Source: a phage. Taken from it: 64,000 bases of DNA. The notes below the pieces were generated by a model. That model did not search any database. It worked only from the letters and a program-made list of their open reading frames with translations, and was not told the origin of the DNA. Both the position numbers and the translations under genes were made by a program. The stretch lies in sequence record PZ452584.1; one strand, written 5' to 3'. Shown here in pieces: positions 1-64,000 of the stretch (position 1 is the first letter of the stretch; the number at the start of each line of letters is the position of its first letter).

Positions 1-641
1 ACATCTTTTATAACTTTTTCACTATCAAAACTTTCTTTATTTTCCTTCGATGGAAAAAGCTTATTCTCTACATCATTCCATGTATAAACTCGCTGCGCAG
101 TTTTTGGAATACTGTCACGCTCCCCTCGAGCCATCCAATAAACAGGAACATTTAATATTTCACTCGCATGATCGCAGTGGTGAGCGAGATCGTCAATATA
201 ACAAATTACGTTATATTTCTCTTTTGCCTTTTTGAACAACTCTTCTTTTGAAGAATCATGACCACACATCAATACTTCTGAGAAGGCACCAGGAAAAAGA
301 GCATTCAAATTAAATTGACGATTCAGCAGAGCGTCAATAGAATCACCCAATGCTGTAACAGCTACAAAATTATAATCTTCTTTTAATTTGTTAATTACAC
401 ACAGGGCATCTTTATACGGAGACAAGTAACGAATAAAATCTGAACGATTGTATTTTTCAATTAACTTGACGCCAAGTTCTTCGTCACAATTAAAGAGTTT
501 ACCTGGAGAAATAAATTTCTCATCTTGGATCATTTTTAAAATATGTTCTAACGGAAGATTATATTTCTGAGCAAAATAAGGAAGGCCTGATTGCCAGCTT
601 AAACATACTCCATCAATATCAGTTAAAATAGTAGGCTTCAT
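1..641 (-). CDS. HAD-superfamily phosphatase / 5'(3')-deoxyribonucleotidase-like protein (N-terminal ~213 codons; 3' end beyond window)
   Basis: ATG at 641-639 overlaps upstream stop (ATGA); N-terminus MKPTILTDIDGV has HAD motif I (DxDG); frame open to position 1; absent from ORF track because no stop in window. Confidence 0.5.
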   Translation of the reverse strand, partial: MKPTILTDIDGVCLSWQSGLPYFAQKYNLPLEHILKMIQDEKFISPGKLFNCDEELGVKLIEKYNRSDFIRYLSPYKDALCVINKLKEDYNFVAVTALGDSIDALLNRQFNLNALFPGAFSEVLMCGHDSSKEELFKKAKEKYNVICYIDDLAHHCDHASEILNVPVYWMARGERDSIPKTAQRVYTWNDVENKLFPSKENKESFDSEKVIKD

Positions 642-1096
642 AGAGAGTCTCTTAATAGGTTTAACACATCAATAAATTCAGCTTCGGTTAGTATTGTATC
701 ATCTTTTGTTAGACCACTAGCCATGCTGTGCTTCAAAACTTTTCCTTTCGAGGCTAGTAATGCATCACGAAAGCCCTTGTTTTGAATCGCTGCTTCAAAA
801 TATGCATTTGTGTATAATTCTTTCCACGCTGTGGAGTATCTTGAAAACGGAACTCCAAGCCAGAAGAGGGTCCCACGGTCCTGAGCTCTAGCATAAGACC
901 TTCCAGCTTGTTGGGCGGCAAGCCCGGATAACCCAAATACACGACGTTGTTGTTCAACATTTTTCACCTTGCATCCTTGGAGGAATCCTTCAAGACCTCC
1001 AAATTGAATACCATCCATGACGAAAGGCCATTGGGCAAAATTACTTAATGCGCATGATGGCCATCTAAAATTGCTTCTAATCTCTAACTCAGACAT
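638..1096 (-). CDS. YbiA/NADAR-family (DUF1768-like) protein
   Basis: Track ORF 638-1102 trimmed to first ATG; motif LSNFAQWPF..DG..EGFLQGCK resembles FSNF..WP..DG core of YbiA-type NADAR domains; start uncertain. Confidence 0.5.
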   Translation of the reverse strand: MSELEIRSNFRWPSCALSNFAQWPFVMDGIQFGGLEGFLQGCKVKNVEQQRRVFGLSGLAAQQAGRSYARAQDRGTLFWLGVPFSRYSTAWKELYTNAYFEAAIQNKGFRDALLASKGKVLKHSMASGLTKDDTILTEAEFIDVLNLLRDSL

Positions 1097-1295
1097 TTTC
1101 AATACTTATAATTTCAACATCAGCCCAATGACCATAGCAAGGAAGACGAAATTCAACTGGCCAGTTAGGGTCCTTTTCTAATATAATAGACTTAACTTGC
1201 GGTTCTTCGTGTTCATCAGTATACGGATTTTTATCTGTTACTTTATATGTTACCTTAATGTACTGAATTCCAAAAATCTTATTAATTATATTCAT
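1089..1295 (-). CDS. hypothetical protein (68 aa)
   Basis: Track ORF in minus-strand array, overlaps neighbours by a few nt; start codon not verified. Confidence 0.45.
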   Translation of the reverse strand: MNIINKIFGIQYIKVTYKVTDKNPYTDEHEEPQVKSIILEKDPNWPVEFRLPCYGHWADVEIISIENV

Positions 1296-1489
1296 ACTAA
1301 TTCCTTTAGTCCGTAGATAGGAGATAATTCATCGCCCATACGAAGGTCTTCATTTCCATCTACCCAAGAAACAATATAAGCCTCTTTTACTTGAACATTT
1401 CCCAATTTAAATGCGGGTAAAACCTTAGAAATTAATCCAGGTATACCAACTCCCTTTAATTCAACGGTTTGGCCTAAAAAGAATTTCAT
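1292..1489 (-). CDS. hypothetical protein (65 aa)
   Basis: Track ORF in minus-strand array; 4-nt overlap with neighbours typical of T4 coupling. Confidence 0.45.
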   Translation of the reverse strand: MKFFLGQTVELKGVGIPGLISKVLPAFKLGNVQVKEAYIVSWVDGNEDLRMGDELSPIYGLKELV

Positions 1490-1776
1490 TAGAACCTCAT
1501 CTGAAAACCATGTGATTTAACATTACCGCCATTAATATCAGAACTATTAATTTCACGTGCAATTGAGGGATCAATGTCAATTTCGCCATTAAGTTTAATG
1601 ATAGACAAAGTATCACGCCCATTTACTGTGCGGAACTCTAAAGGACAAACTACATCAACGTAGTTTTTAATCGATTCACTGGTAGGCTGCAAATGAGCAG
1701 GAAGGTCTTTAGGCGCCTTTGAGAAAACTACTTCACAGAAATTTTTGCGGGTGTCAAAATAAGTAGTCATAAACAT
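1489..1776 (-). CDS. hypothetical protein (95 aa)
   Basis: Track ORF 1489-2058 trimmed to ATG at 1776-1774 preceded by GAGGAAAA; longer frame would run through a promoter and terminator. Confidence 0.5.
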   Translation of the reverse strand: MFMTTYFDTRKNFCEVVFSKAPKDLPAHLQPTSESIKNYVDVVCPLEFRTVNGRDTLSIIKLNGEIDIDPSIAREINSSDINGGNVKSHGFQMRF

Positions 1777-1794
1777 AACATTTTCCTCAGTAAA

Positions 1795-1820
1795 GGGCCG
1801 AAGCCCTTTTCTTTTGTTTG
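1795..1820. other. GGGCCGAAGCCC hairpin in 5' leader, followed by T-run on plus strand
   Basis: Same hairpin sequence as at 38701 and 38929; strand of action ambiguous. Confidence 0.35.
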
Positions 1821-1829
1821 TGTAAGATA

Positions 1830-1859
1830 ATACTATCACAAAGGAACCGTACTGTAAAC
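1830..1859 (-). promoter_or_regulatory. T4-type early promoter (-35 GTTTAC, 18-bp spacer, -10 TAGTAT)
   Basis: gtaaac at 1854-1859 and atacta at 1830-1835 on plus strand. Confidence 0.5.
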
Positions 1860-1877
1860 AACTTTGTGCAATCTTTG

Positions 1878-1907
1878 GAAAATAAAAAAGGACTCCCGAA
1901 GGAGTCC
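1878..1907 (-). terminator. intrinsic terminator (GGACUCC-UUCG-GGAGUCC hairpin + U-run on minus transcript)
   Basis: ggactcc cgaa ggagtcc at 1890-1907 preceded on plus strand by A-run 1881-1889. Confidence 0.65.
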
Positions 1908-1912
1908 TCAAC

Positions 1913-2089
1913 TTATGCTTTCTGCTTACCAAAACGAGAAGCATCATCTCGAAGAACCGCACGTGCTCGGCGCATGATCTTCTCAACAGTTTGATTGATA
2001 CGAGAGTTCGACCCACGCTTGTAACCAGCGCGTTTAGAATCACCAACTTTCTTTTCAACTGCTTTCTTTGCTTTAGCTTGTTTTGCCAT
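1913..2089 (-). CDS. small highly basic protein (58 aa, MAKQAKAKKAVEKK...)
   Basis: Track ORF 1913-2131 trimmed to ATG at 2089-2087 with AAGAGA upstream; followed by intrinsic terminator 1878-1907. Confidence 0.5.
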   Translation of the reverse strand: MAKQAKAKKAVEKKVGDSKRAGYKRGSNSRINQTVEKIMRRARAVLRDDASRFGKQKA

Positions 2090-2487
2090 TATAAATTCTC
2101 TTTTAAATGAAAATGCAGGACTTATTGGCATTGCCTGCGCAAGCCCTCAAGGGGAACATAGGTTTTTGGATATTTAACGACCAGGATAACCATAAACCCG
2201 TCATCATACCTTATAGCTCTTATCTGTTGCACACCGTTAGCTTAAAGGTTCCGGGTTCGATTTCTCGAGGATAAGATATATACTGATGGATATATAGGCC
2301 TTGAGGCGTACTCCCGATTGGCCATCACCTCGGGGTAGCATGCACTTGCCGCTATAAGAATAACATTCAAGAGGTACACCATAAAACTGCCGAGGTCTTA
2401 AAACTATAATGATTCGCAAATCATTAATCAGACAGTTCGATGGCTCCTCGATTTTAGCTCACACTAAGGCAGTGAATCTCCAATAAA

Positions 2488-2736
2488 TTACTTCAATGTT
2501 ACCACAAAGTGACGAACTGCTTTTCGTGCAGCAGAAGCCAGAGGCTTAGCATACTTAAGTTCATCTTTTTCCTGAAGCTCGGCAGCTAATGCAGTTTGAG
2601 CAGGATTCAGATGTTTGAAATAACGCAGGATTTCAAGAGCTTCGGCTTCAACATCAATAGATGCGCCATAGTTTTCGTGACCATTATTCCATGCGTTTCG
2701 TTGCAGTTCAAGAGCGTGTTGTAATTGTTTAATCAT
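2488..2736 (-). CDS. rIII: rIII lysis-inhibition accessory protein
   Basis: 82-aa ORF MIKQLQHALELQR... matches T4 rIII in length and sequence; lies downstream of gene 31. Confidence 0.9.
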   Translation of the reverse strand: MIKQLQHALELQRNAWNNGHENYGASIDVEAEALEILRYFKHLNPAQTALAAELQEKDELKYAKPLASAARKAVRHFVVTLK

Positions 2737-2875
2737 TTAAAAATTCTCGTTAGAGATTAAAACTCGGTAGTCACGTTCTTCTGAATTTCATCTTCTTTCG
2801 ACAGATCTCTCAGTTGTAGACTACCACATAGAATTGTTCGGTTAACTTATTATTCCGACACCCAATTCATATTAT

Positions 2876-2883
2876 TATTTATA
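2876..2883 (-). promoter_or_regulatory. late promoter TATAAATA upstream of rIII
   Basis: tatttata on plus strand abutting gene 31 stop, about 140 nt upstream of rIII. Confidence 0.45.
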
Positions 2884-3219
2884 TCACTTATAAAGACACG
2901 GAATAGCTTTATAGTGACAAGTAACAAATTTTTGTTTAATTTCTTTTGGCTGCTTAAGACCCAGAGCTACAAAAGGATGCGGAACATTTCGAATTTGACC
3001 AACTGGAAGAGAAGTCAAATCACCAACTTCGCAGAAACCTTCAGGAACATCAGGACCAACAGAGTGAACTACACACAGTTCAGGAACTTCACCTTGAACA
3101 CGTTTACCGATAATAAGTCCTGATTCTGTAACTTCTTCATCACCAGCCTGTGCGGGTTCAGAAACTAAAATAACATATTCACCGACAGCACGAATTGGTA
3201 GCTGTTGTACTTCAGACAT
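2884..3219 (-). CDS. 31: gp31 co-chaperonin (GroES-like)
   Basis: 111-aa [24 protein letters not shown]...; same length as T4 gp31; synteny 31-rIII. Confidence 0.9.
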
Positions 3220-3249
3220 CGTTTTTCCTTTTTGTTAACAGATGAATTA

Positions 3250-3277
3250 ATAATAACAAATAATTCTTAAAGCATTT
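3250..3277 (-). promoter_or_regulatory. MotA-dependent middle promoter candidate for gene 31
   Basis: AAATGCTTT MotA box (aagca 3270-3274) 12 bp upstream of TATTAT (3250-3255). Confidence 0.45.
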
Positions 3278-3584
3278 ATTTACCAATAAATTGGAGCAAA
3301 TGCTCAACTTTCATACCATTAACGGAAATCAATTTGTCAATAGAAAAACCTCGCCATGCACCAAGCTCAACATCAAATACTGGAATCATGTCAGTAGATT
3401 CTTTCCGAGTAGATTCAGTCAATTTACCGGTTTGCATGGTTGGCATAAAGTCTGCATCACGAGTACCTTTCATAGTACGAATAGTACCATCAGACTTTTC
3501 AAAAACTACGTTTGAAACACCCATTGACAATTTAGTTTTCAAAATTTCACGAATTGCTACTTTTTGTTCAGTCGTCAGTTTCAT
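3276..3584 (-). CDS. hypothetical protein (102 aa; position of T4 31.1/31.2 ORFs)
   Basis: Track ORF between cd and 31. Confidence 0.5.
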   Translation of the reverse strand: MKLTTEQKVAIREILKTKLSMGVSNVVFEKSDGTIRTMKGTRDADFMPTMQTGKLTESTRKESTDMIPVFDVELGAWRGFSIDKLISVNGMKVEHLLQFIGK

Positions 3585-3821
3585 TTATTTACCTATTACA
3601 GTTTTAATATGAGTTGTTCCACGTTCTTTAAGGGTGGAAAGTAATTTTTGGCATTTTTCTAAATCAGATTTCCAACTATATGGTCTATCAATACTAGTCC
3701 AATCAGTTTTATAATACTGCTTCCATTTAGAGAAAAAATACTTCTTATACTCTACAGCAAATGAAATGTTCTCGTTGGAATAAGAACTAATTGCAGTGAG
3801 TTGTACCAAACGAAATTTCAT
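3585..3821 (-). CDS. hypothetical protein (78 aa)
   Basis: Track ORF; stop/start abuts neighbours. Confidence 0.5.
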   Translation of the reverse strand: MKFRLVQLTAISSYSNENISFAVEYKKYFFSKWKQYYKTDWTSIDRPYSWKSDLEKCQKLLSTLKERGTTHIKTVIGK

Positions 3822-4402
3822 TATTCACCACAGAATTCGTTGATATTTTCCCAGTTTAACTTATTCAAGTTTTTCTTAGGAACATTAAACACTTCAATAC
3901 CCGCATTTCGCAGAATATCATCCCAGCCAGGTTTATTTTTATCGTATGTTTCGCAATAAACTAGCTTTTTAATACCAGATTGAGCTATCGCTTTTGCGCA
4001 ATCCGGACAAGGAGAAAGTGTTACATACATAGTAGCACCTTCAATAGAAGAACCATTTCGTGCAGCAAACAAAATTGCATTTAGTTCAGCATGAATTTCA
4101 TTTTTAGACGACCATTCAGAGTGAGCGCTACGGTGTTCTTTCGCCAAGACAAAGCGATCGGTTGAACCAAATGATACGCATTCAGGCTTATGACCTTGAA
4201 TGATAGTGTGTTTAGGCTTATTCAACAACCAACCTTGCTCAGCAGCATAATCACAACAGTTCACACCCCCTGCGGGTGAACCATTATACCCAGTAGAAAT
4301 AATACGTCCATTCTTTTCAATTACTGCTCCTACCTTCCAGGAGCAACATTTTGATTCCTGTGATACTAAATATGCAATTTGAAGTACTGTACTCGCTTTC
4401 AT
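3821..4402 (-). CDS. cd: dCMP deaminase
   Basis: 193-aa ORF with cytidine/dCMP deaminase zinc motifs (HAELNAI...SPCPDCAKAI); same length as T4 Cd. Confidence 0.9.
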   Translation of the reverse strand: MKASTVLQIAYLVSQESKCCSWKVGAVIEKNGRIISTGYNGSPAGGVNCCDYAAEQGWLLNKPKHTIIQGHKPECVSFGSTDRFVLAKEHRSAHSEWSSKNEIHAELNAILFAARNGSSIEGATMYVTLSPCPDCAKAIAQSGIKKLVYCETYDKNKPGWDDILRNAGIEVFNVPKKNLNKLNWENINEFCGE

Positions 4403-4737
4403 TTCATAATCACCAGATAAGCAGATTTAGCAGTTTCAACACGATAAATTTCGTGACGAAGTTTAGTTATACTTTTAATAACAGAACTAATTATATTCTG
4501 CCCATCTTTAAAGCGGTTTTTCTTATCAATAAAAACTGCGCCAGTCATCTTTTTGTGAATCTCAACTGGATACTTCGTCACAATAATAGCATCATACACA
4601 GAAGGATGAATACTATTCACCAGAGCATCATTCATTAAAGTTATTCTAATGAACTGTGCTGTTTCAGAATCAAGCGCTCTATGATCGCCAGTATCATTTT
4701 CAAGACAATTATTAATTATATCAGTTAAATTCATCAT
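4399..4737 (-). CDS. hypothetical protein (112 aa; cd.x position)
   Basis: Track ORF, 4-nt overlap coupling. Confidence 0.5.
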   Translation of the reverse strand: MMNLTDIINNCLENDTGDHRALDSETAQFIRITLMNDALVNSIHPSVYDAIIVTKYPVEIHKKMTGAVFIDKKNRFKDGQNIISSVIKSITKLRHEIYRVETAKSAYLVIMK

Positions 4738-4973
4738 AGTACGCCATACACCCTTTGTGCTTCAACTAATCCATCAAAATCCAGTTTAAGATGCGATATT
4801 TGATCGCCATCACCTGGATTCACAATTACTAATACTGAACGAGGAGTTTCGGTAATAACACGAACCGATGTTTCAGGAAATCGTTCAGAAACCTTATTTA
4901 CTAATTCCTGTGCAAATAGTTTAACTTTTTCTTGGAATTCTTTAACAGTAATTGGTTTTTCACTTAGCAGCAT
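4734..4973 (-). CDS. hypothetical protein (79 aa; cd.x position)
   Basis: Track ORF preceded by early promoter 5003-5032. Confidence 0.5.
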   Translation of the reverse strand: MLLSEKPITVKEFQEKVKLFAQELVNKVSERFPETSVRVITETPRSVLVIVNPGDGDQISHLKLDFDGLVEAQRVYGVL

Positions 4974-5002
4974 TTTGTTTTCCTCATTTGTTTGGTAGAG
5001 CT

Positions 5003-5032
5003 ATAATATCACAACTCTACCGTAAAGTAAAC
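5003..5032 (-). promoter_or_regulatory. T4-type early promoter (GTTTAC / TATTAT)
   Basis: gtaaac 5027-5032, ataata 5003-5008; -10 sits in loop of inverted repeat GGTAGAG..CTCTACC. Confidence 0.5.
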
Positions 5033-5034
5033 TA

Positions 5035-5340
5035 TTAAATCGCTTTGAATTCCGCAGTTTGAGATTCAAAACGAATATCGCCTTTGATGACTAGCTCAGC
5101 ATCAAGACCGAATACAACAATGATATGCGCAGAACCTGGATACAGCGTAATGGCAACAGAATCCACTTGGTCTGGAAGCAAAGTATTCAATACATGAGTC
5201 ACTTGAGCATGAATTCGAAGCTCGGCTGCGTTATCAAGTTTTTCAAACATGTTATTAGCGATAATTTGGCTAAACACTACTTCTACGATTTTAGAGTAAG
5301 TCGGAAACATATTTACCTCACATAATTTTCTTCGAGCCAA
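5035..5340 (-). CDS. hypothetical protein (101 aa; cd.x position)
   Basis: Track ORF. Confidence 0.5.
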   Translation of the reverse strand: MARRKLCEVNMFPTYSKIVEVVFSQIIANNMFEKLDNAAELRIHAQVTHVLNTLLPDQVDSVAITLYPGSAHIIVVFGLDAELVIKGDIRFESQTAEFKAI

Positions 5341-5513
5341 TCAATAACATCCAACGCATTATCAAAAGTTGAACCATCTACTTTGTCTTCTGTTTCATAA
5401 TCAAGAACATCTAAACCTACTCTTCCATCAACAATAGGCCATAAACAAAATAGATATTTCTTTTCTTTTTCAATTTTATCACAAAGACGATAAATCTTTT
5501 CTATGTTATTCAT
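5313..5513 (-). CDS. hypothetical protein (66 aa)
   Basis: Track ORF; start not verified. Confidence 0.4.
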   Translation of the reverse strand: MNNIEKIYRLCDKIEKEKKYLFCLWPIVDGRVGLDVLDYETEDKVDGSTFDNALDVIDWLEENYVR

Positions 5514-5702
5514 AAGTTTTCCATGGTAAAGGCAGTTTAGTTTTCTTTACTGTTAGTTCAATATCAGGATTCTTTTCTCTTAATTTAAGGCATTCCTCCC
5601 AAGCTCTGATTTCACTAGTGAATACACAAAATTGCCCATTACTAGTACCGACTAAACCACTATTTACAATAATAATAGCCCAAGTTTCATGATGCCACGC
5701 CA

Positions 5703-5703
<1 letters not shown>
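5506..5703 (-). CDS. hypothetical protein (65 aa)
   Basis: Track ORF immediately downstream of pseT. Confidence 0.45.
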
Positions 5704-6906
<1,203 letters not shown>

Positions 6907-6910
<4 letters not shown>

Positions 6911-7137
6911 TTATTTTTCTCAACCAATGATTGAATATAATCATGCAGGTCTTTAGATGCTTTACCCCACTTATTTTGATATTCATTTTTAAGATTAGCC
7001 CGAGATTGAGCTAATAAAACATCATTAGTTGGAGGTAAAGATTCTAATCGTTGAATCTGACGTCCATAAATCATTGCAGCCATCTCAGATTCATAAATCA
7101 ATCCTTTGAGATGTTCAAATTGATGCCATGAAATCAT
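6907..7137 (-). CDS. hypothetical protein (76 aa)
   Basis: Track ORF. Confidence 0.45.
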
Positions 7138-7433
7138 TTACATTTATCCTCTTTTAACTCTTGACGATAATAACATATCATAGTTTTTTGGTCATGTACA
7201 TATCGTTTTACATCATTAAGCCAAATACGAAATTCCTGGGAATCTTCAAATGGCATACCGACCCAAGCTTTACCATCAATAACTTTAACTTGCCAAGATA
7301 GTTTAGCTTCATCATATGACTTTATTTGTACAGGCCAATTAGGATGAACTGTTTCTTTCTTTACTTCTAGAGGCTTTGTCGAACAACCAACTAGAAGACC
7401 AATAGATAATATTACTGCCGATAGTTTAATCAT
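7134..7433 (-). CDS. putative lipoprotein (99 aa)
   Basis: N-terminus MIKLSAVILSIGLLVGCS has signal peptide and lipobox. Confidence 0.5.
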   Translation of the reverse strand: MIKLSAVILSIGLLVGCSTKPLEVKKETVHPNWPVQIKSYDEAKLSWQVKVIDGKAWVGMPFEDSQEFRIWLNDVKRYVHDQKTMICYYRQELKEDKCK

Positions 7434-7783
7434 TTAGAAAGGTCCTGGATGTCTTCTGCGAACTTGTTGAAGGAGTTGTTGATTTGTTTTTCAACCAATC
7501 CTGGCTTATGAGCCACCACATCCGCCTTCTTTGCATCTTTGCGCAGTTTTTCATTTTCACGCTCAATAGCAGCAATTGCCTCACGATTTTTATTATTCAT
7601 CGCATCAATATAATTATACTGAATTCGCAAATTATCTAATGCTAAAGCGTTTTCATTGGCTGTTTTTGTAATTTCAGTAACTGATGTTTCTAATCTTTCT
7701 ACCTTATTTTTTAAAATAATAGATGTTCCACCCAATGCTATTACAATTAATAGTAAACCTGCTGTCGTATTACTTAATTGCAT
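7430..7783 (-). CDS. hypothetical membrane-anchored protein (117 aa)
   Basis: Hydrophobic N-terminal segment then charged helical region. Confidence 0.45.
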   Translation of the reverse strand: MQLSNTTAGLLLIVIALGGTSIILKNKVERLETSVTEITKTANENALALDNLRIQYNYIDAMNNKNREAIAAIERENEKLRKDAKKADVVAHKPGLVEKQINNSFNKFAEDIQDLSK

Positions 7784-8277
7784 AAAGTTTTAATAACCTC
7801 TATAATATCGTCTTGAGAAAGACCGTTAATTAAAATATGATGTTCAGCTGGAGATTTAGAAATTTTAAAGCATGCCTCAACATCTTCTGCCATATCCGAT
7901 GCACTACGATTTGGATTACTAATTCCAAGACGATGCTTTCCAGTCAAAGGATTAACGATGATATAGCATTTGCAGCTATTGATATGAACATTGGGCTGAG
8001 TCTGATTAATGAACACTTCGCAATCATACTTAGCGAGTTGATTTTCTAAAAAGACTTTCATCTCTTCAACCGCATCAGGAAGCATATCACGGGCTTGCTC
8101 AAGACGACGATTTCGATATTCTTTAATGGTCGTTTTCCGCTTGACTTGCTTAGCTAAATCTTTCTTAAGATCGGTGATATATCCAACTCGACGATTTCCT
8201 TTGAATACAGAAATCCCATCTGTAGTATCACCGTATGCTTCAACGACCATTTCAGTAGTAATAAGCTGCAAATCCAT
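7774..8277 (-). CDS. alc: Alc, inhibitor of transcription on cytosine-containing DNA
   Basis: 167 aa from second Met (MDLQLITTEMVVEAYGD...); T4 position between 63 and pseT; early promoter 8309-8338 upstream. Confidence 0.75.
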   Translation of the reverse strand: MDLQLITTEMVVEAYGDTTDGISVFKGNRRVGYITDLKKDLAKQVKRKTTIKEYRNRRLEQARDMLPDAVEEMKVFLENQLAKYDCEVFINQTQPNVHINSCKCYIIVNPLTGKHRLGISNPNRSASDMAEDVEACFKISKSPAEHHILINGLSQDDIIEVIKTLCN

Positions 8278-8308
8278 CATAAAGTCCTCATGTTATGTCA
8301 GTAAGACT

Positions 8309-8338
8309 ACTATAACACAACACGAGGGACTTGTAAAC
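8309..8338 (-). promoter_or_regulatory. T4-type early promoter upstream of alc (GTTTAC / TATAGT)
   Basis: gtaaac 8333-8338, actata 8309-8314. Confidence 0.55.
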
Positions 8339-8341
8339 AGC

Positions 8342-9929
<1,588 letters not shown>

Positions 9930-9937
9930 AATAAAAT

Positions 9938-9951
9938 GGGCCTTGCGGCCC
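9938..9951 (-). terminator. hairpin between nrdB and denA (possible attenuator)
   Basis: gggcc ttgc ggccc followed on minus transcript by AUUUUAUU then denA ATG. Confidence 0.35.
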
Positions 9952-9956
9952 ACTCC

Positions 9957-11135
9957 TTAAAAGTATTTTTTAAAACTCATCATAACTTTATCATCAACAT
10001 CATTATCAATCTGTGCAACAAGGTAAGATGACAGTTCTACTTCTTGTGGCGCGGATTGAACATTATCAGAATTAAGATATTCACGAATCCAAGGATATGG
10101 ATGTTTAACCGGAGCATCGGTAATTGGGCATGGAAGACCACACTGTTTCATACGAGATACAGTTAAGTAATCAATAAAGCTCCACATGCTATTTGTATTT
10201 AATCCAGGAACATCGCCATCTTTAAATAAATGAACTGCCCAATCTTTTTCTTGGCGGTTAACTTCCATGAAAATATCAACTGCTTCTTGTTCACACTCTT
10301 GAGCAATTTTAACCCATTCATCACCATCAGTGCCAAGTTGAAGTTGACGAATAATATATTGTGTGCCTTTAAGGTGAAGCTGTTCATCACGTGCAATGAA
10401 CTTCATAATCTTGGCATTACCTTCCATGATTTCCATGTTCTTATGGAAGTTAAAGGTACATGCGAAAGATACATAAAAACGAATAGCTTCCAATGCGTTG
10501 ATTACATGCAAACAGAGGTAAAGAGATTTCATTAAAGCACGTTTAGCTTCGGCTTCTTGTTTAATAGCTCTGTTTAAACGAAAGTCGGCATCAGGAGATT
10601 CTTTAGCTAGTTCTACAAATTCTTTAGCATTTTCCCATTCACGGGTTTTAATCAGAACATCATCATAATAACGTCCAATTGATTCAGCACGTTTCATAAT
10701 AGCTTCATCTAATACAATCTCATCAAATACCTTTGACGGATCAGTATAAAGATTTCGCATGATATGAGTATATGAACGACTATGAATAGTTTCACTAAAA
10801 GTCCATGTAGCAACCCATGTATCAAGGCTTGGGTCTGAAATTAATGACATAAGTACAGCAGACGGCGCACGACCCTGAATGCTATCCAAAAGTGATTGAT
10901 ACTTCAGATTATTAGTAAAAATATTCTGCTGATACTGAGGAAGCTTATTAAACTGTGCAGCATCCATCATTAAGTTTACTTCTTCCGGGCGCCAGAAAAA
11001 TGATAAGGACTTTTCTGTGAGTTCTTCAAATACTCGATGCCGTTGAATATCATAACGCGCAATACCAAGACCTGAACCAAAAAACATAGGTTCTTTTAAA
11101 ACATCAACTGGGTTTGTATTAAAAACTGTGCTCAT
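9957..11135 (-). CDS. nrdB: ribonucleotide reductase small subunit (aerobic, class Ia)
   Basis: 392-aa continuous ORF; diiron R2 fold expected; no intron interruption. Confidence 0.9.
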   Translation of the reverse strand: MSTVFNTNPVDVLKEPMFFGSGLGIARYDIQRHRVFEELTEKSLSFFWRPEEVNLMMDAAQFNKLPQYQQNIFTNNLKYQSLLDSIQGRAPSAVLMSLISDPSLDTWVATWTFSETIHSRSYTHIMRNLYTDPSKVFDEIVLDEAIMKRAESIGRYYDDVLIKTREWENAKEFVELAKESPDADFRLNRAIKQEAEAKRALMKSLYLCLHVINALEAIRFYVSFACTFNFHKNMEIMEGNAKIMKFIARDEQLHLKGTQYIIRQLQLGTDGDEWVKIAQECEQEAVDIFMEVNRQEKDWAVHLFKDGDVPGLNTNSMWSFIDYLTVSRMKQCGLPCPITDAPVKHPYPWIREYLNSDNVQSAPQEVELSSYLVAQIDNDVDDKVMMSFKKYF

Positions 11136-11186
11136 AAATTTTCCGCTTAGTTAATAGTTAGTGACTCGTCCGTGAGTCAAATTATA

Positions 11187-13451
11187 TCATAATTTACAGG
11201 ATGAACAATCTTCAGCTTTTGGAGTTTCTATTTCATAATCATCAGTACCAGAACCATCACGGGTATTATGATAATAGAAATTTTTAATGCCATAATACCA
11301 TCCGTATAGCATATCATCAATCATTATTGACATTGGAACCTTTCCTTTTGGAAAAATCTGTGGGTCATAATATGTATTCGCCGAAGCTGATTGACATACC
11401 CATTTCAGCATAATAGCTACCTGCGTAAGATAAGGTTTATTACCTTTCTTAGCTAATTTCCATGTATAATCATATAGGTCTATGTTATGTTCAATATTGG
11501 GCACGACTTGATTAAAGGAACCCTCTTTTGATTCTTTAACAGAGACTGGTCCACGTGGAGGCTCGATACCGTTTGTACTGTTAGAAACTTGGGAAGATGA
11601 CTCACATGGCATAAGTGCTGATAGTGTGCTATTACGGATGCCAAAGAGCTTAAGGTCTTCCCGCAGCGACGACCAGTCACAAACGTATTTTGGAGCTGCG
11701 ATTTGGTCAATCTTTTTATTGTACCAGTCGATAGGTAATTCGCCTCGAGACCAACGAGTGTCTGAATAATATTCGCAAGGTCCTTTTTCTTTGGCGAGCT
11801 TAATGGATGCTTTAATGAGTCCATACTGTAATCTCTCAAATAGTTCATGTGTTAAATCGTTAGCATCTTCATAAGAAGCAAAGTTACTTGCCAGCCAAGC
11901 TGCATAGTTAGTAACACCTACACCAAGGTTACGACGCTTTTTAGCTTTTTCTGCTTCAGGAACTGGATATCCTTGGTAATCCAAAAGATTATCAAGAGCA
12001 CGAACTTGAACTTCTGCCAATTCATTAATTTTATCTTGGTCTTGCCAATCGAAGTTATCCAACACAAATGCAGATAACGTGCACAATCCAATTTCAGCAT
12101 CAGGGCTATTCACATCATTTGTTGGAATAGCAATTTCACAACACAAGTTACTCTGACGAATAGGTGCCTTTTCACGAATAAACGGAGTATAGTTATTCGT
12201 ATTATCAATGAACTGCACATAAATCCTTGCTGTTCCTGAGCGTTCAGTCATGAGCAATTCAAATAGTTCACGGGCTTTAATACGCTTTTTACGAATATTA
12301 GGGTCTTTTTCTGCTGCTTCGTATAATTCACGGAAACGGTCTTGGTCTTTAAAATAAGAATAATAAAGCTCACCACCCATTTCATGCGGACTGAACAAAG
12401 TAATGTAATCATTCTTTCCGAATCGTTCCATCATCAAATCATTCAGCTGAACACCATAATCCATATGACGAATGCGGTTTTCTTCTACGCCTTTGTTATT
12501 TTTCAAAACGAGAAGATTTTCAACTTCCAAATGCCAAATAGGATAATAAGCAGTAGCAGCGCCGCCACGAATTCCACCCTGTGAACATGATTTAACTGCG
12601 GTCTGAAAATGTTTCCAAAAAGGAATAACACCAGTATGGCGTACTTCACCCATGCCAATCTTAGAACCTTCGGCACGAATCATACCAACGTTAATACCAA
12701 TTCCAGCGCGTTTAGAGATATATTCAACAATTGAAGCGGAAGCCTTATTGATAGACTTTAATGAATCACCTGCCTCAATAACAACGCATGAACTAAACTG
12801 TCGAGTCGGAGTACGACAACCAGCCATAATAGGAGTTGGCAATGAAATCTGTCGAGTAGATACTGCTTCATAAAAACGGATAACATGTTTTAATCTATCA
12901 ACAGGTTCATCTTGATGCAGTGCCATTCCAATAGTCATAAATGCAAACTGTGGAGTTTCATAAATTTGACCAGTGGTTTTATCTTTGACTAGATATTTTT
13001 CTTTTAATTGCATCGCCCCGGAATAAGTAAATTCCATATCCCGCTCGTGCTTAATTTTTGATTCTAAAAATGTAATTTCTTCTGCTGAATATTTTGACAA
13101 TAATTCAGGGTCATATTTACCTTCATTTACACAGTAAGAAATATGGTCAATAAATGAACGTGGTTCATACTGCCCATAAACATGCTTACGAAGAGCAAAC
13201 ATTAAACAGCGTGCAGCTACATATTGATAATCAGGTTCTTCAACCGAAATAGAATTCGCAGCGGCCTTAATGACAATAGTCTGAATATCATCAGTTGTCA
13301 TTCCATCACGGAGATATGATTTAATATTTTCATATAATTCATAAGGATCTACTGATGTTCCCTCAGCTGCCCAAGATAAAACTTTAATAATTTTTTGTGG
13401 ATCAAAGCTCTGAGAAACACCACTACTTTTGATAACATTAATTAATTGCAT
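11187..13451 (-). CDS. nrdA: ribonucleotide reductase large subunit
   Basis: 754-aa ORF with ATP-cone N-terminus and active-site NxCxE region (SNLCCEIAIP); same length as T4 NrdA. Confidence 0.93.
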   Translation of the reverse strand: MQLINVIKSSGVSQSFDPQKIIKVLSWAAEGTSVDPYELYENIKSYLRDGMTTDDIQTIVIKAAANSISVEEPDYQYVAARCLMFALRKHVYGQYEPRSFIDHISYCVNEGKYDPELLSKYSAEEITFLESKIKHERDMEFTYSGAMQLKEKYLVKDKTTGQIYETPQFAFMTIGMALHQDEPVDRLKHVIRFYEAVSTRQISLPTPIMAGCRTPTRQFSSCVVIEAGDSLKSINKASASIVEYISKRAGIGINVGMIRAEGSKIGMGEVRHTGVIPFWKHFQTAVKSCSQGGIRGGAATAYYPIWHLEVENLLVLKNNKGVEENRIRHMDYGVQLNDLMMERFGKNDYITLFSPHEMGGELYYSYFKDQDRFRELYEAAEKDPNIRKKRIKARELFELLMTERSGTARIYVQFIDNTNNYTPFIREKAPIRQSNLCCEIAIPTNDVNSPDAEIGLCTLSAFVLDNFDWQDQDKINELAEVQVRALDNLLDYQGYPVPEAEKAKKRRNLGVGVTNYAAWLASNFASYEDANDLTHELFERLQYGLIKASIKLAKEKGPCEYYSDTRWSRGELPIDWYNKKIDQIAAPKYVCDWSSLREDLKLFGIRNSTLSALMPCESSSQVSNSTNGIEPPRGPVSVKESKEGSFNQVVPNIEHNIDLYDYTWKLAKKGNKPYLTQVAIMLKWVCQSASANTYYDPQIFPKGKVPMSIMIDDMLYGWYYGIKNFYYHNTRDGSGTDDYEIETPKAEDCSSCKL

Positions 13452-13768
13452 AAGTCCTCAACTTGAAAATCGTCTTTAAACAATCGGTTAACTATATGAG
13501 CTATTATATCACCATGACACGGCTTTGGTTTACATGTGCATCCTAGCCTCATTCCACGTAAAGGCTCTAAATGTGCTTTAGTTATTTCTCCGGATTTAAT
13601 TCGACGTATAAAATCTTTTTTGAATAATTCAATGGCAGCCTCCCGGCTGCCAGCATCTTTACCGACGTAATTTCCCCAAAATGTACCACGGTGAATATTA
13701 ACATCAAAGTCGGATTTATATTTATTCACTACCTGGCATAGACGGCCCGCGCGGCGATAATTCGTCAT
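13442..13768 (-). CDS. hypothetical protein with CxC..PxPCHGD motif (108 aa)
   Basis: Track ORF; motif [15 protein letters not shown] suggests a small metal-binding domain (DUF4326-like is a guess). Confidence 0.5.
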
Positions 13769-13985
13769 ATTGTTTTTCCGTTAAAACAGTAATATCATAG
13801 TAACAATCTGAAGAAGTTTTAACTGTAGAAATTTTATTATCAAAATACTCACGAGTCATTTTATGAGTATAATATTTTTTGCCATAAATGATAATAGGCT
13901 GATTTGGTCCTGGAACTTCTAACTCGCTTGGATTAGGAAGTGTAAAAAGAACTACACCAGAAGTATCTTTAAATCGTAAAATCAT
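13722..13985 (-). CDS. hypothetical protein (87 aa)
   Basis: Track ORF trimmed to ATG at 13985 with GAGGAT RBS; 3' end overlaps next ORF by 47 nt in a different frame. Confidence 0.4.
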
Positions 13986-14008
13986 ATATCCTCGCAATTA
14001 AATTAAAA

Positions 14009-14869
14009 TTATACCGCCATTTTTCCTTTCAAGACACCGTAGGACTGATAATCTTTGAGAACGAAATCTTTAGGCCTGAGTTTAAGAACATATTCCAATT
14101 GTTCTTTAGTAGAAAGATAACGGAATTTATAAGGCAATCCGCCTATTACCAGTTCACAAAGCTCTTTAGGTTCACGACGCAAAATTTCTTTGCATTGTTC
14201 TACATGATTCATATAGATATGAGTATTACCACCAGAAAATATCAAATCTCCTGGAGTAAGATTACACATCTTAGCTATAATATGAACTAACGCAGCATAT
14301 GATGCAATATTAAATGGAAGGCCGAGAAAAACATCTACTGATCGTTGATACCACTGCAAATCCAAATAGCCATTACGCACATTAAACTGATAGAACATAT
14401 GACAAGGCGGTAATGCCATCTGCTTGATTTCAGCTGGATTCCATGCTGAAACGATTTGACGTCGATCAGTTGGTAATTTTTTAATACGATCAATAACTTC
14501 TACAATTTGGTCTACACCGCCAAAATCACGCCACTGTTTTCCATAAATTGGACCAAGTTCACCGCTATGGTATCCTAAATCTTTTGCTTGATTTTCGTAA
14601 TTTTCATCCCAGACTGTTTTGCCTTGGATTAACGAATCATGCTGAATTAATCGTAAATCATTGACATTTGTGCTTCCTGATAAAAACCATATTAACTCAG
14701 CAATGCAAGCTTTCCAAGCGAGCTTTTTAGTTGTTACCGCAGGAAAACCTTTAGTTAAATCCCAACGCAATTTAGTACCGAACAAAGCAATTGTTCCTGT
14801 GCCTGTTCGGTCATCGGTTTCATAACCATTTTCAAAAATGTCTTTAATTAAATCTTGGTATTGTTTCAT
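14009..14869 (-). CDS. td: thymidylate synthase (intron-less)
   Basis: 286-aa uninterrupted ORF with TS active-site region (LPPCHMFYQF); same length as spliced T4 Td. Confidence 0.93.
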   Translation of the reverse strand: MKQYQDLIKDIFENGYETDDRTGTGTIALFGTKLRWDLTKGFPAVTTKKLAWKACIAELIWFLSGSTNVNDLRLIQHDSLIQGKTVWDENYENQAKDLGYHSGELGPIYGKQWRDFGGVDQIVEVIDRIKKLPTDRRQIVSAWNPAEIKQMALPPCHMFYQFNVRNGYLDLQWYQRSVDVFLGLPFNIASYAALVHIIAKMCNLTPGDLIFSGGNTHIYMNHVEQCKEILRREPKELCELVIGGLPYKFRYLSTKEQLEYVLKLRPKDFVLKDYQSYGVLKGKMAV

Positions 14870-14914
14870 TTAGTACCTTATATAAATTATAATACATTTT
14901 ATGAAGCTAAATAA

Positions 14915-15274
14915 TCAATACGGTTTAGCATCAAATTTTCTCTCAATTTCAGGTGTGAAATATAATTCTTTACCGCGTTTGGAAAAGCGACCAATAATAT
15001 GATAATTATTCTCATCAAACGTAATATTACCAATATCCATAGCTTTCAACCAAATATCGATATTTCTATCCAGCTTTATGTCAAAATTCCAATACGGAGA
15101 ACTATTACCAAAAATACTACAAGCGGATTCAGTGAAACAGCTACTATAAATCTTGTCTTTAGGAACTACTAATTGATAGACACCTTTAATAAACTGAGGA
15201 CCTTGCCATTTTGGCTGTTTCGCGTCTTTTTCTAATAGAATAGGATAATAATTAAAATTCATATTTTCCGCCAC
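14915..15274 (-). CDS. hypothetical protein (115-119 aa) inserted between frd and td
   Basis: Long ORF in AT-rich DNA; first ATG at 15262 with weak SD, track start is GTG. Confidence 0.45.
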   Translation of the reverse strand: MAENMNFNYYPILLEKDAKQPKWQGPQFIKGVYQLVVPKDKIYSSCFTESACSIFGNSSPYWNFDIKLDRNIDIWLKAMDIGNITFDENNYHIIGRFSKRGKELYFTPEIERKFDAKPY

Positions 15275-15282
15275 GCGTTATT

Positions 15283-15867
<585 letters not shown>

Positions 15868-16110
15868 TCAAAACCCCCTTTCAATAAACCATTCAGTGGC
15901 TTTATTAGCATCAAAGAATAATTCTTCATATGTCTTTTCTTTGTTTTCAAAAACTGTCACACAAACACGTTGACATTCTCCACAGTATTCTTCTGACATA
16001 CTTAAAGCGTCAGAAAACATTTCTTTAAATTCATTTAAATCAGGATTATGCAATGCGTTAAAAATTGCATAATCAAATTCATCATTCATAAATTCAAATA
16101 CAAAAATCAT
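15868..16110 (-). CDS. hypothetical protein (80 aa)
   Basis: Track ORF; Cys-rich (CGECQRVC). Confidence 0.45.
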   Translation of the reverse strand: MIFVFEFMNDEFDYAIFNALHNPDLNEFKEMFSDALSMSEEYCGECQRVCVTVFENKEKTYEELFFDANKATEWFIERGF

Positions 16111-16120
16111 ATTGTTTTCC

Positions 16121-16363
16121 TTAAACAGACTTTTTCACAATTTTCCAATCAGCTTTAAACTGCTCGACGTCAGAGTGATGAATCCAGAAACCAGATGAGC
16201 TACCATCTTCATAAAGAGGACAACCATCGCACTCATCTTTCCAACCCATCGCGCATAAAGTTTCTTCAGCTTTTTCCAGAGCTTCTGGATTGTTACCCTG
16301 GATTGTAAAGTACCATTTGCCTTTAACTTCTGAATCTTTGATGCTCTCACGTTGTAATTTCAT
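16121..16363 (-). CDS. hypothetical protein (80 aa)
   Basis: Track ORF; CDGC motif. Confidence 0.45.
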   Translation of the reverse strand: MKLQRESIKDSEVKGKWYFTIQGNNPEALEKAEETLCAMGWKDECDGCPLYEDGSSSGFWIHHSDVEQFKADWKIVKKSV

Positions 16364-16440
16364 TTTATTCTCCAGTGTTTTAGTTGTTAACTCAGTATGG
16401 GACCATTATGTCATAGCCCCATTTGGTTGTACACTACTTT

Positions 16441-16812
16441 TTACTGAATATTAAAAGTTGCTTTAATCAGTGCAATGACTTCTGCCGCATTTTTATGATT
16501 TACCTGCACATGAATGGTTTGGGTATCAATATCAGGAGCATCGCCATCAACTTCCAGGAAGTGACAGAATTCCCATTCAGCGAGTTCAAAGTACTCGTCA
16601 GCATTATCATAAACAGACTTCAGGATGGTGCCATCTTTCATTTCAACTTTTTCGACAAAATAATCACCGTCGATATAACACATGTCCAGGACTTTAAAGG
16701 AACTGCCATGTTGTTCCATAATCTTAATCATGCGCGAATTGTTATCAGGACTACCAGCGATGAATTGTTTTTTGGCAGCAGGGTCTAATACGTAAAATTT
16801 ACCAATTTCCAT
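16441..16812 (-). CDS. hypothetical protein (123 aa), paralog of 16871-17251
   Basis: Track ORF trimmed to ATG 16812 with GAGGAAAA RBS; early promoter 16842-16871 upstream. Confidence 0.5.
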   Translation of the reverse strand: MEIGKFYVLDPAAKKQFIAGSPDNNSRMIKIMEQHGSSFKVLDMCYIDGDYFVEKVEMKDGTILKSVYDNADEYFELAEWEFCHFLEVDGDAPDIDTQTIHVQVNHKNAAEVIALIKATFNIQ

Positions 16813-16841
16813 TTTATTTTCCTCATGTAGTTGATAGGGTA

Positions 16842-16871
16842 ATAGTATCACACTACTACCCTACTGTAAAC
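16842..16871 (-). promoter_or_regulatory. T4-type early promoter (GTTTAC / TACTAT)
   Basis: gtaaac 16866-16871, atagta 16842-16847; flanked by TAGGGTA/TACCCTA inverted repeat. Confidence 0.55.
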
Positions 16872-17251
16872 TACTTTTTGAAAGTTTTTCGCAAAAGTTC
16901 AATGATTTCATCTACATTGTTTTCATCTACAATGCAGTGAATTTTTGTTACGCCAGAAACCTTGTCTTTGACTTCAACTTCTTCAGAAGTCGGTTCTTTA
17001 TACTCACGAAAACAATGAAATTCGTCTTCGCAAATTTCTAAAAGTCTATCTTTGAGGTAAAAATGCTTTCCATTTGCGCATTCAATGTGTTTTACTGCTT
17101 TATATCCATTAGCGACGGAAACTTCTTTAACTTCAAACCATCCGCCATTATCTCGAATCGCTTTAACTATTGATGAATTAGAACGTGGGCTATAATTAAT
17201 AAATGTATCAATAAGTCTTGGAACAAGCTCATACTTTTTACCGGTATACAT
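16871..17251 (-). CDS. hypothetical protein (126 aa), paralog of 16441-16812
   Basis: Shared architecture with neighbour (G-K-x-Y-x-L N-terminus; C-terminal IH..V...N..E.I.L...TF). Confidence 0.5.
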   Translation of the reverse strand: MYTGKKYELVPRLIDTFINYSPRSNSSIVKAIRDNGGWFEVKEVSVANGYKAVKHIECANGKHFYLKDRLLEICEDEFHCFREYKEPTSEEVEVKDKVSGVTKIHCIVDENNVDEIIELLRKTFKK

Positions 17252-17296
17252 TACGTTTTCCTCATTTTAATAGGGGCTGTAATAGCCCCTCGATAA

Positions 17297-17527
17297 TTAT
17301 TGTTCAATCAGTCCCATGTAAAATTCTGCGTCTTCAGAATCCATGCCATCACAATATTCATTAGCCATAAAGCGGGTAAGGTCTTCAAGAGGACCTTCAA
17401 TGACAATAGAAAAATTGCAATAATTGGGATCATCATGAATACTTGTGATACTAAGTTCAGGATAACGATTACGAATAATTTCTTCGATATATTCAAAATC
17501 AACGATGTCAATATCAACTTTAGCCAT
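17297..17527 (-). CDS. hypothetical acidic protein (76 aa)
   Basis: Trimmed to ATG 17527 with AAAGAGGAAAA RBS; promoter cassette 17571-17600 upstream. Confidence 0.5.
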
Positions 17528-17570
17528 ATTATTTTCCTCTTTAATCATCAGCAGTATTGCCGATAGTTGT

Positions 17571-17600
17571 ATAGTACCATGGAAGAACAGGGATGTAAAC
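17571..17600 (-). promoter_or_regulatory. T4-type early promoter, member of repeated promoter-leader cassette
   Basis: gtaaac 17595-17600, atagta 17571-17576; upstream A/T tract. Confidence 0.6.
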
Positions 17601-17620
17601 CGTTTTGTGAAAAAATTTTA

Positions 17621-17648
17621 AAATAAAAAAAGGGACCTCTAGGGTCCC
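17621..17648 (-). terminator. intrinsic terminator downstream of gene 32
   Basis: gggacc..ggtccc hairpin 17632-17648 with A-run 17621-17631 on plus strand. Confidence 0.6.
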
Positions 17649-17671
17649 CGATTAATTAGTAATATAATCTA

Positions 17672-18580
17672 TTAAAGGTCATTCAAAAGGTCATCCAGGT
17701 CCGTGTCATCAGCACTAGATGAACTGCCAGAGCTTGAGCTCATAAAATCATCTTCAGTTTTTGTATTGAAGTCATCAACATTGAATGCATCCAAATCATC
17801 AGCAACTTTATCAGCTTTCTTAGCAGCAGTTGCAGCGGCACCGCCCATCACAGCAGTTCCCATAACTTGACCGAATTTAGTATTCAGTTCTTCAAACGAT
17901 TTGAATTTATCTTTAGAAGTCATTTCAGAAAGGTCAACCATTTGTTCGAACAGTTCTTTCTGGAAAGATTCATCGTCAATGTTTGGAATCGCAGATTGAT
18001 TCAGGAATTTAGATTCGTCGTAGTTACTAAATCCGGAAACTTGTTTAACTTTCAGTACAAAGTTAGCACCTTCCCACGGACAAGTTACATCAACCGGAGT
18101 TTCACCCATTTCAACATCAACTGCAATCATTGCGTTGATTTTATCCCAGATTTTCTTACCGAAACGGTATTTAAATACTTTACCTTCATTTTCTGGAGCA
18201 GCTGGGTCTTTTACTACAAGAATGTTAGCCCAGTAAGAAGTTTTACGTTTAACAAGACCGTACTCTTTATTGTCAGTGTTGTACAAATCATTTTTACTGA
18301 TGTACTGACATACTGGGCAAGAATCGTAATCACCATGGGTAGATGAACATGTTTCAATATACCATTTACCATTTTTCTTGAAACCGTGATTTACAAGAAT
18401 TGCGAATGGTGCTTGTTCATCATTTTTAGACGGAAGAAAACGAATTACTGCTTGACCGTTACCCGCATTATCGAGTTTCAGTTTCCACTCGCCTTTATCT
18501 TCAGAAGAAAAACCACCTTTATTTCCAGCCAGTTTAGCCATTTGTGCAGCGAGTTCAGCAGTAGATTTACGTTTAAACAT
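17672..18580 (-). CDS. 32: gp32 single-stranded DNA-binding protein
   Basis: 302-aa [20 protein letters not shown]... with acidic C-terminal tail; matches T4 gp32. Confidence 0.95.
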
Positions 18581-18663
18581 TTTTATTTCCTTTTTAATTT
18601 AATTAACAGTTGGTGCTATGACGATGTATGACCTCATAGCTGGTCAGTGAGATAATTATAATC
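18581..18663 (-). promoter_or_regulatory. gene 32 5' leader (candidate autoregulatory translational operator)
   Basis: Unusually long A/U-rich leader ...uuaauuaaauuaaaaaggaaauaaaaAUG preceding gene 32. Confidence 0.45.
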
Positions 18664-18671
18664 TATTTATA
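18664..18671 (-). promoter_or_regulatory. late promoter TATAAATA upstream of gene 32
   Basis: tatttata on plus strand about 85 nt upstream of gene 32 start, inside gene 59 3' end. Confidence 0.5.
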
Positions 18672-18679
18672 ATAAGCAA

Positions 18680-19333
18680 TTAATACTTGCAAGATTTCAC
18701 AGTTTCAATGAAAACACTTTTAGCTTTCTGTGAATCAATATTTAAAATTTTTCTATAAGCTTTTAACTTTATAGAATAATTATTCCAAACTAAATTATCA
18801 GTCTGTTCATCATGTTTATCAATTATATTTAAAAACGAATCAAGTAAGATAAACGTCTCAAACGAAATTATATTCGATTGAAGCAGTTTAAAAATATAAC
18901 TTGACTGAACTTTTGGATTATATTCAAAGATTTCTTTAAAAGCAGAAACTTCAACTTTCTTACTAAAATAATAAATGTTGCGAATATCTTCTTCAAACTT
19001 AAATTTAATTTGCTTTAAGCGTCCGATATATTCACGATAAAACACAAGTGCATCAGCGTCAGAGATGTCACCAATCCAAGCATCTTGGTTAGCAACAAGA
19101 TTGCTTATAAAGATTAAAGCAAGTTCCTTTAATTTATATTTTTCTGATAACTTCTGGAAAAAATACTTATCCCTTCGCTTTTGATAAGCGGCATCAGACA
19201 CCCGCATGCACCAATTATACTTAATTACATCATACTTTCCATTCATATGCTGTTTTATCATTAAGTATAATTTATAAACTGATTTACCATCAATGTATCT
19301 TTCACCACCAGCAGGCATGCGGAGTTTAATCAT
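18680..19333 (-). CDS. 59: gp59 helicase-loading protein
   Basis: 217-aa ORF MIKLRMPAGGERYIDGKSVYKLYLMIKQ...; same length as T4 gp59. Confidence 0.9.
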   Translation of the reverse strand: MIKLRMPAGGERYIDGKSVYKLYLMIKQHMNGKYDVIKYNWCMRVSDAAYQKRRDKYFFQKLSEKYKLKELALIFISNLVANQDAWIGDISDADALVFYREYIGRLKQIKFKFEEDIRNIYYFSKKVEVSAFKEIFEYNPKVQSSYIFKLLQSNIISFETFILLDSFLNIIDKHDEQTDNLVWNNYSIKLKAYRKILNIDSQKAKSVFIETVKSCKY

Positions 19334-19668
19334 AGCAGAAAATCTAATGTATTAGTTTTTTCACAACGAACAACAGAAGGACGTAAAAGATTTTCGTCAA
19401 TAGCTTCTGACTGAATTTTTTCAATTATACCCGAAGGAATAAATTTAGCAAATTGAGTTTCAGGAATAGAGTTTTCTTCCAAGAATGCTGTTGTAGCTTC
19501 AAGATAACTCATTCCAAACTCTTCTACCATTTTTTCAATAATAAATCCATTTTCTTGACGATCAAGAAGCTTTGCTATTTCATCCTTTTCTTTCTTAATT
19601 GAAAGTTCTTTTTCTGAAAGACCGGTCTCATCGACCGGACGAATATCATTTAGAGAAAACTGTGTCAT
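19330..19668 (-). CDS. 33: gp33 late-transcription co-activator
   Basis: 112 aa from ATG at 19668 (MTQFSLNDIRPVDETGLSEKELSIKK...); matches T4 gp33. Confidence 0.9.
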   Translation of the reverse strand: MTQFSLNDIRPVDETGLSEKELSIKKEKDEIAKLLDRQENGFIIEKMVEEFGMSYLEATTAFLEENSIPETQFAKFIPSGIIEKIQSEAIDENLLRPSVVRCEKTNTLDFLL

Positions 19669-19915
19669 AAAGTTCAACTACCTCTTCAGTTTCAGCTTCA
19701 AACACATCACGATTATCTTTATGATACAAAGCTAATAGACGATTAAACATCTTACCATCAACGCCAAGTTCATCTTTAGCACGAATTCGAATATCTTTAA
19801 TCAGTTCATTATAACCGGAAATTTTCAGTTTATGATCAGATGCTTCTTTAATAAATTTAGCCAAGTCTTCGCCATGGATAGCTTCATCAAATTCAACCAT
19901 TTCTTTTTTAGCCAT
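19646..19915 (-). CDS. dsbA: DsbA double-stranded DNA-binding protein
   Basis: 89-aa ORF MAKKEMVEFDEAIHGEDLAKFIKEASDHKLK...; overlaps gene 33 start by 23 nt. Confidence 0.85.
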   Translation of the reverse strand: MAKKEMVEFDEAIHGEDLAKFIKEASDHKLKISGYNELIKDIRIRAKDELGVDGKMFNRLLALYHKDNRDVFEAETEEVVELYDTVFSK

Positions 19916-19923
19916 TATTCACC

Positions 19924-20841
19924 TCAAAATTCATTAATGCTATTAGTTAATTTAGAAAGACCCGCTTTTACAAAATATGAATAAATTTTGCCACGCGGTG
20001 GTAATTTATATGAATTATAGTAATTCACAATGTTTGAAGCAATATTATCAGGAATATAATCAAAATCAATTAGAACTAAATTTTCTTTATAACGATTATA
20101 TTCAGATTCTGTGAGAAGCACCTTAGCTTGCTCACGGTCATTAGCAATAGCTTCAACGATTGAAGTTTTCATTGAAGGAGTTCGTTCACCTTCAACTCTG
20201 GTAAACCAAAAGTCAGATCGTACTTTAACTGAAGCAACGTTATCCTTTTTGTCGCCTTTAAGGATTTTAGTCATACAGTCAATTTCAGCAGAACCGCTTT
20301 TAATTTTAACCCATTTCTTGTGCATCGGTGACCATTGCTTAACATTTGGGTATTTGTGAAGCTGTGTAAAGTCACCATCCGATGAAATGATTAAAATCTT
20401 ATGTCCTTCTAAAGAGAACTTTTTAACAAGAACAGCAATGTGGTCATCTGCTTCATACTTATCAATATCCATAACAATGTATGGCATATAAGCTTTCAAT
20501 TCATCTATAACTTTATGACTGGATTCAAAATAACCTTCCCAGTCCCAAGTAGATTCTTCTCGTGCTTTTCCACGGTTTTTCTTATAATAATACGCGAAAT
20601 CACGACGCCAGTATCCAGATTTCGCATTATCAATACACAGTACAATTTTAGTGTATCCAAGCGTTTTTGCTTTTTTGACATTAAACTTAATTGAGTTCAA
20701 TATCAAATGACGAACCATTGATAAATTAATTTTTTCTTTATCTGGGAAGTTTACTAAAGCAGTTGAAAGCGCAATTTGACTAAAGTCAATAAAGCAAATT
20801 CCTTCTTTGTAATCTTCATCCAGCATCATTTCTAAATCCAT
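19924..20841 (-). CDS. rnh: RNase H (5'-3' exonuclease / flap endonuclease)
   Basis: 305 aa from ATG at 20841 (MDLEMMLDEDYKEG...); matches T4 RNase H. Confidence 0.9.
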   Translation of the reverse strand: MDLEMMLDEDYKEGICFIDFSQIALSTALVNFPDKEKINLSMVRHLILNSIKFNVKKAKTLGYTKIVLCIDNAKSGYWRRDFAYYYKKNRGKAREESTWDWEGYFESSHKVIDELKAYMPYIVMDIDKYEADDHIAVLVKKFSLEGHKILIISSDGDFTQLHKYPNVKQWSPMHKKWVKIKSGSAEIDCMTKILKGDKKDNVASVKVRSDFWFTRVEGERTPSMKTSIVEAIANDREQAKVLLTESEYNRYKENLVLIDFDYIPDNIASNIVNYYNSYKLPPRGKIYSYFVKAGLSKLTNSINEF

Positions 20842-20903
20842 ATGAACCTCGTTCAATTAGTGAGATTTCTATTATATACCATCCAAATCTTAAAGTAAAC
20901 AAG

Positions 20904-20911
20904 TATAAATA
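20904..20911 (+). promoter_or_regulatory. late promoter TATAAATA for gene 34
   Basis: Exact TATAAATA 35 nt upstream of gene 34 ATG. Confidence 0.7.
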
Positions 20912-20945
20912 CTTATTATTGAAAACACAATAGGAGCCCGGGAGA

Positions 20946-23900
20946 ATGGCCGAGATTAAAAGAAAGTTCAGAGCAGAAGACGGTCTGGACGCAGGTGGTG
21001 ATAAAATAATCAACGTAGCTTTAGCTGATCGTGCCGTAGGAACTGACGGTGTTAACGTTGATTACTTAATTCAAGAAAACACAGTTCAACAATACGATCC
21101 AACTCGTGGATATTTAAAAGATTTTGTAATCATTTATGATAACCGCTTTTGGGCTGCTATAAATGATATTCCGAAACCAGCAGGAGCTTTTAATAGCGTA
21201 CGCTGGAGAGCATTACGTACTGATGCAAACTGGACAACTGTTTCATCAGGACCTTATCAATTAAAGTCAGGCGAATCAATTTCAGTTGATACTGCAGCCG
21301 GTAATGACATTACATTTACTTTACCATCTACCCCAATTGACGGTGATACTATCGTTCTCCAAGATATTGGAGGAAAACCTGGAGTTAATCAAGTTTTAAT
21401 TACAGCTCCGGTACAAAGCATTGTAAATTTTAGAGGTCAGCAAGTACGTTCAGTACTAATGACTCATCCAAAATCACAGATAGTTTTAATTTTTAGTAAT
21501 CGTCTGTGGCAAATGTATGTCGCTGATTATAGTAGAGAAGCTGTAGTTGTAACGCCTGCGAGTCTCTATCAGGCTCAATCAAACGATTTTATCGTACGTA
21601 GATTTACTTCTGCTGCACCAATTAATGTTAAACTTCCAAGATTTGCTAATCATGGCGATATTATTAATTTCGTTGATTTAGATAAATTAAATCCTCTTTA
21701 TCACACAATTGTTACTACATATGATGAAACAACTTCAGTACAAGAAGTTGGAACTCATTCCATTGAAGGTCGTACATCGATTGACGGTTTCTTGATGTTT
21801 GATGATAATGAGAAATTGTGGAGATTGTTTGACGGGGATAGTAAAGCGCGTTTACGCATTATAACGACTAATTCTAATATTCGTCCAAATGAAGAAGTTA
21901 TGGTATTTGGTGCGAATAACGGAACAGCTCAGACAATTGAACTTCAGCTTCCGACTGATATTTCTGTTGGTGATACTGTCAAAATTTCCATGAATTACAT
22001 GAGAAAAGGACAAACGGTTAAAATCAAAGCTGCAGGTGAAGATAAAATTGCTTCTTCAGTTCAATTGCTGCAATTCCCAAAACGCTCAGAATATCCACCT
22101 GAAGCTGAGTGGGTTACAGTTCAAGAATTAGTTTTTAACGGTGAAACTAATTATGTTCCAGTTTTGGAGCTTGCTTATATTGAAGATTCTGATGGAAAAT
22201 ATTGGGTTGTACAGCAAAACGTTCCAACTGTAGAAAGAGTAGATTCTTTAAATGATTCTACTAGAGCAAGATTAGGGGTAATTGCTTTAGCTACGCAAGC
22301 TCAAGCTAATGCTGATTTAGAAAATTCTCCACAAAAAGAATTGGCAATTACTCCAGAAACGTTAGCTAATCGTACTGCTACAGAAACTCGTAGAGGTATT
22401 GCAAGAATAGCAACTACTGCTCAAGTTAACCAGGATACTACATTCTCTTTTGCTGATGACCTTATCATTACTCCTAAAAAGCTGAATGAAAGAACGGCTA
22501 CTGAAACTCGTAGAGGTATTGCTGAAATTGCTACACAGCAAGAAACTAATACAGGAACCGATGATACTACAATCATTACTCCTAAAAAGCTTCAAGCTCG
22601 TCAAGGTTCTGAATCATTATCTGGTATTGTAACCTTTGTATCTACTGCAGGTGCTACTCCAGCTTCTAGCCGTGAATTAAATGGTACGAATGTTTATAAT
22701 AAAAACACTAATAATTTAGTTGTTTCGCCTAAAGCTTTGGATCAGTATAAAGCTACTCCAACGCAGCAAGGTGCAGTAATTTTAGCAGTTGAAAGTGAAG
22801 TAATTGCTGGACAAAGTCAGGAAGGATGGGCAAATGCTGTTGTAACGCCAGAAACGTTACATAAAAAGACATCAACTGATGCAAGAATTGGTTTAATTGA
22901 AATTGCTACACAAAGTGAAGTTAATACAGGAACTGACTATACACGTGCAGTCACTCCTAAAACTTTAAATGACCGTAGAGCAACTGAAAGTTTAAGTGGT
23001 ATAGCTGAAATTGCTACGCAAGTTGAATTCGACGCAGGCGTCGACGATACTCGTATCTCTACACCATTAAAAATTAAAACCAGATTTAATAGTACTGATC
23101 GTACTTCTGTTGTTGCTCTATCTGGATTAGTTGAATCAGGAACTCTCTGGGACCATTATACACTTAATATTCTTGAAGCAAATGAGACACAGCGTGGTAC
23201 ACTTCGTGTAGCTACACAGGTCGAAGCTGCTGCAGGAACACTAGATAATGTTTTAATAACTCCTAAAAAGCTTTTAGGTACTAAATCTACCGAATCGCAA
23301 GAAGGTGTTATTAAAGTTGCAACTCAGTCTGAAGCTGTGGCTGGAACGTCAGCAAATACTGCTATATCTCCAAAAAATTTAAAATGGATTGTGCAGAGTG
23401 AACCTACCTGGGCAGCTACTACTGCGATAAGAGGTTTTGTTAAAACTTCATCTGGTTCAATTACATTCGTTGGTAATGATACAGTCGGTTCTACTCAAGA
23501 TTTAGAACTGTATGAGAAAAATAGCTATGCAGTATCACCATATGAATTAAACCGTGTATTAGCAAATTATCTGCCGTTAAAAGCAAAAGCTGTAGATAGT
23601 AATTTATTGGATGGTCTAGATTCATCTCAGTTCATTCGTAGGGATATTGCACAGACGGTTAATGGTTCACTAACCTTAACCCAACAAACGAATCTGAGTG
23701 CCCCTCTTGTATCATCTAGTACTGGTGAATTTGGTGGTTCATTGGCCGCTAATAGAACATTTACCATCCGTAATACAGGAGCCCCGACCAGTATCGTTTT
23801 CGAAAAAGGTCCTGCATCTGGGGCAAATCCTGCACAGTCAATGAGTATTCGTGTATGGGGTAACCAATTTGGCGACGGTAGTGATACAACACGTTCTACT

Positions 23901-24815
23901 GTATTTGAAGTTGGCGATGATACATCTTATCACTTTTATTCTCAACGTAATAAAGATGGTAATATAGCGTTTAGCATTAATGGTACTGTAATGCCAATAA
24001 ATGTTAATGCTTCAGGAACATTGAATGCAAATGGTGTAGCAACATTTGGTAATTCAGTCACTGCAACTGGTGAAATTATTTCTCGAAGCGCAAATGCTTT
24101 CCGTGCTATTAACGGAAATTATGGTTTCATTGTTCGCAATGATGGATCAGTAACGAATTTTATGCTTACTGCATCGGGTGATCAGACTGGCGGATTTAAT
24201 GGATTGCGTCCTTTAGCTATCAATAATGCATCTGGTCAAGTAACGATTGGTGAAAGCTTAATTATTGCCAAAGGTGCTACTATAAATTCAGGCGGTTTGA
24301 CTGTTAACTCGAGAATTCGTTCTCAGGGTACTAAAACATCTGATTTATACACCCGCGCTCCAACATCTGATACAGTAGGATTCTGGTCAATTGATATTAA
24401 CGATTCAGCCACTTATAATCAATTCCCTGGTTATTTTAAAATGGTTGAAAAAACTAATGAAGTGACTGGACTTCCATACTTAGAACGTGGTGAAGAGGTT
24501 AAATCTCCTGGTACACTGACTCAGTTTGGTAACACACTTGATTCGCTTTACCAAGATTGGATTACTTATCCAACAACACCAGAAGCGCGCACCACTCGCT
24601 GGACACGTACATGGCAGAAAACCAAAAACTCTTGGTCAAGTTTTGTTCAGGTATTTGACGGAGGTAACCCTCCTCAGCCATCTGATATCGGTGCTTTACC
24701 ATCTGATAATGCTATAATGGGTAATCTTACTATTCGTGATTTCTTACGAATTGGTAATGTTCGCATTATTCCTGACCCAGTGAATAAAACTGTTAAATTT
24801 GAATGGGTTGAATAA
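20946..24815 (+). CDS. 34: gp34 long tail fibre proximal subunit
   Basis: 1289-aa ORF, same length as T4 gp34; repetitive ATETRRGIA / ITPKKL segments; late promoter upstream. Confidence 0.93.
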   Translation: MAEIKRKFRAEDGLDAGGDKIINVALADRAVGTDGVNVDYLIQENTVQQYDPTRGYLKDFVIIYDNRFWAAINDIPKPAGAFNSVRWRALRTDANWTTVSSGPYQLKSGESISVDTAAGNDITFTLPSTPIDGDTIVLQDIGGKPGVNQVLITAPVQSIVNFRGQQVRSVLMTHPKSQIVLIFSNRLWQMYVADYSREAVVVTPASLYQAQSNDFIVRRFTSAAPINVKLPRFANHGDIINFVDLDKLNPLYHTIVTTYDETTSVQEVGTHSIEGRTSIDGFLMFDDNEKLWRLFDGDSKARLRIITTNSNIRPNEEVMVFGANNGTAQTIELQLPTDISVGDTVKISMNYMRKGQTVKIKAAGEDKIASSVQLLQFPKRSEYPPEAEWVTVQELVFNGETNYVPVLELAYIEDSDGKYWVVQQNVPTVERVDSLNDSTRARLGVIALATQAQANADLENSPQKELAITPETLANRTATETRRGIARIATTAQVNQDTTFSFADDLIITPKKLNERTATETRRGIAEIATQQETNTGTDDTTIITPKKLQARQGSESLSGIVTFVSTAGATPASSRELNGTNVYNKNTNNLVVSPKALDQYKATPTQQGAVILAVESEVIAGQSQEGWANAVVTPETLHKKTSTDARIGLIEIATQSEVNTGTDYTRAVTPKTLNDRRATESLSGIAEIATQVEFDAGVDDTRISTPLKIKTRFNSTDRTSVVALSGLVESGTLWDHYTLNILEANETQRGTLRVATQVEAAAGTLDNVLITPKKLLGTKSTESQEGVIKVATQSEAVAGTSANTAISPKNLKWIVQSEPTWAATTAIRGFVKTSSGSITFVGNDTVGSTQDLELYEKNSYAVSPYELNRVLANYLPLKAKAVDSNLLDGLDSSQFIRRDIAQTVNGSLTLTQQTNLSAPLVSSSTGEFGGSLAANRTFTIRNTGAPTSIVFEKGPASGANPAQSMSIRVWGNQFGDGSDTTRSTVFEVGDDTSYHFYSQRNKDGNIAFSINGTVMPINVNASGTLNANGVATFGNSVTATGEIISRSANAFRAINGNYGFIVRNDGSVTNFMLTASGDQTGGFNGLRPLAINNASGQVTIGESLIIAKGATINSGGLTVNSRIRSQGTKTSDLYTRAPTSDTVGFWSIDINDSATYNQFPGYFKMVEKTNEVTGLPYLERGEEVKSPGTLTQFGNTLDSLYQDWITYPTTPEARTTRWTRTWQKTKNSWSSFVQVFDGGNPPQPSDIGALPSDNAIMGNLTIRDFLRIGNVRIIPDPVNKTVKFEWVE

Positions 24816-24823
24816 GAGGTATT

Positions 24824-25942
24824 ATGGAAAAATTTATGGCAGAGTTTGGACAAGGATATGTCCAAACGCCATTTTTATCGGAAAGCAATTCAGTAAGATA
24901 CAAAATAAGTATAGCGGGTTCTTGCCCGCTTTCTACTGCAGGACCACCATATGTTAAATTTCAGGATAATCCTGTAGGAAGTCAAACATTTAGCGCAGGC
25001 CTTCATTTAAGAGTTTTTGACCCTTCCACCGGAGCATTAGTTGATAGTAAGTCATATGCTTTTTCGACTTCAAATGATACTACATCTGCTGCCTTTGTTA
25101 GTTTCATGAATTCTATTTCAAGCAATAGACTTGTTGCTATATTAACTAACGGAAAGGTTAATTTTCCTCCTGAAGTACTATCTTGGTTAAGAACAGCAGG
25201 AACGTCTGCTTTTCCATCTGACTCTGTATTGTTAAGATTTGATGTATCATATGCTGCTTTTTACACTTCTTCTAAAAGAGCTATTGCATTAGAGCATGTT
25301 AAATTAAGTAATAGAAAAAGCACAGATGATTATCAAACTATTTTAGATGTTGTATTTGACAGTTTAGAAGACGTTGGAGCTACCGGGTTTCCAAGAAGAA
25401 CATATGAAAGCGTTGAGCAATTCATGTCAGCAGTTGGTGGAACTAATAACGAAATTGCGCGTCTACCAACTTCATCCGCGATAAGTAAACTTTCTGACTA
25501 CAATTTAATTCCTGGTGATGTGCTTTATCTTAAAGCACAACTATATGCTGATGCAGATTTACTCGCTCTTGGAACTACGAATATATCTATTAGATTTTAT
25601 AATGAATCGGATGGATATATTTCTTCAACACACGCTGAGTTTACTGGTCAAGCTGGGTCATGGGAATTAAAGGAAGACTATGTAGTTGTTCCTGAAAATG
25701 CAGTAGGATTTACGATATATGCACAAAGAACTGCACAAGCAGGTCAAGGTGGCATGAGGAATTTAAGTTTTTCTGAAGTATCAAGAAATGGCGGAATTTC
25801 AAAACCTGCAGAATTTGGCGTCAATGGTATTCGAGTTAATTATGTCTGTGAATCTGCTTCACCTCCAGATATAATGGTACTTCCTACACAAGCATCGTCT
25901 AAAACTGGTAAAGTGTTTGGACAAGAATTTAGAGAAGTATAA
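24824..25942 (+). CDS. 35: gp35 long tail fibre hinge connector
   Basis: 372-aa ORF directly after gene 34; same length as T4 gp35. Confidence 0.88.
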   Translation: MEKFMAEFGQGYVQTPFLSESNSVRYKISIAGSCPLSTAGPPYVKFQDNPVGSQTFSAGLHLRVFDPSTGALVDSKSYAFSTSNDTTSAAFVSFMNSISSNRLVAILTNGKVNFPPEVLSWLRTAGTSAFPSDSVLLRFDVSYAAFYTSSKRAIALEHVKLSNRKSTDDYQTILDVVFDSLEDVGATGFPRRTYESVEQFMSAVGGTNNEIARLPTSSAISKLSDYNLIPGDVLYLKAQLYADADLLALGTTNISIRFYNESDGYISSTHAEFTGQAGSWELKEDYVVVPENAVGFTIYAQRTAQAGQGGMRNLSFSEVSRNGGISKPAEFGVNGIRVNYVCESASPPDIMVLPTQASSKTGKVFGQEFREV

Positions 25943-25947
25943 ATTGA

Positions 25948-25972
25948 GGGAGCCTTCGGGTTCCCTTTTTTC
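25948..25972 (+). terminator. intrinsic terminator downstream of gene 35
   Basis: gggagcc ttcg ggttccc hairpin followed by TTTTTTC. Confidence 0.65.
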
Positions 25973-25974
25973 TT

Positions 25975-25982
25975 TATAAATA
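25975..25982 (+). promoter_or_regulatory. late promoter TATAAATA for gene 36
   Basis: Exact TATAAATA 24 nt upstream of gene 36 ATG, just after terminator. Confidence 0.7.
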
Positions 25983-26005
25983 CTATTAAAATAAAGGGGC
26001 ATACA

Positions 26006-26671
26006 ATGGCTGATTTAAAAGTAGGTTCAACAACTGGAGGCTCTGTCATTTGGCATCAAGGAAATTTTCCATTGAATCCAGCCGGTGACGATGTACTCTA
26101 TAAATCATTTAAAATATATTCAGAATATAATAAACCACAAGCTGATGATAACGATTTCGTTTCTAAAGCTAATGGTGGTACTTATGCATCAAAGGTAACA
26201 TTTAACGGCGGTGTCCAAGTCCCGTATGCTCCAAACATCATGAACCCATGCGGTATTTATGGGGGTAACGGTGATGGTGCTACTTTTGATAAAGCAAATA
26301 TCGATATTGTTTCGTGGTATGGCGTAGGATTTAAATCGTCATTTGGTTCAACAGACCGAACTGTTGTAATTAATACACGCAATGGTGATATTAGTACAAA
26401 AGGTACAGTGGCTGCATCAAAACAAGTAAAAAGTGATGCGGCTGCTCCTATAGCAGCGAATGATCTTACTAGAAAGGACTATGTTGATGGAGCAATAAAT
26501 ATTGTTACAGCAAACGCAAACTCTAGGGTATTACGCTCTGGAGACACTATGACAGGAAATTTAACTGCGCCAAACCTTTTTTCACAGAATCCTGCATCTC
26601 AACCCTCACATGTTCCACGATTTGATCAAATTGTTATTAAGGATTCTGTTCAAGATTTCGGCTATTATTAA
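26006..26671 (+). CDS. 36: gp36 long tail fibre distal connector
   Basis: 221-aa ORF; same length and position as T4 gp36; own late promoter. Confidence 0.88.
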   Translation: MADLKVGSTTGGSVIWHQGNFPLNPAGDDVLYKSFKIYSEYNKPQADDNDFVSKANGGTYASKVTFNGGVQVPYAPNIMNPCGIYGGNGDGATFDKANIDIVSWYGVGFKSSFGSTDRTVVINTRNGDISTKGTVAASKQVKSDAAAPIAANDLTRKDYVDGAINIVTANANSRVLRSGDTMTGNLTAPNLFSQNPASQPSHVPRFDQIVIKDSVQDFGYY

Positions 26672-26679
26672 GAGGACTT

Positions 26680-29600
26680 ATGGCTACTTTAAAACAAATA
26701 CAATTTAAAAGAAGCAAAACCGCAGGAGCACGTCCTGCCGCTTCAGTATTAGCCGAAGGTGAATTGGCTATAAACTTAAAAGACCGTGTACTTTTTACTA
26801 AAGATGACCAAGGAAATATTATTGATCTTGGTTTTGCTAAGGGCGGTAGTATTGACGGGAATGTTATTCATATAGGAAACTATAACCAAACTGGTGATTA
26901 TACTTTAAATGGCGCATTAACTCAGACAGGTAATTTTAATTTAACTGGTATTGCTCGAGTAACTCGCGATATTATTGCCGCTGGGCAGATTATGACTGAA
27001 GGCGGAGAACTTATTACAAAAAGTTCAGGTACAGCACATGTTCGTTTTTTCGATGGCAATAGCCGCGAACGTGGAATCATTTATGCCCCGGCTAATGATG
27101 GTTTAACTACACAAGTACTTAATATCAGGGTTCAAGACTATGCCGCTGGTAGCGAAAGCACTTATGCATTTTCAGGCAGTGGCCTATTTACTTCACCTGA
27201 AGTATCAGCATGGAAATCTATTTCGTCTCCACAAATTCTGACCGACAAAGTTATTACAAACGGGAAGAAGACAGGCGATTATGATATCTATTCATTATCA
27301 AATAACACTCCATTGGCAGAAAGCGAAACGGCTATTAACCACCTCCGTGTTATGCGAAATGCTGTAGGAGCAGGTATTTTCCACGAAGTTAATGTTAATG
27401 ACGGAATAACCTGGTATTCCGGAGATGGCTTAAACACTTATCTTTGGTCGTTTAACTGGTCCGGTGGATTGAAAGCGGGTCATTCTATTTCTGTAGGTCT
27501 TCCTCACGGTTCTAAAAATTATTCAGAAATGGGCACGGCTTCTATTGCTTTAGGAGATAATGATACTGGGTTTCAATGGCATCAGGACGGATATTATTTT
27601 AGCGTTAATAATGGAATAAAAACGTTTTTATTTAGTCCCAGCGAAACAACTAGCCTAAGAAAATTTGTAGCTGGATATTCTACTAACGGAACCGATTTAA
27701 CTACTCCTCCGACTGAAAACTATGCTCTTGCTACTGTCGTGACATATCACGATAATAACGCGTTTGGAGATGGCCAGACTCTTTTAGGATATTATCAAGG
27801 CGGTAATTATCATCACTATTTCCGTGGTAAAGGTACTACAAACATTAATACTCACGGCGGTTTGTTAGTTACTCCCGGTAATGTAGATGTGGTCGGCGGC
27901 ATGGTTACCATTGATGGTAAAAATTATGCTTCTAGTGTGCTTTTTAAAGGAAATACTACAGGATATAGTTCAGTTGATAATATAGAGCTCAAAGTTTGGG
28001 GTGACACTTTTAATACGGTAGGTGGTACTCGTAAAAACGTAATGGAAACATCTGATGCTACTGGCTGGATGCATTATATTCAACGAACTACAGCAGGTAA
28101 AGTTGAGTCCTATTTAAATGGTACCATGAATGTAAATGAAAGCATCAACGTCAGTAAAGAAGTTAACGCCTCTGGCACTATTGCTAGTAATGCTGTCAAT
28201 GCGCTTCGCATTTGGAATGCAGATTATGGAGCCATTTTTAGACGTTCAGAAGGCAGTCTTCATATTATTCCAACTGCTTATGGTGAAGGCAAAAATGGTG
28301 ATATCGGTCCACTTCGCCCGTTTAGTATGGCTTTAGATACCGGTAAAGTTACTATTCCAGATTTACAATCAAGTTACAATACGTTCGCTGCGAACGGCTA
28401 TATTAAATTTGTTGGTCATGGAGCGGGTGCTGGCGAATATGATATTCAATACGACCAAGCAGCTCCCATTTTCCAGGAAATCGATGATGATGCCGTAAGT
28501 AAATATTACCCAATTGTTAAGCAAAAATACCTTCAAGGTAAAGCTGTGTGGTCTTTAGGTACTGAAATAGAATCTGGTACTTTTATTTTACATCATTTAA
28601 AAGAAGATGGAACACAAGCCCATACCTCAAGATTTAATGCTGATGGTACAGTTAACTTCCCTGATAACGTGCAGGTTGGTGGGGGTGAAGCTACTATTGG
28701 CAAAAATGGTAACATCTGGTCTGATATCTGGAAAACGTTTACTTCTGCCGGTGATGTAACCAATCTTCTTGGTGCTGTCTATAGCCGTGTTTCAAAAGAA
28801 GGCGATACGCTGACAGGCCGCTTAACTATTAATGCCAACTCGGATGCTATTGTTATTAACAGTGCTGCAACCGAATCTGGTTATGTGAAAGGACAAAAAG
28901 CAGGCGTTGATAACTGGTATGTAGGTAATGGCGGCGCCGATAATGCTCTATCGTTTTATAGTTTCAGAACCAATTCAGGCGTTAATATTCATAATAGTGG
29001 AGAAATTGCTTTAGCTCCTCAAGGGTCGGATACTTTTTATTTTAATAGGGACCGTCTTTATATAAAGGGTTCGCACTGGGTTGCACATAAATCTGGCGCT
29101 TGGGCCGACCAATGGGGCTTAGAAGCTCCTGTGTTTGTGGATTTTGGTAATGTTGGTAATGATAGTTATTATCCTATTATTAAAGGAAGATCTGGTATTA
29201 CGAATGAAGGATACATATCTGGTGTTGATTTTGGTATGCGACGCATTACTAATAACTGGGCACAAGGTATTATCCGTGTAGGTAATCAGGAAAACGGTTC
29301 CGACCCACAAGCTATCTATGAATTTCACCACAATGGAGTTATGTATGTTCCTAACATGGTTAAAACCGGAGCAAGATTATCAGCTGGCGCTGGTGACCCG
29401 GTGTGGCAAGGCGCATGCGTTGCTATTGGTGATAATGATACCGGATTAGTTCATGGTGGTGATGGGCGAATTAATATGGTTGCAAATGGAGTGCATATTG
29501 CTTCATGGTCTTCATCCCATCATGAACACACTGGGCTTTGGGGCACCGACGGCGCGTTTTGGACTGAAACCGGAAGAGCTATTATTTCATTTGGACATTT

Positions 29601-29988
29601 AATTCAACAGAATGACAGCTATTCAACATATGTCCGCGATGTTTATGTCCGCTCTGATATTCGTGTTAAAAAGAACCTCGTTAAATTTGAAAATGCTTCT
29701 GAGAAGCTTTCTAAAATTAACGGTTACACTTATATGCAGAAGCGAGGCCTAGATGAAGAAGGTAATCAGAAATGGGAACCTAACGCCGGTTTGATAGCTC
29801 AAGAAGTTCAAGCTATTTTACCAGAATTAGTTGAAGGTGACCCGGATGGTGAAGCTTTACTTCGTTTGAACTATAATGGTATAATTGGTTTAAATACAGC
29901 TGCAATCAATGAGCATACTGCAGAAATTGCAGAACTTAAGTCAGAGATTGAAGAGCTTAAAAAATTAGTTAAATCATTGTTAAAATAA
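26680..29988 (+). CDS. 37: gp37 long tail fibre distal subunit with C-terminal intramolecular-chaperone-like domain
   Basis: 1102-aa ORF following gene 36; N-terminus conserved with T-even gp37; C-terminus DIRVKKNL...coiled-coil resembles self-cleaving chaperone domains. Confidence 0.88.
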
Positions 29989-29993
29989 TAAGA

Positions 29994-30007
29994 GGGGCTT
30001 CGGCCCC
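29994..30007 (+). other. GGGGC-UUCG-GCCCC hairpin between genes 37 and 38
   Basis: No T-run; directly followed by gene 38 RBS, so probably a stabilising or processing hairpin. Confidence 0.4.
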
Positions 30008-30019
30008 TTGGAGGTTTAT

Positions 30020-30793
30020 ATGGCAGTTGAAGGACCGTGGGTAGGATGGTCTGCGAGGGTACAAACTGGAGACCCTTGGATGGGTGGTGCCGCGCAGAGA
30101 TTGAGAATGGGAATTCCGTTTTGGATGAGTAATATGATAGGTCGATCTGTTGAAGTAATTCACACCCTTGGAGCAGACCATAACTTCAATGGTCAATGGT
30201 TCCGAGACAGATGTTTTGAGGCAGGTAGTACACCTATAGTGTTTAATATCACTGGAGATTTAGTATCATATTCTAAAGATGTTCCTTTATTCTTCATGTA
30301 TGGAGATACACCGAATGAATATGTTCAGTTGAATATACACGGCGTAACGATGTATGGACGTGGCGGTAATGGCGGTAGCAATAGTCCTGGCTCAGCTGGA
30401 GGTCATTGTATTCAAAACGATATTGGTGGGAGACTAAGAATTAATAATGGTGGAGCTATTGCAGGCGGCGGTGGCGGCGGTGGCGGTGGTAACAGGGGTA
30501 GACTAGTATTTGGTGGTGGCGGTGGTCGCCCATTCGGCGGTGGCGGGTCTTCCTCTCATATGAGTTCTGCTGCAACCGCTGGCACCATTTACGCTCCGGG
30601 TGCAGGATCTGTCGGTGAGGGGTCTCTTAGTGCATATACAGGCGGGTCTGGTGGTGAAGTTGGCTCCGCAGGAGGTAGATGTAATACTCACGGTACCGGT
30701 ACAGAATATGACGGCGGTGCTGCTGGTTATGCCGTCATAGGGTCTGCTCCAACGTGGATAAATGTTGGAGCAATATATGGTCCAAGAGTATAA
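30020..30793 (+). CDS. 38: gp38 receptor-recognising adhesin (T2/T6 type, glycine-rich motifs)
   Basis: ATG 30020 with GGAGG 5 nt upstream; 257 aa with poly-Gly blocks ([26 protein letters not shown]); too long for T4-type gp38 chaperone (183 aa). Confidence 0.8.
30464..30547 (+). repeat. (GGY)n glycine-codon tracts inside gene 38
   Basis: ggcggcggtggcggcggtggcggtggt and two further GGY runs encoding poly-Gly blocks. Confidence 0.8.
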
Positions 30794-30823
30794 TTTGAAT
30801 AAATATCCTTAAAAGGAGGGTCT

Positions 30824-31480
30824 ATGGCAGCACCTAGAATATCATTTTCGCCCTCTGATATTCTATTTGGTGTTCTAGATCGCTTGTTCAAAGATAACGC
30901 TACCGGGAAAGTTCTTGCTTCCCGGGTAGCTGTCGTAATTCTTTTATTTATGATGGCGATTGTTTGGTATAGGGGAGATAGTTTCTTTGAGTACTATAAG
31001 CAATCAAAGTATGAAACATACAGTGAAATTATTGAAAAGGAAAGAACTGCACGCTTTGAATCTGTCGCCCTGGAACAACTCCAGATAGTTCATATATCAT
31101 CTGAGGCAGACTTTAGTGCGGTATATTCTTTCCGCCCTAAAAACTTAAACTATTTTGTTGATATTATAGCATACGAAGGAAAATTACCTTCAACAATAAG
31201 CGAAAAATCACTTGGAGGATATCCTGTTGATAAAACTATGGATGAATATACAGTTCATTTAAATGGACGTCATTATTATTCCAACTCAAAATTTGCTTTT
31301 TTACCAACTAAAAAGCCTACTCCCGAAATAAACTACATGTACAGTTGTCCATATTTTAATTTGGATAATATCTATGCTGGAACGATAACCATGTACTGGT
31401 ATAGAAATGATCATATAAGTAATGACCGCCTTGAATCAATATGTGCTCAGGCGGCCAGAATATTAGGAAGGGCTAAATAA
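30824..31480 (+). CDS. t: holin T
   Basis: 218-aa ORF MAAPRISFSPSDILFGVLDRLFKDNATGKVLASRVAVVILLF...; matches T4 holin. Confidence 0.92.
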   Translation: MAAPRISFSPSDILFGVLDRLFKDNATGKVLASRVAVVILLFMMAIVWYRGDSFFEYYKQSKYETYSEIIEKERTARFESVALEQLQIVHISSEADFSAVYSFRPKNLNYFVDIIAYEGKLPSTISEKSLGGYPVDKTMDEYTVHLNGRHYYSNSKFAFLPTKKPTPEINYMYSCPYFNLDNIYAGTITMYWYRNDHISNDRLESICAQAARILGRAK

Positions 31481-31753
31481 TTATTTGTTCGTATACATCT
31501 CTAGATATCGATATACACCCTCAAAACCCTCGTTGAATTCGTCGATGAGGGTTTTCTTATCTTCTTGGGTTAATTCAGAAACAATTTTACGGAATGAATT
31601 CTGATTTAACTTTCTACATTCATGCGTTACTCCAATCTCATTCAGAAATGCAATAAAATTAGCACGATTCTCAACAATATCTTCTCTGGAAAATTTAATC
31701 AAAATAGACGCAACAGTAATAATTTCACGAACTGTATCAATGTTTTTATTCAT
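31481..31753 (-). CDS. asiA: AsiA anti-sigma-70 factor
   Basis: 90-aa ORF MNKNIDTVREIITVASILIKFSREDIVENRANFIAFLNEIGVTHE...; matches T4 AsiA. Confidence 0.92.
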   Translation of the reverse strand: MNKNIDTVREIITVASILIKFSREDIVENRANFIAFLNEIGVTHECRKLNQNSFRKIVSELTQEDKKTLIDEFNEGFEGVYRYLEMYTNK

Positions 31754-31765
31754 TAACTATACCAC

Positions 31766-31918
31766 TCAATTAGTTGACTTTGTTATAATATCATCAGACG
31801 CTTGATTTGTAAACTGGTCTGTGTTATTTTCTTCAAAAATTTTTTCTACGAATTCCTTGAACGACTCACGTTCCTGAGCTACATTATGCTCGATTACCTT
31901 TTCAAGATTATGACTCAT
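31766..31918 (-). CDS. small acidic ORF (50 aa), unlisted in track
   Basis: ATG overlaps stop of upstream ORF (ATGA at 31915-31918); contains the asiA early promoter; reality uncertain. Confidence 0.3.
   Translation of the reverse strand: MSHNLEKVIEHNVAQERESFKEFVEKIFEENNTDQFTNQASDDIITKSTN
31785..31814 (-). promoter_or_regulatory. T4-type early promoter upstream of asiA (GTTTAC / TATTAT)
   Basis: gtaaac 31809-31814, ataata 31785-31790, A5T6 tract upstream. Confidence 0.55.
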
Positions 31919-32193
31919 TCGAAATAATCTTCAATTTCGTAATCATGGACATAAAACATTATAGTTTTTAATATATCATCAATACTTTTTCCTGGAGCTG
32001 GAATTACGTAGAAATATCCTGCTTTTGAGAGGTCTTTATAAGTTCCAATCAAGAAATCGTTATTCTCAAGATGTAGTTCTTCAACTAATTCATTAACAAT
32101 TGAGTGGTATAAATTTGGTAGAAACTTATATAGCTTTTCTAGAATATCAATTTTGATTGTATATTGAACCGCAGATTGAGAATCAATAATCAT
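31915..32193 (-). CDS. arn: possible Arn (anti-restriction nuclease) homolog, 92 aa
   Basis: 92-aa acidic ORF next to asiA; length and position match my recollection of T4 arn; no motif confirmation. Confidence 0.4.
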   Translation of the reverse strand: MIIDSQSAVQYTIKIDILEKLYKFLPNLYHSIVNELVEELHLENNDFLIGTYKDLSKAGYFYVIPAPGKSIDDILKTIMFYVHDYEIEDYFE

Positions 32194-32276
32194 AGACCTT
32201 CCCCTTATGTTTCTGTTTGCGATTAGATTCTTTAAACGCTTTCTTCTTATCTTTATGGACAGAAGCTTTATTAAAA

Positions 32277-32495
32277 TTATGTTTTGCGACTAAATTGTTC
32301 ATAATGCTGAATTACCTCTCTTAAACATTTGCATGTGAATGAAAACTTTTTAGCTACACCACATTCAAATATATGTTCTCTTAAATCACGTGTATCAGTA
32401 TATTCCATCTCAACAATAAAATGCCGTATTAGATTTTTATCTTTATCATTGAGAGAATTAAAATAATCCGACTTTGAATTAATTTCCCTGGCCAA
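32277..32495 (-). CDS. hypothetical protein (72 aa)
   Basis: Track ORF. Confidence 0.45.
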   Translation of the reverse strand: MAREINSKSDYFNSLNDKDKNLIRHFIVEMEYTDTRDLREHIFECGVAKKFSFTCKCLREVIQHYEQFSRKT

Positions 32496-32775
32496 ATTGA
32501 ATCACCTTCAGTTGACGTTTTAGCTCTTTTATCATCTCTTCGTTCATCGCAATATAAAGATCACGTAAAGCAGGTTTTAGCATTCCATTTATTGGGGAAC
32601 TAAATGGACATACATAATCTTTTCCTACGAGCTTTTTAGTGAATTCCATGTCACAAAACTGAAATGCAGGTTCATTAGCATAAATTCCCCAATTGGTTGA
32701 CATCATTTTATTGGCATATTCCAATGCTTGGATTTGATTAGTAATTCCATCAATTTGAAACTTTTTAATATTCAT
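32479..32775 (-). CDS. hypothetical protein (98 aa)
   Basis: Track ORF. Confidence 0.45.
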   Translation of the reverse strand: MNIKKFQIDGITNQIQALEYANKMMSTNWGIYANEPAFQFCDMEFTKKLVGKDYVCPFSSPINGMLKPALRDLYIAMNEEMIKELKRQLKVIQFGQGN

Positions 32776-33236
32776 TAGTAAAGGTCCTCAGAGTAAAGTT
32801 CTTTTTCACTACCACCGCGTTCAATACGTACTTGTCCAGCGTAAGTTGCAATAATCATTGCTTCTTCACGTGTCCAATAATTACTATATTGGTCAATAAA
32901 CCCTTGGTCATCATCACAAACTTGCTGAGTAACTAATTGGGGTTTAACTACATCTAAAACTTCTGCCATATCTTTAGAATAATGACGAGCACCCGGAATA
33001 ATAAGAGTTCGTCCATCTTTTAATTTAAAACGGTTGGCTGCGCAAACAATTCGTCGTTGATACTTTTGGTTTTCATCCCAGTATGCAGACTGCCAGCAAA
33101 TTTCAGGAACTTCTTTCAGAATATCTTCTTCTGTGCATTTATAACCATGTGCTTTAAATTTTTGAACAAGACTTTCTGGAGTCTCACGAGATAAAGGAAC
33201 ATTCAACATTTTTAAACGATTAATAAATGGGTTCAT
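32775..33236 (-). CDS. hypothetical protein (153 aa)
   Basis: Track ORF. Confidence 0.5.
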
Positions 33237-33562
33237 TTAAACCATCCTTTAATACGCTGCCACAAAGTTTTCTGTTGAGCTTTGTTAACACCAATCGAGC
33301 GAATAACTGGTTGAGATTCCTGGAATTCTTTATAATCAGCAAGATAAATTTCGTAAGCTGCATCTGTAAAGGAACTTATCGCTGCCATAAAATTATTGCG
33401 AATACCTACTGGAGCATCTTTACTTTCACGAATAATCATGTATTTACCAGTCTTAATCTTTACGATAGTTCCAAGATAAGCTCCATGGTACCAAATATCC
33501 CAACCCTCTTGAGTAGGTTCTGCACAACGACGAAGTTCATTAACAATTTCTAACTTGTTCAT
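33233..33562 (-). CDS. hypothetical protein (109 aa)
   Basis: Track ORF. Confidence 0.5.
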
Positions 33563-33572
33563 TATTTATTCC

Positions 33573-34208
33573 TCACAGTTCAGATGCTACAGTGATTACA
33601 GCTTCAATGTTTTCTGCCGAGCGTTTAATGTCAAGATATACATTACCATTTTTAGCGATTTTACATGACATACCGATATCAGTAAATTTCTGAATATGAT
33701 GTTCCATCATTTTGTATCCAAAAATTCGCATATTTCCATTATTGTTAATTTCAAAATTACGAATTCCGTGAGTGCGTTTTTCTAAAATAGCGAGATAGTT
33801 ACTACGGTAAGTTTCAACTTTTTTAAGAACAAATCCATTTTCATCTAAAAGTTTTAGCATGAGGTCTTTATCTTCTTCCATATCGGAAGTAATCTCGCGA
33901 GCTTTACGAGTTGCTCGTTTTTTCAGCAGTTCCGGAGCATTTTCCTGTGCGTATAAAGTTGCTGCATTTGAAATAATATCCTGAGCTTCACCAGTAATGA
34001 TTAATCCATCACCAGATTTCTCCACCAGGCCTTTTTTAATCAATACCCCAATATTACTATTAACTACTGCATTACCTAAATCTGGATGCACCTCACGAAC
34101 TTCTGCAGCTGTAATGAAATCTTTCTTAGCAATAGTAATTAAAATCGCAGCAGTTTTTTCATTCAGAACATCGTTAGAAGCTTTGATGATGTAAGTTACT
34201 TTAGACAT
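33573..34208 (-). CDS. motA: MotA middle-transcription activator
   Basis: 211-aa ORF MSKVTYIIKASNDVLNEKTAAILITIAKKDFITAAEV...; matches T4 MotA; promoter cassette upstream. Confidence 0.92.
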   Translation of the reverse strand: MSKVTYIIKASNDVLNEKTAAILITIAKKDFITAAEVREVHPDLGNAVVNSNIGVLIKKGLVEKSGDGLIITGEAQDIISNAATLYAQENAPELLKKRATRKAREITSDMEEDKDLMLKLLDENGFVLKKVETYRSNYLAILEKRTHGIRNFEINNNGNMRIFGYKMMEHHIQKFTDIGMSCKIAKNGNVYLDIKRSAENIEAVITVASEL

Positions 34209-34249
34209 TTTCTAATCTCCGTAATTCTGTATCAGTAGTTGATAGTTGT

Positions 34250-34279
34250 ATAGTACCACAGTATGCTTTGGTTGTAAAC
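34250..34279 (-). promoter_or_regulatory. T4-type early promoter upstream of motA (cassette copy)
   Basis: gtaaac 34274-34279, atagta 34250-34255. Confidence 0.6.
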
Positions 34280-34303
34280 CGTTTTGTGAAAAAAATTTTG
34301 AAA

Positions 34304-34330
34304 TAAAAAAGGGAGAGCCTCGGCTCTCCC
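34304..34330 (-). terminator. intrinsic terminator downstream of gene 52 / small peptide gene
   Basis: gggagagcc..ggctctccc hairpin 34311-34330 with A-run on plus strand. Confidence 0.6.
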
Positions 34331-34335
34331 TAAAA

Positions 34336-34485
34336 TTACTGCATGACTGTGATAACTGTCATGATAACACGTTGAATTCCGAACGCAAGAAGACCTCCTG
34401 CTACGGCTGGAACAACGCCTAAACCCGCCAGTAAAATGCTACCGGATACTAATGCAGCGCTTGTAATACCAATGAATGGACTCAT
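34336..34485 (-). CDS. small hydrophobic peptide (49 aa), unlisted in track
   Basis: ATG overlaps gene 52 stop (ATGA); MSPFIGITSAALVSGSILLAGLGVVPAVAGGLLAFG...; followed by terminator 34304-34330. Confidence 0.4.
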   Translation of the reverse strand: MSPFIGITSAALVSGSILLAGLGVVPAVAGGLLAFGIQRVIMTVITVMQ

Positions 34486-35810
34486 TTGATTTCCTCTAAA
34501 TCTTTAGTGTATTCTGTAACTACATCAGTAGTTTTCCAATATTCGTTTTCTTCTTTTTTGGCTTTAGCTTCTTCAGCAAGTTTCTTCGCTTCATCGGAAG
34601 TCATATGAAAAATATTCATTCCAACCAGTTTATCAACATAAGAAGAATACATATTGATTTTCGAAAGTTCTTCGGTCAGTTCTTTACGAGTTTTACCCTG
34701 TACAACAATTTCACCTGAAATTACTTTCTTAATGAAATGTGCCTTGGCAAAGGCTAAACGAAAAGCGGACTCAGTTTCTTTAATTTTGTTATCAATTCGT
34801 TTTTGGACATAAGTTTTACGAACTTCAACAAAGTCTTTAATTAAATCAACTACGTTATCGTAAACTTGTAGTTTTCCTTTCTCATTAATAACCGTAATAT
34901 TCTGAGAACGACGCTCAATCAACCCGAAGTCTTTCATAATTTTTGCATGACGTTCTTCTTCATTATCGCTCAAAGAATATTCTTTGCGGAATTTAACTTT
35001 GAATCCAAAACCATGCTCACCACAAGCATCATCCCATGTAATGAAGCCTTTATCTTCAAGTGGGTCTAAGATTTTACTCACATAAGTTTCACGATCATAC
35101 TTATACGGAATCTCAGTGATATTCATTTGAGTTCGTGAAGTAAACTTGTACGTTCCACGAATTTCATATTGCCCATCAATTTCAACGACTTCACCACGAA
35201 ATTCTGGGAATTCTACCTTCGGTTTAGTTACTTTCTTTCCTTGAAGAGCTTGTAATACAGCTTTCTTGACAGAAGAAACACTATGAGGAAGAATGTAAGT
35301 TGCATAACCAGTTGCAATACCGGAAACGCCATTAAGAAGAACAGTAGGAATAATAGGCAAATAGAAAGCAGGCGGAATGTGTTCTTTATCTTGATGTACC
35401 GGAGCATATTCAGTATCTTTATATACGTTATAGAAATTTTTACTTACACGAGCAAAAATATAACGACTTGCTGCTGCTTTTTGGACGGTACGAGAACCAA
35501 AGTTTCCTTGACCATCTAACAGAGGAAAGTTATTATTCCAAGTGTTAGCCATCAAAGCACCTGCGTCTTGCGCAGAGTTTTCACCATGATGATATCCAAG
35601 GTCCGCTACACCACCTGCAATAGAAGCGAGTTTGTGAAACTTATCTTTATTTCCTCGTGCCAAATCAAGAGCTCGAGCAATAACAAATCGTTGAACTGGC
35701 TTAAATCCGTCAATCATATTTGGGATAGCACGATTTTCAACCGTGTACATAGCATAAGCCAATGCTTCATTATCAATGATACTTTTTAAATCGCGATTAT
35801 TCAGTTGCAT
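34482..35810 (-). CDS. 52: gp52 topoisomerase II medium subunit (GyrA-like)
   Basis: 442-aa ORF MQLNNRDLKSIIDNEALAYAMYTVENRAIPNMIDGFKPVQRFV...; same length as T4 gp52. Confidence 0.92.
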   Translation of the reverse strand: MQLNNRDLKSIIDNEALAYAMYTVENRAIPNMIDGFKPVQRFVIARALDLARGNKDKFHKLASIAGGVADLGYHHGENSAQDAGALMANTWNNNFPLLDGQGNFGSRTVQKAAASRYIFARVSKNFYNVYKDTEYAPVHQDKEHIPPAFYLPIIPTVLLNGVSGIATGYATYILPHSVSSVKKAVLQALQGKKVTKPKVEFPEFRGEVVEIDGQYEIRGTYKFTSRTQMNITEIPYKYDRETYVSKILDPLEDKGFITWDDACGEHGFGFKVKFRKEYSLSDNEEERHAKIMKDFGLIERRSQNITVINEKGKLQVYDNVVDLIKDFVEVRKTYVQKRIDNKIKETESAFRLAFAKAHFIKKVISGEIVVQGKTRKELTEELSKINMYSSYVDKLVGMNIFHMTSDEAKKLAEEAKAKKEENEYWKTTDVVTEYTKDLEEIK

Positions 35811-35947
35811 AAATTTACCATACTAGTGAATGTAGTGCCATAATAACATCAGAAATGAAAAGCACGACTTGAATTAATCCGAACATTACTCCATAATATA
35901 GTGCTACCAATAAAGTAGCAAGGGATAATGAATAGCCCAAGATTTTC

Positions 35948-36106
35948 TTAATCATTAGTAGATAACAACACAAATGTTAAATATGCACACATACCCTGGG
36001 CTAAAGCTTGTGAAAACACACTGCTAGCATCGATACAGATAGTTAAAACACATGCTACTATCCAACAAATAAATGAAATAACTCCTAATAATTTTGCGAT
36101 ATTCAT
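35948..36106 (-). CDS. small membrane peptide (52 aa), paralog of ac
   Basis: Trimmed to ATG 36106 with GAGGAGAA RBS; ...SVFSQALAQGMCAYL shares motif with ac-like peptide. Confidence 0.45.
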   Translation of the reverse strand: MNIAKLLGVISFICWIVACVLTICIDASSVFSQALAQGMCAYLTFVLLSTND

Positions 36107-36116
36107 AATATTCTCC

Positions 36117-36272
36117 TCAACTATTTTTAGAACCAATGTACGCGAATAATGATAAAATCGCTAATACGCCCTGAGCTGATGCTTGCAAAAATACTGAAGT
36201 TTCTCCAGTTATTACTGTTCCGATGCATAAAAAGAACCAACAGAAAAAGGCTATACCGTGAACAAATTTCAT
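36117..36272 (-). CDS. ac: Ac-like 51-aa membrane peptide (acridine sensitivity)
   Basis: Unlisted ORF; ATG 36272 with GAGGAAAA RBS; 51 aa as T4 Ac; position between 52 and stp. Confidence 0.55.
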   Translation of the reverse strand: MKFVHGIAFFCWFFLCIGTVITGETSVFLQASAQGVLAILSLFAYIGSKNS

Positions 36273-36279
36273 ATTTTCC

Positions 36280-36360
36280 TCACTGGCGTCCGAAGACGCC
36301 TTTGGTTTTAAGATTGTTACGATAGAACTGCATCACATGTTCGTTATGGAAATTACTCAT
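36280..36360 (-). CDS. stp: Stp peptide (26 aa; activator of host PrrC anticodon nuclease)
   Basis: Unlisted ORF translating to [26 protein letters not shown], matching T4 Stp as I recall it; start overlaps ndd stop (TAATG). Confidence 0.8.
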
Positions 36361-36803
36361 TAATATGCCTGCAAAACAAATTTAAAGTTATCAGCCAACA
36401 TACGGTTCATTTCTTCAAGTGTTTGATACTCAGAATGATGATTACGAGTAAACGCTAAAGCTAACTGACCTTTTCCAAATCCTGTCGTCAGAGGTTTCAT
36501 CTTAGAAGCAGGCAGATAAAATACTGTGTATACCATATTGTTATTTGCAATAGTACGCGCAAGTTGAGACCGGCGTTGACGAATATGACTTAAAACCGCA
36601 CTAAATCCTTGCTTAGAACGCTGATTACCTACATAAAATCGTGCAGATACGCATGAACCATCGAATTCACTTACTAAAAAGTAAAATCCAGGTTTAGACA
36701 AAATGTCTTTATGCGGGGTTCCCAAAAACCATTCACCACCCTTAATTGTACCAATAACAGTTGCGCCTGCATTATTCAGATCAGTAACAGTCATATATTT
36801 CAT
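36360..36803 (-). CDS. ndd: Ndd nucleoid-disruption protein
   Basis: 147 aa from ATG 36803 ([18 protein letters not shown]...) with GAGGAAA RBS; flanked by stp as in T4. Confidence 0.7.
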
Positions 36804-37193
36804 TTTAATTTCCTCTAAATTATTTTCTACTCCAAGGCCGCATGAATACACACGGCCGATAAATTAATCGTCGCAGTCGACGCTCAATTCCCAAAACTCT
36901 TCTACGGTATAAGTTTCAGTATCATTTTCAATACAGAAACGTTCATTACTGTTATTTGCTAAAGTAGCGTTAACTGTCATTTTCTCGCTAGTCTCTTAAG
37001 AGGTGAAATACGAATTAACTGATCACCATTATCTAAACAAAAAATTTCACCAACTTTTACATCTTTAAAAATTTTCATAATTCACCTCAGGGAGTATAAA
37101 ATCCAAATGCAGTTGTTGACCATCCCATCCAATATGGGATATTTGCGCCAATGTAAAATACAAGAATATAAAACCAAATGCTTAGTAAATTCA

Positions 37194-37391
37194 TTATTTT
37201 ACACCATTCCAAATTGTTTCAACCACAGATTTCAAACCATTTTGGTGAATATCCATTCCGACAACTGCCATCAAATAAATTCCAACTACAACTGAACCTA
37301 AGGCAAAAATCAGCATGAAAATGAATAAAGCCGGAAAAATATTATCGAAAAACCATTCAATAAATGTAAAAGCACTACGTTTACGCTTCAT
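37194..37391 (-). CDS. small membrane protein (65 aa)
   Basis: Trimmed to ATG 37391 with GAGGAAAA RBS; hydrophobic core. Confidence 0.4.
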   Translation of the reverse strand: MKRKRSAFTFIEWFFDNIFPALFIFMLIFALGSVVVGIYLMAVVGMDIHQNGLKSVVETIWNGVK

Positions 37392-37398
37392 ATTTTCC

Positions 37399-37512
37399 TC
37401 ACATAAATCCAAAATAAGCGTTTAATACATCAATCATTAAAACGATTGGGAATATACTCAAAACTATTAGTATTATAACTACATTCCATATAGCTTTAAT
37501 AATCTTTTTCAT
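37399..37512 (-). CDS. small hydrophobic peptide (37 aa)
   Basis: ATG 37512 with GGAGGAA RBS directly downstream of promoter cassette 37541-37570. Confidence 0.4.
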   Translation of the reverse strand: MKKIIKAIWNVVIILIVLSIFPIVLMIDVLNAYFGFM

Positions 37513-37540
37513 TTTCTGTTCCTCCATAGTTGATAGGGTA

Positions 37541-37570
37541 ATAGTACCACGGAGGAACAGTCTTGTAAAC
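37541..37570 (-). promoter_or_regulatory. T4-type early promoter (cassette copy)
   Basis: gtaaac 37565-37570, atagta 37541-37546. Confidence 0.55.
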
Positions 37571-37577
37571 CACTTTT

Positions 37578-37676
37578 TTAAAAATATTCGTAATAAATGT
37601 GAATACCAATCACTACCGCCGAAACTTGCGCAACCCACCACGCACAAGCAATAAGTACAGAATTCAAAATTTTCAT
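37578..37676 (-). CDS. small hydrophobic peptide (32 aa), unlisted
   Basis: MKILNSVLIACAWWVAQVSAVVIGIHIYYEYF; GAGG upstream; start overlaps stop of next peptide (ATGA). Confidence 0.3.
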   Translation of the reverse strand: MKILNSVLIACAWWVAQVSAVVIGIHIYYEYF

Positions 37677-37759
37677 AATAACCTCATTACAAAAGTAAAT
37701 GTTAAACAAATTACTGGAATACTAATTAACCAAATAAAACACCACCATAGTGAACTCAT
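37673..37759 (-). CDS. small hydrophobic peptide (28 aa), unlisted
   Basis: MSSLWWCFIWLISIPVICLTFTFVMRLL; weak RBS; ndd.x-like position. Confidence 0.25.
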   Translation of the reverse strand: MSSLWWCFIWLISIPVICLTFTFVMRLL

Positions 37760-37787
37760 AGTTCAATCTCAACGATTTTCATTTTAC

Positions 37788-37994
37788 TCAATAATCCGCT
37801 AAAAGATCGACGATTGCATCACGAAGACACTTATTCGCAATACGTTTAAGAGCAATTTCAGTTTCTGGAGCATTTTGAATAATCATTGAATTCAATTCAG
37901 CCTCAGCAAACTGAAGTTCTTTAACTAATTCAGCTTTATATTTTCCTTGCCCTTTCTTAGCTTTTGCTCGTTTTAATTCAGCTGTAGTAAACAT
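37788..37994 (-). CDS. hypothetical protein (68 aa)
   Basis: Trimmed to ATG 37994 with GGAG RBS downstream of promoter cassette 38029-38058. Confidence 0.5.
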   Translation of the reverse strand: MFTTAELKRAKAKKGQGKYKAELVKELQFAEAELNSMIIQNAPETEIALKRIANKCLRDAIVDLLADY

Positions 37995-38028
37995 TTTATT
38001 CTCCAAATCCGTATCAGTTGATAGTTGT

Positions 38029-38058
38029 ATAGTACCACGGTCCTTGTGGTATGTAAAC
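38029..38058 (-). promoter_or_regulatory. T4-type early promoter (cassette copy)
   Basis: gtaaac 38053-38058, atagta 38029-38034. Confidence 0.6.
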
Positions 38059-38074
38059 TGTTTTGTGAAAATTT

Positions 38075-38632
38075 TTAAATGGAAAGATACCATCCGTTGT
38101 AGTTGCTTTTTCTTACAACCTTACGAAGGTCTTCTCTATCACCGATGAACTTCGGAGTGTACTGGATGACACCTGGATGAATTTCTTTAGTGTTGAATAT
38201 AATTATACAGTCAGCGACTTGATGATTCAGAATGGGCCCTAGATTTATTCCAGAGCCATATGGATACTCTCCGCTGCATCCGGTTGTTACCGAAATCCAA
38301 CGCGAGTCAGTTTGATGTGTTTTGACTTCTACACGAAGCCCACAGTATTTTGGATGCGCCAATACATCCCATGCATATGTATATGGGTCATTAACATCCT
38401 CTTGGCCTTTGTTAACATACCCACTCAACCAATCTGCTACCACATACTCGGCATACACAGCAATACGACATCTTTCGATAACTTCTGCCTTATCCTGATT
38501 TGGATTTTGTTTTAAAGAGTATCTTGCAGTATCAGCAATTTTGGCCTTCATTTCACTAGTCAAGTCACTGTTAGATAGGGTAAATAACGGAATCTGAAAT
38601 AGTCTCTGCAAACCCGGATTCGTTTTCTGCAT
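38075..38632 (-). CDS. denB: endonuclease IV
   Basis: 185-aa ORF, same length and position (between ndd region and rIIB) as T4 DenB. Confidence 0.7.
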   Translation of the reverse strand: MQKTNPGLQRLFQIPLFTLSNSDLTSEMKAKIADTARYSLKQNPNQDKAEVIERCRIAVYAEYVVADWLSGYVNKGQEDVNDPYTYAWDVLAHPKYCGLRVEVKTHQTDSRWISVTTGCSGEYPYGSGINLGPILNHQVADCIIIFNTKEIHPGVIQYTPKFIGDREDLRKVVRKSNYNGWYLSI

Positions 38633-38691
38633 TTAAACTTTCCTTTATGTCGGAATCACTGATATTCATATAATAAATCATAATTTCTCTT

Positions 38692-38712
38692 AAAACAAAA
38701 GGGCCGAAGCCC
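38692..38712 (-). terminator. intrinsic terminator (GGGC-CGAA-GCCC type)
   Basis: gggccgaagccc 38701-38712 with A-rich tract upstream and T-rich tract downstream (bidirectional appearance). Confidence 0.5.
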
Positions 38713-38717
38713 TTATT

Positions 38718-38912
38718 TTATTTGAATTGTGCAATTCTTTTCTCTAGACATTCAGCATAAGATTTCATTGAGATGAATTGTGAAAGCAGCAGTTCTTGCT
38801 CAACTGCACTAACCGTTAGAAACTTTGCGCTTTCTAAAAATTTGCTCAGTGCATTAATTTTGAGCATTAATTGATCGTATTCTTCTTTTACTCGTGCTTG
38901 ATAACCTAACAT
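38718..38912 (-). CDS. hypothetical protein (64 aa)
   Basis: ATG 38912 with GAGGAAAA RBS; terminator 38692-38712 downstream. Confidence 0.5.
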   Translation of the reverse strand: MLGYQARVKEEYDQLMLKINALSKFLESAKFLTVSAVEQELLLSQFISMKSYAECLEKRIAQFK

Positions 38913-38940
38913 AATTTTCCTCAGTTAAGGGCCGAAGCCC

Positions 38941-39879
38941 TTATTTAAATTGTTCAGTAACGTCTTCAACTACTTCGTATTGGCAGGTACGCATTTTAGC
39001 ATCGTTGTAATCAATCGGAATTGATACTACATCACGTGGATGTACTTTAACTTTTACAACTCGGCTGGTTGAACTGCCAAAGTGACGAATATAAGATTTA
39101 GAACACACATGCAGACCACGAGAACAAGTTTGTGTATCATCGTCATTCACACGAGTACGTGGCATTTTAACTACTTTACCCGGACTGTTATCAAAGGTAT
39201 TTGAGTGACAGTCAAAGTAATTGCTGCGAACTACTTTCCAAGCATAGAAGTAACCATCTTCTGTAATTTCAATATCGTTTGCTACTAAGAAATCAAAGAG
39301 TCGAGATACCGCTTTTTGGCTTGGGTTTTCCAACAGATTTTCCAGGAACGGAAAATAAAATTCAAAGTTTTCACCTTTTTCCATCGAATCGAGAATACGA
39401 TCAACCAAACCAGACCGCAATTCAATATTTTGATAGAACAAGCTTCCACCTTCAATTCGAACATCACCGGAAATATATTTTTCAACAGCGCGACGAACAT
39501 TAATTTTTTGTGCCGCTTCTTCTAACTTATCTGCTACGAGCAGATTAAGAATTTCCTGGAAGTTTGAATGAGTATTAGGAGTTGCGTTATAAGTTACACC
39601 ATCGACAGTAATTGAAATGAATTTTTTAGATGCATTCCAAATAATGTCAGATTTAGCAACTGGAGCAATAACTGCATCGCTATTAACTTTAACTGTAATA
39701 TCACCGCTAATAGTAACTTTAGAGTGTTTAGCTTCTTCAGCATTTTTCAAAACACGACGGATTGTGTCAACCGATACACCTTGCCAATCAGCCAATTCCT
39801 GTTGGGTGTAATTACCACTTGAATACAGCTTAACAATTTCAGCTTGTTCGTTTTTGGTCAGGCATTTAATATTGTACAT
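38941..39879 (-). CDS. rIIB: rIIB rapid-lysis protein
   Basis: 312-aa ORF MYNIKCLTKNEQAEIVKLYSSGNYTQQELADWQGVSVDTIRRVLKNAEEAK; matches T4 rIIB. Confidence 0.95.
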   Translation of the reverse strand: MYNIKCLTKNEQAEIVKLYSSGNYTQQELADWQGVSVDTIRRVLKNAEEAKHSKVTISGDITVKVNSDAVIAPVAKSDIIWNASKKFISITVDGVTYNATPNTHSNFQEILNLLVADKLEEAAQKINVRRAVEKYISGDVRIEGGSLFYQNIELRSGLVDRILDSMEKGENFEFYFPFLENLLENPSQKAVSRLFDFLVANDIEITEDGYFYAWKVVRSNYFDCHSNTFDNSPGKVVKMPRTRVNDDDTQTCSRGLHVCSKSYIRHFGSSTSRVVKVKVHPRDVVSIPIDYNDAKMRTCQYEVVEDVTEQFK

Positions 39880-39890
39880 AATTTTCCTTA

Positions 39891-42068
39891 TTAGGCCGCA
39901 AGGGCCTTCATAGTTTTAGCGATTTGGGAAACTTCATCATCACTTAAAGAGTTGCGATAACCGATGAAGTCGGAAACAATACGGAATTTCTTGGTAAACT
40001 CAGCAACCATTTTATCACTATTTTTTGAAGCATTATTTGATAATACATCAAAAAGATTAGTTACTGTCCAGATGTCATGACCGATGGTATCTTTTCCACC
40101 GTTGAAATATACACCCTGTAATGAACTAACCATATTAGCGAGTCGTGTATATTCTTCAGAAACTTCATCTACACTGAAGTACTTCATCATAAAATCTAAC
40201 TCAGGATACTTGATAATTTTATCAATATATCGTTTAGCTGAACTTGAATAACCTACATACTTATCATAATCTACATCATCAAAAGCATCTACATATAAAT
40301 CACGCAGAGTTTCAAAAATACATTGGCACTGACCAAGTTCTTTTACCTTTTTCTGTAAAAGCGGACGAATAACATAAAATTCATTAATGCCAATAAGATT
40401 AGCCATACGAATCAAAATATTCATAGATGGATGACAAAGAGATGTAGTACCATCCATAGAGAAAATATCAGAACGATGCATGTATGCTACATAACCAGTA
40501 ATTTCATCTGCTTCTGATGTGAGCGTAAATAGTTCCTCTTTTTCCCATCGCCCATCTTTAATTTCAAACTTAAATGCTGTAGCAGCTTTAGGACGAGGAG
40601 CTTTACTTTTAACTACCTTTGGAATATAGCTTTTAACTAAAGCTTCGATTTCTGACAAATAATGAATGTTAACTTCATCACTTTCAAACATCGCCATAAT
40701 ATCAGGAAGCAAATCAATCTGCGATTCTACTTCCGGATTAATAAACAGAAGACGCTCATTGTGATGAATATTTAAAGTGTTATTAAATTCACTATCATCT
40801 AACGCATGTGCTAATCCACGGACAATATTAACACGATTTTTAATATTATCAATAACAATATTAATTTTTGTCGTATTAATACCAAACAGACGATAACTTG
40901 ATGCAACGGCTGAAGTTTCATGACTTTGTTTAATGCGTTTCAGTCGAGGGTCAAGATTTACTTCATACACAACTCCTGCATTGCATAACTTACTATCAGG
41001 TTCAAACATACTCTGCATCTTCTTATATGACAGATTTTTAGTCGTGAATTTGACTGAATTACTAATCATATAATCTCGAGCAGAATACCCCATCTTCATC
41101 AATTCACGATATGTATGACGGGGAGATGTAGATTCTTTAAATCGTTTTACATCTTCATTAAATGCTTTCTCACTGAGTTCTTTAACTCGTTCAATAATAT
41201 TTTTACGAGTACGATCATCCAATGAAAGAGCCTCACGAGATGGAGCAATATCAAGTGAACCCATTGGAAACTTAATGTAATTCACTTCATTACGGATGCT
41301 TAGCCAGTTACGGTCTCTAATAACACCGTCGATAGGATAAACAATACCGCCATAGATAGCATATAATCCACCACGATCAGGCCAGTATCTTTCTGGATTT
41401 ACGCCGTAATAATCATCAAAATCCGGAAAATAATCAATTTCGCGGTCAAGACCATTAATGATAGCCAAATCTTTGAACGGTCGCATGATATAAGAAACTT
41501 CATAAGCAAAGTTTCTAAAGTCTTTTTCTTCAACTGGAACTACGATTTCAATACCAGTTTTATCATCTGGACCCATTTCTTTTACGAATGTAGGTTTAAT
41601 CTGCGGACCGTCACCATCCATGTAAGCTACATAACCACGAATTTCGCCTTTATGATATGAAGTAATACTAAATGTATCAGTATAACTAAACGGAGATTTA
41701 GAACCTAAACCAAATCCGCCAATGAAATCGTTAGATTCAGCCTTAGATGAACTGAAGTATGAATTATACAGACCAGGAGAATTATCATCACCCTGAATAT
41801 CAAAATCACTCATACCCGGACCAAAATCTCGGCAAACAAATCGTGGATCTAAACGTCCAGGAACTTGAATGATAAATTTTTCAGGATTTCCATTGAGAGC
41901 ATGGGCATCAATCATGTTGGTAATCAATTCACGGACTACTGCGCGAATTTTGTTTGTATACAAATCAGATGACAGAATTTTAAATACTTTAGGAGATGCT
42001 GTGATGCTAAATGCTTTTGATTTAGAACCATTACCAAGAATTGTTTCTTTTTCAGTGGTGATAATCAT
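39891..42068 (-). CDS. rIIA: rIIA rapid-lysis protein (GHKL-type ATPase-like)
   Basis: 725-aa ORF immediately upstream of rIIB; same length as T4 rIIA. Confidence 0.93.
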
Positions 42069-42078
42069 AATTTCCTCA

Positions 42079-42282
42079 TTAATTCATATTACGCTTAATA
42101 ACTTCAGCAACTTCTAGTAGTTCGTCTTTAGTTGCGGTGTCGGATTGAATTTTATCTCTAATATCTTTAAAGCGGTTTTTAAATTCTTCGGCTTCTCCCA
42201 TATCGAAAAAGCGTTGAATGATTCTATATTCTCGATGAACTGCTTTATCAAAAAGTTCTAAATTTACTTTATATGATTTCAT
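42079..42282 (-). CDS. hypothetical protein (67 aa)
   Basis: ATG 42282 with GAGGA RBS; early promoter 42308-42337 upstream. Confidence 0.5.
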
Positions 42283-42307
42283 TTCAATATCCTCATTTGC
42301 CCAATTA

Positions 42308-42337
42308 ATTATACCACATCCTTGTGGTAAAGTAAAC
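42308..42337 (-). promoter_or_regulatory. T4-type early promoter (GTTTAC / TATAAT)
   Basis: gtaaac 42332-42337, attata 42308-42313. Confidence 0.55.
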
Positions 42338-44154
42338 TACTGGCTCATCCATTCTTTACGAAGGTCAGCATTATCTCCCATGAGCATTTCAAAAAGCTCT
42401 TTCCAGTTCTCAGGAAGTTTAACAACATCATATACTGGGTTTTGAATCATCTCACGATATTCAGATTTTTCCAAAGAGCCAAGTCCTTTAATATAACGGA
42501 TGCTATGTTTAGGTAGAGCATCTTTGGCACTCTCATATTCAGCGACTGTATAAAACCATTCTTGTTTTTTACCGACCTGAGCGATGATTACAGGAGTTTT
42601 GACAAAGCGAATTCGTCCTTGCTCAAACAATTCTGGCCAATTACTAAAAAATCCGAGCAGAGAAGGATAAATGCTTCCTAAACCATCATGGTCAGCATCA
42701 GTCATAATAGCAATATTATGATAATTCAAGTTTTCAGCTTTTTCACCAAGAACTAATCCAGTGATTGCGCAAATATCAAACAATTCTTTGTTTTTAAGCA
42801 TATCGGCATATGACATACCCCAGCTATTAAGAACTTTACCGCGCAATGGATAACCACCATGAAGTTCTTTATCACGAACATCAATAAGATATCCGATAGC
42901 AGAATCACCCTCAGTCAAGAAAAGAGTAGTATCAGCATCTTTACCACAAAGATTCGCTTTAATATGTTTATGAACCTTAGCTTTAGAAGCCTTTTTAGCT
43001 GCTTTAGTTTCTGCTGCTTTTTCTGCCGCCAATTTACGAGCCAAGGCAGCTTCAATAATTGGCATTAAAATTGCTTCATTATTTAGAATAGCACGTGAAA
43101 TCTTTTTAGCATCAAGCTGAATATGACTACGAATTTCACCAAATGGAGAAGTAAGTCGTTCTTTAGTTTGAGAATCAAATCGCATGTTTTTCATATCACG
43201 AACAAACATAACGATAGTCAAACATTCTTTAACGCGTGCTTTAGTTACATCAATTTTGAACTTACGTTTGATTTGTGGAATAAGGTCTTCACAAATATCA
43301 TCCATAACACAATCAATGTGATGGCCACCATTCTTAGTATGAATGTTATTCACATAAGTTAATTGACGAAATCCATCAGGTGAACGACCAACCGCAATAG
43401 AACAATTTTCTTGTTCTTGAACGATAGCATGTTCATCATACTGCCGTGCATATTTCTTAAAATTACCCTGAACCTTTTTACCATTAAAGGTAAATTGAAT
43501 ATCAGGATAAACAACAGCAAGTGTCTGGAGACGATCTAGTGTAATGTCAAGATAAACTTGGGACAGCTCATTAGTTTCAAATGACATAAAATCAGGAATG
43601 AAAGTAACACGGGTTCCTTTCCATTTTCCAGGAATAGTTTCCCAGGATTTATTTTCCATGCCATTTGAACAACGAACTACAATATTATTTTGACCATCGC
43701 CAGTTTCACCGACAAACATCACAGAAAAAATGTTAGTTAAACTAGAACCAACACCATTCATACCACCGGTGACACGTTCTTTATCATCACCAAAGTTACC
43801 ACCCGCTTTTGGAATAGTCCAAGCAGCAACTGGACCAGGAATTTCTTCACCGGTAGGTGTTTTAACCATCGCTTGTGGAATACCACGACCGTTATCTTCA
43901 ACTGTTACTTGATTGTTTTTGATAGTAACATTAATTTTATTTGCGAATTTAAACTTAGTACGAATACCTTCATCTACTGAGTTATCGATAATTTCATCAA
44001 TAAGCTTAACAAGACCAGGTACATACTGAACACTTTCCCATTTACCAAACAGAAAGCGCTCATGCATTTCATTAGCTGAAGAGCCAATGTACATGCCACT
44101 ACGCTTTTTGATATGTTCAATATCGCTCAGAATTTTAATTTCATTCTTAATCAT
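42337..44154 (-). CDS. 39: gp39 topoisomerase II large subunit (uninterrupted GyrB-like ATPase + Toprim)
   Basis: 605 aa from ATG 44154 (MIKNEIKILSDIEHIKKRSGMYIGS...); single ORF covering what T4 splits into genes 39 and 60. Confidence 0.92.
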   Translation of the reverse strand: MIKNEIKILSDIEHIKKRSGMYIGSSANEMHERFLFGKWESVQYVPGLVKLIDEIIDNSVDEGIRTKFKFANKINVTIKNNQVTVEDNGRGIPQAMVKTPTGEEIPGPVAAWTIPKAGGNFGDDKERVTGGMNGVGSSLTNIFSVMFVGETGDGQNNIVVRCSNGMENKSWETIPGKWKGTRVTFIPDFMSFETNELSQVYLDITLDRLQTLAVVYPDIQFTFNGKKVQGNFKKYARQYDEHAIVQEQENCSIAVGRSPDGFRQLTYVNNIHTKNGGHHIDCVMDDICEDLIPQIKRKFKIDVTKARVKECLTIVMFVRDMKNMRFDSQTKERLTSPFGEIRSHIQLDAKKISRAILNNEAILMPIIEAALARKLAAEKAAETKAAKKASKAKVHKHIKANLCGKDADTTLFLTEGDSAIGYLIDVRDKELHGGYPLRGKVLNSWGMSYADMLKNKELFDICAITGLVLGEKAENLNYHNIAIMTDADHDGLGSIYPSLLGFFSNWPELFEQGRIRFVKTPVIIAQVGKKQEWFYTVAEYESAKDALPKHSIRYIKGLGSLEKSEYREMIQNPVYDVVKLPENWKELFEMLMGDNADLRKEWMSQ

Positions 44155-44203
44155 CACTTATCCTCGTTTGGTTTCGGGAATATTATACTCCGGTAATCAT
44201 AAA

Positions 44204-44224
44204 GCTAAAGGCCCGAAGGCCTTT
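44204..44224 (-). terminator. intrinsic terminator upstream of gene 39
   Basis: aaaggcc cgaa ggccttt hairpin 44207-44224 flanked by A/T runs. Confidence 0.5.
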
Positions 44225-44484
44225 TATTTAAAACGAATAGTTGAATCCTTAAAGAACAGCCCAGAACATACTGTTCCTTCTACTTTCTGCCCAGTAGGTC
44301 CAATAGCACGAAATCCAGTATGCTGGAAATCATTTTCAGAGCAACCGAACCAATTATATCCAGTGATTTCAATATTAGTAAAACCGCTTGAAGACAAAAC
44401 TTTAGTTGCATTATCAGCATCAGTACATCCTACTAAAGACACTACTAATACTAATGCTGCAATAGAACGATTAATATATTTCAT
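44224..44484 (-). CDS. putative lipoprotein (86 aa)
   Basis: MKYINRSIAALVLVVSLVGCTD signal peptide plus lipobox. Confidence 0.55.
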   Translation of the reverse strand: MKYINRSIAALVLVVSLVGCTDADNATKVLSSSGFTNIEITGYNWFGCSENDFQHTGFRAIGPTGQKVEGTVCSGLFFKDSTIRFK

Positions 44485-44486
44485 AA

Positions 44487-44663
44487 TTACCCTTTAAGCA
44501 AGTCGTAAAATCCGCCATTCACATGCTTAGGAGCGGAAACTAACCGAATAGCAATCCGATGACAATCAGGACATACATCAGTATCCCTTTCAGAAATTTT
44601 CTTGATTTTTTCGTATTCTTTTGCACAGTCTTTGGATTGACATTTATAATCATAAAGAGGCAT
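44487..44663 (-). CDS. zinc-ribbon protein (58 aa), unlisted in track
   Basis: MPLYDYKCQSKDCAKEY...CPDCHR: two CxxC pairs; AAGGAA RBS; abuts neighbours. Confidence 0.5.
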   Translation of the reverse strand: MPLYDYKCQSKDCAKEYEKIKKISERDTDVCPDCHRIAIRLVSAPKHVNGGFYDLLKG

Positions 44664-44665
44664 AA

Positions 44666-45085
44666 TTATTCCTTAAAGTGAGCTTTCAACATCTGATACA
44701 AGGACCATGCCTGTTCATTATTTTCAATAGTAACTTTCATGACCGGGAATTCTGTGAAATCTTCTATTTGTTCTTGCTCTTCCTGTTCTTGCTCTTCAGC
44801 TGCCTGATATGGATTTTCCACTTCATCAAAGAACCCAGCTTCGTTAGTAGAAAGCCAGATAAAGTTTTCGTCAAGGATATCAGCGCCGGCACAACGTTTG
44901 AGTACACCTGTGGATGTCATAATTTTAGTAGGACGCCCAAGATAATCAGCATCTAAAATTTTAAAAGGTTTCATACCTAAACGCCGTGCGTAGATTCCGT
45001 TATCAGTATGGTCTTTAATAAAATTTTCTTGAGCTTGTTTATTTTTAAATTGATACCATTTATTAACTTCAAATTTAATAGCCAT
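44666..45085 (-). CDS. hypothetical protein (139 aa) with acidic [10 protein letters not shown] tract
   Basis: Track ORF. Confidence 0.5.
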
Positions 45086-45300
45086 TAATAAATTTCCTTC
45101 CAGTAAGTTGTGCCATCTTCAGTAATTTCACGAAATACACCGTAAATTGGTTGTTTATCACCAACCTTTTCATACACATAAACCGAAGTCAAGTGAGTAA
45201 ACTTAACGGTATGTTCCTTTTGAACTACTACCAAATCTGGATCGAATAATACATCTTCAAATTCGTCATTAGTACAATTCTGAACAATTTTACGTTTCAT
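45085..45300 (-). CDS. hypothetical protein (71 aa)
   Basis: Track ORF; TAATG overlap with downstream gene. Confidence 0.5.
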
Positions 45301-45313
45301 TACAATTTCCTCA

Positions 45314-45583
45314 TTAATTGAACAGTGGAGCGATGCGTTTCAGAAGAGCAGCAGCACCTTTGGCAAATTTTACATCATGAAAAACAGTTTCTTCTTCCGT
45401 TACAACACGAGCTTTAATGTTTTCACAATCCCAATTTTTGCGAACAATCTTCAAAAGCTGCAGTAAATCTTTACATTCAGCAATATCGATAACACATCCA
45501 CGAGAATCTTCCATTATCGCACGATAACCGTAAGCCATACCATAATCGTTGAAAGATTGCTCGATGATAATTAAGTTTTCCAT
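45314..45583 (-). CDS. hypothetical protein (89 aa)
   Basis: Trimmed to ATG 45583 with GGAGAA RBS in promoter-leader cassette. Confidence 0.5.
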   Translation of the reverse strand: MENLIIIEQSFNDYGMAYGYRAIMEDSRGCVIDIAECKDLLQLLKIVRKNWDCENIKARVVTEEETVFHDVKFAKGAAALLKRIAPLFN

Positions 45584-45626
45584 TTTATTCTCCAAGTTGT
45601 TTTCTGTATCAGTAGTTGATATTGAT

Positions 45627-45678
45627 ATAGTACCATAATCAACTACTGATGTATATAGTTTTATGAAAAATTTTAAAC
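45627..45678 (-). promoter_or_regulatory. degenerate copy of promoter-leader cassette with 13-bp inverted repeat
   Basis: atagta 45627-45632 but -35 replaced (GTTTAA at 45673-45678); inverted repeat 45608-45620 / 45638-45650. Confidence 0.3.
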
Positions 45679-45679
45679 T

Positions 45680-46168
45680 TTATGCATAGAGAGCATTGCT
45701 ATAGTGTTTAATCCAACTTTCAGGAATGACTTTGTATGTTCCTAAAAATACCACGTTGTACAACTTAACGCCATCTTCTACCCATTGATCGGTAATGTAT
45801 CCACACATAGCGCGAGTATAAACAGCCTTTCCATCATCTTTGATAAATTTAAATTCGCAAGGAGCAATGAACTTAATAGCTTGACCGAGTTTCCACTTAA
45901 AGTCTACACCTACATGCGAAGTATCAATCGTTTCAATTCCTTTAGCGGGAACAGCTTTCAAAAACGCAGATTCAAGAAATTTCGCGCGAACATAACCAAA
46001 CTGAGGTTTAGACTTTCCATCTTTAGGAATGATACGAACTTTTACTTCAGAATCTTCATCTTTAACACCATGTTTAAGCTGAATGCTTACAATTTCAACC
46101 AATTTTCCTGCTGCTTTAGAGCGGGATTTATCAGATACACGAGCTAATTCACCAATATTAATAATCAT
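45680..46168 (-). CDS. hypothetical protein (162 aa; MotB-sized), paralog of 46245-46784
   Basis: C-terminal motif YITDQWVEDGVKLYNVVF shared with neighbour; size matches my recollection of T4 MotB but unconfirmed. Confidence 0.5.
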   Translation of the reverse strand: MIINIGELARVSDKSRSKAAGKLVEIVSIQLKHGVKDEDSEVKVRIIPKDGKSKPQFGYVRAKFLESAFLKAVPAKGIETIDTSHVGVDFKWKLGQAIKFIAPCEFKFIKDDGKAVYTRAMCGYITDQWVEDGVKLYNVVFLGTYKVIPESWIKHYSNALYA

Positions 46169-46212
46169 AGTTATCTCTCACTTGTTAAAAAGATTTTATA
46201 CTCCATAGGACC

Positions 46213-46242
46213 ATTATACTCTGGTCCCAAGAGTTTGTAAAC
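46213..46242 (-). promoter_or_regulatory. T4-type early promoter (GTTTAC / TATAAT)
   Basis: gtaaac 46237-46242, attata 46213-46218; GGACC/GGTCC inverted repeat around -10. Confidence 0.55.
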
Positions 46243-46244
46243 TA

Positions 46245-46784
46245 TTAATTTAAAATAGCTACCACCGCACTACGAGGTACTACGCTAAAATCACCTGCAT
46301 GAACAACGTTCAGAAGTTCAACACCATCTTCAATCCATTGGTCTGTTACCCAACCACAGACCGAAATAAATGGAGTCTTGATAGCTACCGCATGAGTTAG
46401 AAGGTCAGTAGGATCGCATTCTTGAAAGAGGATGAACTCTGCTTCAAAAACTATAGTTTTAATTACTTCATCATTATCTAAACGGCGTACTCGAATCACG
46501 TAAGCTTTATTCTTATCATACCAGTTACTTTTTGAAAAGCTTTTAACCACAAACTCGCCTTCACCAAAAACATTAGTCAATGCTTTATAACCCAAATTTA
46601 GTTCAGTAGTTTTAATTTCAGTTTCAACCAGTTTGTAGGTTTTGCCGATTTCAATAGCGGTAGTCATAGTAGGTTCCTTAATTTCCAGTGGTTTAACAGG
46701 GCATACATAAGTGCTTACAACATCAAAATCAATCAGTTTAGCTACCGGATTTGGTATGTATTCAGGATTATAATTAAATTTCAT
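46245..46784 (-). CDS. hypothetical protein (179 aa), paralog of 45680-46168
   Basis: C-terminal motif WVTDQWIEDGVELLNVVH. Confidence 0.5.
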   Translation of the reverse strand: MKFNYNPEYIPNPVAKLIDFDVVSTYVCPVKPLEIKEPTMTTAIEIGKTYKLVETEIKTTELNLGYKALTNVFGEGEFVVKSFSKSNWYDKNKAYVIRVRRLDNDEVIKTIVFEAEFILFQECDPTDLLTHAVAIKTPFISVCGWVTDQWIEDGVELLNVVHAGDFSVVPRSAVVAILN

Positions 46785-46786
46785 AA

Positions 46787-47287
46787 TTATCTCATTTCAA
46801 TAAAATCTACGAGTTCAGCATGCGATTTGCGGAACATTACTTGATGCCCACCAATGATAACTTCATCTTCAGGAACTTCGTATACAGCGAGATAAAATCC
46901 TTTAGAAGATAATTCTTCCCGCTCTTCTTGTGTGAACCATCTCATCATATCATATTCGCTAGCGAAAGCAAAATGATAAAGAGCTATAAACCATCCTGGA
47001 ATATGATATTCTACTCCAACATAATCTTTCTTGAACTTAGTATTAATTACTATATTAGCGTTTTTAACTAATAGTTTATCTTCGTGTGGTAAAGGAATTC
47101 TTTTATTATTATCGCTATGATGCATAAAATTAGGTCTGTCATAACCTACGTGTAATAACCACTCTTCGCTCCATGAATCTATTATACTCCTGTACGGCGT
47201 TATTTGAACACAAAGATTTCGACGTATTGTTATAGCATCTTCATAATCAAGAATACTAAACGATGATTCAACACGATAAATTTTCAT
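46787..47287 (-). CDS. hypothetical protein (166 aa)
   Basis: ATG 47287 with GAGGA RBS; early promoter 47315-47344. Confidence 0.5.
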   Translation of the reverse strand: MKIYRVESSFSILDYEDAITIRRNLCVQITPYRSIIDSWSEEWLLHVGYDRPNFMHHSDNNKRIPLPHEDKLLVKNANIVINTKFKKDYVGVEYHIPGWFIALYHFAFASEYDMMRWFTQEEREELSSKGFYLAVYEVPEDEVIIGGHQVMFRKSHAELVDFIEMR

Positions 47288-47314
47288 TTTATTATCCTCA
47301 GTAGCTATGGTGTT

Positions 47315-47344
47315 ATAATACCATAACTAACCGAGGAAGTAAAC
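47315..47344 (-). promoter_or_regulatory. T4-type early promoter (GTTTAC / TATTAT)
   Basis: gtaaac 47339-47344, ataata 47315-47320. Confidence 0.55.
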
Positions 47345-47350
47345 AACTTT

Positions 47351-48034
47351 TTATCGTTTAGTTGGAAGAGATAGAGGATCGCATTCTTCCTCTGATGGAG
47401 CGTCTTCAAGACCCATAGCATATCGCAAAGCATACTTCATCATCAGGATGTCTTTCGCACAGTCATGAATAGAATCATGTGCAACGAATCCATCTAAAGT
47501 TCCCTTTGGAAGAGGACACGTGGTCATATCACGAACAAGCAGAAGTGCTTCAATTCTGGTACGAATATCACGCTGATTCCAGAATTTACACGGTTCTAAC
47601 TTAAATGTGTCAAGCTCATTCTCAGAAACACCATTAAAACGTTGAATATCACGAATAAGATCGACTAAAATTGGAAAATCAAACGACATTCCACGGCACC
47701 AGCCTTGAGATTTCCAAGGATCGATATTATGTGCATTGATGTAATCATTAAATTTTGCAATACCATCGATAGTGCTTACATCTTCATCTGATGGTGCAAT
47801 ATTTTTTCTAGCTTCAGGTGATTGATTTTTCCACCATTCGATAGTGCTTTTAGTAAAAAGACGATGTCCTTTTTGGCTTTTTAAATCAAATTTGATTTTA
47901 ATGCCACGTGAAACTAATTCATCAAACGTTTCAACGACTTCTGGATTAGGGTCAAAAGCAATTACAGCCAAATCAATAACAGCTGCTTTTTCACCACTTC
48001 CCATTGTTTCAAAATCTATAATAAAATCAAACAT
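47351..48034 (-). CDS. dexA: exonuclease A (DEDDh 3'-5' exonuclease)
   Basis: 227-aa ORF MFDFIIDFETMGSGEKAAVIDLAV... with exonuclease motifs; same length as T4 DexA. Confidence 0.88.
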   Translation of the reverse strand: MFDFIIDFETMGSGEKAAVIDLAVIAFDPNPEVVETFDELVSRGIKIKFDLKSQKGHRLFTKSTIEWWKNQSPEARKNIAPSDEDVSTIDGIAKFNDYINAHNIDPWKSQGWCRGMSFDFPILVDLIRDIQRFNGVSENELDTFKLEPCKFWNQRDIRTRIEALLLVRDMTTCPLPKGTLDGFVAHDSIHDCAKDILMMKYALRYAMGLEDAPSEEECDPLSLPTKR

Positions 48035-48309
48035 TAAACTTTCCTCGCTAAATCGCGAATTTGGCCTACAGTATAGTCTTGAATATAAACTTTATTAATA
48101 GGTTCATCAATAAATTTTGCCATAGATTCAATATCTTTTTGCATCTCTTCAAGACTGTATATTATCTTTAAAGCTTTTTCGCGAATAGTAATATTTTCAG
48201 GACCAGAATTTTTCTCAATGACAGCTTTAACATTTGTCATAAGAGATTTAAACTGACACCAACTTAATTCAATCATTAATAACCGCCTTATAAAGATGGC
48301 TAATTTCAC
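48034..48309 (-). CDS. hypothetical protein (91 aa), paralog of 48269-48529
   Basis: Shares LEE(M/I)(Q/E)(K/R)D...DY(T/I)(V/L)G(Q/E)I pattern with neighbour. Confidence 0.45.
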   Translation of the reverse strand: MKLAIFIRRLLMIELSWCQFKSLMTNVKAVIEKNSGPENITIREKALKIIYSLEEMQKDIESMAKFIDEPINKVYIQDYTVGQIRDLARKV

Positions 48310-48529
48310 CTAAAATGTAATCACTGATTGTAACAGTTTTTACTTCACCACAAAAGAATTCTAACGCAATCAAATCTCGTTCAATTTCTTCCAATTGAAG
48401 CATTAACTTGCCTGATTCAGTTTTCACATTTTTGCGATTTTTGCTATAAGCTATTTCATAAATTTCGCTTACTTTATCTTGAAGAAGATAAAACTGATCT
48501 TTAGTTATTTCCACGAATAGCTTCCTCAA
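48269..48529 (-). CDS. hypothetical protein (86 aa), paralog of 48034-48309
   Basis: Track ORF; overlaps neighbour by 41 nt. Confidence 0.45.
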   Translation of the reverse strand: MRKLFVEITKDQFYLLQDKVSEIYEIAYSKNRKNVKTESGKLMLQLEEIERDLIALEFFCGEVKTVTISDYILGEISHLYKAVIND

Positions 48530-48535
48530 ATTTAA

Positions 48536-49855
48536 TCATACATAAAATACATCATAACGACCACGTGTTACACCAACATAAAGAAGCTGCTGAGCTAGTT
48601 CAACATCTGCATAATGAATACAAGGCGTATAAATGAAAGCACGGTCTACAGACATGCCCTGCGCTTTATGGAATGTTGATGCAGGAAGTGCTTTCACTTT
48701 ACTAAACTGTGATTTAGCATCCCAAAAATCACTCCATGGAGCTTTTCCGCCTTTGTTCCAATTTTTATAAGTTTCTGCCGTTTTACCTAAAAATAAGTTA
48801 AACTTATACAGTTCTTCATCAGATGAAATTATTTTAATCTTTTCACGATAATATTCATCATCACCGTAAGTTTCTACTGTTAAATCCCAATGACGAATTA
48901 GATATTCCCCAGAAACACCACGAGCTTTAACAAAGGTTGATGTATACTTTGCTTCTATAATACGAACTAATTGTCCGTTATTAAAAATAATTTCTGACAC
49001 AGGCTTTCCATCAATTTTATATGTTTTAATTAATGGTTCCTGCATTACAATAATTTCACCGACAATAAAATCTTTATCAGTTTCAAAAATCTTTTTACGA
49101 ATAATGCTATTTAACTTGTCAACAGATTTATTCGTAAATGCCATTACGCGATTTTCAAACAAATCATCTAGAGATTTGACGATTGAAAAATAATTTACCA
49201 TAAAATCGCGTAAAGCGGTATCACCAGTAAATCCACGTACTCCATGCCCGTCAACAACTTTATCATAAATCCACTTACCGTTACGAACGTCAGTAGCTAC
49301 ATCAATAATAGGAGCATTACTGCGTTTAACTTCAGTGAGTTCACACTGATAAAAATCTTTATGTGTAAAGAATGGACTGATATAAGCAGTGTTTTCTCCT
49401 GGGTCAACAGGTCTGATTTGCTTATTATCCCCTATTCCAATTATAGTACACCAAGGTGGAATAGTTGAAAGCAGAATTTTAAATAGCTTTCTATCATACA
49501 TTGACACTTCGTCGCAGATTAATACCCTGCATTTAGCTAAATCTGGTACTTCTTTTTGTTCAAAAAGAACATTTTCTTCATATGTTACCGGGTTAATTTT
49601 AAGAATACTATGAATAGTACTCGCTTCTTTCCCTGATAGTTTTGAAAGAATCTTTTTAGCCGCATGTGTAGGAGCTGCTAAAATAATACCAGTTTCACCC
49701 GTAGATATTAAAGCTTCAATGATGAACTTAGTAAGAGTAGTCTTACCAGTACCAGCAGGTCCATTAATAGTTACATGATGTTTCTTTTCTTTAATAGCCT
49801 TCATAACAATGTTAAAGGCATTTTTCTGGCCTTCGGTCAAATCATCAAATGTCAT
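48536..49855 (-). CDS. dda: Dda DNA helicase (SF1B)
   Basis: 439-aa ORF with Walker A (GPAGTGKT); same length as T4 Dda. Confidence 0.92.
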   Translation of the reverse strand: MTFDDLTEGQKNAFNIVMKAIKEKKHHVTINGPAGTGKTTLTKFIIEALISTGETGIILAAPTHAAKKILSKLSGKEASTIHSILKINPVTYEENVLFEQKEVPDLAKCRVLICDEVSMYDRKLFKILLSTIPPWCTIIGIGDNKQIRPVDPGENTAYISPFFTHKDFYQCELTEVKRSNAPIIDVATDVRNGKWIYDKVVDGHGVRGFTGDTALRDFMVNYFSIVKSLDDLFENRVMAFTNKSVDKLNSIIRKKIFETDKDFIVGEIIVMQEPLIKTYKIDGKPVSEIIFNNGQLVRIIEAKYTSTFVKARGVSGEYLIRHWDLTVETYGDDEYYREKIKIISSDEELYKFNLFLGKTAETYKNWNKGGKAPWSDFWDAKSQFSKVKALPASTFHKAQGMSVDRAFIYTPCIHYADVELAQQLLYVGVTRGRYDVFYV

Positions 49856-50163
49856 CGGAAAGTCCCTGCAATTGGAATACTAACAATACGACCAGTATCT
49901 AAAATTCGCTGATATAATCTTTGTGTGTCTACGTCAGGCTTAACATGTTTAACTTCTATTTTATTAAACCAAAATTTACGTGGAGTCTCAACTAATCTTG
50001 GAATTCCCTTACCTAAAGCTAGTTGATACTGCTCTTTAAGAGTGGTAAATACTTTATCAGCAATCTTCCATTCAAAAAATACAGCAGGACGATGTTCATC
50101 AAGCGGAACTGGCGCAGTAAATCCGTCTTTGTCTCGGTAAACTATCGCATATACATAAACCAT
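49852..50163 (-). CDS. hypothetical protein (103 aa; dda.1 position)
   Basis: Track ORF, 4-nt overlap with dda. Confidence 0.5.
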   Translation of the reverse strand: MVYVYAIVYRDKDGFTAPVPLDEHRPAVFFEWKIADKVFTTLKEQYQLALGKGIPRLVETPRKFWFNKIEVKHVKPDVDTQRLYQRILDTGRIVSIPIAGTFR

Positions 50164-50164
50164 A

Positions 50165-50911
50165 TTATCCTCGGATAAGTTTAAAAATTGAACAATTTAG
50201 CGGGTATCCTCTTTTCAGTTTAAGTTTATCAATAAAAGACAAATTTTGATACCGCTCTACACCTTGAATAATTTTATCACACATATCATATTGCATTTCT
50301 GCTTCTGACAACTTTTTCACAATTTTCCAATCCGAACCTTTAAGAAGAACGTTCAGTTTAACAACTTCAGCGCCTTCTGCTATGCGAGAACCATCAATAC
50401 GAGCTTTAAGTGCTATAATTCTTAGCTTAATGTCAGAGGTCTGTTTTGATTTAGAAAGCTGAGAAATGTGTTCAATTCGGTTTTCACGTTTTTTCTGTAT
50501 AGCTTTAATTTGATTATAAGTCTTTTTGATTTTAGCCCATTTCTTTTCATCTAAATTTAGTTTATGAACTTTTTTCGCAGATGAACGACCAATTCGCAAA
50601 GCAAATAAATCACGCTTTTCAATCAACTCTTCTAAAGTATAATCAGAACGAAATGTATTATACTTTTTCTTTACTGCAATAACATTCCCTTTAATGTATC
50701 CAACGTTATTATCAAAACGTTCTAATGATAATTTCTCTCCTTCAATACGATTATCAAAAGGTTCTCCCGAGTAAGCGCAAACTTTTTGGTCTAAAATGTT
50801 CTTAATGTAATTGAAGTCTAAGTTAAAATCTTTAGAACGTCTTTTTGCAGATGCCTGAGTGTGCTCTAAACGACGTTTAATTTTACGAATTTGATTATTA
50901 GACAGTTTCAT
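50165..50911 (-). CDS. srd: possible Srd (sigma-70-related) protein, 248 aa
   Basis: Basic 248-aa ORF between dda and modA as in T4; identity by position and size only. Confidence 0.4.
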   Translation of the reverse strand: MKLSNNQIRKIKRRLEHTQASAKRRSKDFNLDFNYIKNILDQKVCAYSGEPFDNRIEGEKLSLERFDNNVGYIKGNVIAVKKKYNTFRSDYTLEELIEKRDLFALRIGRSSAKKVHKLNLDEKKWAKIKKTYNQIKAIQKKRENRIEHISQLSKSKQTSDIKLRIIALKARIDGSRIAEGAEVVKLNVLLKGSDWKIVKKLSEAEMQYDMCDKIIQGVERYQNLSFIDKLKLKRGYPLNCSIFKLIRG

Positions 50912-50949
50912 ATTTTTCTCACATCTTACGGACGATTTAATACTTTATT

Positions 50950-50979
50950 ACTATAACATTTTTACCTTAACTTGTAAAC
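50950..50979 (-). promoter_or_regulatory. T4-type early promoter upstream of srd candidate (GTTTAC / TATAGT)
   Basis: gtaaac 50974-50979, actata 50950-50955. Confidence 0.5.
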
Positions 50980-51036
50980 AACTTTATGTAAAAATGCTTT
51001 AAAAATTTCATGGTATAATGAATCTAAGTCCTTCCA

Positions 51037-51639
51037 TTATAGATTAAATCCTTCAAAATCAAGAGTATAGATAGTGTATGTTGAATACTTTTTGTACTCA
51101 TATCTATCTGCAATTCTAAATACACTTCCAGCTGGTATCATTACTTCTTGTTCATCTGAAACTAATTCCATATTACGATAACGATGACTATCCGGAAACT
51201 TAAAGTTTGGATTGTATTCTTTACAGCGTAGAGCTTTTATAGCATACTCCTGGAAATTGAATACCATAGGAGCTTTGAATTCAAAAATAACTTGTGTGTT
51301 ATACTCTAAACCGGAAGCAAAATGTAGAGCTATATTTTTATCATATGAAGCTGATACGACTTTATCAAATGTAATAATATCAATTCCTTGATTTAACACT
51401 TGCTTAGTCTCGACTGGAACACCTCTCCAAAGAGGTTTATCGTTTGGGACCAAACGAGATTTGATTATTTCATTTAACCAAGAATGATCGTCTGGTTTAT
51501 TAGTAATACAATGAATTAAAAGTTCAATTTCAGATAAATTAAACCCTTCAGAAAGTAATTCTTCACGAATAGAAGCACGCACCGATGCATCCATTGATTT
51601 TATTTTAAAATCTTTTAGTTGTATTACTGAGTATTTCAT
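51037..51639 (-). CDS. modA: ModA ADP-ribosyltransferase
   Basis: 200-aa ORF with R-S-E type motifs (LWRGVP ... DEQEVMIPAG); same length as T4 ModA. Confidence 0.8.
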   Translation of the reverse strand: MKYSVIQLKDFKIKSMDASVRASIREELLSEGFNLSEIELLIHCITNKPDDHSWLNEIIKSRLVPNDKPLWRGVPVETKQVLNQGIDIITFDKVVSASYDKNIALHFASGLEYNTQVIFEFKAPMVFNFQEYAIKALRCKEYNPNFKFPDSHRYRNMELVSDEQEVMIPAGSVFRIADRYEYKKYSTYTIYTLDFEGFNL

Positions 51640-52259
51640 TCAACTACCTCAATATCATAAACTTTAAATGTTCCAAATGAATCGTGTAATTTTTCTTTTG
51701 AAATAGAAGTTATTCTATACTTTCCAATTGGAATCATCCATTCTTGTTCATGCACAATCATCATTAAGTTATCAGTACGCTCTGAATCTAGCCCATCAGT
51801 ATCTTCATACGTGTACTTAAACTCAGTATTAGGAGAAGAAAGTATAATATCGCTGATATGGTCAGAGTAATTAAAAGCTTTATCAGTTTTTAAACGAAGT
51901 ATTGTTTCAGTGAAATATTCAGCATAAGAAAAAGAACATGCTGTGTGCAAACTAGTAGTAAATGAATCTACCCTGTTCGTTGAAAACACTTCTCCAACTT
52001 GTAAATCTTTAATAAGTTCTTTTGTCGATTTTGATATACCACGATATAACTGATAAGGCGATTTAGTTAAATGCTTTTTAATGATTTTATTCAATTGCCG
52101 ATGAAGAGCTTCATTCTTTTTAGCTTCCATACATTGCCAAAGAATTGACTGCTCAAAGTCAGTAAATTTTTCACAGACTTTTTTATACATATCATATTGA
52201 AAATCAACGCTTTCAGCTTTTATAGATAACTGTTCAACATCTGCAGGATTAATAATCAT
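51636..52259 (-). CDS. modB: ModB ADP-ribosyltransferase
   Basis: 207-aa ORF with LYRGIS ... HEQEWMIPIG; same length as T4 ModB; 4-nt overlap with modA. Confidence 0.8.
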   Translation of the reverse strand: MIINPADVEQLSIKAESVDFQYDMYKKVCEKFTDFEQSILWQCMEAKKNEALHRQLNKIIKKHLTKSPYQLYRGISKSTKELIKDLQVGEVFSTNRVDSFTTSLHTACSFSYAEYFTETILRLKTDKAFNYSDHISDIILSSPNTEFKYTYEDTDGLDSERTDNLMMIVHEQEWMIPIGKYRITSISKEKLHDSFGTFKVYDIEVVE

Positions 52260-52285
52260 GATAGCCTCCGTATACTTCAGAAGCT

Positions 52286-52315
52286 ATCATATCATCGTTA
52301 GAAAGGAAAGTAAAC
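52286..52315 (-). promoter_or_regulatory. T4-type early promoter upstream of modB (GTTTAC / TATGAT)
   Basis: gtaaac 52310-52315, atcata 52286-52291. Confidence 0.5.
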
Positions 52316-52326
52316 AACTTTTTGAA

Positions 52327-52509
52327 TTATTTTGCCCAGGGAGCCCAGGGCGGAGGGTCAAGATGGTATGAAGCTAGTTCTTCTAGAAGAGCATCTGGGG
52401 CTTCAATTCCATAATTCTGTAATACTATACGGTATTCTTTCTTATAATCACTAGAATCATTCTGGATATTCGTAGAATGATTATCTTCTAACATCTCAAA
52501 TAAATCCAT
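52327..52509 (-). CDS. hypothetical protein (60 aa)
   Basis: Track ORF. Confidence 0.4.
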   Translation of the reverse strand: MDLFEMLEDNHSTNIQNDSSDYKKEYRIVLQNYGIEAPDALLEELASYHLDPPPWAPWAK

Positions 52510-52517
52510 ATTAATTC

Positions 52518-52988
52518 CTAGCGATAAAAACCAAAGTGACGATTAGCTTCAACAATCTTTCTTTCTTCTTCAGACATTCTCCAGCGTAGTCCAACATCAA
52601 AATGAGCCCAGACCATCCTAACAAATGCATTTATATCTTTAATATCTTCAATAATGAATGTTTTACTTTTGGAAGGCTGACTTGCCAATTTAACTTTATC
52701 GTCTTCAAACATGTCAAAAAGACCATATTCATGAGCTCTTTTATAGCCTTTAATAGTTAAAGCTTCAGAAGAAGAAAACGGTGAATCAGTATTCTGCAAA
52801 ATATCTTCAGTATGCTTTATAATTAGAATAACATTTTCTGGATATTTTCTTTCTTTTATATCTTTAATTAAAAAATCCGGATTTTCTGCTAAAGGAATAA
52901 TTAATGAGCAGTTTTTATCAAGTGTATTTACTGATTTACCTTCTTTAGACATAAATTCTATTGAATAATGTTTTGCTACTTCAATCAT
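52518..52988 (-). CDS. hypothetical protein (156 aa)
   Basis: Track ORF in modB-soc interval. Confidence 0.5.
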
Positions 52989-53141
52989 GGGATTTCCTTT
53001 TGCCTACTAATGGACCATCAGGAATTTTGTTTTCCTGGATATATTTCTCATTTTCTTCCATCATTTTACTACCTATTTTAAGAAGCAAATCCATTGCTTC
53101 ATTTGCTTTTGCTTTAGCCTCTTCCAATGTTATATCTTTGT

Positions 53142-53345
53142 TCATGATTTATCACCATAGATGTCTCTCATCAATTTAAGCGCTGAGCGTTCTAATTTCT
53201 TTTCTTTCTCAGCACTAATCATTGATTTCATCCATTCTTCCGATTCGTTCTGCATTTCTTTATTTGCCTGTTCAACCCAACCATCATCAATATACATTGA
53301 GTTTGGTCTACTGAACCATTCAAGAATCTTCTTGAGAGCTTTCAT
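53142..53345 (-). CDS. hypothetical protein (67 aa)
   Basis: Track ORF. Confidence 0.4.
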
Positions 53346-53817
53346 TTATTTTACCTAAAACAATAGTAGGAGCATCGTCAAATTTATGAATTTTTAGCAA
53401 ATTTGGATTTAAATTATTCCATAAAGAGGTAATAAAATATGATAGCGCACTTTCGTCTGTAATTATAAATTTATTTCCTTTATCTATTTTCCAATCATAT
53501 ATTGAATCATATGAATAGAAGGACAATGGTTTATTATTATAATACGCTTCACTAACATCAATATAGTTAGATTTAGTAAATGCTTGAATTGACATAAATG
53601 GAGAATTTTGTACAGTTTCAATAATTCCGATCTTTTTGAGTTTTATTTCAACATCTTCTGGAACTGGCATTGAAATAAAATCTTCTACTAGATACATGTT
53701 ATTGTCATATCTTTTATCAATCATTACTGCTACGGTAATTGGAACATCCTTGACAAACGCCATACTAATACTATTGATAGACATTTCAAACAAAATTGCT
53801 TCCATAATTTTCCTCAA
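53320..53817 (-). CDS. hypothetical protein (165 aa)
   Basis: Track ORF. Confidence 0.5.
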
Positions 53818-54146
53818 TCACAAGATGTAGATGAACAACTAGAATCACAAGAACTTCCGCATGAATCACCTGCCCATATGTGAACAGGGACATTTGTATC
53901 ATATGAAGAATTAGAACTTTTAACTTCGTTAGAAGATGCAGGTACTGACCAGCGCCAAGGATTTTTATAATATTCTTGGGCTTCTTCATAAGTCATAGTG
54001 ACTGCTTCTACTGTTCCATCTCCCATATAAACATATTCAACTACAGTTAAAGGAAGGTAGTCATTTGAAATAGGAACTACACCTTCTCCAGGAGTCGTAG
54101 AGAAAAAATTCGTAAAGAAACTTTTAAACCAATTAAAGATAAACAT
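53814..54146 (-). CDS. hypothetical protein (110 aa) with C-terminal Cys/Ser-rich tail
   Basis: Track ORF; ...[18 protein letters not shown]. Confidence 0.45.
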
Positions 54147-54358
54147 TACAAAAAGCCTCTTTGAAATTCGACTCTTTGAAATCCATCCCAGTCAGTGTAT
54201 CGCATTTCAGCATTGAACTCGACTGAACCATCTGCATGCATCATGAATGAATGCGTGACGATATCACAATCCCAGCTTTTCATACCCCATTTATCAGAGA
54301 TAGCTTTATCAAGAACCTTCTGGAGGTCTTCATTTGGTTTAATCCAACGATTTAACAT
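54146..54358 (-). CDS. hypothetical protein (70 aa)
   Basis: ATG 54358 with GAGGAGAA RBS; early promoter 54386-54415. Confidence 0.5.
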   Translation of the reverse strand: MLNRWIKPNEDLQKVLDKAISDKWGMKSWDCDIVTHSFMMHADGSVEFNAEMRYTDWDGFQRVEFQRGFL

Positions 54359-54385
54359 GGTGTTCTCCTCTATAAGATATTTTTA

Positions 54386-54415
54386 TTATACCATACTCAT
54401 TTTGGAAAGTAAACC
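54386..54415 (-). promoter_or_regulatory. T4-type early promoter (GTTTAC / TATAAT)
   Basis: gtaaac 54410-54415, attata 54386-54391. Confidence 0.55.
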
Positions 54416-54423
54416 ATAAAATG

Positions 54424-54447
54424 AAAAAGGACTCCCGAAGGAGTCCT
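54424..54447 (-). terminator. intrinsic terminator downstream of soc
   Basis: ggactcc cgaa ggagtcc at 54430-54447 (same hairpin as 1890-1907) preceded by A-run. Confidence 0.65.
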
Positions 54448-54454
54448 TGAATTA

Positions 54455-54700
54455 TTAACCACCAGTTACTTTCCACAAATCTTCGTTTGCAGCAATCCAT
54501 TCAGTACGCTGATTTTCTTCATATACAGTAGTATATGCTGCTTTTTCTGAAGGGAACGTCTGGTAATGAGCACCAGAAATTTTGTGAACGTCAGAATAAA
54601 GAGGGAAAGCTACTGAAATTTCCTTTCCTTCAATTTTCTTATTTCCATCTAATTTCTGCTCAAATGTTTTGATATTAACATAACCGCGAGTACTAGCCAT
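54455..54700 (-). CDS. soc: Soc small outer capsid protein
   Basis: 81-aa ORF MASTRGYVNIKTFEQKLDGNKKIEGKEISVAFPLYSDVHKISGAHYQTF...; late promoter upstream, terminator downstream. Confidence 0.9.
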   Translation of the reverse strand: MASTRGYVNIKTFEQKLDGNKKIEGKEISVAFPLYSDVHKISGAHYQTFPSEKAAYTTVYEENQRTEWIAANEDLWKVTGG

Positions 54701-54730
54701 GTAATTCTCCTTTTATTTAAATTACATGAT

Positions 54731-54738
54731 TATTTATA
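54731..54738 (-). promoter_or_regulatory. late promoter TATAAATA for soc
   Basis: tatttata on plus strand about 30 nt upstream of soc start. Confidence 0.65.
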
Positions 54739-54768
54739 ATAAATTCTCGCGGCTTTTAAGACGAGCTG

Positions 54769-55287
54769 TTAATAACCTCGGTCTTGACGAGCGAAATTTT
54801 CAGCATTTTTCAGATAATAAAGTTTAAAGATTTCTTCAGCTGTAAGACCAAGACCCTGGAACATATTCAGAACGAAATGAAGAATATCAATCATTTCAAA
54901 TTTAATTTCTAACTGGTCTTGCGGAGACAAATCAGTAATCAGAGTTTCACGACGTTCACCATGCTGCGACTTCCAAGGTTTCCATACAGCAGATGCATCT
55001 TTTTCGCCATTGCTCATACCACCAAGAGAAGTCAGAAGTTCGCGGAATTCATCATCAATATAATCTTTCTGATTACGCAGCCAATCAACAACTTCACCTG
55101 CAGTAGCCAAATCATCAGGATGACGGTTATATTCAGGTTTATCTTTAGCTAAACGAATCTGTAGAGATTTCTGCATATCAAGCATTACCTGCAGCGGGTC
55201 TTTTTCATCACCGAGAATATCCCAATATTCATTTTGAGCTTTATCAGCGCCTTCAATCAGTTGTGAACATTCATTAAAGTATGCCAT
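54769..55287 (-). CDS. 56: gp56 dCTPase/dUTPase (MazG-like)
   Basis: 172 aa from ATG 55287 (MAYFNECSQLIEGADKAQNEYWDILGDE...); AAGGA RBS; MotA-type promoter upstream. Confidence 0.85.
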   Translation of the reverse strand: MAYFNECSQLIEGADKAQNEYWDILGDEKDPLQVMLDMQKSLQIRLAKDKPEYNRHPDDLATAGEVVDWLRNQKDYIDDEFRELLTSLGGMSNGEKDASAVWKPWKSQHGERRETLITDLSPQDQLEIKFEMIDILHFVLNMFQGLGLTAEEIFKLYYLKNAENFARQDRGY

Positions 55288-55321
55288 TATTTTTCCTTTC
55301 AATTCATGGGTTAGTAGATTA

Positions 55322-55347
55322 ATTATACAATAAATATATAAAGCAAT
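55322..55347 (-). promoter_or_regulatory. MotA-dependent middle promoter candidate for gene 56
   Basis: ATTGCTTTA box (55339-55347) 11 bp upstream of TATAAT (55322-55327). Confidence 0.45.
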
Positions 55348-55358
55348 AAGGAGGACAT

Positions 55359-55559
55359 ATGGTACAAAAATTAATGGCACTTGTTAATGCCATAAAAGGT
55401 AATAAAAAACGTATAGCTTTTACTATTTCTGCTATGATAGGAATTTTACTCTGGAATTTTGTTTTATCACCAATTGCTATTGCTCATGGTGTTAATATTC
55501 CAGTAATTACTCTTGATACATTCGTAGATTTAGCATTTGCTTTGGTTGGGTTAATTTAA
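55359..55559 (+). CDS. small hydrophobic ORF (66 aa) convergent with gene 61
   Basis: ATG with AAGGAGG 4 nt upstream; two hydrophobic segments; lies in the 56-61 intergenic region opposite to all neighbours. Confidence 0.3.
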   Translation: MVQKLMALVNAIKGNKKRIAFTISAMIGILLWNFVLSPIAIAHGVNIPVITLDTFVDLAFALVGLI

Positions 55560-56584
55560 ATCTTAGCATATTTAGATAGCCGCATTTTAGCCATCAACCC
55601 TTGGGCAATATTATTTTTCATATATTCCATAATTTGTTTAGGGGTTGCACCTTCCTTTCTAATCATATCATTAACATCTTTTGATTTCCAGGGAGATTTA
55701 TCCCAAAACATAACCCTTTCTCCTGCATCAACTAATTTAGTCATTCGCTTAATAGTGTCAGGGTGACGAGGTTCATTATCTAAAACCCACACTCGTCTAT
55801 CTTTAAATGGAACAACTTCTAGGTCTAATTGACCACCCGTAATAGCTATACCATTTTCAATAAAAAGTGAATCTATAGGTCCTTCTAGAACATATACATC
55901 GCCATCTTTAACTCGTTCGACTCCATATATTTTTGTTGCCTCAGGATAAGCTTTAATGGTGATATATTTTTGAGGAGCATCTTTCTTTAATGCGCGTCCT
56001 TGAAAAGACTCAGCCTTTCCGTCAGCATTATAAATTGGAATAACAAGACGAGGCTCAGAAATTTCCTTTTTATATGTTCCCGGTACTATGCTATTAACTA
56101 ATTTAGGCCATTCGGTTGTAAACCAAAGATATTTCCATTTATCCTTTGGAATACAACGAGCTTTTACATATTTTATAATTGGATGGTCTTCCGCCAGTTT
56201 ATCTAATCTAACACATGACGGAAGAGATTTAATTATTTTCTTCTCAGGTTGTTTAGGAAGTTCTTTAGGTTTTTCTACTGGACGACTTTTACCTTTTTCT
56301 TTTCTTATTTCAAAGATATACTCACGATATAAATCAGGTTCAAACTCCTTTAAATATATTCCGATTGGTGCATGATAGTTACAGTTATAACAATGAATAT
56401 TTCCTTCATTATTATCACCATAATACCATCCACGCGCTTTATTTTGGTCGGTTTTTGAATCTCCACATACTGGACATCTAAACCGCAATTTAAAAGTTGA
56501 ACTATTATTTACTTGTGTGAATTTAGGTAAATGAGCTAATGCACGATACGCAAACTCATTATCAATCCAAGGTATTGATGACAT
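55556..56584 (-). CDS. 61: gp61 DNA primase
   Basis: 342-aa ORF with zinc ribbon CPVCGDSKTD...CYNCNYH; same length as T4 gp61. Confidence 0.92.
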   Translation of the reverse strand: MSSIPWIDNEFAYRALAHLPKFTQVNNSSTFKLRFRCPVCGDSKTDQNKARGWYYGDNNEGNIHCYNCNYHAPIGIYLKEFEPDLYREYIFEIRKEKGKSRPVEKPKELPKQPEKKIIKSLPSCVRLDKLAEDHPIIKYVKARCIPKDKWKYLWFTTEWPKLVNSIVPGTYKKEISEPRLVIPIYNADGKAESFQGRALKKDAPQKYITIKAYPEATKIYGVERVKDGDVYVLEGPIDSLFIENGIAITGGQLDLEVVPFKDRRVWVLDNEPRHPDTIKRMTKLVDAGERVMFWDKSPWKSKDVNDMIRKEGATPKQIMEYMKNNIAQGLMAKMRLSKYAKI

Positions 56585-56586
56585 TT

Positions 56587-56751
56587 TTACTCTTCTTTTT
56601 CTTTAGATTCCTCTTTTTTCTTTTTAGGAATCTGTTCAGGACCTTTATTTACTACAGCACCTGATGTTGTTCCAGTAGAGATATTTTCAGGATTACCACC
56701 TGAATCTCCAGCAACCATATCTTCTTTGATAAATTCTTTATATGTTTTCAT
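56587..56751 (-). CDS. hypothetical protein (54 aa), unlisted in track
   Basis: MKTYKEFIKEDMVAGDSGGNPENISTGTTSGAVVNKGPEQIPKKKKEESKEKEE; fills gap between 61.x ORF and gene 61. Confidence 0.4.
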   Translation of the reverse strand: MKTYKEFIKEDMVAGDSGGNPENISTGTTSGAVVNKGPEQIPKKKKEESKEKEE

Positions 56752-56752
56752 A

Positions 56753-57109
56753 TTAACCTCTATTCATAAAAGCATTAAAAATTTGGTCATCAATAGATGG
56801 AATAACAACCTTTTCGGCATCATTTAGCAAATCATTAATTTCATCAGATAGCATAACACATGTACCTTTATTTCCTGTAATTGTTACTGCGCAATTACGA
56901 ACGTTTTCTTTATTAAATTTTAGGTTAATATTTTCGTAATGAAAATCCTTTAATGCTGAATATATTTTTAAAATGAAATTGTCTTTTACTACAATAAACC
57001 CAACCTCACTATTAAAACGCGGTTCATGGAAACTGTAATAAACCTTTTCATCTATAAAATCGTATGAAATTTTTTCCATTTTTAAATATGAAAATTCAGA
57101 ACTATACAT
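56753..57109 (-). CDS. hypothetical protein (118 aa; 61.1-like position)
   Basis: Track ORF. Confidence 0.5.
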   Translation of the reverse strand: MYSSEFSYLKMEKISYDFIDEKVYYSFHEPRFNSEVGFIVVKDNFILKIYSALKDFHYENINLKFNKENVRNCAVTITGNKGTCVMLSDEINDLLNDAEKVVIPSIDDQIFNAFMNRG

Positions 57110-57121
57110 ATTAACCTCTAA

Positions 57122-57415
57122 TTATTCACCTACCACTTCAGTGATGATATTTTTATTATTAAAGTTTTTATCGCAATACAAAACATAATTATACTGCATT
57201 ACACCACCAGACTTAAGCTGTTTTTGTACTTCAGCTTTCATTTCAGGGCGATCACGCTCAACGATATTCATAATATCTGCTTCAATCTGAGTTTCAACTT
57301 CAGTCTGATCCGCAGTCATAGACCATTCACACAAATCTTTATCATAACCTGCCATAGCAGGCTGAGCAGCACAAGAAGCTAAAGCAAAAATTGCAGCAAA
57401 AACAAATTTTTTCAT
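57122..57415 (-). CDS. sp: Spackle periplasmic protein (superinfection exclusion)
   Basis: 97-aa ORF MKKFVFAAIFALASCAAQPAMAGYDKDLCEW... with signal peptide; same length as T4 Sp. Confidence 0.8.
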   Translation of the reverse strand: MKKFVFAAIFALASCAAQPAMAGYDKDLCEWSMTADQTEVETQIEADIMNIVERDRPEMKAEVQKQLKSGGVMQYNYVLYCDKNFNNKNIITEVVGE

Positions 57416-57475
57416 GATAATCTCCTCAGTAGTTTATGTTTATATAGTATCTCAATTTCCAACAAAAGTAAACAG

Positions 57476-57733
57476 TTATTTTAAAACTTCTGCATAATCA
57501 CATGTTACAAACTGTTTCTCTAACTTGACGATTTTACGAAAGTATCTTTTGCATTGACGAATCTGTCGCTTCGTAGGGCGCACAGCAAACTTAATAAATT
57601 CCACTCGACCAAATGGAGGACTTTCTTCTGGTGGAATATCTAACACCAATTCCCACGTATCTGCAATAAGTGCTTTGAATTGCGTATTTTTCCTGACGTT
57701 ATACGGAGTAGGTTTAAATAAAACAATATGCAT
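57476..57733 (-). CDS. hypothetical protein (85 aa; 61.4-like position)
   Basis: Track ORF. Confidence 0.5.
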   Translation of the reverse strand: MHIVLFKPTPYNVRKNTQFKALIADTWELVLDIPPEESPPFGRVEFIKFAVRPTKRQIRQCKRYFRKIVKLEKQFVTCDYAEVLK

Positions 57734-57734
57734 A

Positions 57735-57917
57735 TTATCCTCGGCAATCTACTTCACATACTTGCTTGTCATCAACGAAAGCTTTAACTAATGCTTTATT
57801 AACTTCAGCATATTGAGTAGTAGCCCATTGAACGTCATCTTTCATCATTGTGATTTCTTTAGTAAACATGCTTTCATTCTTAAACCACCCCATAAAAACT
57901 ACCTTTACCAATTCCAT
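57735..57917 (-). CDS. dmd: Dmd (antitoxin against host RnlA/LsoA RNases)
   Basis: 60-aa ORF MELVKVVFMGWFKNESMFTKEITMMKDDVQW...; matches T4 Dmd; AAGGAG RBS. Confidence 0.8.
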   Translation of the reverse strand: MELVKVVFMGWFKNESMFTKEITMMKDDVQWATTQYAEVNKALVKAFVDDKQVCEVDCRG

Positions 57918-57946
57918 AACAATCTCCTTATTTAACCAACAAGACT

Positions 57947-57976
57947 ACTATACCATAGTCTTGTCAGCTTGTAAAC
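57947..57976 (-). promoter_or_regulatory. T4-type early promoter upstream of dmd (GTTTAC / TATAGT)
   Basis: gtaaac 57971-57976, actata 57947-57952; CAAGACTA/TAGTCTTG inverted repeat around -10. Confidence 0.55.
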
Positions 57977-59403
57977 TAAAATTTTAATTCATTTGCCAAA
58001 GCATCTAACTGAGCTCGAGTGGATTCATTTCTTTGATAGCGATTCTGTTCAGCTTGAATCTGTTGTGAACCTGCTACTTCACTCACTTCAGTTGGAGTAG
58101 AATCTTGTTCAATTTCTACCCATTTCTGATTTCCTTTTTGAACACCCATCAAAAACTTATTCCACTTATTCTTATCACCATATCGTGATTTGATTTGCTT
58201 AATGAGTTGTTGTTCAGCAGCTGCTAGCTCCTCGGTTTCAATGACCGCAAGCATAAAATCAGCTGTTGCTGGAAGACCAGCAGATTCTGCGATATCACTC
58301 ATGTTAACATCAGAAGAGTCCCAAGCTTGTTTACCGACCTGTGCCGCAGTCCAAAGAACAGTTTCTGTTTCAACAGCCAAAGCACGCAATTCCTCTGCAA
58401 TAGCTTTAACAGTTGTATAACTATTTTCTGAATAAACTCTAATGCGGCAAGATTTACAAATACCTAGATAGTCGACAATAATGATTGTTGGAACAAAATT
58501 CTTTTTGAGCTTCAATTCATTCAAGAGAGACCTGAATGTATTAGCGTCTGCTCCACCAGTAGGATACTGTTTAACGATTAAACGACCGAGAGTAGATTTC
58601 TCACGCCATTTTTCCATTTTTCCTTTATACTCAGCGTAAGAAATATGCCCATCATCAATGTCATCAAGAGAAACATCGAGCATATTAGCGTCAATACGTT
58701 TAGCACAGACTTCTTCTGCCATTTCCATGGAGATATAAAGAACGTTATGTCCGAGCTGTAAATAATCTGCTGCTAATGAACAAAGTCCTAATGATTTACC
58801 AACGTTAACGCCAGCCATTAAAACGTTCAGTGTTCCAGTCTCAGCTCCGCCTTTAGTAATTTTGTTTAGAATTCTGAGTTTAAATGGAACCTTACGAGCT
58901 TTATTCATATAAGATAGCCAACGTGCTTCATAGTCATCCATCCAATCATGGCCAACGTAGCTATCAAATGAAATTGATAATGCTTGGCGCATGATGTCAG
59001 GAATAGCACCTACATCTGGCATTTTCTTATTTCGTTTTTCCGGAGGAAGCTCAGCATTAGTTTGAATTTCGATTATTTTAGAAGTAGCATTAAACATCGC
59101 CCTTTGCTGAACATATTTTTCTGTTTCTTTTACTAACCAACTGTGGTCTTCTGGAGAATCGGCTAGTTTTGAAATAAGTGTTTTTACACCAGAATATTCC
59201 GTTTCAGTAAATGAACTATTTTCTAATGCAACATTTAACGCATTAATAGATGGAACGCTATGATACTCATTAACATGAGATTTAATTAATTTGAACGTAT
59301 TTTTAGCTGGACCACTTTCAAAATATTCTGAATCCATATATGGCCAAACTTTTGAAAAATAAGCTTGATCAAATATGAGATGAGAAAGAATAATTTCTAC
59401 CAC
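57976..59403 (-). CDS. 41: gp41 replicative DNA helicase (DnaB-like)
   Basis: 475-aa ORF MVEIILSHLIFDQAYFSKVWPYMDSEYF...; apparent GTG start with AAGGAG RBS; same length as T4 gp41. Confidence 0.93.
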   Translation of the reverse strand: MVEIILSHLIFDQAYFSKVWPYMDSEYFESGPAKNTFKLIKSHVNEYHSVPSINALNVALENSSFTETEYSGVKTLISKLADSPEDHSWLVKETEKYVQQRAMFNATSKIIEIQTNAELPPEKRNKKMPDVGAIPDIMRQALSISFDSYVGHDWMDDYEARWLSYMNKARKVPFKLRILNKITKGGAETGTLNVLMAGVNVGKSLGLCSLAADYLQLGHNVLYISMEMAEEVCAKRIDANMLDVSLDDIDDGHISYAEYKGKMEKWREKSTLGRLIVKQYPTGGADANTFRSLLNELKLKKNFVPTIIIVDYLGICKSCRIRVYSENSYTTVKAIAEELRALAVETETVLWTAAQVGKQAWDSSDVNMSDIAESAGLPATADFMLAVIETEELAAAEQQLIKQIKSRYGDKNKWNKFLMGVQKGNQKWVEIEQDSTPTEVSEVAGSQQIQAEQNRYQRNESTRAQLDALANELKF

Positions 59404-59412
59404 ACTTACTCC

Positions 59413-59775
59413 TTAAAAGAATTTAAACTTTTTCTTTGACCTTTTATTAAATGCATCTTGTAGTTGCATTGTAATACATTTTTCTACATGAGGAGCTAAC
59501 TCAGCTTTTCTTTCTTGGTCAAGAACAGCAAAGTCCATTACAACCTTTCCATTAACCCAATCTAATTTTGTCACATACACAATGTGTGTAGAACCATCTT
59601 CTAGTTTAATGACAATCTCCTGGATAACATTTTCCATAGCGGATTTAATTATCTTAAGAGACTCATTAAAAAGACGTTCTTTTCTTTCTTCTTCCCCCTC
59701 CGAAGAGGGGGATTCATCGATAATTTCTAGATCTAAATCTAAATCATCTTTATTCATTAAATTCTTCCATATCAC
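59413..59775 (-). CDS. 40: gp40 head vertex assembly chaperone
   Basis: 120-aa ORF between uvsX and 41 as in T4; assignment by position and size. Confidence 0.65.
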   Translation of the reverse strand: MIWKNLMNKDDLDLDLEIIDESPSSEGEEERKERLFNESLKIIKSAMENVIQEIVIKLEDGSTHIVYVTKLDWVNGKVVMDFAVLDQERKAELAPHVEKCITMQLQDAFNKRSKKKFKFF

Positions 59776-60931
59776 TTAGCTGATCTAGGTCAGTTTCTAA
59801 ATCAGCCGCTGATTTACTTTTACTTTCTGGAGATTTAAATTTTTCAACTTTTGAGTTAATTAATTCATCAACTTCCGCTTCAACAATTTCATTACTATCA
59901 ATAGCACCTAACTGATAAGCACGTTTAATAGCATCTCGGAATGGTTGATGCTTAAATAAAGGACCCCAGAATGTAGTGCAGTTAGTATCTTTTGCACGCC
60001 AAGATTTTTCTTCGCGAATCATCTCGCCGGTTTCTTCGTCAAGAAATTCACGAGCATACCAACCATTCTTAGGTTTTACAACAAATCCTAATTCTAGAGC
60101 CATATCTAACAATCCAGAATAAGGATCGATACCACCGTCAAATTTAACATCAATAAAGAATTTACTTTTTTCTTTAACGGTACGAGATTTTTCTACATTT
60201 AGAACAAATTGATACCCCTGAAGATCAGAACCATCTTTAATCTGACGTTTACCGATAATGAATACAGTATCAGCCGAATACATTACGCCTGTACCACCTG
60301 TCATCACGGTTTTACTAAACATTTCAATTGTTTCAATTGTATGGTTAACCGCAACACATGGAATATTTTTAATGCTAAAGTAAGGAGTAACAATACGGAA
60401 TAATGACTTCAGTGATTTAGCACGAGTCATATCTGCCACAGATTTTTCATTCAAGGCATCTTCCGTTTCTTTCTTAGAAGCCATATTACCGATTGAGTCG
60501 ATGAATACAATAACTTTTTCACCGCGCTCAATAGCTTCAAGCTGATTCACCATATCAATTTTCAGCTGTTCAACTGACTGGATTGGCGTATGAATTACTC
60601 GTTCCGGGTCAACTCCCATGGATCGCAAATAAGCTGGAGTAATACCAAATTCACTATCATAGAATAGACAAACCGCGTCAGGATATTTGTTTAAATATGC
60701 CGCAACCATAGTCAAAGACATATTTGATTTAAAGTGTTTAGAAGGACCTGCAAAAATGGTTAAACCAGACTGCATACCGCCATCAATCGCACCAGAAATA
60801 GCGATATTAAGCATTGGGATTTTTGTACGGATTACATCCTTTTCATTAAAGAATTTAGATGTAGTCAGTTCAGCAGTCATTTTAGAAGTGGAAGCTTTAA
60901 TCAAACGGGATTTTAAATCTGCAATAGACAT
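59750..60931 (-). CDS. uvsX: UvsX recombinase (RecA-like)
   Basis: 393-aa ORF MSIADLKSRLIKASTSKMTAELTTSKFFNEKDVIRTKIPMLNIAISG...; close to T4 UvsX with substitutions. Confidence 0.93.
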   Translation of the reverse strand: MSIADLKSRLIKASTSKMTAELTTSKFFNEKDVIRTKIPMLNIAISGAIDGGMQSGLTIFAGPSKHFKSNMSLTMVAAYLNKYPDAVCLFYDSEFGITPAYLRSMGVDPERVIHTPIQSVEQLKIDMVNQLEAIERGEKVIVFIDSIGNMASKKETEDALNEKSVADMTRAKSLKSLFRIVTPYFSIKNIPCVAVNHTIETIEMFSKTVMTGGTGVMYSADTVFIIGKRQIKDGSDLQGYQFVLNVEKSRTVKEKSKFFIDVKFDGGIDPYSGLLDMALELGFVVKPKNGWYAREFLDEETGEMIREEKSWRAKDTNCTTFWGPLFKHQPFRDAIKRAYQLGAIDSNEIVEAEVDELINSKVEKFKSPESKSKSAADLETDLDQLSDMEEFNE

Positions 60932-61008
60932 TCATTTTTTCCATAGGCATCATTATATTTTCCTCACTGGTTAAAGATAGAGTAATTATAACACAATAAA
61001 TTTAGGCA

Positions 61009-61851
61009 TTAATCAACTGCTATTGGATGAATAGCATTAAACTTATGAAATGCTTCTGATTTTTCTTTACGCGAAACACACATGCGAAGAACCTTTAATG
61101 GCTCGTCTTCTTCACCCAACGATTTTCGTTTTTCAATATTAGAAGTTTTCCAACGAGCTTGCTCTGGAAACTCTCTATTGATTTGCTCAAGCGCTCTATT
61201 ATGTTTAGAATTACTACGAATTGAACTACACCCACCAGGAGCTTGTGCTTTTCCAGATACAACCAGATATTTGAACAAGGCCAAATGCGGATAACCTTGA
61301 TTAATTAAATTGAGAAATGCATACATATCTTCGCACAAATCAATTTTTCCATACCCAATTTGTTCTGTCGTAAGTTTTCCAAGGTCATACCATGTATTCG
61401 TGAATCCATATGAATTTTCACGATAATTACCCCAAGATGAAGTAATTTTAAAAATTGGTAGGCGAGCATGACCGTGATAATACCCGCAATCCATGGCATC
61501 TTCGACGTATTGAATCAATTCATAGAACTGTTCATGAGTCAATTGATTGACTTTATCCACGCAACGACGGTCATCTCTTTTTCGCATTGAACTCATACGA
61601 ATAGTAGTATCATCGTCAATCATCCAGATTCGTTGGCCTGCATACATATCAGTAATTGCTTTACGAGTACCGGCAATTCCGTTTACATCATCAGGAATAG
61701 TTATAATTTTAGCTCTAGACCCATAGGCATCATAATAAGCTTTTTCTTCATGTTCACGCACTACAATATGGGGTTCATAATCAGTCGGAAACATATCAAG
61801 GGCAGAAACTGCCCCGACACGCTGATAACTTGGAATTACGAATTGAATCAT
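61009..61851 (-). CDS. DxD glycosyltransferase at the beta-gt locus (possible beta-alpha glucosyl-HMC glucosyltransferase)
   Basis: 280 aa from ATG 61851 (ATGA overlap with gene 42 stop); WMIDDDTT DxD motif; too short for T4 beta-gt (351 aa). Confidence 0.45.
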   Translation of the reverse strand: MIQFVIPSYQRVGAVSALDMFPTDYEPHIVVREHEEKAYYDAYGSRAKIITIPDDVNGIAGTRKAITDMYAGQRIWMIDDDTTIRMSSMRKRDDRRCVDKVNQLTHEQFYELIQYVEDAMDCGYYHGHARLPIFKITSSWGNYRENSYGFTNTWYDLGKLTTEQIGYGKIDLCEDMYAFLNLINQGYPHLALFKYLVVSGKAQAPGGCSSIRSNSKHNRALEQINREFPEQARWKTSNIEKRKSLGEEDEPLKVLRMCVSRKEKSEAFHKFNAIHPIAVD

Positions 61852-62588
61852 TTCCACTCACCTTTATAGTCTTTTTTCACAATATGAGTTTCGCCAGTAT
61901 TCCACCAATGATCAACCAAGTAAAAATGACGAGAATATACATGAAGACTTCCAACATTCCATATAATAGAACCTGCTTTATACTGACGAGTTGAATCGCC
62001 GACATTCAAATCAGATACTAATTTATCTAATACGTATTTTTGCCATGCATAATCATTACGGAATCCGAAGACCACGTCATTTGAGCGCATGCTTACTACT
62101 GCATTGACTTTCTTATCACGAATCAGGTACTGTACTGTATTAGTACACATGAAATCTGACATACCATCTTTATTGTAGTCAAATTGCATGGATGGACGAG
62201 TATAAATCATGATACCACGTCGAGAATCAGGATTTTGACCAAGTTCAGCTAAACACATATCATACTGGGCATAGTTATCTTCTGACCAAATAGCCCAACC
62301 ATAATTCGAGTTAATTTCGCCTTTAGAAGATGCTACCTGCTGCCAAATCTTTGGTGTTTCGCCTGGAATATCTTTAACAAACAAGCTCTTAGATTTATAC
62401 CATTCAAGTTCACGCTGAATGTATTCATCATTAAGAGCGCCAAAAATAAACGGTTCATCTGCTACAAATGATGCGCCAATAATTTCAATAGTTTTAACAC
62501 CAGTTTTATCAACTACGAAATCTTTTTCTTTTAATGCAAGCCCCAAATGAAGACGGATTTCTTCAACTGTCATAGAGTCACTAATCAT
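61848..62588 (-). CDS. 42: gp42 dCMP hydroxymethylase
   Basis: 246-aa ORF MISDSMTVEEIRLHLGLALKEKDFVVDKTG...; same length as T4 gp42. Confidence 0.93.
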   Translation of the reverse strand: MISDSMTVEEIRLHLGLALKEKDFVVDKTGVKTIEIIGASFVADEPFIFGALNDEYIQRELEWYKSKSLFVKDIPGETPKIWQQVASSKGEINSNYGWAIWSEDNYAQYDMCLAELGQNPDSRRGIMIYTRPSMQFDYNKDGMSDFMCTNTVQYLIRDKKVNAVVSMRSNDVVFGFRNDYAWQKYVLDKLVSDLNVGDSTRQYKAGSIIWNVGSLHVYSRHFYLVDHWWNTGETHIVKKDYKGEWK

Positions 62589-62741
62589 TTAAACCTCAAT
62601 TGATACATTCATATTTAAATTGTAACAGTAATAAACCCCAACCTAAAATAATAGTTGGAATCATAAGAGGAACCGTTACACTATAGTATATACTTATTAT
62701 AATCATCAAGATTAAAAGCAACACTGTTATAATTTTGCTTT

Positions 62742-62993
62742 TCATTCCTTCTCTCTGATGATAATTACCTGATTTGGCTGTGCAGACTTTTTAGTTTCAC
62801 CCGCAATTGACCAAATAAATGTAATAAACCAACCAATAATTGACCAGTTAAACAGTAAAGATGTGAAAAAGATTCCTACTGTCGATTTTGACCCACGCAT
62901 CAAGGCGATAAACCATGGAAGCATGTATATAATAATAGCCAACACACCTGAAACTAAAACCATAAAAATTGAACCTGCTACTAAAGTTTCCAT
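62742..62993 (-). CDS. imm: Imm immunity (superinfection exclusion) membrane protein
   Basis: 83-aa ORF with two TM segments METLVAGSIFMVLVSGVLAIIIYMLPWF...; T4 position between 43 and 42. Confidence 0.85.
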   Translation of the reverse strand: METLVAGSIFMVLVSGVLAIIIYMLPWFIALMRGSKSTVGIFFTSLLFNWSIIGWFITFIWSIAGETKKSAQPNQVIIIREKE

Positions 62994-63000
62994 GTTTTCC

Positions 63001-63381
63001 TCACTTAATCAAATTTTTTACACATGAATTATAAGAATTCACTACATACTCCATCGGAGCATTTTTACCAGTACGCCATTGGTAATTATTAGCCCAATTT
63101 GCCCAAAGCTCGGCGCAGTAGTTTTCAATTTTTTCTTCGCGTGTAATTACATCCGAATTACGATATGCTTGAGCAGATTCATCTGGACGAATAGCTTCGT
63201 CAAAATTCGCCTGCATTTGTTCTACTGTTTGCTTTGGAGCTTCTTTATAACACTTGACATTAGGATTATAAAATTTGCTTGAACAGTTTACAATTTTTCC
63301 TACATCAGACTGATTTACTACCGGTCCTTGAGCTACACAACCAGTAAGACCTAATGCAATAACCAAAATAGCGATTTTCAT
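63001..63381 (-). CDS. putative lipoprotein (126 aa)
   Basis: MKIAILVIALGLTGCVAQ signal peptide plus lipobox. Confidence 0.55.
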   Translation of the reverse strand: MKIAILVIALGLTGCVAQGPVVNQSDVGKIVNCSSKFYNPNVKCYKEAPKQTVEQMQANFDEAIRPDESAQAYRNSDVITREEKIENYCAELWANWANNYQWRTGKNAPMEYVVNSYNSCVKNLIK

Positions 63382-63391
63382 AATAATTTCC

Positions 63392-63628
63392 TCAAATGCA
63401 AGTAGTAATTACTCCAGTAGTGCTTATGCAGGTATTACCCATTTGCACACCTAAAGATCCATTTGTATTCACATGAAGATTATCATCAATTTTAACTGAT
63501 ATTTTACCATTAGTGTGAATAACGGTGCTAGATTCAATCACAGGTTGAGTATCATTTTCAACACTAACAAATGGAACTGCTGCTAATGCAACTAAACAAA
63601 CTGCTAAGCATCCCATAACAATTTTCAT
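63392..63628 (-). CDS. putative secreted protein (78 aa)
   Basis: Trimmed to ATG 63628 with GGAGAA RBS in promoter-leader cassette; MKIVMGCLAVCLVALAAVPFV signal peptide. Confidence 0.5.
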   Translation of the reverse strand: MKIVMGCLAVCLVALAAVPFVSVENDTQPVIESSTVIHTNGKISVKIDDNLHVNTNGSLGVQMGNTCISTTGVITTCI

Positions 63629-63665
63629 TTTATTCTCCAAATCTGTATCAGTAGTTGATAGTTGT

Positions 63666-63695
63666 ATAGTACCATGGAAGAACAGTCTTGTAAAC
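63666..63695 (-). promoter_or_regulatory. T4-type early promoter (cassette copy)
   Basis: gtaaac 63690-63695, atagta 63666-63671. Confidence 0.6.
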
Positions 63696-63775
63696 AGTTT
63701 TGTGAAAATTTTTTAGGGAATTCTAAAGGTCCAGAATCATCTGTTTTTCATAAGTATAGATTTATATTACTTGTA

Positions 63776-63798
63776 TGAAAAAGGGACCCGGAGGTCCC
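63776..63798 (-). terminator. intrinsic terminator downstream of gene 43
   Basis: gggacc cgga ggtccc at 63783-63798 preceded by A-run. Confidence 0.6.
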
Positions 63799-63811
63799 TA
63801 GATTTATTCTA

Positions 63812-64000
63812 TCAGCCAAACAGGAAGTCTAACGAAGCTTTTTCTTCATAGTCCATACCAGCCGATTCACACATGCCTGCAAGCGGTTTAACAAACGATT
63901 TTTGGAACAAAGTTGAGTAGTCAATCCAAGACAGTACGTCAGAACGAATTTCTTTTGGAAGTTCTGTACCCGATGGCCAAGCAATGCACTTGTCACCAAA
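63812..64000 (-). CDS. 43: gp43 DNA polymerase, C-terminal 62 codons (5' part beyond window end)
   Basis: Open minus-strand frame ending ...EKASLDFLFG then TGA at 63814-63812; T4 position upstream of imm; terminator follows. Confidence 0.5.
   Translation of the reverse strand, partial: FGDKCIAWPSGTELPKEIRSDVLSWIDYSTLFQKSFVKPLAGMCESAGMDYEEKASLDFLFG

Follow-up and report, generated by a model that had tools for sequence, protein, structure and literature searches.

How does a long tail fiber whose distal subunit lacks the needle tip of T4 come to carry a receptor-recognizing end? The question is posed by gene 37 of a T-even phage (Straboviridae, Tevenvirinae) represented by a stretch of 64,000 nucleotides from sequence record PZ452584.1, the whole of which was analyzed here and is called the window. 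An earlier note on this DNA had proposed that the gene 37 product (gp37) ends in a domain resembling the self-cleaving chaperones of other phage fibers and spikes, that this domain is removed by proteolysis, and that the gp38 adhesin encoded downstream binds to the tip that is thereby exposed. The reading we favor is much the same, and we assign it a probability of roughly nine in ten: a C-terminal Peptidase_S74 chaperone trimerizes gp37 and cleaves itself off between R991 and S992, after which gp38 caps the tip.

Over the 24 kb surrounding gene 37, the window has approximately 93-94% identity to many T4-like phages of Escherichia and Shigella, and its plus-strand gene order (34, encoding 1289 aa, then 35, 36, 37, 38 and t) is that of T4, T2, Ac3 and RB69. 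The open reading frame list places gene 37, which encodes the precursor of the distal subunit of the long tail fiber, at positions 26680..29988 of the plus strand, and it bears out the length given earlier: 1102 aa (119.1 kDa), plus the stop codon, with a sequence that ends in ...KKLVKSLLK. At the DNA level the nearest relatives of this gene are those of Ac3 (91.4% identity) and RB69 (85.5%), and its shaft has Pfam matches to Gp34_trimer and gp37_trimer. A separate observation concerns the fiber hinge protein gp35 (24824-25942), whose residues 59-128 match the Pfam family ILEI (PF15711; E = 1.9e-8, above the curated cutoff), which has the interleukin-like EMT inducer or FAM3 fold; the gp35 proteins of T4 and T2 match it too, and this constitutes a domain similarity between phages and eukaryotes. 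Rfam and tRNA scans of the entire 64,000-nt window gave no matches.

A C-terminal intramolecular chaperone domain of the Peptidase_S74 family makes up the last 111 residues of gp37 (residues 992-1102; 29653..29985, plus strand; 12.4 kDa). The Pfam search that had been suggested as a check matched residues 992-1051 to Peptidase_S74 (PF13884, "chaperone of endosialidase") over profile positions 1-57 of 58, with an E value of 7.5e-13 and a score of 49 bits, the curated gathering cutoff for this family being 22 bits. The domain lies at the extreme C-terminus of the 1102-residue chain, behind a shaft and tip akin to the gp34/gp37 trimer domains and to the tip of S16 gp37. A phmmer search of the PDB aligned residues 911-1102 with the distal subunit of the S16 long tail fiber (6f45_A; E = 3.6e-44), and it also found a weak match to the MyRF ICA domain (E = 0.0086). 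The likeness to chaperone domains that cleave themselves is thus confirmed and goes far beyond chance. The part of the original proposal that does not stand is the boundary, which had been drawn at Y984 to give a domain of about 120 residues; the eight-residue stretch YVRDVYVR is assigned to the mature tip, outside the chaperone domain, which begins at S992.

Relatives match the same family. A homologue search with the C-terminal 202 aa yielded 20 proteins, mostly short fragments, a set that suffices for an alignment and is no census; PF13884 is present in all 20. A better gauge of how widely the domain has spread is a tblastn search of phage genomes, in which the chaperone domain matched 1041 records; for 171 of these the amino-acid identity was 95-99%. 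As controls, the gp37 proteins of T2 (1341 aa), Ac3 and RB69 (1103 aa each) all carry Peptidase_S74 at their C-termini. The gp37 of T4, whose length of 1026 aa had been correctly quoted for comparison, has no S74 match by Pfam and has Collar and Phage_fiber repeats at its end. Conversely, the Pfam search of the gp37 studied here gave no Collar or Phage_fiber match, and this protein falls outside the T4-type needle-tip class.

The domain opens with S992-D993-I-R-V-K997, that is, with an S-D-x3-K motif, and in an alignment of 21 sequences (this gp37 and the 20 database homologues, down to approximately 30% identity) S992, D993 and K997 are invariant. Their counterparts in other phages point to the chemistry that may be expected. 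In the T5 protein pb1, the catalytic pair Ser1264 and Lys1269, five residues apart, cuts the Thr1263-Ser1264 bond, and a Ser-to-Ala change abolishes the cleavage, a result described before for another intramolecular chaperone domain like it (PMC4690869). Ser992 corresponds to Ser1264, and the S992/K997 spacing is that of the T5 pair. In S16, according to the summary of Dunne et al. (2018) in PMC7917993, the last 113 residues of gp37 are autocleaved after trimerization, between the serines of DLNVS^SDRRIKK, and the surface on which gp38 docks is thereby exposed; these S16 findings are taken second-hand from PMC7917993, PMC7289586 and PMC9608196. The corresponding motif in the fPS phages is DVYIR^SDGRLKI (PMC7917993), and our gp37 aligns to the S16 site as DVYVR^SDIRVKK. 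Its motif therefore has the S16 form (VR^SDIRVKK against VS^SDRRIKK), the differences being that the nucleophilic position is preceded by Arg here and by Ser in S16, and that the chaperone has 111 residues rather than 113.

Because of this homology to relatives such as S16, T2 and T5, we predict that gp37 cleaves itself. The predicted scissile bond is Arg991/Ser992 (29650..29655, plus strand), located by its position in the motif, with Ser992 (TCT, 29653-29655) as the predicted nucleophile and Lys997 (AAA; 29668..29670, plus strand), the invariant lysine at Ser+5, as the predicted general base of a Ser-Lys pair. A cut at this point would leave a fiber subunit of 991 aa and approximately 107 kDa and would expose the docking face for gp38. 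The predicted mature gp37 (residues 1-991; 26680..29652, plus strand; 106.7 kDa), whose end is placed by the conserved position of the serine relative to the S16 and T5 sites, would terminate in ...YVRDVYVR991. Its distal tip (residues 911-991; 29410..29652, plus strand), which aligns to residues 25-91 of 6f45_A, is the predicted region of gp38 docking.

It might be argued that the S74-like domain instead stays on the virion fiber as a C-terminal knob, and that gp38 attaches elsewhere or alongside; the evidence on gp37 here is its sequence and a predicted structure. We consider this very unlikely. The cleavage serine and the lysine are both intact and invariant, and the close homologue in S16 is described in PMC7917993 as cleaved, with exposure of the gp38 dock as the result. 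Similarly, the account of T2 and T6 in PMC3157838, which cites Drexler, Riede and Henning (1986), has the C-terminus of gp37 cleaved and the shortened fiber then capped by gp38. In T5, it is only the processed protein that inhibits phage infection by competition (PMC4690869).

An alternative of similarly low probability is that the C-terminus is removed by a host protease or another phage protease, the domain being only an aid to trimerization and folding. The 1986 report of T2 processing leaves room for such an enzyme, since the passage of PMC3157838 that cites it is silent on the protease. Nevertheless, the exact S-D-x3-K motif is kept down to approximately 30% identity, which argues for selection on catalysis itself; furthermore, the loss of pb1 cleavage in the T5 serine mutant and the description of the S16 protein as autocleaving both speak against a second enzyme. 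Autocleavage at R991/S992 remains our preferred reading.

The predicted structure of the domain is consistent with the same interpretation. An AlphaFold monomer model of residues 985-1102 (118 aa) has a mean pLDDT of 91.4; in it, a terminal helix of 37 residues comes after a short alpha/beta unit that includes a beta-hairpin. The modeled gp37 domain has the fold characteristic of C-terminal intramolecular chaperone domains, and it matches the solved chaperones of T5, K1F and GA-1 as well as the MyRF ICA domain. The long C-terminal helix (residues 1065-1101; 29872..29982, plus strand; model positions 81-117, pLDDT 93-98) is a candidate for a trimerizing coiled coil. This clean result came from modeling the chaperone alone. 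A 202-aa monomer model of tip plus chaperone was dropped; in it, residues 901-989 had a pLDDT below 50 and the Foldseek match to 3gw6 was poor (TM 0.33). In T5 and K1F, the folding sensor consists of an Arg and an Asp of neighboring chains and lies upstream of the cleavage site. The last residues of gp37, about 35 in number, are a generic heptad-like helix for which coiled coils of unrelated proteins such as NEMO also come up as weak matches (E = 1.7-2), and one could suppose from this that there is no real chaperone domain, just a chance or low-complexity match from a coiled-coil tail; the probability of this is negligible, the idea being already refuted by the Pfam, tblastn and fold matches, which fall outside the helix.

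The partner to which the exposed tip would be offered is encoded immediately downstream. Gene 38 (30020..30793, plus strand) encodes a T2-type receptor-recognizing adhesin of 257 aa and is separated from gene 37 by a gap of 31 nt. Its likely start is the ATG at 30020, which has a GGAGG upstream (30010-30014) and agrees with the annotations of Ac3 and RB69; the program-made list of reading frames opens the gene at a TTG at 30008 (261 aa). The product has Pfam matches to GP38 (E = 2.5e-69) and Gp38_N (E = 1.3e-19), and its residues 1-254 match the gp38 of S16 (6f45_D; E = 6.5e-52), so the earlier description of the downstream gene as an adhesin was right, and the adhesin is of the T2 type. Given the adjoining adhesin gene and the homologous distal tip of gp37, the fiber tip would be of the T2/S16 type. 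A further PDB match of gp38, to 9v85_A (a GFP-gp38 fusion; E = 1.6e-78; residues 37-257), exceeds that to S16 gp38 and means that a structure is available for a near relative of the receptor-binding domain.

The attachment domain at the N-terminus of gp38 (residues 1-40; 30020..30139, plus strand), which covers all 40 profile positions of Gp38_N, is predicted to dock on the cleaved tip of gp37. The N-terminal 60 residues align to S16 gp38, with W7, W20 and W35 opposite S16 tryptophans; the role of such tryptophan prongs is taken from PMC7917993. Residues 1-45 are identical to those of Ac3 and RB69, and the copies of the chaperone domain in these two phages have 94-100% identity to ours. Since C-terminal subtypes of gp37 always pair with matching N-terminal subtypes of gp38 (PMC7917993), these two identities fit a single gp37/gp38 pairing subtype. 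In the PDB entry 6F45, gp37 is present as three chains and gp38 as one; by analogy, one gp38 per gp37 trimer is to be expected.

The sequence of events under the favored reading, self-cleavage followed by capping, can be sketched as follows. The chaperone domains would set three gp37 chains in register, with the terminal helix forming a trimeric coiled coil as in T5, and the chaperone trimer would nucleate the folding of the distal fiber from its C-terminal end. Once folded, the tip would place Ser992 by Lys997, and the serine activated by this lysine would cut the Arg991-Ser992 bond in each chain. The domain of 12.4 kDa (111 residues) would then leave, and the mature gp37 of 991 residues (106.7 kDa) would remain. 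Its exposed distal face would be capped by gp38, docked through the 40-residue, tryptophan-bearing N-terminal domain, and the docked protein would present its glycine-rich receptor-binding domain for receptor recognition.

The arrangement can be compared with that of other systems. The likeness to S16 (6F45) covers both partners: homology of the gp37 tip and chaperone extends across residues 911-1102, that of gp38 across the whole protein, and the genes stand in the order 37-38. The differences here are a 12-residue insertion in the gp37 tip and variable loops of gp38 that are unlike those of S16. T2 gp37 similarly has an S74 domain (residues 1243-1300), in which the motif reads NVYIRSDIRLKSN, and a gp38 adhesin is encoded downstream of it. 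However, T2 gp37 is longer (1341 aa) and 31-34% identical, a figure that applies only to the regions alignable by BLASTP; T2 also has another subtype of the gp37-tip/gp38-N-terminus pair, with 44% identity between the gp38 proteins across their first 147 residues. The K1F endosialidase (3GW6), the GA-1 neck appendage (3GUD) and T5 pb1 (4UW8) share just 14-20% sequence identity with the chaperone, and the client domains differ from gp37: a tailspike, an appendage and a bullet-shaped receptor-binding domain, respectively. In those three proteins the product of cleavage is the functional tip, whereas in gp37 it is predicted to be a face on which a separate adhesin docks.

In T4, gp37 occupies the same position in the fiber, its N-terminus and shaft are homologous to ours, and the gene order is shared. 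Nevertheless, T4 gp37 is without S74, and its needle tip of Collar and Phage_fiber repeats is itself the adhesin. The gp38 of T4 is unrelated and serves as an assembly chaperone, without becoming part of the fiber, in contrast to the adhesin-type product of the downstream gene here; the window has no T4-type gp38 chaperone because its gp37 has an internal one. The internal chaperone carries no implication for any need of gp57A, the other separate chaperone of T4 gp37, whose gene lies elsewhere in the genome on the T4 map and would not be expected to fall within the window.

The closest relatives are Ac3 and RB69. Their gp37 proteins (1103 aa) have 85% amino-acid identity to ours, and their chaperones, gp38 N-termini and intercistronic hairpins are alike. 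The difference from Ac3 lies in the shaft, which is a mosaic. Residues 1-150 and 301-600 are 100% identical to Ac3, but identity drops to 14-66% (per 50-aa bins) over residues 601-800, which are JS98-like; the corresponding DNA (28480-29080) is closest to the JS98-like phages TH40 (94.2%) and JS98 (88.5%). Residues 251-300 are a second patch that diverges from Ac3. Such a pattern suggests that segments of the shaft have been swapped between T-even lineages, while the module of tip, chaperone and gp38 would have been kept in its Ac3/RB69-like form.

A more speculative idea is that the released 12.4 kDa chaperone trimer, instead of simply being discarded, has a second role in the infected cell, for example in timing or gating the loading of gp38 or in trans on another trimeric fiber protein. 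Such a role would help to explain why the chaperone remains 94-100% identical among phages despite divergence or recombination in the shafts of their gp37 proteins. This identity is equally well explained by constraints on folding and by use of the region as a recombination linker beside the conserved gp38 N-terminus, and we give the second role only a very slim chance.

Between the stop codon of gene 37 and the ribosome-binding site of gene 38 lies an intercistronic C(UUCG)G hairpin (29992..30009, plus strand) with a 7-bp stem and a UUCG loop. The hairpin, GAGGGGC-UUCG-GCCCCUU, forms within the minimum free energy fold of the 51 nt from 29975 to 30025 (-15.2 kcal/mol), and it is kept at the gene 37/38 junction of Ac3, RB69, T2 and T4, in the last of these despite unrelated coding sequence on both flanks. 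Hairpins of this kind are known from the intercistronic regions of T4. The junction hairpin could be an RNA stability element, a translation-coupling element or a conserved recombination linker. Elsewhere in the window, hairpins around CTTCGG, with at least four flanking complementary bases, bring the total to 11 (1807, 1905, 19440, 25950, 29994, 36299, 38713, 38941, 44222, 54444 and 59709). Two of them are on the plus strand, within the plus-strand tail fiber block, and nine are on the minus strand, outside it; the sign of the GC skew flips across approximately 22-32 kb. From this strand split and the skew flip, the CTTCGG hairpins appear to track the direction of transcription.

The arrangement described here is the standard architecture of T-even phages with a gp38 adhesin, the textbook T2/S16 arrangement, and as such it is already known. 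The processing of T2 and T6 gp37 (reported in PMC3157838) and the S16 autocleavage with its solved gp37-gp38 tip (as related in PMC7917993) precede it, and so do a curated Pfam family that covers the gp37 proteins of T2, Ac3 and RB69 and the 171 records at 95-99% identity. The value of the analysis consequently lies in annotation and engineering; it reveals no new biology. For annotation, residues 1-991 should be taken as the mature fiber, and the specificity of receptor binding sits in gp38, not in gp37. In fiber expression or host-range swaps, the chaperone domain and the matching pair of gp37 tip and gp38 N-terminus must stay together.

Follow-up and report, generated by a model that had tools for sequence, protein, structure and literature searches.

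The gp38 adhesins of phages S16 and PP01 are structurally solved, and the structural role of their glycine runs has been described (PMC6851490, PMC12892980). In S16 the long glycine run forms a central polyglycine-II helix (PMC6851490). The variable segments of these adhesins determine receptor specificity (PMC3157838, PMC12032242, bioRxiv 10.64898/2026.04.02.716166). S16 and PP01 bind OmpC (PMC12892980). The receptor of the allele carried by T6 and FL23/T4_ev151 is Tsx (PMC12032242), and phages FL12, FL18, FL20, and EV240 are OmpA-dependent by knockout or RB-TnSeq (PMC12032242; bioRxiv 10.64898/2026.04.02.716166).

We analyzed a 64,000-nucleotide stretch of phage DNA (sequence record PZ452584.1; here called the window), which carries a gene 38 at positions 30020..30793 of the plus strand. 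Its product is an ordinary member of the solved adhesin family; this reading is a textbook one and already known. With a probability of about 90 %, we read gp38 as a T2/T6/S16-type adhesin of the Ac3/FL12/EV240 class, with OmpA as the predicted receptor, glycine tracts of fixed length, and variation arising in the loops and by recombination. The present understanding of the adhesin family is left unchanged by this protein. For annotation, the phage should be labeled as having a gp38 adhesin of T2 type and Ac3/EV240 class.

Gene 38, its neighbors, and the fold of its product

The reading frame extends from ATG 30020 to TAA 30791–30793 and encodes 257 aa plus the stop; the gene was identified through Pfam, PDB, AF2, and Foldseek. 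On reading the sequence, a Shine-Dalgarno motif, GGAGG (30010..30014, plus strand), is found 5 nt 5′ of the ATG. In the Ac3 record a ribosome-binding site is annotated at the equivalent position. ATG 30020, and not the in-frame TTG 30008 of the ORF listing, is the true start because all homologues begin with MAV.

The gene order is 36-37-38-t, with gene 38 located between the gp37 gene and the holin gene t. Gene 37 (26680..29988, plus strand; Pfam, 6F45_A) encodes the distal subunit of the long tail fiber, which has 1102 aa and is predicted to be capped by gp38. Pfam places Peptidase_S74 at aa 992–1051 of gp37, in addition to gp37/gp34 trimer domains. The C-terminal 192 aa match the S16 gp37 of the gp37–gp38 crystal complex (6F45_A) with a value of 1.8e-44. 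An SDIRVKK motif at aa 992 and the S74 match delimit a C-terminal intramolecular chaperone fragment of 111 aa (29653..29985, plus strand), which we infer to be autocleaved. Cleavage of gp37 has been reported for T2/T6 (PMC3157838, citing Drexler 1986). Gene t (30824..31480, plus strand), the 3′ neighbor, matches Phage_holin_T at 4.3e-118 and serves as a synteny marker.

A hairpin, GAGGGGC-UUCG-GCCCCUU, is found between genes 37 and 38 (29992..30009, plus strand; RNA fold −15.2 kcal mol−1, z = −1.67). In phage G2133 this site carries the annotation of a putative terminator. Here the hairpin was scored as a terminator on the minus strand only, and the counts from the promoter and terminator scan around gene 38 equal the shuffle expectation. 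In the whole window, neither the Rfam scan nor the tRNA scan found a hit.

Glycine accounts for 24.9 % of gp38, as against 4–12 % in the adjacent gp36, gp37, and holin. When the residues of gp38 were shuffled 100,000 times, a run of at least nine glycines appeared in just 40 shuffles; the glycine richness exceeds chance by far. The first-pass annotation had described a 257-aa product with poly-Gly blocks, separated by short variable segments and encoded in part by (GGY)n DNA at 30464–30547. The product is as described, and the poly-Gly strings quoted for it are present at aa 148–160 and aa 165–178. The DNA position was confirmed as well: this interval holds glycine codons in groups of nine (30464–30490), five (30512–30526), and four (30536–30547). 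The G+C content of the tract is 70 %, compared with 35.6 % for the window. Variable segments do separate the blocks, although with lengths of 7 to 31 aa the word “short” needs some qualification.

Both Pfam families of the adhesin are matched by gp38, each far above the cut-off of 25 bits. GP38 (PF05268) covers aa 45–257 at 2.5e-69 (profile 1–218/218), and Gp38_N (PF21721) covers aa 1–40 at 1.3e-19 (profile 1–40/40). A phmmer search against the PDB gave 9V85 (the receptor-binding domain of PP01 gp38) at 1.6e-78 and 6F45_D (S16) at 6.5e-52; the match to 6F45_D extends along the whole protein. The AF2 model, which is a prediction and not an experimental structure, has a pLDDT of 89.3. Compared with the PDB by Foldseek, this model matches 9V85 with a TM score of 0.84 and an rmsd of 2.3 Å, and 6F45_D with E = 1e-22; beyond these two entries, nothing was returned with E < 4. 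The model has the three-domain fold, namely a helical attachment domain, a beta-helix, and a polyglycine-II sandwich. An IMG/VR scan for gp38 returned 13 loci, mostly partial N-terminal matches, which were left out of the comparisons.

Conservation and gap profiles were drawn from sets of 108 and 71 homologues and from 18 close alleles. Conserved glycine-rich motifs alternate with hypervariable segments; the motifs are gap-free and invariant, and substitutions and indels cluster between them. The segment boundaries used here are our own and approximate the GRM/HVS scheme of Trojet et al. 2011. The N-terminal attachment domain (aa 1–47; 30020..30160, plus strand), recognized from the Gp38_N match and residues W7, W20, and W35, is predicted to dock on the gp37 tip. 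These tryptophans are conserved in 108/108, 107/108, and 90/108 homologues, respectively, and align with W7, W20, and W36 of S16, whose gp38 docks on gp37 through three such residues (PMC6851490). At least four variant types of this domain exist, and they assort independently of the C-terminal loops.

The beta-helix body (aa 48–148; 30161..30463, plus strand) is made of predicted beta strands that align with the beta-helix of 9V85 and 6F45. Within it lie the first Gly motif, GRGGNGG (30356–30376, plus strand), and the loop SNSPGSA (30377–30397, plus strand). Only 4 of its 101 positions vary among close relatives. The 9-Gly tract (aa 149–157; 30464..30490, plus strand) follows; it aligns to the G8 run of S16 and is equivalent to S16 helix 3 (151-GGGGGGGG-158). 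The homologue alignment then places the variable loop HVS2, NRGRLVF (aa 158–164; 30491..30511, plus strand), at a position where 108 homologues display 51 distinct sequences; NRGRLVF itself recurs exactly in 21 cluster representatives. The next conserved Gly motif (aa 165–176; 30512..30547, plus strand) has G165, G166, G168, G169, P171, G173, and G176 in every one of 71 sequences. The variable loop region HVS3 (aa 177–207; 30548..30640, plus strand) contains indels, and its variable columns number 14/32 within the allele class and 21/32 across all 18 sequences. A further conserved Gly motif (aa 208–219; 30641..30676, plus strand) precedes the variable loop HVS4 (aa 220–231; 30677..30712, plus strand), in which 6/12 columns vary. 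The last Gly motif and the conserved C-terminus (aa 232–257; 30713..30790, plus strand) return to the beta-helix.

The following assembly can be proposed. The gp37 subunit would trimerize with the assistance of the S74-type intramolecular chaperone at its own C-terminus, and this chaperone would then be removed at about Ser992. The three-helix N-terminal domain of gp38 would plug onto the exposed gp37 tip through W7, W20, and W35, and gp38 would be part of the virion. The remainder of the monomeric protein is a beta-helix, and two long excursions from it fold into a “polyglycine sandwich” of three layers. The polyglycine-II helices of this sandwich are the poly-Gly blocks, the 9-Gly run being central, with a saturating backbone hydrogen-bond network. 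HVS2, HVS3, and HVS4 would be distal loops that touch an outer-membrane beta-barrel. Host range evolves through substitutions and small indels in these loops, and also through exchange of the N-terminal module or the loop cassette by homologous recombination, the junctions lying in conserved DNA of the beta-helix and the Gly motifs. The fold keeps the Gly tracts at fixed length, and they are no source of adhesin variation.

Predicted receptor

The specificity region (aa 148–235) aligns without gaps to those of the four OmpA-dependent phages, which come from three genera, with identities of 83/88 (FL12), 82/88 (EV240), 77/88 (FL20), and 75/88 (FL18). The corresponding figures are 60/93 with 9 gaps for the Tsx phages FL23 and T6, and 38/97 for OmpA type 1. 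Four phages that require OmpA have almost the same variable loops as the window allele, and OmpA is therefore the predicted receptor. On this comparison of sequences, gp38 probably binds it as a “type 2” OmpA binder. The receptor panel suggested in the first-pass annotation (OmpC, OmpF, Tsx, and FadL) omits OmpA, on which the four closest relatives with an experimentally determined receptor depend.

A different receptor, whether Tsx, a dual specificity, or a new one, would follow if substitutions specific to the window shifted recognition; we regard this as unlikely, with a chance of perhaps one in five. Single loop substitutions in gp38 can switch the receptor (bioRxiv 10.64898/2026.04.02.716166; PMC3157838): Q206L takes RB68 from OmpF to OmpW, and a few residues separate PST from T6. 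The window allele has two candidates for such a change. G174, with which the GGGGSS block begins, and A184 are found in none of its 17 closest relatives, all of which have A or S in place of G174, and at least five further differences separate the allele from each typed phage. Even so, HVS2 is identical to that of FL12 and FL20, HVS4 is identical to that of EV240, and 75–83 of the 88 specificity residues are those of the OmpA-dependent phages. The beta-helix and HVS1 are common to the window and the Tsx-type alleles, but the latter differ from the window by a 5-codon insertion, located at HVS2, a 4-codon deletion, and about 30 substitutions. For the nearest relatives, Ac3 and VEc74, a receptor was not found in our literature search. 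The exact window protein has no record by exact-sequence look-up, although megablast matched about 380 public records of Tevenvirinae.

The predicted OmpA target guides the choice of receptor-knockout hosts and the design of cocktails. If OmpA is targeted, the likely route to resistance is ompA loss or loop variation.

Length of the polyglycine tracts and recombination

The poly-Gly DNA tracts are length-locked structural elements and not slippage-driven hotspots. At the codon level, the 9-Gly and 5-Gly lengths are the same in 18/18 close alleles despite saturating synonymous change: the 9-Gly tract occurs as 14 synonymous haplotypes, all of nine codons. The lengths stay at nine and five even in alleles with perfect (GGC)8 and (GGC)6. 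At the protein level, the length of the Gly run is fixed within every HVS2 allele class among 108 homologues, save for P0085, which comes from a single assembled contig. The second tract, which precedes RPF, is G5 in 107/108.

The 9-Gly GGY tract may be fixed in length yet active as DNA. Register-shifted misalignment or short-patch conversion would then scramble synonymous positions and would occasionally reach the adjacent receptor loop. We consider this proposal unlikely. Two homologues hint at tract events spilling into the loop. In OES_C-3, NY is changed to GG, so that the Gly run extends across two HVS2 codons and 12 consecutive Gly codons result; P0085 has a 5-codon deletion that leaves four glycines in place of nine. 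If true, repeat-templated events would be a minor but real route of HVS2 change beside point mutation and cassette exchange.

The first-pass annotation had proposed that the (GGY)n DNA is prone to slippage and could drive rapid adhesin variation. In this reading the tracts would act like a contingency locus, with expansion and contraction quickly yielding new variants. Tandem Repeats Finder does report a weak repeat, GGCGGCGGT x3, with a 94 % match and a score of 47 at period 9; at period 3 the match is 80 % and the score 32. Perfect (GGC)6–8 runs exist in some alleles, but the longest perfect trinucleotide run of the window allele is (GGC)2, and a long perfect tandem repeat, as is typical of contingency loci, is absent from it. 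Repeat-number polymorphism is likewise lacking, as 0/18 close alleles vary and 1/108 homologues departs from its class. Synonymous diversity is raised in the tract (third-position diversity 0.34 compared with 0.17–0.21 elsewhere; p = 0.019), and so is homoplasy, with 5/29 minimal recombination intervals inside its 27 nt. The two irregular homologues, OES_C-3 and P0085, can also be read in favor of slippage. Against all of these stand the constant lengths, and the indels that alter the adhesin are all in the loops. The Gly runs are core polyglycine-II helices (PMC6851490), and deletion of whole GRMs in T6 yielded no viable phage (PMC3157838). A literature search on gp38 and slippage returned nothing relevant and no proposal of this kind. 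The codon-level test on 18 alleles and the protein-level test on 108 homologues thus led us to reject slippage as the driver, and we judge it very improbable. A 3-nt length difference between the 1998 and 2021 records of Ac3, which we had suspected to lie in a Gly tract, is in fact a deletion of TGT (Cys221) in HVS4.

The variation of gp38 comes from loop substitutions and from modular recombination whose junctions lie in conserved blocks, which has been published before. The Tsx-type allele of FL23 has 8 mismatches to the window in 30020–30463, diverges from position 30490 onward, and regains identity beyond 30736; the right-hand junction of this mosaic is at about 30736. The left junction can be placed only as 30368–30490 because the whole upstream block is conserved. 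It thus lies no further 3′ than the tract end, the interval reaching beyond the tract itself; the 9-Gly tract forms the 3′ edge of the block common to the two alleles. In an engineered EV240-to-CM8 swap, the exchange was resolved “from HVS2 onwards” (bioRxiv 10.64898/2026.04.02.716166). Four-gamete analysis gave a minimum of Rm = 29 recombination events in 633 nt from 15 alleles. The failures inside the tract, with intervals 3 nt apart, could reflect recurrent mutation rather than recombination.

Poly-Gly in gp38 adhesins should be seen as a rigid polyglycine-II scaffold and not be taken for hypermutable contingency repeats. Engineering and evolution of these adhesins work on the loops between the Gly tracts.

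Comparison with known systems

That gp38 is a T4-type assembly chaperone, which would aid gp37 folding and be absent from the virion, is dismissed as practically certain to be wrong, since T4 gp38 (NP_049864; 183 aa, not glycine-rich) resembles it only in gene name and in position between 37 and t, and a direct comparison with the protein from NC_000866 gave a BLASTP E value of 0.92, the best segment having 9/26 identities. The window protein matches Pfam GP38 and Gp38_N and has the fold of the solved adhesins; for T4 gp38, there is no match to any Pfam family. The partners differ as well: the gp37 of the window has its own S74 intramolecular chaperone, while T4 gp37 is without S74, has Collar and Phage_fiber domains, and bears its own receptor-binding tip. 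The earlier assignment, an adhesin of T2/T6 type rather than a chaperone of T4 type, is upheld by the full-length Pfam match and by the agreement with 9V85 and 6F45_D in sequence and fold. The check proposed with it, a full-length alignment to T4 gp38, is the comparison given above and leaves the assignment in place.

The gp38 proteins of S16 (6F45) and PP01 (9V85) have the same three-domain fold as the window protein, a long central Gly helix that aligns, and a homologous gp37 partner. The window protein is 44 % identical to that of S16 and 64 % identical to that of PP01. The loops differ, and OmpC is bound by these two phages as against OmpA predicted here.

T6 and FL23/T4_ev151 alleles have the same beta-helix, HVS1, Gly motifs, and C-terminus as the window, and FL23 is 98 % identical to it in nucleotides as far as the 9-Gly tract. 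Their HVS2–HVS4 cassette is replaced, with many substitutions besides the codon insertion and deletion given above. FL12, FL18, FL20, and EV240, which carry “Type 2” OmpA-dependent Gp38, have the loop set of the window and the same Gly-tract lengths. In FL12, FL20, and EV240 the N-terminal attachment module differs from that of the window (22–26/49 identical), and gp38 is paired with a gp37 of another length. FL18 and FL20 belong to other genera, Mosigvirus and Krischvirus.

The nearest systems are Ac3 (AF060870, Tetart et al. 1998; OK040907) and Escherichia phage VEc74 (MT932213), at 96–97 % amino acid and 94–96 % nucleotide identity. Their gp38 has 257 aa, as in the window (258 in the 1998 Ac3 record), and both have its N-terminal type, HVS2, and gene order 36-37-38-t. 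Most of the 7–9 residue differences fall in HVS3. An additional Leu follows S178 in Ac3, whose 2021 record is without Cys221; unlike Ac3 and VEc74, the window has G174 and A184.

Gene 38 and the family of its product

Gene 38 (30020-30793, + strand) is an ORF of 257 codons followed by TAA. The ORF listing puts its start at an in-frame TTG (30008), upstream of the ATG at 30020. The ATG is the true start, as the first-pass annotation had claimed, since GGAGG lies upstream of it on the + strand (30010-30014) and all homologues start with MAV.... The peptides quoted there were found, A-G9-NRG at residues 148-160 and G5-RPF-G4-SS at residues 165-178, and the coordinates of the GGY codon tracts (30464-30547) are exact. 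Glycine accounts for 24.9% of gp38, compared to 4-12% of three neighbouring proteins, and runs of at least nine appeared in 40 of 100,000 shuffles of gp38's own residues. The G+C content of the tract is 70% (35.6% for the window). This composition is far from chance. As a DNA repeat, the tract in the window allele is weak: Tandem Repeats Finder reports three copies of GGCGGCGGT with a score of 47, and no perfect trinucleotide run exceeds (GGC)2.

Two Pfam profiles, GP38 (2.5e-69) and Gp38_N (1.3e-19), were matched over their whole length. Sequence matches in the PDB are the receptor-binding domain of PP01 gp38 (9V85; 1.6e-78) and, full-length, S16 gp38 from the gp37-gp38 tip complex (6F45_D; 6.5e-52). 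The AlphaFold2 model, derived from 71 homologues, is confident (pLDDT 89.3, pTM 0.79). Foldseek against the PDB placed it with 9V85 (TM 0.84, rmsd 2.3 Å) and 6F45_D (E = 1e-22), and all other entries had E values of at least 4. T4's own gp38 (from NC_000866) did not align full-length with the window protein (BLASTP E = 0.92), and a T4-type gp38 was rejected. The earlier claim of an adhesin that is not T4-type agrees with the Pfam and PDB matches.

The genomic context agrees with this identity. Gene 38 is flanked by gene 37 and holin t. The C-terminal region of gp37 (29653-29985, + strand; residues 992-1102) contains a Peptidase_S74 intramolecular-chaperone domain (residues 992-1051) with an SDIRVKK autocleavage-type motif at residue 992. 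The last 192 residues of gp37 match its S16 counterpart, the chain crystallised in complex with 6F45_D (1.8e-44). S74 is missing from T4 gp37, whose domains are Collar and Phage_fiber. The S74 self-chaperone is likely the reason that a T4-type gp38 chaperone is needless in this phage. Three tryptophans dock S16 gp38 into gp37 (PMC6851490). They correspond to W7, W20, and W35 here, which are conserved in 108, 107, and 90 of 108 homologues, respectively. All sequence-testable defining features of a T2/T6/S16-type gp38 adhesin are present, and on these features we assign the protein to that family; its virion location and receptor binding are predicted.

A 7 bp hairpin with a UUCG tetraloop (GAGGGGC-UUCG-GCCCCUU, 29992-30009; -15.2 kcal/mol, z = -1.67) separates the stop codon of gene 37 from the Shine-Dalgarno sequence of gene 38. 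The equivalent spot in phage G2133 is annotated as a putative terminator. Because no T-run follows it on the + strand, the hairpin may instead act in RNA stability or processing. The 64-kb window (1-64000) contains no tRNA genes according to ARAGORN and no Rfam families at the gathering threshold.

Allele class and predicted receptor

The locus is of Tequatrovirus origin, and its gp38 is most similar to those of VEc74 (96.5% amino acid identity) and Ac3 (94-97% amino acid, 96% nucleotide identity), whose gene 38 was first sequenced in 1998 (AF060870). An identical protein was absent from all records and public assemblies looked up. The two Ac3 sequences, AF060870 (L015, 1998) and OK040907 (L016, 2021), differ solely by a TGT deletion at the Cys221 codon in the variable loop HVS4 (residues 220-231). 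This site is equivalent to window 30680-30682, outside the glycine tracts; either the stocks have diverged or the sequencing differed.

The specificity region (residues 148-235, from division of the protein by its conservation profile) was compared with those of experimentally typed phages. It is identical at 83, 82, 77, and 75 of 88 aligned positions to FL12, EV240, FL20, and FL18, all OmpA phages, with 0 gaps. The values are 60 of 93 with 9 gaps for the Tsx phages FL23 and T6, and 38 of 97 with 17 gaps for AV119 and FL08 (OmpA 'type 1'). Knockout plating established the OmpA dependence of FL12, FL18, and FL20, which carry 'type 2' adhesins (PMC12032242). EV240 is OmpA-specific by RB-TnSeq, and this specificity moves with its gp38 (bioRxiv 10.64898/2026.04.02.716166). 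As the region is closest to those of these four phages, OmpA is the predicted receptor, with a probability of roughly three in four. The mutant panel suggested earlier is missing ompA.

One loop substitution can switch the receptor, as in RB68 Q206L (bioRxiv 10.64898/2026.04.02.716166) and PST versus T6 (PMC3157838). Two residues distinguish the window protein from its 17 closest relatives: G174 (30539-30541), where the relatives carry A or S, and A184 (30569-30571), where they carry G, as do at least 90% of 71 homologues. Located at the edge of the third glycine motif or in HVS3 (residues 177-207), they could affect receptor fit.

Glycine tracts and the origin of variation

The first-pass annotation had proposed that slippage in the (GGY)n tracts could drive rapid adhesin variation. 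Gene 38 DNA was fetched from 18 relatives; the codon alignment holds the window and 17 of these, and the EV240 tract was read separately. The 9-codon tract (30464-30490, residues 149-157) is of equal length in 18/18 aligned sequences and in EV240, and the 5-codon tract (30512-30526) in 18/18. This constancy covers Tsx-type alleles and perfect-repeat alleles, namely FL12 with (GGC)8 and SF5 and SF6 with (GGC)6. All indels are in variable loops: FL23 and T4_ev151 have a 5-codon insertion directly 3' of the ninth glycine and a 4-codon deletion in HVS3, and Ac3 has one additional Leu in HVS3. Among 108 homologues, the first run is nine in NRG(R/K)L-type adhesins (one exception) and eight in all IAYRPHSG types, so its length is fixed by clade. 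Of these homologues, 107 have G5 as the second run. The lone within-class variant, P0085, known from one assembled contig, has four glycines before NRGKLVF against nine in its nearest relative, P0073, a 5-codon in-frame deletion.

Published structures explain the fixed length. The corresponding run of S16 (151-GGGGGGGG-158) forms the polyglycine-II helix at the centre of a lattice of three layers, whose backbone hydrogen-bond network is saturating (PMC6851490), and the same domain is seen in PP01 gp38 (PMC12892980). No viable phage was obtained from T6 when whole glycine-rich motifs were deleted (PMC3157838). Considering these roles and the fixed length, the tracts are a scaffold and not a generator of variation. 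Slippage is unsupported, and a simple-repeat contingency locus was rejected on the fixed tract length and the confinement of indels to loops.

The DNA of the 9-Gly tract is not inert. The tract's third positions form 14 haplotypes in 18 sequences at constant length, with a diversity of 0.344 compared to 0.206 for other invariant glycine codons and 0.170 for other four-fold sites (permutation p = 0.019 for the excess). The 27 nt of the tract contain five of the 29 Hudson-Kaplan minimal intervals, and the four-gamete test fails for sites 3 nt apart. In these 18 sequences, the scrambling is compatible with repeated mutation at wobble positions, with register shifts that preserve length, and with recombination-junction repair. 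In OES_C-3 (equivalent of window 30464-30499), GGC GGC follows the tract in place of AAC TAC or AAC AGG, giving 12 glycine codons in series, (GGCGGTGGT)x3 then GGCGGCGGT. Relative to AAC TAC, five of the six bases are changed, which points to templating by the repeat or to an artefact of assembly in this single database record.

Variation in the Ac3-type class is found at 4/7 positions of HVS2 (residues 158-164), 14/32 of HVS3, 6/12 of HVS4, and 12 of the C-terminal 26 residues, against 4/101 in the beta-helix. The loops and the N-terminal attachment module, of which there are at least four types, assort independently: SF5 and SF6 have identical C-terminal regions and different N-termini, and FL23 combines the N-terminus of the window with Tsx loops. 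In the 444 nt that precede the tract, FL23 shows 8 mismatches with the window. The two sequences part from 30490 onwards and agree completely beyond 30736. The left junction is bracketed no more closely than 30368-30490. Such mosaic junctions were described by Tetart et al. (1996/1998), as cited in PMC3157838. An engineered EV240-to-CM8 swap resolved 'from HVS2 onwards', reproducing the pattern (bioRxiv 10.64898/2026.04.02.716166). The allele class spans three Straboviridae genera, Tequatrovirus (L016/L019), Mosigvirus (FL18, L018), and Krischvirus (FL20, L020), with identical or near-identical HVS2-HVS4. In FL20, the adhesin gene adjoins neither gene 37 nor holin. Together, this indicates horizontal exchange of the adhesin cassette.

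Relation to known adhesins

Overall, the adhesin assignment and the proposal that loops set host range stand, the latter on earlier published work, and the slippage mechanism does not. The two points that stand were already known, and have been textbook knowledge since Riede, Drexler, and Henning (1987-89), Tetart (1998), Trojet (2011), and Dunne (2018). The only new feature of the window allele is its few residue differences from Ac3 and VEc74.

Follow-up and report, generated by a model that had tools for sequence, protein, structure and literature searches.

The stretch analysed here is 64,000 nucleotides of phage DNA (sequence record PZ452584.1; hereafter the window), in which a run of very small genes lies between gene 52, encoding the medium subunit of topoisomerase II (34482..35810), and ndd, encoding the nucleoid disruption protein (36360..36818; PF06591, E 5e-87). 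All genes of the locus are on the minus strand, with ndd as the upstream neighbour and gene 52, which is annotated in the T4 and Bas41 records, as the downstream one. Between the two we find four small open reading frames with credible start sites. In the direction of transcription these are stp (36280..36360; 26 aa), a 51-aa member of the ac family that we call type B (36117..36272), a 52-aa member that we call type A (35948..36106), and 52.1, which encodes a hydrophobic peptide of 46 aa (35815..35955; DUF7396, PF24129, E 8e-23; PHROG 3595). The original prediction counted three tiny genes at this place; the 52-, 51- and 26-aa frames that it described are all present, and 52.1 had been overlooked. 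The packing is tight throughout. The ATG of stp shares one base with the stop codon of ndd, and type A and 52.1 overlap by 8 nt. Because start and stop codons either overlap or are separated by no more than 10 nt, the genes of the ndd-stp-ac-52.1-52 block are probably translationally coupled.

A segment of 801 bases around the locus has matches in 566 phage records, and identity is highest, at 99.4%, with the Tequatrovirus members Shigella phage Sf22 and Escherichia phages ADUt, vB_Eco_Geo, and ECML-134. Phage T4 is 94.7-97.3% identical to the window in the aligned blocks of the stp/ac locus. Over the window as a whole the two are colinear, the T4 counterpart running from roughly position 128,000 to where rIIB ends, with aligned blocks that are 81-99% identical. 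Judged by these sequence matches, the window belongs to a T4-like phage of the genus Tequatrovirus. Rfam and tRNA scans of the window returned no matches, a sigma-70 promoter scan of the window performed no better than it did on shuffled sequences, and searches for MotA boxes and late promoters gave nothing informative near the stp/ac locus.

The 26-aa peptide shares all 26 residues with T4 Stp, scores 75.3 bits against PF08133 (Nuclease_act; cut-off 25, E 2e-21), and falls into PHROG 6763, as expected from its earlier identification as Stp. It occupies the same place after ndd as in T4, in the same gene order. In T4, Stp inhibits type IC restriction by EcoprrI and also by EcoR124I, and its N-proximal 18 residues are important for function (PMC3014915). 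Inhibition of EcoprrI in prr+ cells unmasks the anticodon nuclease PrrC, which cuts tRNA-Lys, and the cut tRNA is healed by T4 Pnk and sealed by Rnl1 (PMC3014915, PMC12707154). On the strength of its identity to the T4 peptide, we take the Stp encoded here to be an inhibitor of type IC restriction and an activator of PrrC, which is the established T4 story. The original prediction presented Stp as the trigger of PrrC. That mechanism is well established for T4 but is an incomplete account, since the phage-side function of the peptide is inhibition of type IC restriction and PrrC is the counter-move of the host (PMC3014915); Stp is better described as an anti-restriction peptide whose presence the host has learned to detect.

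Both genes of the repair arm, pseT (5703..6608, minus strand) and rnlA (8342..9466, minus strand), lie where they had been placed and are full length. PseT, the polynucleotide 5′-kinase/3′-phosphatase, covers residues 1-301 of T4 Pnkp (PDB 1LTQ; E 2e-206) and combines an N-terminal P-loop kinase domain (PF13671) with a C-terminal HAD phosphatase domain (PF25109). It contains K15, D35, R38, R126, D165, and D167, which we take from the T4 Pnkp literature to be the catalytic residues. RnlA, RNA ligase 1, matches PDB 2C5U (E 6.5e-254) and consists of a nucleotidyltransferase domain (PF09511) followed by the Rnl1-specific C-terminal domain (PF20819). It carries TKEDG with K99 (KxDG) as well as E159, K240, and K242, presumably its catalytic residues, going by T4 enzymology.

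Stp of the window phage would thus inhibit type IC restriction enzymes and, in prr+ hosts, unmask the PrrC anticodon nuclease; PseT would then heal and RnlA seal the resulting cut in tRNA-Lys, and the window encodes both enzymes intact. The circuit formed in T4 infection by stp, the E. coli prr locus (EcoprrI-PrrC), and pseT plus rnlA was reportedly described by Penner et al. in 1995. With an identical Stp and with near-identical, full-length PseT and Rnl1 that keep the catalytic residues, the window shows no substantive difference from it, the host prr locus being outside the window and the phage being known here from its sequence. The proposal that the window holds a complete trigger-and-repair set stands for the phage side (stp, pseT, and rnlA) but not for the host prr locus, which is absent from the window. 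This circuit is textbook material to which the present analysis adds nothing new, and the locus as originally described is known T4 biology, with the second ac-family gene a minor variant and not a new kind of system.

In the alignment with T4, the 52-aa peptide differs from Ac, the acridine-sensitivity protein of T4 (51 aa), only by the insertion of a single Thr. Its gene has the same flanks as T4 ac and the same overlap with 52.1: it is preceded by a Shine-Dalgarno (SD) sequence of its own, GAGGAG, and its stop codon overlaps the start of 52.1 (AATGATTAAG). The 51-aa gene next to stp lies in its entirety within a 166-bp stretch that is wholly absent from T4 and occupies a different position, its end (AATAGTTGA) being upstream of the ac SD. 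We file it as a paralog and not as ac because its stop codon does not overlap the start of 52.1. The 52-aa gene distal to stp is accordingly assigned, by sequence and position, as the ortholog of T4 ac, and the stp-adjacent 51-aa gene as an extra ac-family paralog. Alignment with T4 stp and ac had been proposed as the check on these genes, and it leaves the 51-aa gene with no T4 counterpart; the ribosome-binding site next to stp, which had been called that of ac, belongs to the paralog. The SD of the ac ortholog (36107..36116, minus strand) contains GGAG, which we take to be the target motif of the RegB endoribonuclease; the single ac gene of T4 has GAGGAA.

The two peptides are 43% identical (17/40 positions, E 6e-10), and both match PHROG 2501 at E values below 1e-24 (5e-26 for type B). 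The shared motif S-V-F-x-Q-A-x-A-Q-G, on which the two had been proposed to be paralogs, is present in both, and a looser signature, V-F-x-Q-A-x-x-Q-G, is kept in every cluster of the Ac family. The family is narrow, since a profile search of 1.84 billion proteins retrieved only six credible clusters; a homolog search with the paralog returned only seven. A Pfam search with the Ac peptides gave no match, and PF26944 is listed in precomputed tables for two Ac relatives. The AlphaFold2 model of type B is a two-helix hairpin (helices 2-22 and 25-50; mean pLDDT 77.7), and the two Ac-family peptides have GRAVY values of 1.15 and 1.42. Given the two predicted helices of the 51-aa model and the high GRAVY values, the description of these products as membrane peptides is a reasonable one, and type B is predicted to be a two-helix membrane peptide.

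Current literature on Ac concerns the T4-type protein. Ac reportedly makes infection sensitive to acriflavine, and a block of AcrAB-TolC has been proposed to underlie this effect (2025 preprint, bioRxiv 10.1101/2025.06.30.662393), a view repeated in a 2026 PNAS paper (PMC13250531). The AcrAB-TolC model is a preprint hypothesis and not an established mechanism. Neither of these two Ac papers (10.1101/2025.06.30.662393, PMC13250531) mentions a second ac-like gene, and we found no discussion of one in the literature. The Ac ortholog of the window phage may raise intracellular acridine, as reported for Ac, possibly by blocking AcrAB-TolC, and type B may be an older paralog that T4 lacks. By description and not by sequence, Ac can be compared with E. 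coli AcrZ, a small inner-membrane modulator of efflux pumps. Both are helical, membrane-embedded peptides of about 50 aa, but AcrZ has one helix where Ac has two predicted ones, and the effect proposed for Ac is inhibition and not modulation. Two points at this locus are modestly new, the existence of a conserved but unstudied Ac paralog and the polymorphism of the slot that holds the two genes; both are relevant to ongoing studies of acridine sensitisation by Ac in infected cells. There is also a consequence for annotation, as “ac” is often put on the wrong member of the tandem or on both. In the BASEL record of Bas41 (FriedrichZschokke), a phage that is 99.0% identical to the window at this locus and has an identical type B gene, the distal gene is labelled “acridine resistance protein” and its stp-proximal neighbour “hypothetical”; a second ac-family gene is visible elsewhere in database annotations as “acridine resistance (x2)”.

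The polymorphism becomes apparent across phage records. We find stp DNA in 592 of them, type A in 460, type B, with its diverged forms, in 93, and a B-to-A junction like that of the window in 51. RB51 has type B only, and the fusion of this gene to the 52.1 overlap matches that of type A in T4. A third occupant, type C, is an unrelated hydrophobic peptide of 53 aa (MVILVFIEL...) that sits in the ac slot between the same flanking junctions. It was seen in three T4-like contigs from IMG/VR (L006, L008, and L016) as M(V/I)ILVFIELIMAIVCSVCFFLGVW...KND, directly 3′ of stp and with the usual 5′ junction, GAGGAAAATATG; the ...KND 3′ end is found in L006 and L008, and the reading frame in L016 runs to 70 aa. 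In L008, the DNA 5′ of stp is not ndd.

Short repeats flank the exchanged units, GAGGA-AATAT-ATGAA at the ribosome-binding site and start and AAT-RRTT-RA at the 3′ ends. The 166-bp indel of the window has GAGGAAAATATGAA before the paralog and GAGGAGAATATTATGAA before ac, and the single ac of T4 has the first version. Such repeats could let recombination delete or swap units, which would yield the A-only, B-only, B+A, and unrelated-cassette arrangements. Two natural rearrangements reach into stp itself. In fHoEco02 (L018 701..787), Stp residues 1-18 are fused to the C-terminus of type B in a 28-aa product, and in Sf25 (L019 701..760), Stp is cut to 19 aa and the 5′ two-thirds of ac are deleted, which destroys ac. 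Both keep N-proximal Stp, the part to which its function is attributed (PMC3014915), and lose the hairpin described below.

The 51-aa frame might instead be a duplication remnant with no function, and not a working second Ac-type protein. T4 and most of its relatives manage without type B, some 409 records seem to have type A alone (460 − 51), and the gene has no literature that we could find, all of which would fit a remnant. The frame is intact, however, with a canonical SD and AUG; its protein occurs with 100% identity in 40 records; and in RB51-type phages it is the sole ac-family gene. Retention of the family signature at only 43% identity to type A furthermore points to long purifying selection. 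We consider it unlikely that type B is a remnant, and read it as a second ac-family gene.

The last codons of stp contain an inverted repeat that had been reported as GGCGTC-CGAA-GACGCC, and it lies exactly where predicted, at 36285..36300, in this plus-strand reading. In the mRNA, which is read from the minus strand, the element is a C(UUCG)G hairpin, GGCGUC-UUCG-GACGCC, that appears in both the minimum-free-energy and the centroid fold. It spans stp codons 21-25 (G-V-F-G-R) and the first base of codon 26. Immediately 3′ lies a UGAGGAAAAU junction (36273..36282, minus strand), in which the stop codon of stp (36280..36282) overlaps the SD of the paralog, GAGG (36278..36281), and which is followed by the AUG at 36270..36272. 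The hairpin had been described as sitting over the ribosome-binding site of ac. It ends 3 nt short of the SD, which it abuts without covering, and that SD is the paralog's.

Hairpins of this kind are frequent in the window. CTTCGG occurs 25 times against 13.5 expected, and C(UUCG)G hairpins with a stem of at least 6 bp number 10, compared with the 0.095 expected from 200 dinucleotide shuffles; the sites include 1780..1809, 38914..38943, 1888..1909, 25946..25967, and 54427..54448. The UGAGGAAAAU sequence occurs at seven sites against 0.43 expected, with a stable hairpin just 5′ of it at four of the seven. A module consisting of the hairpin, A[C/G]TGAGGAAAAT, and ATG is present in three copies (1780..1809, 36273..36300, and 38914..38943). 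C(UUCG)G is known as an extra-stable motif that was first noticed in T4 mRNA (PMC4371310). The copy in stp has the features of that class, namely a UUCG loop, a closing C:G pair, a G+C-rich 6-bp stem, and a location at a gene junction of an early transcript; it departs from the class in lying inside a coding sequence and not in an intercistronic spacer, and in having no U-tract after it. An account of the C(UUCG)G hairpins of T4 mRNA is said to have been given by Tuerk et al. in 1988.

Codon choice in the stp tail is unusual. All five codons of the hairpin are minority codons in the window, with a joint probability of 1.4e-4, and among the 3072 possible encodings of K-G-V-F-G-R-Q the real one is among the eight most stable (usage-weighted p 2.8e-4). 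In Kagunavirus, stp keeps G-V-F-G with the codons GGG/GGA GTG TTT GGA AAA and forms no stem. Since these phages keep the peptide without the hairpin codons, the stem is an overlay specific to T4-like phages. We had also considered that the C-terminal tail of Stp exists only to encode the hairpin, and rejected this because the siphophage homologs keep G-x-(F/L)-G-(K/R) without a stem. Among T4-like phages the stem is nearly invariant and gives no covariation; its sole change is a C-to-U substitution that produces a G·U pair at the stem base. The natural variants fHoEco02 and Sf25, which have no hairpin, indicate that it is dispensable for viability. The 111-nt region overall folds no better than its shuffles (z = −1.05).

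We infer from these features that the hairpin is a local folding or decay barrier that precedes an initiation site, where it would keep the SD single-stranded and protect a processed mRNA end, and that it is neither a switch that occludes the SD nor an efficient terminator on the sense strand. It is probably one copy of a recurring T4 module, in which an extra-stable C(UUCG)G hairpin stands a few nucleotides ahead of a UGAGGAAAAU-AUG initiation site; in this copy, rare G/C-ending codons at the end of stp supply the hairpin.

Termination is the most obvious competing function, with the hairpin as a Rho-independent terminator that ends an ndd-stp transcript and leaves ac and 52.1 to be expressed by read-through only. 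Record MK327944.1 annotates exactly this stem, on the gene strand, as “putative transcriptional terminator, -10.30”, other records have “terminator” under stp, and U-runs follow three further C(UUCG)G hairpins of the window, which have the look of true terminators. On the sense strand, however, the stem in stp is followed by AGUGAGGAAAAUAUG, a tail (AGUGAGGAAAAU) with no U-tract, and a consensus scan of the minus strand makes no call here. The next gene starts 12 nt further on, its SD overlaps the stp stop, and the genes continue without a gap into essential gene 52. Our search of the literature found no mention of a terminator or a processing site at stp. Sense-strand termination is rather unlikely. 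On the plus strand the prospects are different at first sight, since there the stem runs into the T-rich TTTGGTTTTA and the scan calls the site terminator-like, as would suit a terminator for antisense or late-strand read-through. But that T-run is a mere complement of the Stp codons L-K-T-K, the loop in this orientation is CGAA, which is not a specially stable tetraloop, and the nearest upstream late-promoter consensus on the plus strand lies at 25975, a distance of about 10 kb. Both the UUCG reading and the UGAGGAAAAU module shared downstream favour the sense strand, and we regard plus-strand action of the repeat as quite improbable.

The reading given in the original prediction, an operator that sequesters the SD, has in its favour the closeness of the stem to the SD and, in the centroid fold, a weak second stem that pairs GUGAG with UUCAC in paralog codons 4-5. 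Yet the stable stem (36300..36285) ends at 36285, which leaves both the SD (36281..36278) and the AUG outside it. The weak stem 3′ of the hairpin, considered as the SD-pairing element, was rejected: it is not conserved, RB51 having GTTAAT where the window has GTTCAC. Sequestration of the SD is highly improbable for these reasons, and a barrier that leaves the SD accessible is the reading that we retain. Annotation of the hairpin has a history of its own. MK327944.1 misses stp altogether and labels its 3′ hairpin (L025 461..476) an intergenic terminator, a mis-call that follows from stp being unannotated in that record. The stp coding sequence is also absent from many other records; at 26 aa, it falls below the length limits of gene callers.

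Taken as a whole, the locus is very likely the standard early-gene block ndd-stp-ac-52.1-52, which combines the trigger-and-repair function with a polymorphic ac slot and a copy of the recurring hairpin module. A more speculative extension, which we put forward as possible but doubtful, is that recombination has made a cassette site of the slot between stp and 52.1, where types A, B, and C are swapped or stacked, each perhaps tuned to a different envelope target such as RND efflux pumps, with the UUCG hairpin in the stp tail as a 5′ boundary element that sets the expression of whichever cassette follows. If so, phages with the B+A arrangement would need to lose both genes to become resistant to acridines.

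Beyond this locus, the window differs from T4 in several places. It is without the nrdB intron with I-TevIII, mobE, the td intron with I-TevI, segG, and genes 30.7-30.8, an assignment based on where the gaps of the blastn map lie and how large they are (10460, 11136..11190, 14321..14327, 18644..18678, and 1806/1807). Conversely, 6609..6903, 14873..15277, 16374..16809, 37790..37991, and 26847..30798 have no match in the compared T4 region; these stretches include a 100-aa open reading frame (6608..6910) at the place of T4 pseT.1 and the diverged distal tail-fibre region (genes 37/38).

Stp-like peptides, for the most part unannotated, also occur outside the T-even phages. We searched with a degenerate DNA pattern and with tblastn; the latter gave 707 records that contain Stp-like sequence, of which 133 fall at 60-80% identity. 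Siphophages of the genus Kagunavirus encode an unannotated 25-aa peptide that ends in (T/A)KGVFGK (loci L003, L004, and also L012-L015). In Raoultella phage RP180 (L003 2501..2578), it is identical to T4 Stp at 24/25 positions, and in Escherichia phage K1ind3 (L004 2501..2578) at 23/25 or 24/25. In both phages the gene lies directly 3′ of the endolysin gene and does not have the UUCG hairpin codons. More diverged peptides were found in BubbaBully (L020 1201..1296), Bas95 (L021 1201..1278), and P818 (L022 1201..1278), and Drexlerviridae (P818 and BubbaBully) and other siphophages of 42-56 kb have in common the N-terminal core MS(N/S)(F/H)(H/F)NEHVMQ. The 11-kb region examined around the BubbaBully peptide has no annotated RNA ligase, and about 650 bp 3′ of the peptide there is a 178-aa “polynucleotide kinase” gene. 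If Stp-like peptides are indeed common in siphophages that have no RNA ligase, PrrC-type sensing of anti-restriction peptides may extend well beyond the T-even phages.

What the first reader, a model, noticed from the sequence alone, without database searches (positions are those of the whole stretch)
55288..55559. No dam or gene 69 between genes 56 and 61; a convergent 66-aa ORF sits there instead
As I recall the T4 map, dam and gene 69 lie between 56 and 61. Here the interval is only about 270 bp. It holds a MotA-box middle promoter for gene 56 and, on the opposite strand, a 66-aa hydrophobic ORF with a strong AAGGAGG RBS. The phage may lack adenine methylation, and the small ORF would be the only plus-strand gene in the minus-strand array.
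Basis: partly seen in the sequence, partly recalled or inferred. Interest (0 to 1): 0.45.

Follow-up and report, generated by a model that had tools for sequence, protein, structure and literature searches.

The report
T6-type dam-less junction with gene dam.1
This T4-like phage lacks T4's optional adenine-methylase gene at its usual site, as most of its relatives do. The small opposite-strand ORF there is a conserved gene of unknown function, probably a late membrane protein, which T4 also has but whose reference record does not list.

Summary
Gene 56 (54769-55287, -) and primase gene 61 (55556-56584, -) lie 268 bp apart. The gap holds a MotA-box middle promoter for gene 56 and a 66-aa hydrophobic plus-strand ORF (55359-55559) with an AAGGAGG ribosome-binding site.

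- T4's dam does lie between 56 and 61 and is missing here. That is the common state. Phage T6, AR1, RB69 and about two thirds of Tequatrovirus records have the same dam-less junction.
- The closest complete genome, NBEco003, has no Dam homologue anywhere.
- Old "gene 69" is segF. It lies between soc and 56, not between 56 and 61, and it is also absent here.
- The ORF does not replace dam. T4 carries both, and the ORF is unannotated in NC_000866.

The ORF is called dam.1 in T6, RB69ORF029w in RB69, and belongs to PHROG 2024. It is intact in 16 of 16 loci from three genera, with dN/dS of about 0.1-0.3. A diverged paralogue occupies the same site in further genera.

An (A/T/G/C)ATAAATA late-promoter box lies 16-22 nt upstream of the start codon wherever I checked an independently transcribed copy, except one variant in CGG4-1. 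The motif is strongly depleted in the rest of the window.

Best model: a late-transcribed small inner-membrane protein of unknown role. The finding is ordinary overall. The missing T4 annotation is a modest curiosity.

The parts
54455..54700 (-). soc (small outer capsid protein, 81 aa). Its late promoter box TATAAATA lies at 54738->54731.
   Evidence: 98.8% identical to T4 Soc. The box lies 30 nt upstream of the ATG.
54739..54768 (.). Empty segF (old gene 69) site. These 30 bp stand where T4 has 659 bp carrying segF.
   Evidence: blastn of T4 against the window: T4 locus 1112-1770 has no counterpart. tblastn of SegF finds no hit.
54769..55287 (-). Gene 56 (dCTPase/dUTPase), 172 aa, of the T2/T6 type.
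   Evidence: 74% aa and 76.6% nt identity to T4 gp56, while flanking genes are 97% or more.
55322..55347 (-). MotA-dependent middle promoter for gene 56. The MotA box ATTGCTTTA runs 55347->55339, then an 11-nt spacer, then the -10 TATAAT at 55327->55322.
   Evidence: Read from the sequence. It aligns with T4 P(M)16.53, whose mot-box and -10 are annotated in X01416.
55329..55336 (+). Putative gp55-type late promoter box AATAAATA for the small ORF. It lies inside the spacer of the gene 56 middle promoter. The predicted start of transcription is near 55342, giving a 17-nt leader.
   Evidence: ATAAATA occurs 13 times in the window against 37.8 +/- 6.6 expected. Six of the 13 lie 18-83 nt upstream of genes 34, 36, t, soc, 32 and this ORF. 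The box is kept upstream of the ORF in loci from seven genera, with a one-base variant in an eighth (CGG4-1). It stays with the ORF when dam or other genes separate it from gene 56. The A(-13) variant is found in 9 of 50 listed T4 late promoters (PMC2988020).
55328..55347 (.). Empty dam site. These 20 bp stand where T4 has 900 bp (dam plus flanks), and where T2-type phages have dam plus a 186-aa ORF.
   Evidence: T4 locus L001 2327-3225 has no counterpart in the window. dam lies at this position in T4, L008 and L009.
55348..55354 (+). Shine-Dalgarno sequence AAGGAGG, 4 nt before the ATG.
   Evidence: Read from the sequence. GGAG(G) is conserved at the same place in 16 of 16 loci.
55359..55559 (+). 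Small ORF of 66 aa. It is dam.1 in T6, RB69ORF029w in RB69, ar1_033 in AR1, and a member of PHROG 2024. It is predicted to be a small inner-membrane protein: helix 2-12, a transmembrane helix at about 16-42, a loop, then helix 52-65.
   Evidence: PHROG 2024, E 8e-31. tblastn hits in 693 phage records. dN/dS 0.12-0.3, and variable columns by codon position are 45/21/56. AlphaFold2 mean pLDDT 78. TMHMM places a transmembrane segment at 21-41 in the RB69 homologue, and SignalP is negative.
55364..55393 (-). Terminator-like hairpin (AUGGCAUUAACAAGUGCCAU followed by UAAUUUUUGU) on the minus strand. It lies downstream of gene 61 and inside the first codons of the small ORF.
   Evidence: It is present in the Tequatrovirus loci only, not in Mosigvirus or Gaprivervirus.
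55556..56584 (-). Gene 61 (DNA primase, 342 aa), convergent with the small ORF. The two stop codons overlap by 4 bp.
   Evidence: 98.5% identical to T4 gp61.

Best explanation
The window comes from a Tequatrovirus with the compact, T6-type junction soc | 56 | small ORF | 61. Two optional T4 cassettes are absent: segF (between soc and 56) and dam (between 56 and the small ORF). The compact arrangement is shared by Tequatrovirus, Mosigvirus and Gaprivervirus. It is therefore most likely ancestral, with dam an insertion in a minority of Tequatroviruses (inference).

The 66-aa ORF is a real protein-coding gene that T4 also carries. The proposed mechanism has these steps.
1. Early and middle in infection, minus-strand transcripts from the 61 cluster read antisense across the ORF. 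In Tequatroviruses they may stop at a hairpin inside its 5' end. MotA/AsiA-sigma70 RNA polymerase fires the gene 56 promoter.
2. After replication starts, gp55/gp33/gp45-RNA polymerase uses the AATAAATA box, which lies in the spacer of that middle promoter and faces the other way. It makes a transcript with a leader of about 17 nt and a strong Shine-Dalgarno sequence.
3. The product inserts into the inner membrane. The basic KGNKKR segment stays in the cytoplasm, and one transmembrane helix carries the conserved W-N-F...P...A-H-G motif.
4. No canonical terminator was found downstream, so the late transcript probably runs antisense into gene 61.

Shown: gene order, absence of dam and segF, conservation, purifying selection, the sequence motifs, and hydrophobicity.
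Inferred: late timing, membrane insertion and topology, and antisense read-through.
Unknown: the protein's role. My best guess is a late envelope or lysis-related accessory function, held with low confidence.
For: Gene order and missing cassettes:
-.
- The same dam-less junction is found in T6 (273 nt, gapless, 94.5% identical), AR1, RB69, JK42 and NBEco003.
- dam sits between 56 and the ORF only in T4, L008 and L009, 3 of 16 loci.
- Record counts: 501 records have the ORF at 90% identity or more, against 182 with T4-type Dam at 90% or more. By organism name, 513 Escherichia-phage records have the ORF and 215 have any Dam-like hit.
- NBEco003, which is 91-98% identical across the window, has no Dam homologue and no annotated methyltransferase.

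The ORF is a real gene:
- It is intact at 65-66 aa in 16 of 16 loci.
- dN/dS is 0.12-0.3 within and between genera, and the second codon position varies least.
- The Shine-Dalgarno sequence and start codon are conserved.
- A paralogue in 117 further records also lies next to the primase gene.
- No minus-strand ORF overlaps it.

Late promoter:
- Depletion of the motif and the positive controls within the window.
- The holin gene t has the same AATAAATA box followed by AAAGGAGG, with the box 18 nt before its ATG.
- The box travels with the ORF in T4, L008, L009, Marfa and IME523.
- The A(-13) variant is documented for T4 late promoters (PMC2988020). T(-13) is poorly conserved in relatives (PMC1524935).

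Membrane protein.
Against: - There is no experimental 5' end, Ribo-seq or proteomic evidence for this ORF in anything I could read. The T4 dRNA-seq table of transcription start sites in bioRxiv 10.1101/2024.04.04.588121 is not held as text.
- Nolan et al. 2006 did not list a late promoter upstream of RB69ORF029w at their HMM threshold.
- The first base of the box is never the consensus T in type-A loci.
- In dam-less genomes the box overlaps the gene 56 promoter region, so part of its conservation there could serve that promoter.
- T6 has ATT in place of the ATG, so the protein may be dispensable in the laboratory.
- The window covers only about 64 of roughly 167 kb. A methylase of another family elsewhere in this phage is not excluded.
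Confidence: 0.8

Rival explanations
1. The 66-aa ORF is a chance open frame. On this view the region is conserved because it is the 3' untranslated region and terminator of gene 61 and the upstream control region of gene 56.
For: The region is AT-rich and holds many spurious ORFs of similar length. A minus-strand terminator-like hairpin lies inside the ORF. The T4 reference genome does not annotate it.
Against: - The frame is open and 65-66 codons long in 16 of 16 loci, at down to 48% aa identity.
- dN/dS is 0.12-0.3, with variation ordered third > first > second codon position.
- The hairpin is absent in Mosigvirus and Gaprivervirus, which still keep the ORF.
- The strong Shine-Dalgarno sequence and the start codon are conserved.
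- A diverged paralogue keeps the same length, hydropathy pattern and W-N-(F/L)...P motif.
Confidence: 0.04
2. The small protein is a holin or another lysis or lysis-timing factor. UniProt labels one homologue "Holin".
For: It is small and membrane-embedded, with a putative late promoter. Its promoter and Shine-Dalgarno layout is almost the same as that of holin gene t in this window. UniRef gives the name "Holin" to the vB_EcoM_OE5505 homologue.
Against: - The canonical T4-type holin t is present in the window (ATG at 30824).
- The C-terminus (…ALVGLI) is hydrophobic and lacks the charged cytoplasmic tail typical of holins.
- The gene lies between 56 and 61, not in a lysis cassette.
- There is no similarity to any holin family in Pfam, NCBIfam or PDB.
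- The UniProt name is an unreviewed automatic label.
Confidence: 0.12
3. The main function is regulatory. The late promoter drives an antisense RNA into primase gene 61 and blocks the overlapping gene 56 middle promoter. This would switch off early and middle expression late in infection, with the peptide being secondary.
For: The late box lies inside the spacer of the gene 56 middle promoter, in the divergent orientation. No canonical plus-strand terminator was found after the ORF up to 56000. [quoted passage not shown]
Against: The protein sequence is itself under purifying selection. In T4, T2-type phages, Marfa and IME523 the box is separated from the gene 56 promoter, yet the ORF and box are kept together. 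The two roles do not exclude each other.
Confidence: 0.12
4. dam is not lost but relocated. On this view the phage carries a Dam or another adenine methyltransferase outside the 64-kb window.
For: Only about 38% of a roughly 167-kb genome is in the window. More distant T4-like phages carry Dam homologues that one search reports at other record coordinates, for example RB49 and KP15. I did not check what flanks them.
Against: In every dam-positive Tequatrovirus locus examined, dam lies between 56 and the small ORF. NBEco003, the closest complete genome, has no Dam-like sequence (best E 1.6) and no annotated methyltransferase. At least about 300 Escherichia-phage records with the ORF have no Dam-like hit at all.
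Confidence: 0.06

Closest known systems
Phage T6 56 / dam.1 / 61 junction (MH550421.1 16160-16431)
   Same: The gene order is the same, with no dam. The 273-nt interval aligns without gaps at 94.5% identity. It has the same MotA box, the same AATAAATA box and the same AAGGAGG.
   Different: T6 has ATT where the window has the ATG start codon, so its annotators started the gene at Met6 (61 aa). T6 has two extra small genes (T6ORF029 and soc.2) between soc and 56.
Phage T4 56 / dam / (unannotated ORF) / 61 (NC_000866 16270-18963)
   Same: Homologous 56, small ORF (92% aa identity) and 61. The ORF is likewise convergent with 61, with a 4-bp overlap. It has GATAAATA 21 nt upstream of the ATG and an AAAGGAGG ribosome-binding site.
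   Different: T4 has a 900-bp dam cassette between the gene 56 promoter and the ORF's box, and segF between soc and 56. The T4 reference does not annotate the ORF. T4 gene 56 is only 77% identical at the DNA level.
RB69ORF029w (Mosigvirus) and PHROG 2024
   Same: The same family (PHROG E 8e-31), the same position and orientation, a length of 65-66 aa, and one predicted transmembrane segment at 21-41.
   Different: About 50% aa identity. Nolan et al. 2006 listed it as a novel ORF, with no T4 counterpart recognised. In RB69 the late box lies just outside the MotA box rather than inside the promoter spacer.
T4 late genes driven by TATAAATA promoters, for example holin gene t and soc
   Same: An 8-bp box with A or T at -13, a short leader and a strong Shine-Dalgarno sequence. 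Within this window, t has AATAAATA 18 nt before its ATG.
   Different: Transcription of the small ORF has not been mapped. It is the only putative late gene on this strand inside the long early-gene array.
Class II / pinholin-type small phage holins
   Same: A small (about 65-70 aa), hydrophobic, membrane-embedded protein with putative late expression.
   Different: It has no charged C-terminal tail, no sequence or profile similarity, and no place in a lysis cassette. The phage already has the T-type holin.

Membership tests
T4-type Dam (D12-class N6-adenine DNA methyltransferase) | A homologue of T4 Dam (259 aa, with a DPPY catalytic motif) is encoded between genes 56 and 61, or elsewhere. 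| tested here: not met
   tblastn of T4 Dam against the window gives a best E of 2.3. No ORF of 150 aa or more in the window has a (D/N/S)PP(Y/F/W) motif. The closest complete genome, NBEco003, gives a best E of 1.6. The rest of this phage's own genome could not be tested.
SegF (old gene 69) GIY-YIG homing endonuclease | A homologue is encoded between soc and 56. | tested here: not met
   The soc-56 gap is 68 bp. tblastn of SegF gives a best E of 0.51, at another place in the window.
dam.1 / RB69ORF029w / PHROG 2024 small-protein family | A full-length profile match. | tested here: met
   phrog_2024, E 8.2e-31, residues 2-66 on profile positions 1-65 of 65. The exact protein is already in NCBI as a hypothetical protein, for example AKN44584.1.
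dam.1 / RB69ORF029w / PHROG 2024 small-protein family | Conserved position: plus strand, between 56 (or dam) and 61, convergent with 61. | tested here: met
   16 of 16 loci, plus the annotations of AR1, JK42, VR26, RB69, T6 and NBEco003.
T4 late (gp55-dependent) promoter | A TATAAATA box about one helical turn upstream of the start of transcription. A at -13 is the commonest accepted variant. | tested here: met
   AATAAATA at 55329-55336. The A(-13) variant is found at 9 of 50 listed T4 sites (PMC2988020). The box is conserved across genera.
T4 late (gp55-dependent) promoter | An RNA 5' end that appears late and depends on gp55, gp33 and gp45. | not testable with these tools
   A T4 dRNA-seq dataset exists (bioRxiv 10.1101/2024.04.04.588121), but its table of transcription start sites is not held as text.
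MotA-dependent middle promoter (for gene 56) | A MotA box (a/t)(a/t)TGCTT(t/c)A centred near -30, placed 11-13 bp upstream of a sigma70 -10 element, with no -35 element. | tested here: met
   ATTGCTTTA, then 11 nt, then TATAAT on the minus strand at 55347->55322. It is homologous to the mot-box and -10 of T4 P(M)16.53. The consensus is quoted from my own knowledge of the family.
Holin | At least one transmembrane domain. | tested here: met
   Hydropathy and the AlphaFold2 helix 16-42. TMHMM places a segment at 21-41 in the RB69 homologue.
Holin | A highly charged, hydrophilic C-terminal cytoplasmic domain. | tested here: not met
   The C-terminus is ...DLAFALVGLI, with no charged residue after D57. 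The basic cluster is N-terminal.
Holin | The gene lies in a lysis cassette, or is the phage's only candidate hole-former. | tested here: not met
   The gene lies between dCTPase and primase genes. The T-type holin gene t is present, with its ATG at 30824.
Holin | Timed lethal permeabilisation of the membrane. | not testable with these tools
   This needs expression and lysis assays.

The most novel reading that the evidence does not exclude
dam.1 is an overlooked late gene of all T-even-type phages, including T4 itself, where the reference genome omits it. On this reading it encodes a small inner-membrane protein with a real role late in infection, such as tuning lysis or lysis inhibition, protecting the envelope, or supporting membrane-bound assembly. 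Its promoter, interleaved back-to-back with the gene 56 middle promoter, would act as a temporal switch that also sends antisense RNA into the primase gene.
Probability: 0.2. Interest if true: 0.5.

Novelty: already known. Interest (0 to 1): 0.22.

Why it matters
For genome interpretation, the absence of dam here is routine variation in accessory genes among T-even phages and says nothing special about this phage.

The useful by-products are three.
- The T4 reference annotation (NC_000866) lacks a small gene that is conserved and under purifying selection. Related genomes annotate it as a hypothetical protein. This led RB69ORF029w to be counted as "novel".
- In the annotation of the closest complete genome, this gene's homologue is the only opposite-strand gene inside an early array of about 83 kb. 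It carries good late-promoter signals, so it is a cheap and well-defined target for knockout and tagging.
- The dam cassette boundaries are now defined to within 20 bp. They lie between two overlapping divergent promoters.

Tried and rejected
Searches for a function of the small protein, none of which found a relative outside its own family:
- Pfam and NCBIfam.
- PDB by sequence profile, where the best hit was NqrE at E 0.075, taken as noise from hydrophobic sequence.
- Foldseek against PDB, with nothing below E 6.
- Foldseek against viral models, which returned the protein's own family and two 63-aa proteins, one from the T4-like phage CIP9 and one unnamed.
- An HMM search of 1.84 billion representative proteins, which gave 6 hits, all of the same family.
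- A search for paralogues in the window and in NBEco003, with none found.

A cleaved signal peptide was considered because P-x-A-x-A precedes H43. I set it aside because SignalP was negative for RB69ORF029w in Nolan et al.'s supplement and the hydrophobic stretch is long. It is not excluded.

Literature:
- Six of the ten paper searches looked for Ribo-seq, mapped transcription start sites or any mention of the ORF. They found nothing on it, and "dam.1" does not occur in the library.
- The T4 genome review (PMC150520) is not held.
- The T4 dRNA-seq table of transcription start sites is not held as text.
- I could not find a held paper for my recollection that T2 and T4, but not T6, induce a DNA adenine methylase. 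I therefore rely on the T6 genome record itself, and only for this locus.

The minus-strand hairpin was considered as the reason for the region's conservation. I rejected this because the hairpin is specific to Tequatrovirus.

The sigma70-type promoter scan gave no more sites than shuffled sequence.

Full report
WHAT IS THERE

The window is the early region of a Tequatrovirus (T4-like phage). Around the finding the minus strand carries these genes:
- soc at 54455-54700;
- gene 56, the dCTPase, at 54769-55287;
- primase gene 61 at 55556-56584;
- then 61.1, a 118-aa ORF, sp, 61.4, dmd and helicase gene 41.

Genes 56 and 61 are 268 bp apart. On the plus strand a 66-aa ORF runs from 55359 to 55559. 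It is preceded by AAGGAGG at 55348-55354, and its stop overlaps the gene 61 stop by 4 bp.

On the minus strand, ATTGCTTTA (55347->55339), an 11-nt spacer and TATAAT (55327->55322) fit a MotA-dependent middle promoter. They align with the mot-box and -10 element of P(M)16.53, which T4 record X01416 annotates upstream of 56.

THE T4 MAP

In NC_000866 the order is soc, segF, 56, dam, 61.
- dam does lie between 56 and 61.
- "Gene 69" does not. In the original 1984 record it spans what are now 56 and segF, and segF lies between soc and 56.
- Both cassettes are missing here. T4 positions L001 1112-1770 (segF) correspond to 30 bp in the window. T4 positions L001 2327-3225 (dam plus flanks) correspond to 20 bp, window 55328-55347.
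- tblastn of T4 Dam and SegF finds nothing in the 64 kb.

HOW UNUSUAL IS A DAM-LESS JUNCTION?

It is not unusual.
- Classical phage T6 has the same interval, 273 nt, gapless and 94.5% identical.
- AR1, NBEco003, the Mosigviruses JK42 and RB69 and the Gapriverviruses also have it.
- Among 16 loci examined, dam sits between 56 and the small ORF in only three: T4, L008 and L009.
- In the phage collection the small ORF is found at 90% identity or more in about 501 records, and T4-type Dam at 90% or more in about 182. By organism name, 513 Escherichia-phage records have the ORF and only 215 have any Dam-like hit.
- I fetched all of NBEco003, the complete genome closest to the window (91-98% identical over all aligned blocks). 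It has no Dam-like sequence (best E 1.6) and no annotated methyltransferase.

Three genera share the compact junction. The simplest reading is that it is ancestral and that dam is an insertion in a minority of Tequatroviruses. This is an inference.

"This phage lacks its own adenine methylase" is therefore likely. It is unproven for the roughly 100 kb outside the window, and it would be an ordinary state.

THE SMALL ORF IS NOT A REPLACEMENT FOR DAM

T4 has the ORF as well, at NC_000866 17738-17938, 92% identical in protein. It lies between dam and 61 and is simply not annotated. The exact T4 protein occurs in the 15-billion-protein collection only from raw-read assemblies, without an NCBI accession. 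The window's exact protein is in NCBI as a hypothetical protein.

Elsewhere it is annotated under several names:
- ar1_033 in AR1;
- RB69ORF029w in RB69;
- "dam.1" in T6;
- a member of PHROG 2024, of unknown function.

IS IT A REAL GENE?

A 66-codon frame is not remarkable in this AT-rich DNA. The comparative evidence, however, is strong.
- The frame is open and 65-66 codons long in 16 of 16 loci from Tequatrovirus, Mosigvirus and Gaprivervirus, at down to 48% amino-acid identity.
- Pairwise dN/dS is 0.12-0.3, both within Tequatrovirus and between genera. Variable columns by codon position number 45, 21 and 56.
- The Shine-Dalgarno sequence and the first ATG are conserved.
- No minus-strand ORF overlaps it.
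- A diverged paralogue (E 2e-5 to the window protein) lies in tandem with it in VR26. The paralogue alone occupies the same place next to the primase gene in 117 further records, from Dhaka-, Kanagawa-, Gelderland- and Marfavirus.

The family is narrow. A profile search of 1.84 billion representative proteins returns six proteins, all of this family.

WHEN IS IT EXPRESSED?

All evidence here comes from sequence.
- The core of the T4 late promoter, ATAAATA, is strongly avoided in the window. It occurs 13 times on both strands, against 37.8 +/- 6.6 in shuffles, and every shuffle had more.
- Six of the 13 lie 18-83 nt upstream of genes 34, 36, t, soc, 32 and this ORF.
- The ORF's box is AATAAATA (55329-55336), 22 nt before the ATG. 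Holin gene t in the same window has AATAAATA 18 nt before its ATG, with a similar AAAGGAGG site.
- A at -13 is the commonest variant among the 50 listed T4 late promoters (PMC2988020). T(-13) is poorly conserved in relatives (PMC1524935).
- The box is kept upstream of the ORF in the independently transcribed copies I checked, apart from one variant:
  - GATAAATA in T4 and the T2-type phages;
  - AATAAATA in Mosigvirus and JS10;
  - CATAAATA in Gaprivervirus;
  - perfect TATAAATA in Marfa and IME523;
  - a variant, ATTAAATA, in CGG4-1.
- The box stays with the ORF when dam, dam plus another gene, or a MazG-like gene separates it from gene 56. It therefore belongs to the ORF rather than to the gene 56 promoter.

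In the window the box lies inside the 11-nt spacer of the gene 56 middle promoter and points the other way. The two promoters physically overlap. No canonical plus-strand terminator follows the ORF, so a late transcript would run antisense into gene 61.

Conversely, minus-strand transcripts leaving gene 61 cross the ORF. In Tequatroviruses only, they meet a terminator-like hairpin at 55393-55374.

No experimental 5' end or translation data for this ORF could be found. Nolan et al. did not predict a late promoter there in RB69.

WHAT IS THE PROTEIN?

- GRAVY is 1.25.
- The layout is a short amphipathic N-terminal helix, a conserved basic cluster (A-I-K-G-N-K-K-R), a hydrophobic helix at about 16-42 carrying the invariant W32-N33, P38 and G44 and the nearly invariant F34, a loop, and a short C-terminal helix with D53 and D57.
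- The AlphaFold2 model has a mean pLDDT of 78.
- Published TMHMM and SignalP runs on the RB69 homologue give one transmembrane segment at 21-41 and no signal peptide.
- The positive-inside rule places the N-terminus in the cytoplasm. This is an inference.
- Pfam, NCBIfam, PDB sequence and fold searches, and a viral fold library show no relative outside the family.
- The UniProt label "Holin" on one homologue is not supported. The C-terminus is hydrophobic rather than charged, the gene is not in a lysis cassette, and the T-type holin gene is present.

VERDICT

The finding is real at the stated coordinates, but it describes the common T6-type arrangement.
- dam and segF are optional cassettes, absent from most relatives.
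- The small ORF is a conserved gene, already annotated elsewhere, that coexists with dam in T4.
- The best mechanistic model is a gp55-dependent late transcript that encodes a small inner-membrane protein of unknown role.

My confidence that it is a genuine coding gene is high. It is moderate that the gene is late and the product membrane-inserted. It is low for any specific function.

Novelty is nil for the arrangement. The omission from the T4 reference annotation, and the gene's status as the only opposite-strand gene in the early array of its closest complete relative, make it a reasonable small target for experiment.

Noticed in passing
L009 2341-2901 (-), an IMG/VR T4-like contig of 167,948 bp (IMGVR_UViG_2974787500_000001); the ORF is also found in phage T2 MH751506.1 at 16007-16543: In most dam-positive Tequatroviruses, including T2 but not T4, a 186-aa ORF lies immediately upstream of dam, and the two coding regions abut with a one-base overlap. 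It is found in 164 phage records. It has a weak, sub-threshold Pfam match to the DpnII (GATC) restriction endonuclease (E 0.0045, 16.8 bits against a cut-off of 23) and a PD-(D/E)XK-like FDIVIS...EIK motif. This may be a phage-borne GATC restriction-modification pair. There was no PDB sequence hit.
   Followed up: partly
window 56753-57109 (-) and the junction at 57120/57121: The 118-aa ORF between 61.1 and sp matches the C-terminal half of Pfam AdfA, the anti-DarT factor A that corresponds to T4 61.2 (E 2.4e-8). The full-length 61.2 gene present in NBEco003 (148104-148736), AR1 and T6 is deleted in this window.
   Followed up: partly
L022 (phage T6 MH550421.1) locus position 2232: T6 has ATT instead of ATG at the conserved start of dam.1, so its annotators began the gene at Met6 (61 aa, with no Shine-Dalgarno sequence). 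The gene may be poorly translated, or on its way to being lost, in this laboratory strain.
   Followed up: no
whole window, both strands: The late-promoter core ATAAATA is about three-fold depleted: 13 sites against 37.8 +/- 6.6 in dinucleotide-preserving shuffles. About half of the sites lie just upstream of genes known or expected to be late (34, 36, t, soc, 32).
   Followed up: partly
L005 (VR26) 2495-2692 and 2701-2901 (+): Gapriverviruses carry two tandem copies of the small gene, one of each diverged type, 8 nt apart. The second has its own Shine-Dalgarno sequence but no promoter box. TH40 seems to have lost or disrupted the second copy.
   Followed up: partly
window 54769-55287 (-): Gene 56 is only about 77% identical in DNA to T4's, while the flanking soc and 61 are 97% or more. 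It groups with the AR1 and T6 allele. This is the region that T4 SegF targets in marker exclusion of T2, a point I state from memory and did not test here.
   Followed up: no
window about 17518-17694 (-): T4 SegF gives a weak GIY-YIG-like tblastn match here (E 0.51). This is probably another seg-type homing endonuclease gene. NBEco003 annotates one between genes 59 and 32 at the corresponding place.
   Followed up: no
window 55364-55393 (-): A terminator-like hairpin for the gene 61 transcript lies inside codons 6-12 of the small ORF. The same DNA therefore encodes a peptide on one strand and an RNA hairpin on the other. This is seen only in Tequatrovirus loci.
   Followed up: partly
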